A stretch of 32,371 bases of DNA from Deltaproteobacteria bacterium (GCA_026988585.1 JALSKY010000293.1:1-32371); one strand, 5' to 3'; counted from the first letter of the stretch, positions 1 to 32,371 are shown. The notes: generated by a model from the sequence alone, not told the origin. Program-made: numbers and translations.

Positions 1-1
1 G

Positions 2-148
2 GAAATCCAGAAACAGCGCGCAGCCGTGCTTGAATCAGCTTTCAAAGAACACAAAAAACGGTTCAAAGGCAAGATGCCGGAACCATTACCGCTGCCCAAG
101 GCAGCATGGATAAACAAACCAAAGGGTAGCCAGGACACGCTACTCTAA
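2..148 (+). mobile_element. 3' end of a DDE (rve/integrase-core type) transposase ORF, IS3/IS481-like, truncated by the window edge
   Basis: Frame 2 is open from the window edge to TAA at 146-148. It reads EIQKQRAAVLESAFKEHKKRFKGKMPEPLPLPKAAWINKPKGSQDTLL. The ...RF.G..P.P..LP.A.WINKP tail matches the C-terminus of rve-type IS transposases as I remember them. I could not delimit the terminal inverted repeat of the element. Confidence 0.45.
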
Positions 149-414
149 TTTATTGCCAACGGTGTCTCATTTTCATTGACATATTCCGTAATCATCAGGC
201 ATCCCTTATGGAGCCAAGCAAAAAAGTCTTAGTTTCAAATAGTTCCTGGTGTATTGGCCCATCACCTATAACTGATTAACTTTTTAACAGCAGAGGGGCT
301 TAAGCAGGCTTCCTCGCCTGCGGGCTAATATAAAAAAAGGAAGGCCGGAGATTCCATGAGTTAATCTGTCAGAGTGGAAAGAAACAGGACCGGAGATCTT
401 GCTAAGGAGCAAAA

Positions 415-1986
415 ATGTATCTGCTGCACCACTTTCTGGAAGAGTCTGCCCGAAGGCATCCGCACAAGATTGCGCTTGTTTGCGGTGATGAGCGCCTAAG
501 CTATGTTGAAGTGGACACCATGGCTGACCGGGTATCACAGGCCTTGCTTGACATGGGAGTCCAGCGTGGAGACAGGGTTGCCATCTACATGGACAACTCC
601 ACGGAGACTGTTATCGCCATGTTTGGCACCCTCAAGGCCGGTGGTATTTTCGTAATGCTGAACCCCGGCCTGAAATCCAGAAAGCTTGGCTATATCCTTC
701 AACACTCAGGCGCCAAGGTCTTGCTGGCCAGCCAAACCGGTGCCCGTATCGTCAATGATATCCTTGATGCCGGACTGAATGAGCTTGGACATATCATCTG
801 GAAGGGCAGAATTCCCCTTGTGGGAAATAAAGGGGTTTGCCAGTTGCTTTGGGATGAGCTTCTTGAAAAAAGACCGGGTGCGCCTGTGTCAGGCTCTGCG
901 GGATTAGTGGACATGAATCCATGCATAGACCTTGACCTGGCTACTATCATATATACCTCCGGCTCAACGGCTGATCCCAAGGGTGTAATGTGCGCCCATT
1001 ACAGTATGATCGCTGCGGCCAGGAGCATCACCTCATATCTCCATATCTCAGAGGAAGATATCATCCTCTGCTGCCTGCCCCTATCTTTTGATTATGGCCT
1101 TTATCAGGTCCTGATGGCCTTTCTTGCCGGGGCAACAGTCATTCTTGAAAAGTCCTTTGCCTATCCATATCCTGTCATGGAGCGGGTGGCCCAGGAGGGT
1201 GTGACCGGGTTTCCCCTCGTGCCCACAATGGCGGCCATCTTGATCCAGATGGAAAGGATCTCAGAGCTTGATTTCAGCAGGTTGCGCTACATAACCAACG
1301 CCGCTGCTGCCCTTCCTGCCAGTCACATCAAAAGACTTCAGTCCCTGTTTCCTGGGGTGGAGATATTTTCCATGTACGGGCTTACGGAATGTAAGCGGGT
1401 TTCATATCTGCCGCCTGAATATATAGACAAGTACCCTGACTCCGTTGGCATTCCAATTCCGAATGAAGAGGTTTGGATAGTTGATGAGCAGGGTCGCAGG
1501 CTGCCTCCGGGTGAAGTTGGGGAGCTTGTGGTGCGCGGCTCCAATGTGATGCAGGGCTATTGGCGTGATCCAGACGAGACAGCTCTTCGGTTCAAAGAGG
1601 TCCCTGGACAAAGGGGCTACATTCTCTACACTGGAGACCTGTTCCGCCAGGATAGTAATGGCCTTCTGTATTTTATCTCTCGAAAGGATGACCTGATAAA
1701 GAGCAGGGCAGAGCGTATCAGCCCAAAGGAGATAGAGGCCTGTCTCCATGATCTGGAAGGGGTGGCGGAGGCGGCTGTAATAGGGGTACCTGATGAGGTC
1801 TTGGGTCAGGCCATAAAGGCCTTTGTGGTCTTGCAACAAGGCAGCAGCCATACTGCTGAATCCATCTTGAAACATTGCCGCAGACACCTTGAGCCATTCA
1901 AGGTTCCCAGCCAGGTTGAACTGATGGACTCCTTGCCAAAATTGCCAAGTGGCAAGGTTGACAAAAGAAGGTTGGCAGACAGTTGA
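415..1986 (+). CDS. AMP-dependent acyl-CoA synthetase/ligase (ANL adenylate-forming superfamily)
   Basis: 523-aa ORF with an AAGGAG RBS at 403-408. It carries the AMP-binding signature IIYTSGSTADPKGV, a GELVVRG...GYW core and a C-terminal LPKLPSGKVDKRRL. The N-terminus LLHHFLEESARRHPHKIALV resembles acyl-CoA ligases I recall from exosortase/EPS loci, which I could not verify. Confidence 0.9.
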   Translation: MYLLHHFLEESARRHPHKIALVCGDERLSYVEVDTMADRVSQALLDMGVQRGDRVAIYMDNSTETVIAMFGTLKAGGIFVMLNPGLKSRKLGYILQHSGAKVLLASQTGARIVNDILDAGLNELGHIIWKGRIPLVGNKGVCQLLWDELLEKRPGAPVSGSAGLVDMNPCIDLDLATIIYTSGSTADPKGVMCAHYSMIAAARSITSYLHISEEDIILCCLPLSFDYGLYQVLMAFLAGATVILEKSFAYPYPVMERVAQEGVTGFPLVPTMAAILIQMERISELDFSRLRYITNAAAALPASHIKRLQSLFPGVEIFSMYGLTECKRVSYLPPEYIDKYPDSVGIPIPNEEVWIVDEQGRRLPPGEVGELVVRGSNVMQGYWRDPDETALRFKEVPGQRGYILYTGDLFRQDSNGLLYFISRKDDLIKSRAERISPKEIEACLHDLEGVAEAAVIGVPDEVLGQAIKAFVVLQQGSSHTAESILKHCRRHLEPFKVPSQVELMDSLPKLPSGKVDKRRLADS

Positions 1987-2005
1987 AACCGAAAAAGGCC
2001 AGCCC

Positions 2006-3127
2006 TCATTCCTGTTTCATGGCATCTGCCATGGAGGTGGCATAGTCTATGTAATCCTGGATGAACCTGCCGGAAATCACATCGGACACAGGAAAGGAGA
2101 TGTCCCTGTCAAGACGGCAACCGCCCATGATTTCAAATAGCTCCTGAGAAAGGCAAAAGAGCCTCTTTCTGTATTCATCCATCTCTATGGCATCTTCTGG
2201 CACACCCTCTGCCCTGCACCTCAATGGCCTGAAGTGGAAGATCCCACATCTGGAATCGAATACCAGCGGGCAAACAAAGCCCTCCTTCTTCCAAACCTCG
2301 GCCAGGAAGGCCGCTACCTGGGCTGGATCAGGCCCGTATATGTCCACGGCATGGGCTCTGGCCTTTTCGAGCCTGCTGGATATCCTGGATGCCCTTCTTG
2401 CTGCAAGAAACCGTCTCATCATAGAGAGCTGCTGCGGAATCTTGTGCTGGATATATATGGCCTCTATCAGGCCCACCTCAAAATAGCCCTTGCAGCACTC
2501 TACACTATCCATGCCGCACCGGACAAAAGTCCTTTGCTGCTGAGTCCTGAAAAGTTCCAGGTCTGCCTCCCTGACAATCCTTTCATAACGGGTCAGGTAT
2601 GGAGATATGTCTATGATGTTGTCGCTGTTTATGGCCTTTTGTGCTATGGGCGGGGCATGGTAAGGTTTGTCAGCCCCAGCGGCCCTTTTTTCATAGCGCC
2701 TGAGCAGCTGCCACTGGCTGAAGCTGGTGGGACAGGCCCTGGTGCCCTTGAGCTCTTTGGATGCCGCCTTAAGCCCAAGCCCATGCCTGATGAGATAGGC
2801 TGTAACAAAGGTGCCAGTTCTTCCTATACCGTGTCTGCAGTGGATCAGGACCTTCTTGCCCTTTGAGATGCGCTTGTCCACCCAGTCCAAGGCCCTTTCC
2901 ATCTCTTCCATGTCAGGTACTGACTCGTCAGCAACAGGCAGGAAATAGACATCCAGGCCGGATTCGGCCTCGATCAGGTGCAGGTCGCAGAACTCTCCAC
3001 ACAGGTTTACCACGGCATCTATGCCCTGTTTCTTCAACTCTTCTATGGCATTGAAGGACAAAGGGGCACAACCTACGGCAATCTCCGGGGTAACCCAATT
3101 TATCTCACGGCCTGCCTCTGACGCCAC
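2006..3127 (-). CDS. Dual-specificity (Cys-based) phosphatase domain fused to a YkgJ/COG0727-like Cys-cluster domain
   Basis: 373-aa ORF with a GTG start and an AAGGAG RBS 7 nt upstream. The N-terminal ~150 aa carry the HCX5R(T) P-loop VLIHCRHGIGRTGT (Cys97 codon at 2837-2839) and an upstream acidic loop PVADESVP. The C-terminal region (aa ~195-345) has RCGMDSVECC and CPLVFDSRCGIFHFRPLRCR. These resemble the CxxCxxCC ... CPFL..C.IY..RP..CR pattern of YkgJ-family proteins, with the first motif degenerate. Confidence 0.8.
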   Translation of the reverse strand: MASEAGREINWVTPEIAVGCAPLSFNAIEELKKQGIDAVVNLCGEFCDLHLIEAESGLDVYFLPVADESVPDMEEMERALDWVDKRISKGKKVLIHCRHGIGRTGTFVTAYLIRHGLGLKAASKELKGTRACPTSFSQWQLLRRYEKRAAGADKPYHAPPIAQKAINSDNIIDISPYLTRYERIVREADLELFRTQQQRTFVRCGMDSVECCKGYFEVGLIEAIYIQHKIPQQLSMMRRFLAARRASRISSRLEKARAHAVDIYGPDPAQVAAFLAEVWKKEGFVCPLVFDSRCGIFHFRPLRCRAEGVPEDAIEMDEYRKRLFCLSQELFEIMGGCRLDRDISFPVSDVISGRFIQDYIDYATSMADAMKQE

Positions 3128-3168
3128 ACCTTGCTCCTTTCATCCCAAATTACCGTCTGCATAATTTG

Positions 3169-3198
3169 GCGTGATCAGACACTGATCCGCTTTATTTT
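3169..3198 (+). other. Stem-loop (GCGTGATCAG-aca-CTGATC-CGC) followed by TTTATTTT on the plus strand, between two minus-strand genes
   Basis: Read directly from the sequence. It is a 9-bp stem with one bulge and a 3-nt loop at 3169-3190, with a T-rich run at 3191-3198. The terminator-like polarity is on the plus strand, but both flanking genes are on the minus strand. Confidence 0.35.
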
Positions 3199-3252
3199 CA
3201 CGGCAATAGTACGGCATGGATGTACGAGTCTCATGAAAGTCTGGAGCCATAT

Positions 3253-5877
3253 CTACGGTCCATCTCCATCTTGTAAAGGGGTTTTATGATACTGACCTTG
3301 GATACCCTGGAAAAAGGCCTTTGTGTGCTGCTCAACCATCTCCATGTCTTTAAGGTAGATGTCCATGAGCTGTGTTACAGCAGCAAGCCTGCCTATCTGT
3401 TCCAGAAGATCCTCTATGGTATGCCTGTCCCCTTCTGTAAATCTTGCATCTATCATGTCTGCCCTCTGTCTTACAGAGAAACCGAGCCGGACAAGGATCC
3501 TGCGTATAAACTCGGCCCTTAACATCCTTCCTTCTGCTCTGCCGCCCCCGCCTGCAAAACGGAACAGTATGTAGTTTTTGACCTGCTCCTCACTGCATAG
3601 GGTGTCCAGGACCACGAAGTGATAGCCAAACCTCATGTTCATGTTTAGATAGTCCTCTGCTATCACTGCATAAGTGGCCAGGGCGGCGGAGTCCTTTCTG
3701 CCTATGCCTCCAGCCAGCGCTATGGTATCAAAGCTCCTCCAGTCAAAACGGCTCAATTCTTCCTGGACTGCACGGTCCTGGTCCAGGCCGCAAAGGAGGG
3801 CCTTAAGCGGTCGGCACGCCACCTGTTCCAGGGTGACCAGGCCCTTGTCCCCAGCCTCTGGCCTGATCCCTCCTCCAATATCCACCACGAAGATCTGTAT
3901 GGGGACGTTTGAGAGTGCTAATTTTCGGCCCCTGGCCTTTCCCCTGCCTATCCCTCCCGTGTGGAACATGAGTCTTACCGCCCTTTCATGGCAGAACCTG
4001 ACTATGTCATGGATGGTGCGGCACCCTTCTGGCCTGAAGTTTTCAGACTCTGGATCTGTGAGGTTGAGTGGCATTATGAAGGAGAGCATCATCTCAAGCC
4101 TGCGGAAAAAAGGTGTGTGCACTCCTATCCCCCTGTTTTCTGCCTTGATGCTGTCTGTTTGTACCAGCCCCTCTATAACCACTCCTTCCTCAGCAAACAT
4201 GGTTACCTCCTGTCCGGGCTTAAGCCTCCTTGTGGCATCCTTGGTGTTGACCAGTACAGGTACCTTGAACTCCCTTGCAACCAATGCCAGGTGGCCGGCA
4301 GGGCTTCCAGAATCGGTTATGATGCCTGAAACCCTGTCCAACAAAACCGCATACTGGGGCAGAGCGCTTTTGGCCACAACTATGGCTCCCTGGGGTACCT
4401 GAGGCGATGCAGCCGTACTATCATCCTGAGACAGCAGATGTACCCGGCCTGCGCCAACTCCACCGGAAGCGCACTGACCGCCGGATATGAGGATGCGCGC
4501 CGCCTCAGGGATGCGGTTGGAACTGCCGTTTCTTCTTTGAGCTCCACTGACAGCTAACTGTTCTGAAGGGGCGGAAGGCCCCAGTGGCCTTGCCTGCAGG
4601 ATGTAGAGCCTTCCGTCCTGGTCGATGCACCACTCTATGTCCTGGGGTGTGGCAAAGTGGTTTTCTATCTCCTGGGCCCACGTTGCAAGGGTCAGGGCCT
4701 GGTGGTCATCTATGGCGAGGTGTACAGGGGCTGCTTTTTGTCCAGCAGAGATCCCTTTTGGATGGGTCTCTTTTCCTGGGACCTTTTCAACGATCCTTGG
4801 CTGTCCTCCCTTTTCTACCACAAAGATATCGGCAGATACCCTGCCGCCTACGATCTCTTCACCTGCCCCTGGTGCTGCGTATATGATGAGCCGTCTGCTG
4901 CCATGGCCTTTTTGACCTTGCTGTACTGAAGAGTGGATAACCCCGCTGGCCTTGGCCCTGATCTGCTTGCATATGAGCACTGCCATTGGAGTCTCTTCAT
5001 CTGAAAGGCCTTGGGTTATCCTGTAAAACAGTGCCCTTTCACTGTATTTGCTGGCAATTACACTCCTGTACGCATATTCCAGGCTGCCTTTGTCAACATT
5101 GAGCTCACTGTGGTACTGGCCGGCAAAGGTCAGTTGGCCATCTTCGGAAACGGCACTGCTCCTAAGGGCTACAAGCAGCCCGTGTTGCCCTTTTTCCTGC
5201 CCTGAAAGCCCTGTCCATGCACTCTCAAGGGCCTCCTGGATCTCTGAGGGAAGCCTGGCTGCAAACATGGCCGCCATGAGCCTTTTCGAACATTGGTTAA
5301 GGCCATTGGCATCATGGATATCCAGCCTTGAAAGCTCTTCATCTATAGGGCCCCGCAGCCCGTTTTCTTCTATTAACCTTGAAAAGGCCCTGGTGGTGAT
5401 GACAAAGCTGTCCGGCACCGGCAGGCCGAGATCCCTCTTCAGTATGGCAAGGTTGGCTGCCTTCCCCCCTGCTACCAAGAGGCCATCCTGTTTTGGGATC
5501 TTGTCAATGGGGAGCAGATAGGGCACAGACCTTTCCGCCAGGCCTGCTACGGGCATCCATTCTATGATGCGGATTACGTATTTGTGGATCTGTTTGTATA
5601 TATCTTCAAGGGCGCTGTAAGATGCCGGATCCATCTCCCTTAATGCCTTTATCATGCCAAGGATGCAGACTGAGAGCCTGCGGTATCGTTCTTTTAGGGC
5701 AGCATGGTCCAACAGGCGCTTTCGAAACAGTATGTCCTCGAGGTCAGCCATGAGTTCATGGGCCCTCTTGTCATGCTCCAGAAGGGTCTTGAAGGCCCTG
5801 TACCGCTCCTGGAGCAGGGCCTCTGGGGCAAAGATCTCAAGGGACAGGTGTTTGAATAGGTTTTTTAGCAACTGCAT
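3253..5877 (-). CDS. PEP-synthase/pyruvate-phosphate-dikinase-like enzyme (PPDK_N ATP-grasp plus swivel phospho-His domain) with uncharacterised N- and C-terminal domains
   Basis: 874-aa ORF. Residues ~125-432 contain GGKAANLAILK, ALRSSAVSEDG and DIEWCIDQDGRLYILQARPL, which mark a PPDK_N-type nucleotide-binding domain. Residues ~465-570 contain GGVGAGRVH...IVVAKSALPQYAVLLDRVSGIITDSGSPAGHLALVAREFKVPVLV, a PEP-utilizer mobile domain with His529 at codon 4291-4293. In aa ~585-874 I did not recognise the canonical PEP/pyruvate TIM-barrel motifs. Confidence 0.85.
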   Translation of the reverse strand: MQLLKNLFKHLSLEIFAPEALLQERYRAFKTLLEHDKRAHELMADLEDILFRKRLLDHAALKERYRRLSVCILGMIKALREMDPASYSALEDIYKQIHKYVIRIIEWMPVAGLAERSVPYLLPIDKIPKQDGLLVAGGKAANLAILKRDLGLPVPDSFVITTRAFSRLIEENGLRGPIDEELSRLDIHDANGLNQCSKRLMAAMFAARLPSEIQEALESAWTGLSGQEKGQHGLLVALRSSAVSEDGQLTFAGQYHSELNVDKGSLEYAYRSVIASKYSERALFYRITQGLSDEETPMAVLICKQIRAKASGVIHSSVQQGQKGHGSRRLIIYAAPGAGEEIVGGRVSADIFVVEKGGQPRIVEKVPGKETHPKGISAGQKAAPVHLAIDDHQALTLATWAQEIENHFATPQDIEWCIDQDGRLYILQARPLGPSAPSEQLAVSGAQRRNGSSNRIPEAARILISGGQCASGGVGAGRVHLLSQDDSTAASPQVPQGAIVVAKSALPQYAVLLDRVSGIITDSGSPAGHLALVAREFKVPVLVNTKDATRRLKPGQEVTMFAEEGVVIEGLVQTDSIKAENRGIGVHTPFFRRLEMMLSFIMPLNLTDPESENFRPEGCRTIHDIVRFCHERAVRLMFHTGGIGRGKARGRKLALSNVPIQIFVVDIGGGIRPEAGDKGLVTLEQVACRPLKALLCGLDQDRAVQEELSRFDWRSFDTIALAGGIGRKDSAALATYAVIAEDYLNMNMRFGYHFVVLDTLCSEEQVKNYILFRFAGGGGRAEGRMLRAEFIRRILVRLGFSVRQRADMIDARFTEGDRHTIEDLLEQIGRLAAVTQLMDIYLKDMEMVEQHTKAFFQGIQGQYHKTPLQDGDGP

Positions 5878-6121
5878 ACAACCTTTGGCAGAGAGACAGG
5901 CCAGAGAACCTTATCCTTGAAACGGTTTGGAAATGGGCTGTCCATGGAATAAAAATGCATATTGCTGGATGCCAGGGCAGTCGCCGAGCCTGTTGTCAAC
6001 TCTGGCCTTTACTGGCGCTTTAGATTACCAGAGCTTTCAGATATCATAACTGCTACCTGCCTTGGCCCTCTTTAATCTTGACGCAGCTAAAAAGGTAAAA
6101 ATGCTACTGGATGATTTTAGA

Positions 6122-6160
6122 TAAAGGGCTAAGAACGCCTGAAAGAATCACAGCCCTTTA
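6122..6160. repeat. Perfect 9-bp inverted repeat TAAAGGGCT-N21-AGCCCTTTA in the 420-bp gap upstream of the dikinase-like gene
   Basis: Read directly from the sequence. The arms are at 6122-6130 and 6152-6160. There is no adjacent U-tract on either strand, so it is not a canonical terminator. Confidence 0.4.
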
Positions 6161-6298
6161 CGGATTGAGATCGGCATAGAGAAAGACCAAACTGATGCCA
6201 ATGTCCCCAGGCCTCTGAATGAATAATAAACAGCTCCTGGGTTGTTTTGCCACCTTAACTCACTGTTTCTCAGGCGAATTGAGGCGGAAAATCTCTTT

Positions 6299-6547
6299 TC
6301 ACACAATGTCATCCATGCTTACAACTGTGCAGGTCATGGTGTGCTGGATAGCATCTATTGTCTGAAGTTTCTTCATGACCATCTTTGATAGAGAATCATG
6401 GGATTCCGTCTCTACCTGGGCGATAATATCATAAGGTCCCATAATGACATCGAGATGGGTTACCTCTGGCATCTGCTTCAACATATCCACTACATCAGCA
6501 GTCTTTCCAATCCTGGTATTTATGAGAATATAGGCCTTCAGGGACAT
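6299..6547 (-). CDS. Stand-alone Lrp/AsnC-type ligand-binding (RAM) domain protein with no HTH domain
   Basis: 82-aa ORF with a strong RBS AAAGGAGAGG (6551-6560, minus strand) just upstream of the ATG. KAYILINTRIGKTADVVDMLKQMPEVTHLDVIMGPYDIIAQVE fits the AsnC_trans_reg/RAM fold signature. The ORF is too short to include a DNA-binding domain. Confidence 0.75.
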   Translation of the reverse strand: MSLKAYILINTRIGKTADVVDMLKQMPEVTHLDVIMGPYDIIAQVETESHDSLSKMVMKKLQTIDAIQHTMTCTVVSMDDIV

Positions 6548-6760
6548 AATCCTCTCCTTTCACATAGTTGAAATCAATGGGATCAAACTTCTCTATCAGA
6601 GTCCTGTTCTGCTGGCTCAATAACGGGATGATCCATCAGGAACTGGACTGCTTGAGCCTTCTTTCTGCCCATAAATCTATGAGAAACCTGGCTACAAGCA
6701 CCCCGCCCAGCAACAAAAGAAAACCGCCACTCCGTAATCTGCTCACACCATCCACCCTGT

Positions 6761-7549
6761 TTAGTTCTGATCCTGGGCTGCGGAAACGGAACACCCAAGG
6801 CAGCCACCTGAAAAGAGCTTCTTCTTCACCCAGCGCATGGCATAAGCCAGAAGCTCCTCTTCATCACTTGATATCCTCTCGATGATCTCTTCATCTTCCA
6901 TATATCTTTCAAGATTGGGACCTTCAAGAAAGTTGATCCGAAAGCTGTCAATATCATAGCAGCCCATGTAGAAGATATCTATCTGATCTGCAGTGAGATG
7001 TTCAATCCCTGCCTCCTGTTTGGCCTGATATAGCTCACCAAAGATATCATTCATCTCGTTGTACTTGACAACTCCCTCATTCTCTTTCCATTCTCTGATT
7101 GTCCACTCTTTTCCATCCTTGAATCCGCGACAGTCCGGCTCCCTGACAATGTAATAGAACTCCTCCACCCCCTCTATTTCCGTTGAACGCCTGGCCATTC
7201 GGGCCAATGGATAGGTGCGGCATGCACCAGGCCGATCCTCATAGATGGTGCAACCCTTGTTTTCCTCCAGAAATGGACATTTCAGATAGGGATCTTCCAT
7301 CTTCAGCATAACGACAGGAAGTCCTGAGCCAAATCCTACATGCACGGATGTATATTTTTTAAGGAATTCAGAGCTGGTCATCCCAAGCCTGTTCTTGATC
7401 CTCAATATATCATAAGGCATCAACACCAGATTCAGGTCATAACAGCAGCGTGTAAAACAGCTCTTTTCAGGGGTACAGGAAAAACAGAAAGTATCATCAT
7501 CCTGAAGTGCCTTGGAATCGTCTATATAAGGTTCAGGTCCGTTGGGCAT
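6761..7549 (-). CDS. YkgJ-family cysteine-cluster protein (COG0727, putative Fe-S/Zn-binding, function unknown)
   Basis: 262-aa ORF with an AAGGAG RBS upstream. It has the classic pattern FCFSCTPEKSCFTRCC followed by KCPFLEENKGCTIYEDRPGACRTYP. Confidence 0.85.
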   Translation of the reverse strand: MPNGPEPYIDDSKALQDDDTFCFSCTPEKSCFTRCCYDLNLVLMPYDILRIKNRLGMTSSEFLKKYTSVHVGFGSGLPVVMLKMEDPYLKCPFLEENKGCTIYEDRPGACRTYPLARMARRSTEIEGVEEFYYIVREPDCRGFKDGKEWTIREWKENEGVVKYNEMNDIFGELYQAKQEAGIEHLTADQIDIFYMGCYDIDSFRINFLEGPNLERYMEDEEIIERISSDEEELLAYAMRWVKKKLFSGGCLGCSVSAAQDQN

Positions 7550-7588
7550 CTGATTATCAGCTCCTTTTCAAAAAAACTCTTCTCGTGA

Positions 7589-8329
7589 TTATAAAATGGC
7601 CATAAAACTTGCTCCAAGCCTGATGGCAAAATGTCCTTCAAGGCCTGACCTAAGATAAATATCATCTGCTATCCTCGTCAATATGGTGGTAAAAATCACC
7701 TCATACCCCATATTGATATAGCCGCCTCTCCCAGCTTCATTGGCATAAAATACAGGTGTTCCATCAGGAAATCTTCTTGATTTTAATCGCCATTTCGCAA
7801 CTTGAAAATTGTGATAAAGCCTCTGAAGCTGTTCTACAGGTATCTGGCATCCGGTTACGAAAACACCATCTGTAACGGAATAGGCCTCATCAAGACTCTT
7901 CTTGAGACCCATTATCAGCAAAAAAATCCTGTCGTGATAACATGGCTCAGGTGAGAATGCCATGTCGAGAAGCCTATGAGACGGCAGAGTCAGGACAGGA
8001 CACCCCATATCCTCAATGGCTGACAGATTCTGATACCATCTGGCCTGTCTCGCAGAGTATCCGGGATTGAAGAGAAAGTCCATCTTCTCCATTCTGCTCC
8101 GCTGATCAGGTTCATAACAGGGATTTTTCCGGTAGAGCCTTTGCATCATATCACGCAGTAATGTGAGGTTTGCCCTGTAGTGATAACTCATTATCTTTAC
8201 GTCTGGAGGGGAGATGGTTCGCCCAAGAGGGCTCTTAGAAAAGGAGGAGCATCCTCCAAGAATGGCAGAAACCATTGCAGAGATGAGCCAGGAGACCATG
8301 ATATAACTGGCTGATTTATGAAATTTCAT
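7589..8329 (-). CDS. Putative lipoprotein of unknown function
   Basis: 246-aa ORF. The N-terminal hydrophobic segment ends in the lipobox-like ILGGCSS. I recognised no family motif. It starts 39 bp upstream of the YkgJ gene on the same strand. Confidence 0.6.
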   Translation of the reverse strand: MKFHKSASYIMVSWLISAMVSAILGGCSSFSKSPLGRTISPPDVKIMSYHYRANLTLLRDMMQRLYRKNPCYEPDQRSRMEKMDFLFNPGYSARQARWYQNLSAIEDMGCPVLTLPSHRLLDMAFSPEPCYHDRIFLLIMGLKKSLDEAYSVTDGVFVTGCQIPVEQLQRLYHNFQVAKWRLKSRRFPDGTPVFYANEAGRGGYINMGYEVIFTTILTRIADDIYLRSGLEGHFAIRLGASFMAIL

Positions 8330-8467
8330 CTGGTTTTAACCCTTTCATGCCGAAATGGCCATATAGCTGAAAGTCTCATCAATTGCTCCATGAGAGATAG
8401 AAACCTTGCCCCGCTCTTTCCAGCCAATCAGATTCCGCTATTCAATCAATTCGGCTCTGTCCTGTTA

Positions 8468-9634
8468 TTAAATAAAATGACACATCACTGAATTGAACAA
8501 CCGCCTACCTCTCTTGGTCAGGGCGATCCTGCCGTCCTCTATGTGAAGGTGGCCGAACTCTGCAAACTGTTTCAACATATCGCCATAATACTCCACAGGA
8601 TCAACAGAAAACCTTTCCTGAAACCACTCCAGAGAGAGACCATTAACCAATCTCATTCCCATTACAAAGGCTTCCCTGAACCTGGCCTCTTCATCCAACC
8701 TTTCTATCTCAGCAACTGGCAGCCTTTCCTGCTGAAGTGACCTGAAATAGAGTGACATTTCCATAGTGTTTGCGCGTCTGATACCGGCTATGTGTGAATG
8801 GGCACCGATCCCCACCCCTACATACTCCCCAGCCAGCCAGTAATTTATGTTATGGCGGGACTGCTTTCCGGGCCTGGAAAAATTTGAAATCTCATAATGG
8901 TCGAACCCTGATGAAACCAGCTTAGTCTCAACCAGGTCCATCAGTTCTACCGCCTGATCCTGGGACAGTTGGGAAAATTTTCCGCTGCGGATCTGCCGGT
9001 GCAGAGAAGTTCCTTCCTCGACAGTGAGCTCATAACAGGAGAGATGATCAGGATGTAACCCTAAAACGGCATCAAGTGTGTTGTTTAGCCACTCTCTATC
9101 CTGTCCAACAATACCGTATATGATATCCATCCCAAGATTCCATACCCCTGCTCTCCGTGCCATTTCACATGCAGCTCCAACCTGATCCACAGAATGGATC
9201 CGGCCCAGAGTCTTCAACCCCCTTTCACTCATATCCTGAACACCAAGACTTAACCTGTTTCCTCCAGATTCCATAAAGGCATCAATGAATTCCAGAGATA
9301 GGGATTCCGGATTTGCCTCTACCGTGATCTCTTTGACCGGAGCGAAATGAGTGTCTGGAGAGACTAACTCCGAAAGTCTGGCAGCCAGTTCCTTTCCCTT
9401 GGAGATGGTACTGGACAAATCCTTTCCTGAAAGCAGGGATGGCGTGCCCCCGCCGATATATATGGTATCCACCGGCGTGGAAAGAGTAGGCATGGAATTG
9501 GAAAGGAGATCCATCTCATGCAAGATGGCATGAACATAACTCTCTTTCAGCTCTTCATTGTGAAGCATGGAGACAAAACTGCAATAGGTGCATCTTTTTC
9601 TGCAGAAGGGTATATGAATATAGATGCCAGACAC
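8468..9634 (-). CDS. hemW: Radical SAM heme chaperone HemW (HemN-like, oxygen-independent coproporphyrinogen III oxidase family)
   Basis: 388-aa ORF with a GTG start. It has the N-terminal IYIHIPFCRKRCTYCSF radical-SAM CX3CX2C motif, GGGTPS, and the HNINYW motif typical of HemW/HemN-like proteins. Confidence 0.9.
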   Translation of the reverse strand: MSGIYIHIPFCRKRCTYCSFVSMLHNEELKESYVHAILHEMDLLSNSMPTLSTPVDTIYIGGGTPSLLSGKDLSSTISKGKELAARLSELVSPDTHFAPVKEITVEANPESLSLEFIDAFMESGGNRLSLGVQDMSERGLKTLGRIHSVDQVGAACEMARRAGVWNLGMDIIYGIVGQDREWLNNTLDAVLGLHPDHLSCYELTVEEGTSLHRQIRSGKFSQLSQDQAVELMDLVETKLVSSGFDHYEISNFSRPGKQSRHNINYWLAGEYVGVGIGAHSHIAGIRRANTMEMSLYFRSLQQERLPVAEIERLDEEARFREAFVMGMRLVNGLSLEWFQERFSVDPVEYYGDMLKQFAEFGHLHIEDGRIALTKRGRRLFNSVMCHFI

Positions 9635-9703
9635 TTTTCTGTTTCAGTTCAGGCCTGTCGAGGTTATGAGAAAAAACTGAATTCTGATGCCAGGATTCCT
9701 CTT

Positions 9704-10288
9704 CTACCTCTTTTTCAGGCCGTTGCAGAACAAAAAGATCTCCACGCTTTCAGACCGTGAGCTTTTGGGTTTGAAAAACTTTACTGACTGGAAGATGGTA
9801 GATAGCCATCTCTTCAGATCAGGAAGGTCCTCACCCTGAAATACCTTGCAGTAAAAGACGCCGTTATCCTTGAGCAGGGCCCTTGCAATCTCTGCAGCCT
9901 GTCGAGCCAGGTCCATGGACCGGTAATGGTCCAGATCCTTTCTACCTGTAGTTGCAGGGGCCATATCACTGACCACTGCATCGAATCGACCAAACTCGTC
10001 CCTGATTTCCCTGTAATCCAGCTCAAACACGTCATGCTTCAAAAAATGGATATTCTCGCCGGAAATTCTCAAGGGATTCAGATCAACCGAGACAACTGTT
10101 CCACCTTTCTTGACTATCTCCCCAAGATATTTACTCCATGATCCAGGGGAAGCACCAAGGTCCATCACTATATGGCCAGGTTTGAGAAAACGGAAACGCT
10201 GTTGGGCCTCCTTCAGCTTGTAAACGCTCCTGGCGGGATACCCTTCCTTCTTTGCCAAACGGAAATAATGGTCTTGAATCTCTTTCAT
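9704..10288 (-). CDS. rlmE: 23S rRNA (uridine2552-2'-O)-methyltransferase RlmE/FtsJ
   Basis: 194-aa ORF. YFRLAKKEGYPARSVYKLKE...LKPGHIVMDLGASPGSWSKY and VVSDMAP...G are typical of the FtsJ/RlmE SAM-dependent methyltransferase. Confidence 0.9.
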   Translation of the reverse strand: MKEIQDHYFRLAKKEGYPARSVYKLKEAQQRFRFLKPGHIVMDLGASPGSWSKYLGEIVKKGGTVVSVDLNPLRISGENIHFLKHDVFELDYREIRDEFGRFDAVVSDMAPATTGRKDLDHYRSMDLARQAAEIARALLKDNGVFYCKVFQGEDLPDLKRWLSTIFQSVKFFKPKSSRSESVEIFLFCNGLKKR

Positions 10289-10535
10289 GCGTCCTCGGTG
10301 TGCATAGACCTGTTGTTGGTTATATTTTTTTATATTGTTTTCATAAAATAGTGTTTATCTTTATTGAAACAATATAATCCCAAAAAGGGCAGAAAAATAT
10401 ACGATGATTTTCAACTCGCTATTTTAAGCTATAATCAAAAAATTTTACCCTATAGTCTTGTGAAGGCAAACCTTTTGGCATGATCCAGATACTCCCAAAG
10501 TGGCCTTGAACAGCTGATCAAAAGGAGATCAACCC
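10289..10535. promoter_or_regulatory. AT-rich divergent promoter/leader region between rlmE (-) and the P-type ATPase gene (+)
   Basis: 247-bp non-coding gap between divergently oriented genes. It is strongly AT-rich at 10320-10450. It contains a TATAAT hexamer at 10373-10378 and an AAAGGAG RBS at 10521-10527 before the ATG at 10536. I could not fix the exact -35/-10 pairs. Confidence 0.5.
10331..10376. repeat. Imperfect inverted repeat TATATTGTTTTCA-N21-TTGAAACAATATA inside the divergent promoter region
   Basis: Read directly from the sequence. The left arm is 10331-10343 and the right arm is 10364-10376. The arms are complementary over 12 bp with one extra T in the left arm. Confidence 0.4.
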
Positions 10536-13250
10536 ATGGGAAAAGGAAAAAGATTAAATGAAAGACCATGGCACGCCCTGGATCCTGCAGAGATATTCCG
10601 TTTGCTCGATACTGATCCGAAGAGTGGCCTACATGAAACACAAGCAGCAGAAAGACTCCAGAAATATGGCCCTAATGAACTGAAGATAGCCGGGTCCAAA
10701 CCGGCATGGCTTAGGTTTCTGCTACAGTTTCATCAGCCCCTGATCTATATACTCATTGTCGCCAGCCTTGTAACTGCTGTACTGGGAGAATGGGTAGATT
10801 CAGGAGTAATCATAGGCATAGTTATTATAAATGCCTTTGTTGGATTCATCCAGGAAGCCCGGGCAGAAAACGCCCTTAACGCCCTGGCCCGCACACTGGA
10901 GTCTTTTGCCGAGGTAATAAGAGAGGGAGAGAAGAGACAGATCCCCTCACATCTTCTGGTTCCCGGAGACATAGTTCTGCTTGCAGCAGGAGACCGGGTG
11001 CCTGCAGACCTAAGACTTTTTGCTACCCGAGAACTTCAAGTGGATGAATCTGCCCTTACCGGAGAATCGATTCCAGTCTCCAAAACAGTAGAGCCCCTGC
11101 CTGAAGAGACTGATCTGGCAACCAGGTCCAACATGGCTTATGCCTCCACTCTGGTAACCGGTGGATTCGCCACCGGCGTAGTAGTGGCCACTGGAATGAA
11201 CACTGAGGTAGGCAGAATATCCGGACTCATAGCATCTGCTGACGATCTGCAGACTCCGCTCACAAAAAAGATTGCAGAGTTCAGCAGGGTCCTGCTTTTT
11301 GCCATTCTTTTCCTTGCTGCTGTAACCTTCCTGGTGGGGTGGCTCAGGGGACAGCCTGTCATAGATGTATTCATGGCTGCAGTAGCCCTTGCTGTAGGTG
11401 CCATTCCTGAAGGGTTGCCTGCAGCAGTCACTGTGGTGCTATCTATAGGTGTGGCTCGAATGGCAAAGAGAAGGGCTATAATCAGAAGACTGCCTGCAGT
11501 AGAAACCCTGGGCAGTGTTACAGTAATCTGTTCTGATAAGACTGGTACCCTCACCAAAAACCAAATGACTGTTCAGGCTATCATTGCAGGAGATGCTCGT
11601 TACGAAGTTAGTGGCACTGGCTATGCTCCTCAGGGCAGGATAGTCAGGATGGACAAACCTGAAGACAATCCCGGTTCAGCACTGCTGGAGTGTCTCAGGG
11701 CTGGTCTGCTCTGCAATGACAGCCGTGTATATCAAAAAGATGGTCGCTGGGAGATATATGGCGATCCAACTGAGGCTGCCCTGATAGTCGCTGCTGTGAA
11801 GGGTGGCCTGGATGCCAAAGAGGAGGAACGCAGGTTTCCCAGAATTGATACCATGCCCTTTGATTCAAAATATCAATATATGGCCACACTCCATGAAGAC
11901 CTGAGAACAGGCAGAAAGATAGCCTACATAAAGGGCGCAGTGGAAAAGATTTTCCAGCGATGCTCTAAAGCAATGAATCAGGATGGTGAACTCCTCCCCT
12001 TTGATATTGGGGTACAGTTGCAAAATGTGGAGAGGTTGACTGTACGGGGACTTAGGGTCCTGGCCTTTGCAATGATTGAATTTGATGCTGACAAAATTCA
12101 TATAGATCACACAGATCTTGAAAAAGGACTGGTATTTCTTGGCATCCAGGGGATGATCGATCCTCCAAGACCTGAAGCGATTACTGCAGTTCAAATATGT
12201 AAAAAGGCTGGCATAGAGGTCAAGATGATCACCGGAGATCATCCTGTTACGGCTGCAGCCATTGCCGAACAGATAGGCATAGGCTGCAGGAAAGAGGGGC
12301 TGCCAAGGGTTATCACAGGCAAAGAGCTGAGCGAATTCAACGAAGATGAACTAAGGGACCTGCTGGAAGATGTATCCGTATTTGCCAGGGCTACTCCTGA
12401 ACAGAAGATCAGAATAGTCCGGGCACTGCAGGCTAAAAACCACGTAGTAGCAATGACTGGAGATGGAGTCAATGACGCACCTGCCCTGAAACAGGCAGAC
12501 ATTGGCGTTGCTATGGGGCTTACAGGCACAGATGTGGCCAGGGAAGCCGCTGACATGGTACTCACAGATGACAACTTCAGCTCCATAGAGGCAGCAGTGG
12601 AAGAAGGCAGAGGGGTGTTCGACAACCTCACAAAATTCATTGTATGGACCCTGCCAACCAACCTGGGAGAAGGGCTGGTGCTGCTTGTAGCAATTCTGTT
12701 TGGCATGACGCTTCCTATTCTGCCAGTACAGATCCTATGGATCAACATGACTACAGCAGGTTTCCTCGGCCTCACCCTTGCGTTTGAACCCAAGGAACCG
12801 GGGATAATGGATCGGGCACCGCGTAATCCTGAGGAACCAATTCTTAATAAAATCCTATCCTTACGCATCCTGCTTGTTGGAGCGTTGCTGCTTGTTGGGG
12901 CGTTTGGTCTCTTTGAACTGGCCATGAACCAGGGAGCGACCCTGGAACAGGCAAGGACCGTTGCAGTTAACGCATTCATCTTCATGGAGCTCTTCTACCT
13001 GTTCAACTGCCGTTCACTTCACCACTCCATAGGGAGCCTGGGCATTTTCTCCAACCCATGGATCTTTGGAGGCATGATCACAATGACACTGGTTCAGTTA
13101 TGCTATACCTACTTGCCAGCCATGAACACCCTGTTCAAAAGCGCCCCAATTCCCCCTGATTTCTGGGTTGGAATAACTGGTGCAGGATTTGCCACCTTTC
13201 TGCTGGTTGAGCTGGAAAAACATATCAGAAAAAGGATGAAATCATCCTGA
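10536..13250 (+). CDS. Cation-transporting P-type ATPase, type IIA-like (Ca2+/Mg2+ class)
   Basis: 904-aa ORF. It has LTGES, ICSDKTGTLT (phosphorylated Asp), PEGLPA in TM4, MITGDH and MTGDGVNDAPALKQADIGVAMG, plus about 10 predicted TM segments. Confidence 0.95.
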   Translation: MGKGKRLNERPWHALDPAEIFRLLDTDPKSGLHETQAAERLQKYGPNELKIAGSKPAWLRFLLQFHQPLIYILIVASLVTAVLGEWVDSGVIIGIVIINAFVGFIQEARAENALNALARTLESFAEVIREGEKRQIPSHLLVPGDIVLLAAGDRVPADLRLFATRELQVDESALTGESIPVSKTVEPLPEETDLATRSNMAYASTLVTGGFATGVVVATGMNTEVGRISGLIASADDLQTPLTKKIAEFSRVLLFAILFLAAVTFLVGWLRGQPVIDVFMAAVALAVGAIPEGLPAAVTVVLSIGVARMAKRRAIIRRLPAVETLGSVTVICSDKTGTLTKNQMTVQAIIAGDARYEVSGTGYAPQGRIVRMDKPEDNPGSALLECLRAGLLCNDSRVYQKDGRWEIYGDPTEAALIVAAVKGGLDAKEEERRFPRIDTMPFDSKYQYMATLHEDLRTGRKIAYIKGAVEKIFQRCSKAMNQDGELLPFDIGVQLQNVERLTVRGLRVLAFAMIEFDADKIHIDHTDLEKGLVFLGIQGMIDPPRPEAITAVQICKKAGIEVKMITGDHPVTAAAIAEQIGIGCRKEGLPRVITGKELSEFNEDELRDLLEDVSVFARATPEQKIRIVRALQAKNHVVAMTGDGVNDAPALKQADIGVAMGLTGTDVAREAADMVLTDDNFSSIEAAVEEGRGVFDNLTKFIVWTLPTNLGEGLVLLVAILFGMTLPILPVQILWINMTTAGFLGLTLAFEPKEPGIMDRAPRNPEEPILNKILSLRILLVGALLLVGAFGLFELAMNQGATLEQARTVAVNAFIFMELFYLFNCRSLHHSIGSLGIFSNPWIFGGMITMTLVQLCYTYLPAMNTLFKSAPIPPDFWVGITGAGFATFLLVELEKHIRKRMKSS

Positions 13251-13304
13251 TGAGATGACATTTTGTCATAGACAGAGAGATCTATTGTCAGACGCAGAGA
13301 TTAC

Positions 13305-14576
13305 TCAAGGGAGAAGAGAGAGAAACCGGGCAAGATGTAACGGCCTTGCCTCTCCCAGATCTCCCTTCCTGTAAGCCATCTCCAGGTGCATGAGGCAGCC
13401 TGAACAGTTGGTGACAACTCTCTTTACCCCTGCTCTCCTGACTTCTGAAACAAGAGTATCCCTGATCCCTGCAGACAATTTTCTGTTGCCTATGAAAAAA
13501 GAGCCCCCAAAACCACAACATCCCAATGTGATTGCAGGGGTGATGCCCATCCGTTCGAACAACTTCTGTATATCTGAAGATCCACCTGGAGAGAACCTGT
13601 CATGACATGGGACCTGCAGGGCAAAAGGCAGGAGATCTGACAAGCAGGTCTGGTTTCCGTATTCGAATGGTCCTGTTATCCTGCATAGTAACTGCTCTTC
13701 TGATGCAAGGAAAGAGGAGAGCTCCCTAACCGAATCTGATATCCATGCTGCCTGTTCATGGAGAGGGTCTCCTTGAGGAAACAGCTTTTTGTAATCTGAC
13801 AGCATTGACGCACATGATGCACACCCTGTCAGGAGTATATCCGGTTGGATAGCAGAGAATATCTTTATGTTCTTTGCCGCTTGCTCTCTTGCCATTTCAG
13901 TCAATCCCGCACTCAGGGCAGCCAGGCCACAACATCCCTGCTGCAACGGAATCACTATCTCCCTGCTCAGTAGATTCAGGGCGTCCTCTGCAACTCCTGG
14001 CATCATGAAATTCTGGACACACCCTGCAAAAAAGGCAATTTTCAGCCGGTGTGGATCTACGGGCGCGGACGGGGGCGGATAGACAGACAGCATATTGTCT
14101 TCTTGTCTGATGGCCGTAAGAAACGGTCTTTCTGCCGGAGACCAGGAATCTATGCCCTGAAAACCGGGGAACATAGATAGGAGTTTCAGGGCAAGTCCAG
14201 TCCCTCTCAACGGGCCGTTTTCCATGATCTTCAAGGCCTTCCTGACTGTCAGGGAGGCTGATGCCTCTTTCTCTCTCCTTTCCCTGATGATGGATCGCAC
14301 ATCGACTCCTGCAGCACACACAGAGGCACATCCGCCGCACTGAAGACAGGCTGTCATTGTATCTCTGACCATCATATCAGCAATGGATCCAGGTAGTTTG
14401 TCCAGCCCCTTGACCAACAGGTGATATTTGCCTCTTGGCGAATGGCGTTCCAGAAACGAGATCCTGTAAACAGGACAGATTGCAAGGCATGCACCGCAAC
14501 CTGCACAGTTCGGTCCTTTTTCGAAGGAATTCATTGGCAATCTTGATCTATGATTAAGGAATCTTTTTTTGGCCAT
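13305..14576 (-). CDS. (Fe-S)-binding oxidoreductase subunit, GlcF/HdrD-like (two 4Fe-4S ferredoxin motifs plus two CCG domains)
   Basis: The motifs are CAGCGACLAICPV and CLQCGGCASVCA, followed by Cys-rich CCG-type motifs (QQGCCGLA, TLGCCGFGG). The start is uncertain. The ORF is open to a TTG at 14591, with ATG candidates at 14576 and 14534, and none has a clear RBS. Confidence 0.8.
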   Translation of the reverse strand: MAKKRFLNHRSRLPMNSFEKGPNCAGCGACLAICPVYRISFLERHSPRGKYHLLVKGLDKLPGSIADMMVRDTMTACLQCGGCASVCAAGVDVRSIIRERREKEASASLTVRKALKIMENGPLRGTGLALKLLSMFPGFQGIDSWSPAERPFLTAIRQEDNMLSVYPPPSAPVDPHRLKIAFFAGCVQNFMMPGVAEDALNLLSREIVIPLQQGCCGLAALSAGLTEMAREQAAKNIKIFSAIQPDILLTGCASCASMLSDYKKLFPQGDPLHEQAAWISDSVRELSSFLASEEQLLCRITGPFEYGNQTCLSDLLPFALQVPCHDRFSPGGSSDIQKLFERMGITPAITLGCCGFGGSFFIGNRKLSAGIRDTLVSEVRRAGVKRVVTNCSGCLMHLEMAYRKGDLGEARPLHLARFLSLLP

Positions 14577-14809
14577 TTTTGAACAGAGCAAAACTGATGA
14601 TATCTTGTTAAAACCATGTCAAATATAGCAGAGTGGTGATATCATAACCATCTCCAGCCTGCAAAAATCTTGAAACAGTTTGACGTGGCATTCACTACAG
14701 CAGATATGCAGCATCGCCCTGTTGATATAACATGATGGAGAGTCTAATATTCCAACATATTTATTTCAGGGCTGTTTCTGCCATAAAATTGTAGTGTTCA
14801 GGGGGAGGA

Positions 14810-15901
14810 ATGTATTTTCTTTTGATGAAGCGAATCAGACGGCTTTTACGCAAATATGACTGGCTGACCATAATAGTTGTTCTTCTTACGCTGCACTGTA
14901 TCTCTGCTGCTCTGCTCCTGATATTCGACTGGGAAACCTATGCCCAGGACACCATACCCAAAACCCTGTGGAAAGGGACGTGGTGGTTCTTTGTTACTGC
15001 AACAACAGTAGGTTATGGAGATGTTGTGCCTCAGAGTATCGTGGGACAGGTAATAGCTGTCTTCGATATGATCTTTGGAATCGGCCTTATGTTTACTGTC
15101 ATCGGAGCAGGAACGGACAAGATCATTGAGCGAAGGAAGAAACGTCTCAAGGGTCTCAAACCAGTTAAATATCATGATCATATCATAATTCTTGGAGGAG
15201 GGGCAAAGAAAAAACTGGAGATTATATGCAGGGAGATAAGGATGGACCTCGGACCTGAAATAGATATTGTGGTCTGCTCTGATAAATACAGGGAAAATCC
15301 TCTGCCAGACATTATAGACTTCATCTACGGAAAGATAGACCAGGATGATACCTTGAAAAAGGCCAATCTGGATGGTGCTCAAAAGGTTGTGATCTATGGG
15401 ATAACAGATGAGGAATCCATCCTTGCCACCATGGCTGTGGATGACATGAACAGGGAACTTTTTATAAGCGTTTATCTCCGGGAAAGAAACAATATAAAAC
15501 ACATAGACAGGATAAACAGAACAAGACAAAAACATTCTGAGATTACCGGAAAACAGTATCCGAAAATCACTATTGTTACCCGTATCTACGATCTGATGCT
15601 TGCCAGGGAGCTGTCAAATCCAGAGATATCGGATGTGCTTTTCCGTCTGTTACGAACAAGAGAGGGGGATGCCTTCTATAGTGTTCAGGCCTGGCCTGAT
15701 CTCAATGTCTGCATCAAGGTTCCTGAGATAAGAAAACTCCTCAGGGCAACAGAGGCCCATGCGTTGCTGCTTGGTGTAAAGCGATATGAAACCAGTGAAA
15801 TTATTGTTAATCCGGATGAAAACGTCTATATATGCCCCAAGGATCAGCTATTTGTCATTGCCAAGCAGAAACCTCAACCCGATTGGGAATCCATTCTTTG
15901 A
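14810..15901 (+). CDS. Potassium channel protein (2-TM pore domain with TVGYGD filter plus cytoplasmic RCK/TrkA-N-like domain)
   Basis: 363-aa ORF with a GGGGGAGG RBS directly upstream. It has the selectivity filter ATTVGYGDVVP between two hydrophobic helices. HIIILGGG begins a Rossmann-like RCK domain. Confidence 0.9.
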   Translation: MYFLLMKRIRRLLRKYDWLTIIVVLLTLHCISAALLLIFDWETYAQDTIPKTLWKGTWWFFVTATTVGYGDVVPQSIVGQVIAVFDMIFGIGLMFTVIGAGTDKIIERRKKRLKGLKPVKYHDHIIILGGGAKKKLEIICREIRMDLGPEIDIVVCSDKYRENPLPDIIDFIYGKIDQDDTLKKANLDGAQKVVIYGITDEESILATMAVDDMNRELFISVYLRERNNIKHIDRINRTRQKHSEITGKQYPKITIVTRIYDLMLARELSNPEISDVLFRLLRTREGDAFYSVQAWPDLNVCIKVPEIRKLLRATEAHALLLGVKRYETSEIIVNPDENVYICPKDQLFVIAKQKPQPDWESIL

Positions 15902-16008
15902 AACTGCTGGGAGACTCTGAAAAAATGGTATAGACTGAACCCATCCGATCATCAGTTGATCTATTTTCTCTTTTTACCGAGTCTTTTTAATATCAAGGAG
16001 TCAATGTA

Positions 16009-19000
16009 ATGGCGCACAGAATAGAAGTGGCTTTGAAGCCGGGTTTTTTGGATGCTCATGGAGAGAAAGTTCTAAAACAGGCCAGGGAAGATCTGCACCT
16101 CAATAATATCCAGGCAGTCAGGACAATAAAGGTATTCCTGGTAGATTCAGATCTGGACGACAAATCGCTCATAGCCATGGCAACAGGTCCATGCTCCGAT
16201 CCTGTGATTCAGCACTACTCCATAGATGCACCTATGGCACCACAACTATTTGATTCCTCAGCGCCAGACTGGATCATCGAGGTAGGTTACAGACCTGGAG
16301 TAACAGATAATGAAGGTAAGGTCGCCCGTGAGGCCCTGGAGCTGATGATAGGTGAGTTGCCCAGCGGCAGGGGTGTATATACTGCTGTTCAGTACTGCAT
16401 CCAAGGCCCCCTCAGCCGTGAAGAGATGGAGGAACTGGCCACGGGGCTGCTGTGCAATGACCTGATTCAACGCCATATAGTTGTGAGTTTTCAGGATCTT
16501 AACTCTTTATATCATCAGGAGGGCAGTCCATTCTATTTTGTTCCAAGGGTCACCGGCACCACTGAGATAGTGGTGGAGCAGATAGATCTCTCAGAGATGA
16601 CCGACCAGGAACTCATAGAGCTCTCCAAAAACAGGGTCCTTGTGTTGAATCTGCAGGAGATGAAGATCCTTCAAAAACATCTTCAGGACCCGTCAGTACT
16701 GGAAGAGCGCAAAAAGATGGGGCTTGGCAGGGCTTATACCGATCTGGAACTTGAAGCCCTGGCACAAACCTGGTCAGAACATTGCAAACACAAGATATTC
16801 AATGCAAAGATCACCTATCGCACGCCAGATGGAGAAGAACAGATAGACAGCCTCTTTGACACCTATATCCGCAGGGGAACCCAGGAGATAAGAAGAAAAA
16901 GGGGCGAACAGGACTGGTGTCTCTCGGTCTTTAAGGACAATGCCGGTGTTATCAGCCTCAATGAGAAATGGAATGTAGCCTTCAAGGTAGAGACCCACAA
17001 CAGTCCGTCGGCCCTGGATCCTTATGGCGGTGCACTTACAGGCATTGTTGGTGTGAACCGTGACCCGTTTGGTACCGGACTTGGCGCCAGACTGGTTTTC
17101 AACACCGATGTGTTCTGTTTTGGTCCTCCTGATTGGGACCAGCCCCTGCCCAAGGGCCTCCTCCATCCAAAGAGGATCTTTGAAGGGGTACGGGAGGGGG
17201 TAGAACATGGAGGCAACCAGAGCGGCATACCCACTGTCAACGGTTCTATCCTCTTCGACGAACGTTATCTTGGGAAACCCCTGGTCTTCTGTGGAACTGG
17301 GGGATTAATGCCCAAGAAAATTGGAGACAGACCCAGCCATGAAAAGAAGGCCCAGCCTGGAGATGCCATAGTCATGTGCGGGGGCAGGATAGGCAAGGAT
17401 GGTATTCACGGGGCAACCTTCAGCTCAGAGGAGCTTCATGAGGGTTCACCAGCAACTGCTGTTCAGATCGGCGATCCCATCACCCAGAAGAAGATGTTCG
17501 ATTTTCTCCTCAGGGCCAGGGATCTCGGCCTCTATAACTCTATTACAGACAATGGTGCAGGTGGTCTCTCCTCCTCTGTAGGCGAAATGGCTGAAGAATC
17601 CGGAGGTTTTGAACTGCATCTGGATCGTGCCCCCCTTAAATATCCCGGTCTGCAACCTTGGGAGATCCTGGTATCAGAAGCGCAGGAGAGGATGACCCTT
17701 GCAGTTCCCCAGGAGAAGTTAGACCAGTTCCTTGCCCTTTCAAAAAAGATGGATGTTGAATCCACGGTCCTTGGAACTTTCACAGATTCAGGAAAGTTTC
17801 ACTGTCTCTATAACGGCAGGACCGTTGCCTATCTCGATCTGGATTTTGTCCATAACGGTGTTCCGCAGATGGAGCTCACTGCCATCTGGGAGGAACCGGT
17901 ACACCCTGAGCCGGATATGCCTGAGCCAGAAGACCTGGGCAGAGAACTCAAAAAACTCCTGTCCCGGTTCAATATCTGCAGCAAGGAATATGTGGTTAGG
18001 CAATATGATCATGAGGTGCAGGGGGGGAGTGTGATCAAGCCCCTGACCGGCCTGATGGATGATGGGCCAAGTGACGCCGCAGTCATCAGGCCGGACCTTG
18101 AGCGTCTTGACGGACTGGTTGTTTCCCACGGTATAATACCAAGATATAGTGATATCGATACCTATCACATGACCATGTGTGCGGTGGATGAGGCGGTCAG
18201 GAATGCCATCTGCGTAGGGGCCTCTCTGGATCACATGGCAGGTCTGGACAACTTCTGCTGGTGTGATCCGGTACAGTCGGAAAAGACACCTGACGGCCAC
18301 TACAAGCTGGCACAACTTGTAAGGGCAAACAAGGCCCTGTATGAGATCTGTACTGCCTATGGTGTGCCTTGTATCTCCGGCAAGGACAGCATGAAAAACG
18401 ATGCCAAGATCGGCAGCGTCAAGATCTCCATTCCGCCTACCCTGCTCTTTTCTGTCATTGCACGCATCAGAAATGTAGAACAGGCCGTCACCATGGATGC
18501 CAAAGAGCCTGGTCATGCTGTATATATTCTTGGCATAACCCGCCCTGAAATGGGGGCATCCGAGTATTTTGTCATGAACGGATTTATCGGCAACACAGTA
18601 CCAATGGTTGATATAGAGAGTGCCCTCGCCCGTTACCATGCACTGGAACAGGCCATCAGCAAGGGGCTTGTAGCCTCTTGTCATGACTGTTCTGATGGAG
18701 GCATGGCCGTTGCCCTTGCTGAGACTGCCTTTTCCGGCGGTCTCGGAATGGAGATTGACCTGGATTCTGTTCTCCAGGACCAGGTGGAAAGGCTGGACCA
18801 CCTGCTTTTCAGCGAATCCCAGAGCAGATTCATTGTTACCGTCCCGGAATCGGATTGTACAGCCTTTGAAGATATCATGGCTGATACCGGAATAGCCAGG
18901 ATCGGCACGGTAACCCATGAACCAACGCTACGTTTAAGTTCCAGGGGGGCTTTTGTGGTAGATGAGGCTATCACAGATCTCAAGGCCGCATGGAAGCAGC

Positions 19001-19014
19001 CCCTGGACTGGTAA
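16009..19014 (+). CDS. purL: Phosphoribosylformylglycinamidine synthase, PurL with N-terminal tandem PurS-like repeats (PurS-PurL fusion)
   Basis: 1001-aa ORF with an AAGGAG RBS. WSEHCKHKIF, FKVETHNSPSALDPYGGA and GKDSMKN are typical PurL (FGAM synthase II) motifs. Residues 1-80 (RIEVALKPGFLDAHGEKV) and ~88-165 (IIEVGYRPGVTDNEGKVA) both resemble PurS. Confidence 0.95.
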   Translation: MAHRIEVALKPGFLDAHGEKVLKQAREDLHLNNIQAVRTIKVFLVDSDLDDKSLIAMATGPCSDPVIQHYSIDAPMAPQLFDSSAPDWIIEVGYRPGVTDNEGKVAREALELMIGELPSGRGVYTAVQYCIQGPLSREEMEELATGLLCNDLIQRHIVVSFQDLNSLYHQEGSPFYFVPRVTGTTEIVVEQIDLSEMTDQELIELSKNRVLVLNLQEMKILQKHLQDPSVLEERKKMGLGRAYTDLELEALAQTWSEHCKHKIFNAKITYRTPDGEEQIDSLFDTYIRRGTQEIRRKRGEQDWCLSVFKDNAGVISLNEKWNVAFKVETHNSPSALDPYGGALTGIVGVNRDPFGTGLGARLVFNTDVFCFGPPDWDQPLPKGLLHPKRIFEGVREGVEHGGNQSGIPTVNGSILFDERYLGKPLVFCGTGGLMPKKIGDRPSHEKKAQPGDAIVMCGGRIGKDGIHGATFSSEELHEGSPATAVQIGDPITQKKMFDFLLRARDLGLYNSITDNGAGGLSSSVGEMAEESGGFELHLDRAPLKYPGLQPWEILVSEAQERMTLAVPQEKLDQFLALSKKMDVESTVLGTFTDSGKFHCLYNGRTVAYLDLDFVHNGVPQMELTAIWEEPVHPEPDMPEPEDLGRELKKLLSRFNICSKEYVVRQYDHEVQGGSVIKPLTGLMDDGPSDAAVIRPDLERLDGLVVSHGIIPRYSDIDTYHMTMCAVDEAVRNAICVGASLDHMAGLDNFCWCDPVQSEKTPDGHYKLAQLVRANKALYEICTAYGVPCISGKDSMKNDAKIGSVKISIPPTLLFSVIARIRNVEQAVTMDAKEPGHAVYILGITRPEMGASEYFVMNGFIGNTVPMVDIESALARYHALEQAISKGLVASCHDCSDGGMAVALAETAFSGGLGMEIDLDSVLQDQVERLDHLLFSESQSRFIVTVPESDCTAFEDIMADTGIARIGTVTHEPTLRLSSRGAFVVDEAITDLKAAWKQPLDW

Positions 19015-19029
19015 TGGAGAAATGCCAGG

Positions 19030-19599
19030 ATGAATAGAGAGGTGCCGTTTCCTGAGACAGAAATTATGATGTGTGAATCTTCAGATAAAAATAAAATCTC
19101 AAGTCAGGAATTGAAGGAGATCATTCAGGAAGAGTTGCTGCTGATCCGTCATTCTGGTGAAATTCCTGAGATCGCCCTGCACAATGCCATTCACTATCTC
19201 TTTTCCGATCCTGATGGCCCTGCCCTTCAGCCTGGGGATCTGGACCTTGTTCCGCTAAAACAGGCGGTAGTGGATCGGTATCGCCGCATCATCCTTAGGG
19301 ATCTGAATCCTGACAACCGTGACAGAAGGATTTACAGAGGCATTGAAAGAAGCCGGATCAACTGGAAACGTCTCTGCTCCTTCATGGAGAGGGAGGAGAT
19401 TACCGGTATCGATCCGATCAGGAAAGAGATTGCCGCACAACTAAAGAAATTTCTGAATCAGGAGACTAGAGACGTTCAATCAGGCAGGAGAAAACCAAGT
19501 ATAAACTGCACCATTGAAGAGCTAAAGGATTTCATGCAGGAACTTGGTATCAGAGATGAAGAGTTATCCAAGGGGTTAGAACAACTGTGTCCAGGTTAA
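19030..19599 (+). CDS. Hypothetical protein
   Basis: 189-aa ORF starting 15 bp after the purL stop, with GGAGAA upstream. It overlaps the next gene by 13 nt. It is charged, predicted helical, and has no motif I recognise. An alternative start at the MM pair 12 codons downstream is possible. Confidence 0.5.
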   Translation: MNREVPFPETEIMMCESSDKNKISSQELKEIIQEELLLIRHSGEIPEIALHNAIHYLFSDPDGPALQPGDLDLVPLKQAVVDRYRRIILRDLNPDNRDRRIYRGIERSRINWKRLCSFMEREEITGIDPIRKEIAAQLKKFLNQETRDVQSGRRKPSINCTIEELKDFMQELGIRDEELSKGLEQLCPG

Positions 19600-20699
19600 A
19601 ACCTGATCTGCAATGGAGTGAAACCCTGTTTTACAGCAGGGGAAAACTTGCTGCAGCAGTTACCATCTGTCTTGCCCTGCTCATTCTGGCAGCTGGCCTC
19701 AGGTTGCTTCTGCCGTTCTTCGAGCCAATTTGCTGGGCCATCATCCTTGCACTCTTCTTCAATCCCGTCTATGGCTACATTCTCAAGCTGTGCCGGGGGC
19801 TCTCAGGACTGGCATCCCTGCTAACATGTTTTCTGATAATCATATTTATTATCATTCCGGTCTTTGCCCTCCTGGCCAGCGTAACATCAGAGATCATAAA
19901 AACATACTCTGAGATGATGCGCCATGTCCAGGCTGGCACCTTTTCTCTTCTGCCTGATCCTGAACAGTTTCCAAGGCTTTACAAGGCAGCATCAAGGATA
20001 ATGGAGTTCATGGAGGCCAACAGCGTGGATCTCACAAGCAGCCTAATCACCCTGTCCAAGGGTGCAGGCGAGTATGTGCTGGCTCAAGGCACTGCTGTAT
20101 TCCGCAATGCTGCAACCATACTGTTCAAGGGTGCCCTGATGATGGTGATCCTCTTCTATCTTTTTACTGATGGTGCATGGATGCTCAGCTCCTTCAAGAG
20201 GCTTCTCCCCATGAGTCAGGAGGCGGCAGAGGAATTTATGCGCCTCACATCTGACGTGCTGTCTGCCACCCTTTATGGAAACCTGTTGACAGGGGCATTA
20301 CAGGCCGGGCTCGCCATTATAATCTTCTGGGCTCTGGACTTCTCCTCGGCAATCCTGCTGGGCATCCTTCTCGGGCTGAGCTCTTTTATCCCTATCGTTG
20401 GCACAGCTCTTGTCTGGGGTCCTGCGGTCCTCTATCTTTTTTTTACAGGATCATATGTAAAGTGCGTCATTTTACTGGCCCTATGCATACTCGTCATAAG
20501 CCAGATTGATTACTTTCTCCGGCCCTATTTTATCAGCGGCAAAACCGAGCTCCATAACCTCTTTCTCTTTCTGGGCATACTTGGTGGAATAGACACCTTT
20601 GGACTGCTTGGGCTGATACTCGGCCCAATACTTGTTGCCCTCTGCGTGGCAATTCTTGAACTCTATGCATCCAACTTTCTTCACAGAGCAAAGGTGTAG
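19587..20699 (+). CDS. AI-2E family transporter (PerM/YhhT, UPF0118) membrane protein
   Basis: 370-aa ORF with a GTG start. It has multiple TM helices with the family-typical layout, including FFEPICWAIILALFFNP near the N-terminus and IPIVGTALVWGPAVLYL, FGLLGLILGPILVA near the C-terminus. Confidence 0.8.
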   Translation: MSRLKPDLQWSETLFYSRGKLAAAVTICLALLILAAGLRLLLPFFEPICWAIILALFFNPVYGYILKLCRGLSGLASLLTCFLIIIFIIIPVFALLASVTSEIIKTYSEMMRHVQAGTFSLLPDPEQFPRLYKAASRIMEFMEANSVDLTSSLITLSKGAGEYVLAQGTAVFRNAATILFKGALMMVILFYLFTDGAWMLSSFKRLLPMSQEAAEEFMRLTSDVLSATLYGNLLTGALQAGLAIIIFWALDFSSAILLGILLGLSSFIPIVGTALVWGPAVLYLFFTGSYVKCVILLALCILVISQIDYFLRPYFISGKTELHNLFLFLGILGGIDTFGLLGLILGPILVALCVAILELYASNFLHRAKV

Positions 20700-20701
20700 C
20701 C

Positions 20702-21643
20702 ATGAAACTCAAAGATTACCATCCTGGCTACATAGATCTGCTGAAGTCAGGCCAGCTTGAGAAAAGGGTTGAGGCTGCGGAACAGCTCCTTGAATCCTGC
20801 ACCCTGTGTCCCAGAAACTGCAAGGTTGACAGGCTTTCAGGAGAGCGGGGTGCCTGTCGAATAGGCTCTACGGCTATGGTGGCAAGTTATGGGGCCCACT
20901 TTGGTGAAGAACGGGTACTCATTGGCCCTCCTGGCAGTGGCGGTTCAGGCACCATCTTTTTTTCCGGATGCAATCTCTCCTGTATCTACTGTCAGAACCA
21001 TGATATCAGTCAGTCTGCCACAGGGACTCCGATGCCACCTGAGATGCTGGCAGCCCTCTTCCTGTTGATGCAGCAGGGAGGCTGCCTCAACATCAACCTG
21101 GTAACCCCGACTCATGTTGTGCCCCAGATACTCAGGGCCCTCCTGATAGCAGCATCCCAGGGGCTAAACCTGCCTCTGGTCTATAATTGCGGAGGTTATG
21201 AATCAGAAGAGACACTGCATCTGCTCTCCGGCGTCATCGATATCTATATGCCGGATTTCAAATACTCTGACAACAAGGTGGGCCTGAAACTTTCGGGGGT
21301 GAAACAGTATTGGGATATTACTACCAGGGCTTTCAGGGAGATGCACCGCCAGGTAGGCGATCTGCTCCTGGACAGCGACAATATAGCCATGAAAGGGCTG
21401 CTTGTTCGTCACCTGGTCCTGCCTGAAAAACTAAGTGGATATGAAAAGATTTTTCCTTTTCTTGCCGAAGAGATATCCATGGATACCTTTATCAATATCA
21501 TGGATCAGTACCGGCCATGCTGGAAGGCAGGGACGCATCCGGTTCTTCACAGGGCCATTACCCGTGAAGAGTTCATGGATGCCCTTGATTGTGCCAGGCA
21601 GGCAGGATTGAGACGGATAATGCAGTTAATGCAGTTTGATTGA
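20702..21643 (+). CDS. PflX-type radical SAM protein (COG1313, pyruvate formate-lyase activase homologue of unknown substrate)
   Basis: 313-aa ORF starting 3 nt after the preceding stop. It has LESCTLCPRNCKVDRLSGERGACRIG, then GSGTIFFSGCNLSCIYCQNHDIS (CX3CX2C). Confidence 0.9.
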   Translation: MKLKDYHPGYIDLLKSGQLEKRVEAAEQLLESCTLCPRNCKVDRLSGERGACRIGSTAMVASYGAHFGEERVLIGPPGSGGSGTIFFSGCNLSCIYCQNHDISQSATGTPMPPEMLAALFLLMQQGGCLNINLVTPTHVVPQILRALLIAASQGLNLPLVYNCGGYESEETLHLLSGVIDIYMPDFKYSDNKVGLKLSGVKQYWDITTRAFREMHRQVGDLLLDSDNIAMKGLLVRHLVLPEKLSGYEKIFPFLAEEISMDTFINIMDQYRPCWKAGTHPVLHRAITREEFMDALDCARQAGLRRIMQLMQFD

Positions 21644-21744
21644 TCTTTACAAAAATCGATGCAACTTACTGCAATTACAGTTAAATTTAAGCTATACCCT
21701 CCAGGAATGGTTGACTATCAATTTATGAATTTAATTCAAGTCGT

Positions 21745-21750
21745 TATAAT
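21745..21750 (+). promoter_or_regulatory. Candidate -10 hexamer (TATAAT) for the phosphoesterase gene
   Basis: Perfect TATAAT 33 nt upstream of the ATG at 21783, in a 139-bp AT-rich gap. Only a weak -35 (TTTATG at 17-bp spacing) is present. Confidence 0.3.
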
Positions 21751-21782
21751 TCCTTGAATCCAAAAGAAAGACAGAGTTTCAG

Positions 21783-22415
21783 ATGAGAAGAATCTATGCA
21801 GTGGGAGATATTCACGGCTGCTACGACAAATTTTCCGCCCTGCTCAAAGAGATACCAATAGATTGGAGCCTTGACCAGATTATAATACTTGGCGATTTTA
21901 TCGACCGTGGACCTGAGCCAAAACGGGTAGTAGAACTGTTGCTGGATCTCAAATTTGATCATCCAGACGCCTTCACTGTCCTGATGGGAAATCATGAAAG
22001 GATGTTCCTGAACTATCTGGAAGCCCCTGATGAAAACAGCAACTATCTCCTCTTTGGCGGCCAAACTACGGTGGATGATTATACCAGCATCAGTAAAGGG
22101 CTGTCGGTTCCTGAATCTCATTTGAGATTTCTTCAGTCACTGCCCCTCATGGAGCTGACTGAAAAGTTCTGCTTCGTGCATGCAGGGCTGCGTCCTGGCA
22201 TTCCGATCCAGGAGCAGAAGGATGAAGATCTCCTGCTCATCAGGAATGATTTTATCCGTTCTAAATATGACTGGGGGAGACGGGTGATATTCGGTCACAC
22301 GCCCTTCGATCAACCTCTTCTCATGGAAAACAAGATAGGCATAGACACCGGGGCGGTCTATGGAGGCAGGCTCACCTGTCTGATACTGCCTGACGTAGAT
22401 TTTATTTTCGTTTGA
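21783..22415 (+). CDS. Metallophosphoesterase (PPP-family Ser/Thr phosphatase / ApaH-like)
   Basis: 210-aa ORF. It has IYAVGDIHGCYDKF, ILGDFIDRGP, LMGNHE and FGHTP, the calcineurin-like phosphoesterase motifs. Confidence 0.85.
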   Translation: MRRIYAVGDIHGCYDKFSALLKEIPIDWSLDQIIILGDFIDRGPEPKRVVELLLDLKFDHPDAFTVLMGNHERMFLNYLEAPDENSNYLLFGGQTTVDDYTSISKGLSVPESHLRFLQSLPLMELTEKFCFVHAGLRPGIPIQEQKDEDLLLIRNDFIRSKYDWGRRVIFGHTPFDQPLLMENKIGIDTGAVYGGRLTCLILPDVDFIFV

Positions 22416-22450
22416 GAGTTATCTCCAGACAACTTGGTAAGGAAAAGCAG

Positions 22451-22491
22451 GTTACCATTGTCGTATCCGGCAATGGAACTTTTTTTATTTC
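22451..22491 (+). terminator. Rho-independent terminator downstream of the phosphoesterase gene
   Basis: GTT(A)CCATTG-tcgtatccgg-CAATGGAAC forms a 9-bp stem with one bulged A. It is followed directly by TTTTTTTTATTT and begins 36 nt after the stop at 22415. Confidence 0.6.
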
Positions 22492-22569
22492 TGATATCTT
22501 TACAGGCCCGACTGAAAAACGAGCAAGCCCTGTTTACTTTTTTATTTCAAGAAAAAAAATGGAGGAAAA

Positions 22570-22995
22570 ATGGCAAGAAAAGGGGATAAGGATTACAGGG
22601 ACTCACTGGAGCGTGCCCTGGAAGATCCGAGACTGAAAAGCCACTATCTCAAGGAGGTTGATCGGCTTTTCAAAGGGAAGAAGGGAACAGACGAACATGA
22701 CAAGATGCTGCAAAGGCTTCATGATTCCTATGGTACCGGTAACTTCTCCAAGACAGCCAAAAAATATATCAAATCCTTTGGGCTGCCTGATGAATGGGGG
22801 GCCCTGCTTCTGCTGCTGGACCTGGAAGGTGAGAGCGAAACAGTTTGTCAAGCCATGGAACGCCTGGTAGAAATGAGCAAGGAACGCAATCAGGTGGAAA
22901 AGCGTGGCCTCAAGAGCAAGCTGACAGTTCTTGCATCCACATCTACTGATTTGGCCATTATGGAGGCTGCAGAATCCCTTCTTGCAGAGTTTTAA
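22570..22995 (+). CDS. Hypothetical protein
   Basis: 141-aa ORF with a GGAGGA RBS at 22561-22566, 4 nt before the ATG. It follows the terminator, so it probably heads its own transcript together with xerD. It is charged and helical, with no recognised motif. Confidence 0.55.
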   Translation: MARKGDKDYRDSLERALEDPRLKSHYLKEVDRLFKGKKGTDEHDKMLQRLHDSYGTGNFSKTAKKYIKSFGLPDEWGALLLLLDLEGESETVCQAMERLVEMSKERNQVEKRGLKSKLTVLASTSTDLAIMEAAESLLAEF

Positions 22996-23026
22996 TGATT
23001 ACAAGTGATATGAGCAGCTTGGTCCA

Positions 23027-23944
23027 ATGAAGGCAGAAGATCAAAAAGTCTCCTGGGATCAGGCCATAGATCAATTTCTATCCTATTTATTTGTAGAAAA
23101 GGGTTTATCAACAAACACCCTTGAAGCTTACAGTCGTGATCTAATCAATTTCCAGGAGTTTATGGAAAAAAATTGCAGCATCACAGATCCGGTTAAGACA
23201 GATACCGGAGATGTGTTGGCGTGGCTTAGGGGCCTTAAGGATTCAGGACGATCGGCCTCATCCATCACCAGGGCACTTTCACCGGTCAGGGGATTTTTCC
23301 GCTTCATGATTATGGAGTTCGGGCTGCGGAGTTCGCCCACCTCTGTCATTGGTAATCCGATTCGCGGGCGTACCCTTCCCATAGTTTTGGATCCGTCAGA
23401 GGTGGAAAAACTGATGCACGCTCCAGATCTATCCAAAGACAGCGGGATCAGGGACAGGGCACTTCTCGAGATACTCTACTCCTGTGGCCTTAGGGCATCT
23501 GAGGCTGCCGCTCTTCAACTGGCAGATGCAGATCTGAAAAACGGATTTCTTAGAGTGACAGGCAAAGGCCGCAAGGAAAGAATAGTGCCAATGGGAGAAG
23601 AGGCGATAACCTGGCTCAAAAGTTATCTCAAAGGCCCCAGGTCTCGATTGCTTAAAAAGGGTAACTCCTTCTTCATATTTGTCAGCAACAGGTCCAAACC
23701 TCTTTCCCGCCAGAGGATTTGGCAGCTAATAAAAAAATATGCATTGCTTGCAGGGATCCATAAAAATGTCTATCCCCATGTGCTCAGACACTCCTTTGCC
23801 ACTCATCTTCTTGAAGGAGGTGCAGATCTGAGATCTGTCCAGCTGCTTCTTGGGCATAGTGATATTGGCACCACCCAGATCTACACCCACGTGGATATCA
23901 GCAGGCTAAGAAAGATCCACCGGCAATACCATCCAAGGGGATAG
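23027..23944 (+). CDS. xerD: Site-specific tyrosine recombinase XerD (XerC/XerD family)
   Basis: 305-aa ORF. The N-terminus is FLSYLFVEKGLSTNTLEAYSRDLINF. The catalytic region has GLRASEA, HVLRHSFATHLLEGGADLRSVQLLLGHSDIGTTQIYTHV (R..HxxR..Y). The XerD versus XerC assignment rests on the N-terminal motif only. Confidence 0.85.
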   Translation: MKAEDQKVSWDQAIDQFLSYLFVEKGLSTNTLEAYSRDLINFQEFMEKNCSITDPVKTDTGDVLAWLRGLKDSGRSASSITRALSPVRGFFRFMIMEFGLRSSPTSVIGNPIRGRTLPIVLDPSEVEKLMHAPDLSKDSGIRDRALLEILYSCGLRASEAAALQLADADLKNGFLRVTGKGRKERIVPMGEEAITWLKSYLKGPRSRLLKKGNSFFIFVSNRSKPLSRQRIWQLIKKYALLAGIHKNVYPHVLRHSFATHLLEGGADLRSVQLLLGHSDIGTTQIYTHVDISRLRKIHRQYHPRG

Positions 23945-24561
23945 TGATGCTCGTCGGTCTCACAGGTCAGATAGGCAGTGGGAAATCAACGGTTCTAAAG
24001 ATCTTCAAAGAGCTCGGCGCCATAACAGTCAGTGCAGACCAACTGGCCCATGAGGCCTTAGAGCAGCCTGCTATAAAGCAGGCCATACTCTCTGCAGCAG
24101 GCAATGATCTACTTGACAGAGACGGGGCAATCAACAGAGAGGCATTGGCAGAGGTGATATTCGCATCTGAGGACAAACGGAAGAGAGTCGAGGAGATTAT
24201 TCACCCCTATGTCTTCAGACAGATTGAAAAAGTTGCCAAGAGATACTCTGCAATGCCGGACAAGATCATAGTGGCTGAAATACCCCTGCTTTTTGAGAGC
24301 GGCTACCAGGACCAGGTTGATCTAACCATAACGGTTACCTGCCCTGAGGAGAAGATATTTGAACGGATAGCGGCCCGTGGAATGACACTGTCACAGTTTG
24401 AAGCAAGGGCCAGATGCCAGCTCTCCCAGAGTGACAAGGCGGCTAGGGCTGATTACTGTATTGATAACTGCGGCTCCCTGGAGGAGCTTAGGGAAAAGGT
24501 GGAAAAGGTATGGAAGAGTCTTCTCCAGCAAAAGCGAGATGATTCAAGCCATCAATCCTGA
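23944..24561 (+). CDS. coaE: Dephospho-CoA kinase
   Basis: 205-aa ORF with a GTG start overlapping the xerD stop by 1 nt (TAGTG). It has the P-loop GLTGQIGSGKST and later IIHPYV and EIPLLFESG. Confidence 0.9.
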   Translation: MMLVGLTGQIGSGKSTVLKIFKELGAITVSADQLAHEALEQPAIKQAILSAAGNDLLDRDGAINREALAEVIFASEDKRKRVEEIIHPYVFRQIEKVAKRYSAMPDKIIVAEIPLLFESGYQDQVDLTITVTCPEEKIFERIAARGMTLSQFEARARCQLSQSDKAARADYCIDNCGSLEELREKVEKVWKSLLQQKRDDSSHQS

Positions 24562-24632
24562 ACTTCTCTCATTTCATAAAAACTGTTGCTGGTTTATATT
24601 GCTATTCACATTCCACCACAAAGGCTGATTTT

Positions 24633-25511
24633 ATGACAGATAGAGAGCTGCTCTCAATGCTTCACAGGCTTCTCAGCTATTACAGGGGAGTTGGCATAGA
24701 AAAGATCCCGGCAGGTGAAGGTACTGACAGACTCATGGCCGTACTATCTAACCTGCACGGGAGAGAGGGTACTGGAAACCAGGGAACAGTAAGCAGTTCA
24801 TCACCTGTATCGCCTCACCTGAGCCAGTCATGTAGCAGGGCCGGCTCTCTGCCTTCTGCGGGTTCCAGAAAGGGGGCAGCTCAGAGAAGAATAAGACCTG
24901 AAGAGTGTAACAGTCTGGTAGAGCTCCGGCAGGCCATGGAAGCCTGTACCAGATGTCGGCTCCATGAAACCCGCAACCATATTGTGTTTGGTGAAGGAGA
25001 TGAAGAGGCCCGATTGATGCTGATTGGCGAGGCCCCTGGACGTAATGAGGACCTTCAGGGAAGACCCTTTGTGGGAAAATCGGGCGAGCTGCTCACCAAG
25101 ATGCTCAGGGCCATAAATATCAGGCGTGACCAGGTGTTCATAACCAGTGTGGTCAAATGTCGTCCTCCAAGGAACCGAACACCTTCCAAGGATGAGATAG
25201 AGGCATGTCTTCCATGGCTCCAGGCCCAGATCAAAATGATATCTCCAGAAATTATACTCTGTCTTGGCAGTACTGCAATCAATGCCATTCTCGGCAGAGA
25301 GATCCCTATTGCCAGGCTAAGAGGATCCTTTCACCATACCGACTGGCTACCTGATGTGAGAATTGCGGTGACCTACCATCCAGCCTATCTACTCCGGTTT
25401 GGCGGCGAAAGGCAAAAGGCCCTGAAACTGCAGGCGTGGCATGATCTACAGATGGTTGAAAAGGAGTACAAGAAGGTAACAGGCGATACTCATAATGAGA
25501 GCGATAAATGA
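24633..25511 (+). CDS. Uracil-DNA glycosylase, family 4 (Fe-S type) with an N-terminal extension of about 100 aa
   Basis: 292-aa ORF. It has CTRCRLHETRNHIVFGEGDEEARLMLIGEAPGRNEDLQGRPFVGKSG (motif A GEAPG), VKCRPP and VTYHPAYLLR (motif B). The first ~100 aa include a Ser-rich linker. Confidence 0.9.
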   Translation: MTDRELLSMLHRLLSYYRGVGIEKIPAGEGTDRLMAVLSNLHGREGTGNQGTVSSSSPVSPHLSQSCSRAGSLPSAGSRKGAAQRRIRPEECNSLVELRQAMEACTRCRLHETRNHIVFGEGDEEARLMLIGEAPGRNEDLQGRPFVGKSGELLTKMLRAINIRRDQVFITSVVKCRPPRNRTPSKDEIEACLPWLQAQIKMISPEIILCLGSTAINAILGREIPIARLRGSFHHTDWLPDVRIAVTYHPAYLLRFGGERQKALKLQAWHDLQMVEKEYKKVTGDTHNESDK

Positions 25512-26923
25512 AGATGGCAACCAATATGCAACCTGACAGGTTATCACTCGGGAACTTTTTATTCTTTATATTGCTGTGTTTAATTTTCCTGGCATCAGTG
25601 AATATCCTCATGCCTGGACAATCCCATGGCACTGCTGCAGAAAATGGTAAAAAAGCTATACAGAACGGCACCACTCCAAAGAAAATAAAAGGTCCTGTCT
25701 GTACAGTGAAGATACAGGAGGCCATAACCCCGGCCAGCTATGAACTCCTTCACAGGGCCATAGAGAGTGCCATCAATAGACACGCCTCTCTCCTCATAGT
25801 CGAGTTGGATACCCCTGGCGGCCTTGTAACCTCCATGCGGAGAATGATTCAGGATATCCTCGCTTCTCCAGTCCCTGTTGCTGTTTATGTTGCACCTTCA
25901 GGTGCTCAGGCCGCATCCGCCGGGACATTTATCACCATGGCAGCCCATATTGCAGCAATGGCTCCTGGCACAAACATAGGAGCAGCCCATCCTGTAGAGA
26001 TCTCGGGAAAGATGAAGAAGGATTCCGTAATGGGGGAAAAGGTCGAAAACGATATGGCCGCCATGGCAAAGGCTATTGCCCAGCAGAGAAACAGAAATAT
26101 CAAATGGGCAGAGGAGGCGGTGAGAAAATCGGTTTCCATAACAGCCACAGAGGCGTTGAAGCTGAAGGTTATAGATCTCATAGCCAGGGACAAAAACGAA
26201 CTTATAAGCAAACTCCAGGGAAGGACCGTTGATCTCCGGAACAGTAGAGTCATACTGCAGATAGACAAGGAAATTATAGAGATACAACCAACTTTGAGGG
26301 ATAAACTCCTGAGGACCATCTCCGATCCCAACATCGCGTATATCTTTATGATGATCGGGATAGTAGGCCTCTATTTTGAAATCACCCATCCGGGCACCAT
26401 GTTCCCGGGAATTGTAGGTTTTGTAAGCCTCATACTTGGCCTCTATGCCATGCACACCCTTGAGGCAAATACTGTAGGACTGATGCTCATAGCAGTTGCC
26501 GTTATCCTTTTCATAATGGAACTCTTTATCGTCAGTCACGGAGTCCTTGGAGCTGGGGGCATCATCTGTCTTGTTCTGGGATCAATCATGTTGTTTGATA
26601 AGGATGTCACAGGATTTTCCATCTCAAATTATGTGCTTTGGCCTACGGTTGCTACAGTCTCCGGTGCAATGGCCACTATTCTGTTCATAGCCACCAGGGC
26701 ACTGGTACAAAAGCCTAAGACCGGCAGCCAGGGGCTGCTTGGTGAAGAGGGCTATGCCATGGAATCGATTCACAGAAAACCTGGATCTGTATTCATCCAC
26801 GGTGAGATATGGCAGGCCATATCAAAGCATCCTATCGACAAGGGTGCACCTGTCCGGGTTACAGCTGTCCACAGATTGAAGCTGGAGATTGAACCAGTCG
26901 ATGGATCAGAAGACAAACAATGA
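25508..26923 (+). CDS. NfeD-family membrane-bound ClpP-class serine protease
   Basis: 471-aa ORF whose ATG overlaps the UDG stop (ATGA). It has a signal/TM segment, a ClpP-like domain (LIVELDTPGGLV, GAQAASAGTFI), several TM helices and a C-terminal OB-like NfeD domain (IHGEIWQAIS...VRVTAV). Confidence 0.9.
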   Translation: MKMATNMQPDRLSLGNFLFFILLCLIFLASVNILMPGQSHGTAAENGKKAIQNGTTPKKIKGPVCTVKIQEAITPASYELLHRAIESAINRHASLLIVELDTPGGLVTSMRRMIQDILASPVPVAVYVAPSGAQAASAGTFITMAAHIAAMAPGTNIGAAHPVEISGKMKKDSVMGEKVENDMAAMAKAIAQQRNRNIKWAEEAVRKSVSITATEALKLKVIDLIARDKNELISKLQGRTVDLRNSRVILQIDKEIIEIQPTLRDKLLRTISDPNIAYIFMMIGIVGLYFEITHPGTMFPGIVGFVSLILGLYAMHTLEANTVGLMLIAVAVILFIMELFIVSHGVLGAGGIICLVLGSIMLFDKDVTGFSISNYVLWPTVATVSGAMATILFIATRALVQKPKTGSQGLLGEEGYAMESIHRKPGSVFIHGEIWQAISKHPIDKGAPVRVTAVHRLKLEIEPVDGSEDKQ

Positions 26924-26972
26924 AATTCTGTTTCCTCAACCTGTCAATTTTTAAAATTTAAGGAGTGTTGAA

Positions 26973-27746
26973 ATGATTCCCATTAGCCCTTTTTTTATTT
27001 TTCTTGGTTTCCTGATCGTGGTGTTCCTTGGGTCTGCCATCCGGATAATCAACGAATATGAACGTGCTGTTATTTTCCGGCTTGGTAGAGTTATCGCTGC
27101 CAAAGGGCCAGGCTTGATCATTCTTATTCCGGTGATCGATAAGATGTTGAAGGTTGACCTCAGGACAATCACCCTGGATGTCCTTCCGCAGGATGTGATC
27201 ACCAAGGACAATGTCTCTGTAAAGGTGAGTGCAGTGGTATATTTCAGGGTTATGGATCCGGTTGCAGCCACTATAGAGGTGGAAAACTTCCTCTTTGCAA
27301 CATCTCAGCTCGCTCAGACCACCCTGCGAAGTGTGTGCGGACAGGCTGAACTGGATGAACTCTTATCAGAGAGGGAGACCCTGAACATGAAGATTCAGGG
27401 AATTCTCGATCAGGAGACCGAACCCTGGGGCATAAAGGTCAGCAAGGTCGAGGTCAAGGAGATAGACCTGCCGGACGAGATGAAGCGGGCCATGGCAAAA
27501 CAGGCAGAGGCAGAACGTGAAAGAAGATCCAAGATCATCAGCGCCGAAGGCGAATTCCAGGCAGCGCAGAAACTCTCGGAAGCAGCCGAGATTATAACAA
27601 GGCATCCTGCTGCACTGCAGCTCAGGTATCTCCAGACCCTGAGAGAGGTCTCGGCAGAGAACAACTCAACCACCCTGTTCCCTATTCCCATCGATCTCTT
27701 TAAACCTTTCATCCAACTTGCCGACAAGATGAAGGAGAAGGAGTAA
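26973..27746 (+). CDS. SPFH/band-7 (stomatin-like, slipin) protein
   Basis: 257-aa ORF with an AAGGAG RBS. It has an N-terminal TM helix, then [48 protein letters not shown] and a coiled-coil [15 protein letters not shown]. Confidence 0.9.
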
Positions 27747-27776
27747 AAAAAGCATTACAGGAGATCATGGAAGATT

Positions 27777-28631
27777 ATGACATTACAGACTGCTGCACTG
27801 CAGAGGGAGCTGATACGGATCGACTGGGAGCGTGATGAACTGCCTACAATGCCCTTTGTGGCCCAGAGATTGTTGGGGCTCATTGGCAAGAAGGAGGTCG
27901 AGGTGCAGGAGCTGGAGGAGACCATCGGCCAGGATCCCGCCCTGACCATGAAGCTTCTGCAGGTTTGCAACTCTGCACTCTACTCTCTCAATTCAGAAGT
28001 GACTTCCATCAGGCATGCCATCAATCTCCTTGGCAGGGAGAACATTATCCAGATAGCTGTCAGTGCCCTGCTGGCCAAACAGTTTATGACAGTCCCGGCA
28101 GAGCTCAAGGATGAGGCAAAGAGGCTGTGGAAACACCTGATAACCACTGCAGTGCTGGCAAGAGATTTTCTTCCGGATGTTGAAGAACCGGATCTCTACA
28201 CCCTGGCCCTGCTACATGATGTAGGCTGGCTGGTGCTGATGTCCCAGGCTCCCAAGGTATTCCTTGCCCTGAAAAATGATATCGGAACAGATATAGATGA
28301 CATTGAGGAGAGATGGGGAATTGATCACCAGTTATGGGGGGGCAAGCTCCTTGAAAAATGGGCACTTCCTGAACCCTTTCAGGTAGTGGCCCTGAGGCAC
28401 CATGAGCCCCTGACAGAAACAGCCCCTCCCCCCTATCTCCTGGTGATATCCCTCTCCAACTACCTTGCAAACGCCATTGGTAACAACTTTATCGAATATC
28501 AACATGAAGAGTTCAATCCTGGGATACTCAGGGCAATGAATCTGGACCCGGATATATTTGACGAAATGGTGCAAGGGGCCATGGCAGAAAAGGAGCGGAT
28601 AAATTCCTATTGCGCCATGTTATCTGGATAG
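27777..28631 (+). CDS. HDOD domain-containing protein (HD-related output/signalling domain)
   Basis: 284-aa ORF. LPTMPFVAQRLLGLIGKKEVEVQELEETIGQDPALTMKLLQVCNSALYSL...VTSIRHAINLLG and LLHDVGWLVL are typical of HDOD. Confidence 0.85.
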   Translation: MTLQTAALQRELIRIDWERDELPTMPFVAQRLLGLIGKKEVEVQELEETIGQDPALTMKLLQVCNSALYSLNSEVTSIRHAINLLGRENIIQIAVSALLAKQFMTVPAELKDEAKRLWKHLITTAVLARDFLPDVEEPDLYTLALLHDVGWLVLMSQAPKVFLALKNDIGTDIDDIEERWGIDHQLWGGKLLEKWALPEPFQVVALRHHEPLTETAPPPYLLVISLSNYLANAIGNNFIEYQHEEFNPGILRAMNLDPDIFDEMVQGAMAEKERINSYCAMLSG

Positions 28632-28844
28632 AAACCGGGTTTAGCTCATGTTTGCGGCTAATTTTCTACCATATTGCCCGTTACGTAAGAACCAGTGAAA
28701 CATCTATGTGATGGGAGTTAACATCATAATCACCTGAGATGCTACTCCTTATCAGAAAGAAAGGCGGTCATGTAACAGTGCAAACCCCGGTTTTCTTTTA
28801 ACCAGAAGCACACATAAACCATCCTTCAGATCCAGCAGCGGCAG

Positions 28845-29414
28845 CTATGCCCTCCTGGACAGATCATCATTTCCGCCATTGTTCCCGTTACCCACAAGCT
28901 GTATCCCAAGCCAGATATAGTGCAGCCCGGACGCCACTGTCAGCAAGGCAGTCACAGCAAACAACGCATCTACCAGTGCTGACAGGTCCTGGGGAAACAG
29001 CTGGTTCAAGAGCACCACAAAGATGGTTATAAGCTGCATTAGCGTGGTAAGCTTGCTGAGAATGGAGGGGCTTATCTCCACCCTGGAACGCATTAGCAGC
29101 AATATGAGCACCCCAAGGACTATGATAACGTCCCTGCTGATGACCGTTACTGCCAACCAATCCGGAATCTTGTCCATAATGGCTAATGTGATATAGCTTG
29201 AGGCAAGCAATGCCTTGTCTGCCAAAGGGTCAAGCACTGCGCCAAGCCTGGTCTTCTGTTTGAGTACCCTGGCAAGAAAACCGTCCAGGCCATCACTTAC
29301 ACCTGCAACCACAAACACCACGAATGCCAGATCATATCGTTCATGAATCAGCAAGATAATAAGCAAGGGCGTCAGGATTACCCTGAGGATGGTCAAAAGA
29401 TTGGGTATGTTCAT
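28845..29414 (-). CDS. pgsA: CDP-diacylglycerol--glycerol-3-phosphate 3-phosphatidyltransferase
   Basis: It has the CDP-alcohol phosphatidyltransferase motif DGLDGFLARVLKQKTRLGAVLDPLADK (DGx2ARx8Gx3Dx3D). I prefer the start MNIPNLLTILR at 29414, where the ATG overlaps the miaA TGA (ATGA at 29411-29414). The ORF track extends 20 codons further, to 29474. Confidence 0.85.
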   Translation of the reverse strand: MNIPNLLTILRVILTPLLIILLIHERYDLAFVVFVVAGVSDGLDGFLARVLKQKTRLGAVLDPLADKALLASSYITLAIMDKIPDWLAVTVISRDVIIVLGVLILLLMRSRVEISPSILSKLTTLMQLITIFVVLLNQLFPQDLSALVDALFAVTALLTVASGLHYIWLGIQLVGNGNNGGNDDLSRRA

Positions 29415-30355
29415 GCTCTGTTTACCACCTGCCAGATGGAGTGACTCTCTGCCAGCCTCTTTGAGTTGAACCATCTGATTTCAGGATCTGCCCTGAACCA
29501 GGTAAGCTGTCTCTTTGCAAAACGTCTCGTGTCCCTTTTCATCTCTCTAACGGCCTCTTCAAAACTCTTGGCTCCGGTAAGATAGGCGATAATATGCCGG
29601 TAGCCAATGGATTGCAAGGGTTTGAGTTCAGGATTGTAACCTGCATCCAGCAGGGTTTGGACCTCCTGAACGAATCCCTGCTCCATCATCTGGTCAACCC
29701 GTCTCTCGATCCGCTGATACAGGGTTTTCCTGGAGAGCATGAGACCTATCTTCAATACAGGACAGCCTGTGAGGCGTGATAGAGAGAGAGGCCTGGCCTT
29801 TCTGAACCATTCGGTGCGTGTCATGCCTGTAGCATAGAATATCTCAAGGGCCCTCATGATCCTGAACAGGTCCCTTGAGGCTATCGCAACTGCAGAATCA
29901 GGATCTACCCTGGAGAGAATCTCATGGAGCCTCTCTGTGCCATAATCAGCAGCAAACTTCCTAAAACTTTCCCTGAGCCCAGGATACCGTCCTGGAATCT
30001 CGGATATCCCATGAAGGACTGAACGCATATAGAGCCCTGTGCCTCCAGATAGGATAACTGCCCTGCCCTGAGATATGAGCCTGGCAGTACGTAGCCTGAC
30101 CATTCGTGAAAAGGCTGCGGCATCCATAGGCTCATCAGGATTAAAAATATCCACAAGGTGGTGGGGCACCATTTTGCGCTCCTGTAAACTGGGTTTTGCA
30201 GAGCCGATATCAAGATATCTGTAGATCTGCACTGAATCCACATTGACTATCTCTGCGGACAGCTCCCTGGCAAGCCTGAGGGAGAGCGCTGTCTTGCCCA
30301 CAGCAGTAGGCCCCACTATGGCTATGATGGGAAATGGAGTTGGAAACATGGACAC
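29411..30355 (-). CDS. miaA: tRNA dimethylallyltransferase
   Basis: 314-aa ORF. It has the P-loop IVGPTAVGKTALSLRLA, DSVQIYRYLDIGSAKP, and GGTGLY. Confidence 0.9.
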   Translation of the reverse strand: MSMFPTPFPIIAIVGPTAVGKTALSLRLARELSAEIVNVDSVQIYRYLDIGSAKPSLQERKMVPHHLVDIFNPDEPMDAAAFSRMVRLRTARLISQGRAVILSGGTGLYMRSVLHGISEIPGRYPGLRESFRKFAADYGTERLHEILSRVDPDSAVAIASRDLFRIMRALEIFYATGMTRTEWFRKARPLSLSRLTGCPVLKIGLMLSRKTLYQRIERRVDQMMEQGFVQEVQTLLDAGYNPELKPLQSIGYRHIIAYLTGAKSFEEAVREMKRDTRRFAKRQLTWFRADPEIRWFNSKRLAESHSIWQVVNRA

Positions 30356-30437
30356 AGGATATGGCAGATGAAGATGCAGGACAAGCAGAGAATTGTATTA
30401 CACAAACTCTTCCCGATGATCTATAACCATATCATCA

Positions 30438-32371
30438 CTATTTTCGCCTGAAATCCTTCTCTATCTCGGAAATAGTGCGAAAAAGCCATATTGGCCTCCC
30501 ATGCGGACAGTGGGTTACCTGTTCCTGAACACACTCATCCAGCAACGCCTGCTGCTGCTTGATATTGAGCGGAGTTCCGGCCTTTATGGCCCCACTACAG
30601 GCAAGACGTGCAAGCACCTCATGGACAACTCTCTCCCCAGGCCTGTTATTACCGCTCTTCCAGGAATGCTCCTGCGGGCCTGGTGAATCCACACTCCCTG
30701 ACGCTGCCACCTGGATAATCATCTCCCTGAGCCATTCACTATCTTCCTTCTCCTTCCCGGAGAGTATGGCAGGCAGCGAACGGATCACTATCTGCCCTTC
30801 TCCAAAAGGTTCTGCATCAATACCCGCAGATGCCATGGCTGAAAGAAGGCTCTCTATATCTTCCGGGGTTAAAGAGACCCCTGGAATAGATGCCCCGTCC
30901 TGCTCCATCTCATCCAGATCCAATACCAAGGGAAAGGCAAGACGCTGTGATGATATCCCGGAACCCTGATATTCCTTTTGCAGCCTCTTGAAAAGGATGG
31001 CTTCATGGGCAGCGTGCTGATCCAGGATAAGCAAGCCGTTGCCGGTCTGGGCCAGAATATAGCTGTTGGCCAACTGACCTATTGCCTCCATATTGGCAGA
31101 AATGGCAGTGCGTTCCCGCACATCTCCACTTTTCGGCGTTCCCTGATCAGGGATGGGAAAAGGAAAGTGATCATCCACGCCTGGGCCTGATTGTCCAGTT
31201 TCATAGGCAGGCGCATGTTCCCTTATGGATGAAGATATGGCTGAGATCTCATTCTCAGGATTTTGCACACTATCCAAACCACTGAAATCTGTCTTTGGTT
31301 GGCTGAAGGGGATGGCTCCATGCTGTATTCCAGGGCCATCTGCATAGTGATGGCCTGCTGCAGAACCGTTCTTTCCTGCATCTGAACTATCCATTGAAGC
31401 CATTGGGTCGCCAACACTGTCCAGGCCGTTTCTCACTGCATGATAGATGATGCGATAGATCTGTTCAGGCCTCCTGAATCGCACTTCGAGTTTGGCAGGA
31501 TGAACATTTACATCCACAAGATCAGGATCGATCTTGAGAAACAGGACTGCTGCAGGATGCTGTCCCTTGACCAGCCGCCCTTTCATGGCATCGTTTAATG
31601 CCCTGAAGAGCACTGGAGCCGTGGCTGGGCGCCTGTTGATAAAGAAGTAAACCTGGCGTGTTGAAAGCCTCACCCGATCAGGATGGGCAATAAAGCCATG
31701 GAGATGCACCGGAGAGCTTTCACTTCCTCCCTGAAGAGCAACGAGATGGGCAATAAATGCATCACCGAGAAGAGGGGAGACCCTATCCGCCCCTGTTCTG
31801 CCCGCACTGCTGCTGAACAGGACCCTGTTGCCACTCTTCAGACTGAATCTGATCTCGGGCCAGGCAGTTGCAGCCAGTCGGACCACCTTGAGACAGCGTC
31901 CCTGTTCAGTACGCTTGGACTTGAGAAATGCCCGCCTGCCAGGGAGTTCCATAAAGAGATCCTTGACACTAACTGTGGTGCCAGGCTGCCTTCCAACAGG
32001 ACGCAACCCACTCTTTCTTCCGAAATAGCAGCTCAACTCCCATCCACTGGATTCAGAGGCCTCTTTTGAGGTAATAGTAAAATCAGACACCGATGAGATG
32101 GCTGATAGTGCCTCCCCCCGAAAACCAAGGGTGGATATGGCCTGAAGGTCGTCGATGCTGGTAATTTTGCTGGAAGCGTGAGGTTCAAGAGCAAGTTCCA
32201 GGTCTTGTGCAGCAATGCCGCAACCATCATCAGCAACAGAAATAAGGGATTTGCCTCCATCTTCCAGGAGGATATCTATATGCGAAGCACCAGCATCCAC
32301 TGCGTTTTCAATCAGTTCCTTAAGGGCTGATGCCGGCCGTTCAACCACTTCGCCAGCAGCAATCTGGTTCG
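30438..32371 (-). CDS. mutL: DNA mismatch repair protein MutL, with the N-terminal ~10-15 codons beyond the window edge
   Basis: The reading frame is open to the window end. The minus strand at the edge reads NQIAAGEVVERPASALKELIENAVDAGA (GHKL ATPase motif I). Further motifs are DDGCGI, LGFRGEALSAISSVS and a C-terminal dimerisation region with CPHGRP. Confidence 0.9.
   Translation of the reverse strand, partial: NQIAAGEVVERPASALKELIENAVDAGASHIDILLEDGGKSLISVADDGCGIAAQDLELALEPHASSKITSIDDLQAISTLGFRGEALSAISSVSDFTITSKEASESSGWELSCYFGRKSGLRPVGRQPGTTVSVKDLFMELPGRRAFLKSKRTEQGRCLKVVRLAATAWPEIRFSLKSGNRVLFSSSAGRTGADRVSPLLGDAFIAHLVALQGGSESSPVHLHGFIAHPDRVRLSTRQVYFFINRRPATAPVLFRALNDAMKGRLVKGQHPAAVLFLKIDPDLVDVNVHPAKLEVRFRRPEQIYRIIYHAVRNGLDSVGDPMASMDSSDAGKNGSAAGHHYADGPGIQHGAIPFSQPKTDFSGLDSVQNPENEISAISSSIREHAPAYETGQSGPGVDDHFPFPIPDQGTPKSGDVRERTAISANMEAIGQLANSYILAQTGNGLLILDQHAAHEAILFKRLQKEYQGSGISSQRLAFPLVLDLDEMEQDGASIPGVSLTPEDIESLLSAMASAGIDAEPFGEGQIVIRSLPAILSGKEKEDSEWLREMIIQVAASGSVDSPGPQEHSWKSGNNRPGERVVHEVLARLACSGAIKAGTPLNIKQQQALLDECVQEQVTHCPHGRPIWLFRTISEIEKDFRRK

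Follow-up and report, generated by a model that had tools for sequence, protein, structure and literature searches.

The Desulfovibrio ‘nitrate cluster’ (DVU0245-DVU0251 / Dde_0597-0605; Korte et al. 2014, Front Microbiol 5:153; PMC4001038) contains the closest described counterpart of two of the genes analyzed here. It comprises the genes for a TauE permease, a hypothetical protein of ~195 aa, a PtxB-like binding protein, a histidine kinase, a 119-aa receiver, a dikinase-like protein and a DSP. In the pair, a PPDK_N plus mobile-domain protein is followed by a PTP/DSP protein of ~369 aa; the cluster gene lengths used in this work are 2235, 1110, and 360 bp (PMC4001038). The published work is genetic only and concerns nitrate resistance and a mild thiosulfate defect (PMC4001038). 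In the presence of 100 mM nitrate, D. vulgaris strains with a transposon in DVU0246 (dikinase), DVU0247 (receiver), DVU0250, or DVU0251 (TauE) showed unimpaired growth, whereas the DVU0245 (phosphatase) mutant was still nitrate-sensitive (fitness -6.04), that is, with a sign opposite to that of the kinase mutant (PMC4001038). In G20, cluster mutants were mildly sick on thiosulfate and the phosphatase mutant had a positive fitness, the same as the kinase mutant, so that the antagonism is seen in one of the two species only (PMC4001038).

The window analyzed in this work (the whole stretch of DNA, 32,371 nucleotides) harbors four minus-strand ORFs that an earlier note on this DNA had already described; their coordinates, strand, gaps (125 bp between phosphatase and dikinase, 420 bp between dikinase and RAM), and main domains were all reproduced. 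The features are as follows:

2006-3127, minus strand: Cys-dependent DSP/PTP phosphatase fused to a six-Cys domain, 373 aa (ORF, Pfam)
2009-2545, minus strand: C-terminal Cys-cluster domain of the phosphatase, aa ~195-373 (invariant Cys pattern)
2684-3109, minus strand: DSP/PTP catalytic domain, aa 7-148 (PF22785, PF22784, PF00782)
3128-3252, minus strand: spacer from dikinase stop to phosphatase start, 125 bp (ORF ends)
3253-5877, minus strand: PPS-like His-swivel dikinase-type enzyme, 874 aa (ORF, Pfam, AF2)
3256-4125, minus strand: family-specific C-terminal domain, aa 585-874, presumed acceptor-binding/phosphotransfer site (family conservation)
4183-4395, minus strand: swivel phosphohistidine domain, aa 495-565 (PF00391 PEP-utilizers mobile domain, E 8.3e-19)
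4576-5472, minus strand: ATP-grasp nucleotide-binding domain, aa 136-434 (PF01326, PPDK_N, E 1.9e-70)
5503-5877, minus strand: N-terminal extension, aa 1-125, four predicted helices (AF2 model)
6299-6547, minus strand: stand-alone RAM (AsnC_trans_reg) protein, 82 aa, outside the pair (PF01037, E 8.7e-14, aa 7-77)
6761-7549, minus strand: stand-alone YkgJ/CxxCxxCC protein, outside the pair (PF03692, 46.1 bits vs. cut-off 23)

The same note had proposed that the four genes form a single module, in which YkgJ, RAM, dikinase, and DSP-YkgJ act jointly and RAM is a small-molecule sensor. The genes are all co-directional inside 5.5 kb and the motif CP...C..Y..RP..CR is common to YkgJ and the phosphatase tail; however, such a module is contradicted by synteny. 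Indeed, no RAM or YkgJ homologue stands beside the pair in any of the 80 dikinase loci examined, nor in the closest relative (L081). In relatives 73-85% identical, RAM and YkgJ close a separate conserved block (RlmE-HemW-246aa-YkgJ-RAM), and these loci contain neither a dikinase nor a DSP homologue; RAM comes after YkgJ in 10 close-relative metagenome loci, and the genes past RAM lie on the opposite strand in the two loci with downstream ORFs listed. Together with the 420 bp separating RAM from the dikinase gene, these data make a joint action of the four proteins extremely unlikely. The domain assignments themselves hold, the RAM protein being devoid of an HTH by Pfam and the YkgJ protein scoring above the PF03692 cut-off, but the two are members of a different block, unrelated to the pair, which alone is the unit. 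The IS remnant that the same note placed next to the genes was not recovered either, no transposase-like ORF or family match being found in positions 1-420 or in the intergenic gaps examined. The rest of the window contains housekeeping genes (MutL, MiaA, PurL, CoaE, XerC/D-like recombinase, HemN-like, and RlmE-like); in this window the pair is alone amid housekeeping genes, with RAM and YkgJ as bystanders.

The 874-aa protein is organized, from the N-terminus, into a helical extension, an ATP-grasp domain, a swivel His domain, and a family-specific C-terminal domain, and PPDK_N and PEP-utilizers are the only Pfam domains that it matches. Residues K139, R239, E415, Q428, and R430 of the ATP-grasp domain are invariant in 47 full-length relatives, as is His529 of the swivel domain (codon 4291-4293, checked), which lies within GSPAGHLALVARE, in agreement with the PEP-synthase-like enzyme with a swivel His that had been claimed. 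The AF2 model of the full-length protein has a pLDDT of 84.3 and a pTM of 0.81. The structural neighbors of the enzyme are PEP synthase, rifampin phosphotransferase, and HpeI (matches including 5hv1 and 9goj); for the ATP-grasp domain, the Foldseek matches are 2ols, a PEP synthase, and 5hv1, a rifampin phosphotransferase. The N-terminal extension, whose predicted helices span residues 2-16, 18-51, 58-82, and 89-105, has zero Pfam matches and was found by tblastn in 71/80 loci; it is possible that it represents a regulatory or docking module.

The C-terminal domain is present in 1113 representative clusters, and in almost every case it occupies roughly residues 550-850 of a protein of 820-870 aa. 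It carries an invariant His/Asp/Glu/Arg constellation (H623, D624, R627, H630, E631, H753, G776, G777, R787, and D839 being the invariant residues) and a GGGG loop. The domain had zero Pfam matches in 16/16 members at E<=1, no match in a PDB sequence search (best E 0.13), and nothing at E<=0.001 in a Foldseek search against the PDB; modeled by AF2, it is an alpha+beta domain whose sheets are antiparallel, hence not a TIM barrel. Its invariant polar pocket looks more like a small-molecule site.

These features bear on the name ‘pyruvate, water dikinase’, which JGI and NCBI give to many relatives and which would make the enzyme a genuine PEP synthase. PEP synthase models are indeed its best NCBIfam matches, and the order ATP-grasp then swivel His, with the catalytic residues kept, is common to PEP synthase and pyruvate phosphate dikinase (TIGR01418; PF01326 + PF00391 + PF02896). 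However, the scores are far under the curated cut-offs (263.6 bits vs. 739.75 for PEP_synth, TIGR01418, with model positions 11-466 of 784 covered; 274.3 vs. 598 for NF005057) and both matches stop at about model position 470, at the swivel domain. PEP-utilizers_C (PF02896) is absent by Pfam, the TIM-barrel PEP/pyruvate domain being swapped for an unrelated 290-aa alpha+beta domain resembling nothing solved, and the 125-aa N-terminal helical extension is additional. The enzyme is therefore not a bona fide PEP synthase, a function whose probability we regard as negligible, and the idea that it is PPS-like rather than a true PEP synthase stands.

As for the second member of the pair, the catalytic domain of the 373-aa protein scores above all three Pfam cut-offs (PF22785 69.5 bits, PF22784 63.7 bits, PF00782 59 bits) and possesses the hallmarks of the DSP/PTP superfamily: a C(X)5R P-loop, the preceding His, and the general-acid Asp. 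The HC97RHGIGR103TG loop (HCxxGxGRTG) with H96, plus D67, is invariant in 40 relatives (codons of Cys97, Arg103, and Asp67 at 2837-2839, 2819-2821, and 2927-2929, checked), which bears out the dual-specificity phosphatase assignment. The best solved relatives are the archaeal-type PTPs SsoPTP, Tk-PTP, and ShufPTP and human DUSP23/VHZ (E 1e-22 to 6e-10), which likewise possess an HCxxGxGRTG loop and an Asp serving as general acid; unlike them, the protein analyzed here is fused to a six-Cys domain of ~180 aa, and its gene stands beside, or is fused to, a dikinase. The relatives form a family of full-length fusions of ~350-400 aa.

The earlier note had called the C-terminal part ‘another YkgJ-like domain’. 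The fusion to a six-Cys domain is clear, with C204, C211, C212, C286, C294, C304, and R300-P301 invariant in 40 relatives. The YkgJ identity is weak: PF03692 gave no match in the window phosphatase even at E<=1 and only sub-threshold matches in 11/40 relatives (best E 0.0023), and hhalign aligned the tail with the window YkgJ over 32 columns, covering the CP...C..Y..RP..CR motif, with 56% probability. These comparisons weakly confirm that the tail may be distantly CxxCxxCC-like. Some relatives are named ‘protein-tyrosine phosphatase/Fe-S-cluster containing protein’ by JGI, and the Cys pattern suggests that the tail may be a metal-binding or Fe-S module, perhaps with a redox role.

The coupling of the two genes, which had been proposed from this single locus, is supported by their distribution. 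Of the 80 closest loci, 74 have the DSP gene as the next one downstream of the dikinase gene and in the same orientation (gaps 12-368 bp), the genes of relatives being 12-368 bp apart or overlapping, and a dikinase gene was found directly upstream in 4/4 sampled DSP-Cys homologues. Moreover, natural fusion proteins containing both kinase and phosphatase occur at least twice (1252 and 1205 aa; P0221 and P0261), and in a locus of a distant subfamily (L084) an LMW-PTP gene lies 2 bp upstream of a lectin-tailed dikinase gene, in place of the DSP. No terminator-like site was found on the coding strand of the 3128-3252 spacer, and we infer that the two genes of the window are co-transcribed.

Judging by annotation, composition, order, gene lengths, and Desulfovibrionaceae homologues, this pair is the probable equivalent of DVU0246/DVU0245 (Dde_0604/0605), with which the nitrate cluster ends. 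Indeed, the window protein has PPDK_N and the mobile domain without PEP-utilizers_C, carries the C-domain, and is followed directly downstream, after the 125-bp gap and on the same strand, by the PTP/DSP gene. In the cultured relative Pseudodesulfovibrio piezophilus, which has the same gene order as the nitrate cluster, the homologues align end to end with the window proteins (36% identity over 855 aa for the dikinase-like protein, 37% over 358 aa for the phosphatase). The statement that no bacterial system of this composition had been described is not supported, as a pair of the same composition, with neighbors that we recovered independently by synteny, is part of the nitrate cluster (PMC4001038).

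Most relatives have, next to the pair, TauE, a periplasmic binding protein of the PtxB/PhnD type, a histidine kinase (PAS/HAMP or sCache/PAS), and the highly conserved 119-aa single-domain receiver, which has the canonical D8, D9, D52, T80, Y99, and K102; the ~195-aa hypothetical protein was also recovered among these neighbors. A receiver-domain gene occurs within ~3.3 kb in 47 of the 58 loci having at least 3 kb downstream, 25 of these 47 carrying the orthologous 119-aa receiver (>=57% identity), although receiver-domain genes are also frequent farther out in these loci (0.74 vs. 1.12 per 10 kb, Poisson P 0.003). In some relatives the alternative is a sigma54-type response regulator, whose start lies -13 to +20 bp from the DSP stop in ~20 Desulfobulbales loci. 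A trio or pentad of these genes is kept in three distinct gene arrangements, and a minimal dikinase-DSP-REC trio was seen without kinase or binding protein. Sulfur-oxyanion permeases are also common beside the pair (TauE with a ~200-aa membrane partner; YeeE/TusA in one locus). Compared with the nitrate cluster, the window retains the pair only: no receiver, histidine kinase, binding protein, TauE, or sigma54 regulator was found within its 32 kb, so that the signaling context is extrapolated from relatives.

A different, purely metabolic role can be envisaged, in which the dikinase phosphorylates a hydroxylated, possibly phenolic, metabolite and the phosphatase assists it by salvage, proofreading, or detoxification, signaling playing no part; phenylphosphate synthase, HpeHI, YvkC, and rifampin phosphotransferase serve as models. 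All of these apply ATP-grasp and swivel-His chemistry to a non-pyruvate hydroxyl, as would occur here, and PEP synthase, rifampin phosphotransferase, and HpeI are structural neighbors of the enzyme. The invariant polar pocket and Gly-rich loop of the C-domain fit a metabolite, aryl phosphates are good substrates for PTP-fold and LMW-PTP enzymes, and other phosphoesterases stand beside some members (Metallophos and PHP-like in L088, Exo_endo_phos in L081). On the other hand, in a catabolic pathway a kinase covalently fused to the phosphatase of its own product would amount to a futile cycle, no conserved pathway genes (e.g., carboxylases) accompany the pair, the receiver protein is the most conserved third partner, and the kinase-mutant phenotype is shared with receiver, binding-protein, and permease mutants. 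The acceptor domains of the small-molecule phosphotransferases have no detectable similarity to that of the window enzyme, in which, in contrast to rifampin phosphotransferase (ATP-grasp, substrate domain, His), the His domain occupies the middle of the chain (aa 495-565) and is followed by the acceptor domain at the C-terminus; NF041857, the rifampin-phosphotransferase type, scores 182 bits vs. a cut-off of 999. On balance, we consider a metabolic role of this kind unlikely, albeit deserving real weight.

The analogy with plant glucan-water dikinase and SEX4/LSF2, also raised in the earlier note, would imply reversible phosphorylation of glycogen or another polyglucan. Its write/erase logic, in which a DSP-fold phosphatase counteracts a His-swivel dikinase as in glucan-water dikinase with SEX4/LSF2 or laforin, fits the pair, whose eraser is indeed DSP-type, and a subfamily of ~1050 aa has a weak ConA-like/lectin-like C-terminal tail (Glyco_hydro_59_C lectin domain, 26.3 bits vs. 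cut-off 27; Laminin_G_3 sub-threshold). The other elements of the analogy do not hold: a CBM is absent from both window proteins by Pfam; the PPS-like order ATP-grasp, His, acceptor differs from that of GWD (CBM, His, nucleotide domain); the DSP belongs to another subfamily, nearest archaeal PTPs and DUSP23, with no glucan phosphatases among the 60 PDB matches listed; and the conserved neighbors are two-component and permease genes, with no glycogen genes or other glucan-metabolism context. We therefore deem a glucan-phosphorylating system very improbable.

The reading that we favor, with a probability of roughly 0.6, is that 3253-5877 and 2006-3127 encode an antagonistic kinase/phosphatase pair of the nitrate-cluster family, with the mechanism and signaling role proposed below. 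The functional coupling of the dikinase-like enzyme with the Cys phosphatase and the write/erase idea are both supported. According to this proposal, the ATP-grasp domain, whose PPS/PPDK catalytic residues are intact and invariant, would use ATP to form phospho-His529 on the swivel; the His domain would then deliver the phosphoryl group to an acceptor bound by the family-specific C-terminal domain, and the PTP-fold phosphatase would strip the phosphate by means of Cys97, Arg103, and Asp67, its activity probably being gated by the six-Cys domain via a bound metal or Fe-S center. The odds that the acceptor is a protein rather than a small molecule are not much better than even; the substrates of all characterized ATP-grasp/His-swivel dikinases are, to our knowledge, small molecules or glucans, and this counts against a protein target. 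A paired kinase/phosphatase logic is found in HprK/P, AceK, and the PPDK regulatory protein, where a given target has a kinase and a phosphatase that are either encoded together or parts of a single chain; their folds are unrelated to those of the window pair, and their targets are known. In most genomes the pair would be wired to a two-component system, in which the receiver, having no output domain of its own, might switch the dikinase, and the phosphorylation state set by the pair may, in turn, control the expression or activity of the permease system.

The earlier note's central intuition was that the dikinase and the phosphatase form a write/erase phosphorylation pair, and this is well supported by conserved adjacency, fusions and intact catalytic centres. 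The four minus-strand ORFs that it had claimed are exactly positioned; they are listed here together with the conserved genes that adjoin them.

2006-3127, minus strand: DSP/PTP-type protein (the phosphatase); the Pfam DSP/PTP domain is the N-terminal 150 residues, the rest being without Pfam assignment
3253-5877, minus strand: dikinase; Pfam recognises only PPDK_N (aa 136-434) and the PEP-utilizers swivel domain (aa 495-565)
6299-6547, minus strand: RAM domain protein of 82 aa (Pfam)
6761-7549, minus strand: bona fide CxxCxxCC (YkgJ-type) protein (Pfam)
7589-8329, minus strand: 246-aa protein whose N-terminus has a signal peptide and a motif (...ILGGC) resembling a lipobox, 44-62% identical in relatives
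6299-10288, minus strand: block of RlmE/FtsJ, HemN-like radical-SAM (HemW-type), 246-aa protein, YkgJ and RAM, whose order and orientation are kept in metagenome relatives

The comparative analysis revealed that dikinase and phosphatase are a conserved, sometimes fused unit. Species-representative genomes were scanned with the alignment of the dikinase C-terminal domain (aa 585-874, hereafter the C-domain); at least 600 stretches were matched, at least 553 of them encoding a relative, and neighbourhoods were counted in the best 80 of these at least 553 loci, nearly all of which belong to Desulfobacterota. The DSP gene lies directly downstream of the dikinase, on the same strand and after a gap of 12-368 bp, in 74 of the best 80 loci, and the Cys domain of the phosphatase is detectable in 65 of them. 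A dikinase gene is also found just upstream of all four DSP-Cys homologues that were looked up, and two representative proteins (1252 and 1205 aa) unite dikinase, linker, DSP and Cys domain in one complete fusion. Some family members of ~1035-1085 aa (P0029, P0260, P0273, P0289 and others) carry an extra C-terminal tail of ~200 aa, with sub-threshold matches to ConA-like/lectin domains (Glyco_hydro_59_C, Laminin_G_3). Three loci encoding such lectin-tailed members of ~1050 aa, each a single example, show different surroundings: an LMW-PTP gene precedes the dikinase with a 2-bp gap at L084, PHP-like and Metallophos genes flank it at L088, and L086 is without a neighbouring phosphatase. The fusions and the phosphatase swap are the evidence added here for kinase/phosphatase coupling. 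A 427-aa protein from a JGI metagenome (P0024) joins the swivel and a C-domain truncated after RFSGGG...LRADFLNQ to the HTH_8 tail of a sigma54 activator; it resembles the product of a deletion, or of chimeric assembly, in which the phosphatase and most of the regulator were lost, and its junction represents independent evidence for the adjacency of dikinase, phosphatase and sigma54 regulator.

The inclusion of RAM and YkgJ in a four-gene module with the pair, as previously proposed, is not supported. Homologues of RAM or YkgJ are found in none of the 80 best dikinase loci, and they are absent at the locus of the closest relative, where genes for PEP carboxylase and an Exo_endo_phos protein are the neighbours instead. 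Scanning metagenomes with the YkgJ protein retrieved relatives at 73-85% identity; in ten of their loci YkgJ is followed by RAM, with the 246-aa protein upstream in eight and with HemW and RlmE also present where the contig is long enough, and dikinase or DSP homologues occur in none of the ten. Since the RlmE-HemW-246aa-YkgJ-RAM synteny exists without dikinase and DSP, YkgJ and RAM are the tail of a separate conserved block; the genes beyond RAM lie on the opposite strand in both loci whose downstream ORFs were listed. The stand-alone RAM and the preceding YkgJ may be a functional pair of their own, and the 246-aa protein, for which no Pfam, NCBIfam or PADLOC match was found, is probably a conserved lipoprotein, judging from its N-terminal signals. 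The true unit, made up of two genes, is now set apart from the bystanders.

The remaining window contains housekeeping genes (RlmE-like, HemN-like/HemW, P-type ATPase, PurL, CoaE, XerC/D-like recombinase, MiaA and MutL). The IS remnant said to lie beside the block was not found, the small ORFs in 1-420 and 5878-6760 and a gene end at the left edge being without family match. This gene end (2-148, plus strand) consists of 48 C-terminal residues cut by the window edge (…KKRFKGKMPEPLPLPKAAWINKPKGSQDTLL), and it may be what had been taken for an IS remnant. The sigma54 promoter pattern TGGCAC-N5-TTGCW gave 23 matches versus 20.4 expected, none within 5878-6298, and a sigma54-like site at 3234-3249, with two mismatches, was discarded as not above chance; sigma70 and terminator scans of 1800-8600 did not rise above shuffled expectation, and neither Rfam nor tRNA scanning of the complete window returned a match. 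The PTP-SAK, Tc-R-P and PTP-NADK families of Pfam were reportedly defined by Burroughs and Aravind in 2023. None of five proteins matched any defence system in PADLOC, so the DSP labels "polymorphic toxin" and "Swiss Army Knife" imply no conflict system here.

Concerning the dikinase, its identification as PEP synthase was rejected, since the NCBIfam PEP-synthase models scored far below their cut-offs and matched only as far as the swivel domain: the protein is not a PEP synthase. NCBIfam has no specific model for either large protein of the pair, and ~125 N-terminal and ~300 C-terminal residues of the dikinase are without Pfam assignment. In 47 full-length relatives, the swivel His529 and the residues of the ATP-grasp do not vary, and neither do H623, D624, R627, H630, E631, H753, G776, G777, R787 and D839 of the C-domain. 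For this domain no Pfam match was obtained in the 16 members scanned at E<=1, its profile matched no PDB sequence (best E 0.13), and its stand-alone model retrieved nothing significant among PDB folds with Foldseek. AlphaFold modelled the full-length protein with confidence (pLDDT 84.3, pTM 0.81); in this model the C-domain has an alpha+beta architecture whose sheets are antiparallel, and it is no (beta/alpha)8 barrel; the model's Foldseek neighbours (PEP synthase, rifampin phosphotransferase, HpeI and PPDK) align through the ATP-grasp and His domains only. When 1.84 billion representatives were scanned in full with HMMER, 1113 clusters at 50% identity carried the C-domain, almost always at residues ~550-850 of an 820-870-aa protein. 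The C-domain is the likely acceptor site, one without detectable relative.

In the phosphatase, the HC97RHGIGR103TG loop, D67 and Q138 are invariant across 40 relatives, and among solved structures archaeal-type PTPs and DUSP23 come closest to it. Both catalytic centres, that of the dikinase and that of the phosphatase, are intact. The C-terminal half of the phosphatase embeds six invariant Cys and an RPxxCR motif in the same 40 relatives; the idea that it is YkgJ-like holds at the motif level, where a real kinship to PF03692 exists, but the resemblance is weak and distant.

Clustering of all ORFs of the 80 loci revealed that the recurrent neighbours of the pair are two-component proteins. In Desulfobacterales and others, three genes are convergent to the pair; they encode a 119-aa receiver made up of a single domain (63-78% identity between loci), a histidine kinase of the sCache/PAS type and a binding protein resembling PhnD/PtxB. 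The receiver, histidine kinase and binding-protein genes follow the pair co-directionally at L082 and L040, and binding-protein, histidine kinase and receiver genes precede it, again co-directionally, at L085 and in Pseudodesulfovibrio piezophilus. In Desulfobulbales, a REC-AAA-HTH8 sigma54 regulator starts -13 to +20 bp from the phosphatase stop, and at L110 and L111 the receiver alone stands beside the pair, forming a minimal trio. A receiver-domain gene lies within ~3.3 kb in 47 of the 58 loci having at least 3 kb downstream, and the receiver possesses all canonical phospho-acceptor residues. The near-versus-far enrichment is modest (1.5-fold, P 0.003) because the distal flanks hold two-component genes too; the argument for the receiver relies on orthology and on adjacency kept across rearrangements, not on this statistic. 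The single-domain receiver is the most constant third partner. Other common neighbours are a TauE permease with a ~200-aa membrane protein and a molybdopterin oxidoreductase with a 4Fe-4S protein. At L085 (465-2393), a YeeE/YedE-type Sulf_transp permease (where other loci carry TauE), TusA and Se_S_carrier lie just upstream of the binding protein-kinase-receiver-fusion operon, which ties this variant to thiosulfate or sulfur trafficking. A membrane protein of ~155-225 aa (ORF cluster 8; L002, L007, L010, L012, L013, L015 and others), with a signal peptide, a conserved H-x-x-PEGLYVHQ-x-AH motif and no Pfam match, recurs either immediately next to the pair or in the interval from the sigma54 regulator to the following histidine kinase. 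In most cases the unit is linked to a two-component system that includes a receiver, and to permeases for sulfur oxyanions; none of these partners is present in the 32 kb of the window.

The gene set conserved around the pair in its relatives is that of the nitrate cluster described by Korte et al. 2014 (PMC4001038) in Desulfovibrio alaskensis G20 (Dde_0597-0605) and D. vulgaris Hildenborough (DVU0245-0251), DVU0245 (phosphatase) and DVU0246 (dikinase) being equated with the window pair by gene content, order and length. The window proteins align end-to-end with those of the P. piezophilus cluster (36% over 855 aa for the dikinase, 37% over 358 aa for the phosphatase). The nitrate cluster also includes genes for DUF169, TauE, a 588-bp hypothetical, a PtxB-like binding protein, a PAS/HAMP histidine kinase and a 360-bp receiver, its 1110-bp gene being annotated as "protein-tyrosine/dual-specificity phosphatase" (PMC4001038). 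D. vulgaris became insensitive to 100 mM nitrate when a transposon disrupted the gene for the dikinase, the receiver, the hypothetical protein or TauE, the phosphatase mutant was still nitrate-sensitive (fitness -6.04), and in G20 all cluster mutants had positive fitness; a leaky thiosulfate transporter was proposed and the native function left open (PMC4001038). At the Desulfovibrionaceae MAG locus L071 (10950-11927) the phosphatase is seemingly broken into two ORFs (211 and 98 aa), pointing to a frameshift or a pseudogene; the histidine kinase DVU0248 is likewise listed as a pseudogene of D. vulgaris (PMC4001038), so some lineages show decay in parts of the cluster. The literature on DVU0245, DVU0246 and Dde_0604 yielded no follow-up of the study by Korte et al. 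In Dissulfuribacter thermophilus, the "PEP synthase" DITHS69_1988 is up 3.4 log2-fold in thiosulfate disproportionation; its gene adjoins those of the TauE-associated membrane protein and TauE, with both of which it is co-induced on thiosulfate, and the proteomics study filed it under carbon metabolism (PMC13490349). From gene adjacency only, it is probably a dikinase-like family member, and therefore probably misclassified; family members are routinely misnamed PEP synthase, as this study appears to do (PMC13490349). The earlier view that no such bacterial system had been described must then be revised, since the pair is the biochemically uncharacterised core of a genetically known cluster (PMC4001038). 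The window is one more member, without signalling neighbours, and the locus itself is no discovery.

A further question concerns the reaction and its target. The phosphoryl group would pass from ATP to His529 and then to the acceptor, and Cys97 would hydrolyse the dikinase product; the phospho-receiver might gate the dikinase and the Cys-cluster domain the phosphatase, the output being, presumably, control of the permease system. Two points, precedent and the polar pocket, speak for a small-molecule acceptor; a regulatory target fits better with the signalling context, with the fusion and with the phenotypes that are shared. We tentatively suggest, at odds of about three in ten, that the dikinase with its new acceptor domain is the effector of a single-domain response regulator and, with a redox- or metal-gated PTP-fold phosphatase, makes up a new bacterial phospho-signalling switch, through which sulfate reducers would regulate their uptake of sulfur oxyanions (thiosulfate), either via protein O-phosphorylation by the dikinase or via the making and removal of a phosphorylated second messenger. 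The biochemistry of the pair is probably new, and the question is directly testable, since D. vulgaris and D. alaskensis mutants exist.

The analysis defines a domain without known relatives as the likely acceptor site and names the single-domain receiver as the most constant third partner. The family sharing this domain is large (at least 553 matched stretches, 1113 clusters at 50% identity) and mostly from Desulfobacterota, and its strong fitness phenotypes in two model sulfate reducers are relevant to the nitrate treatment of oil-field souring.
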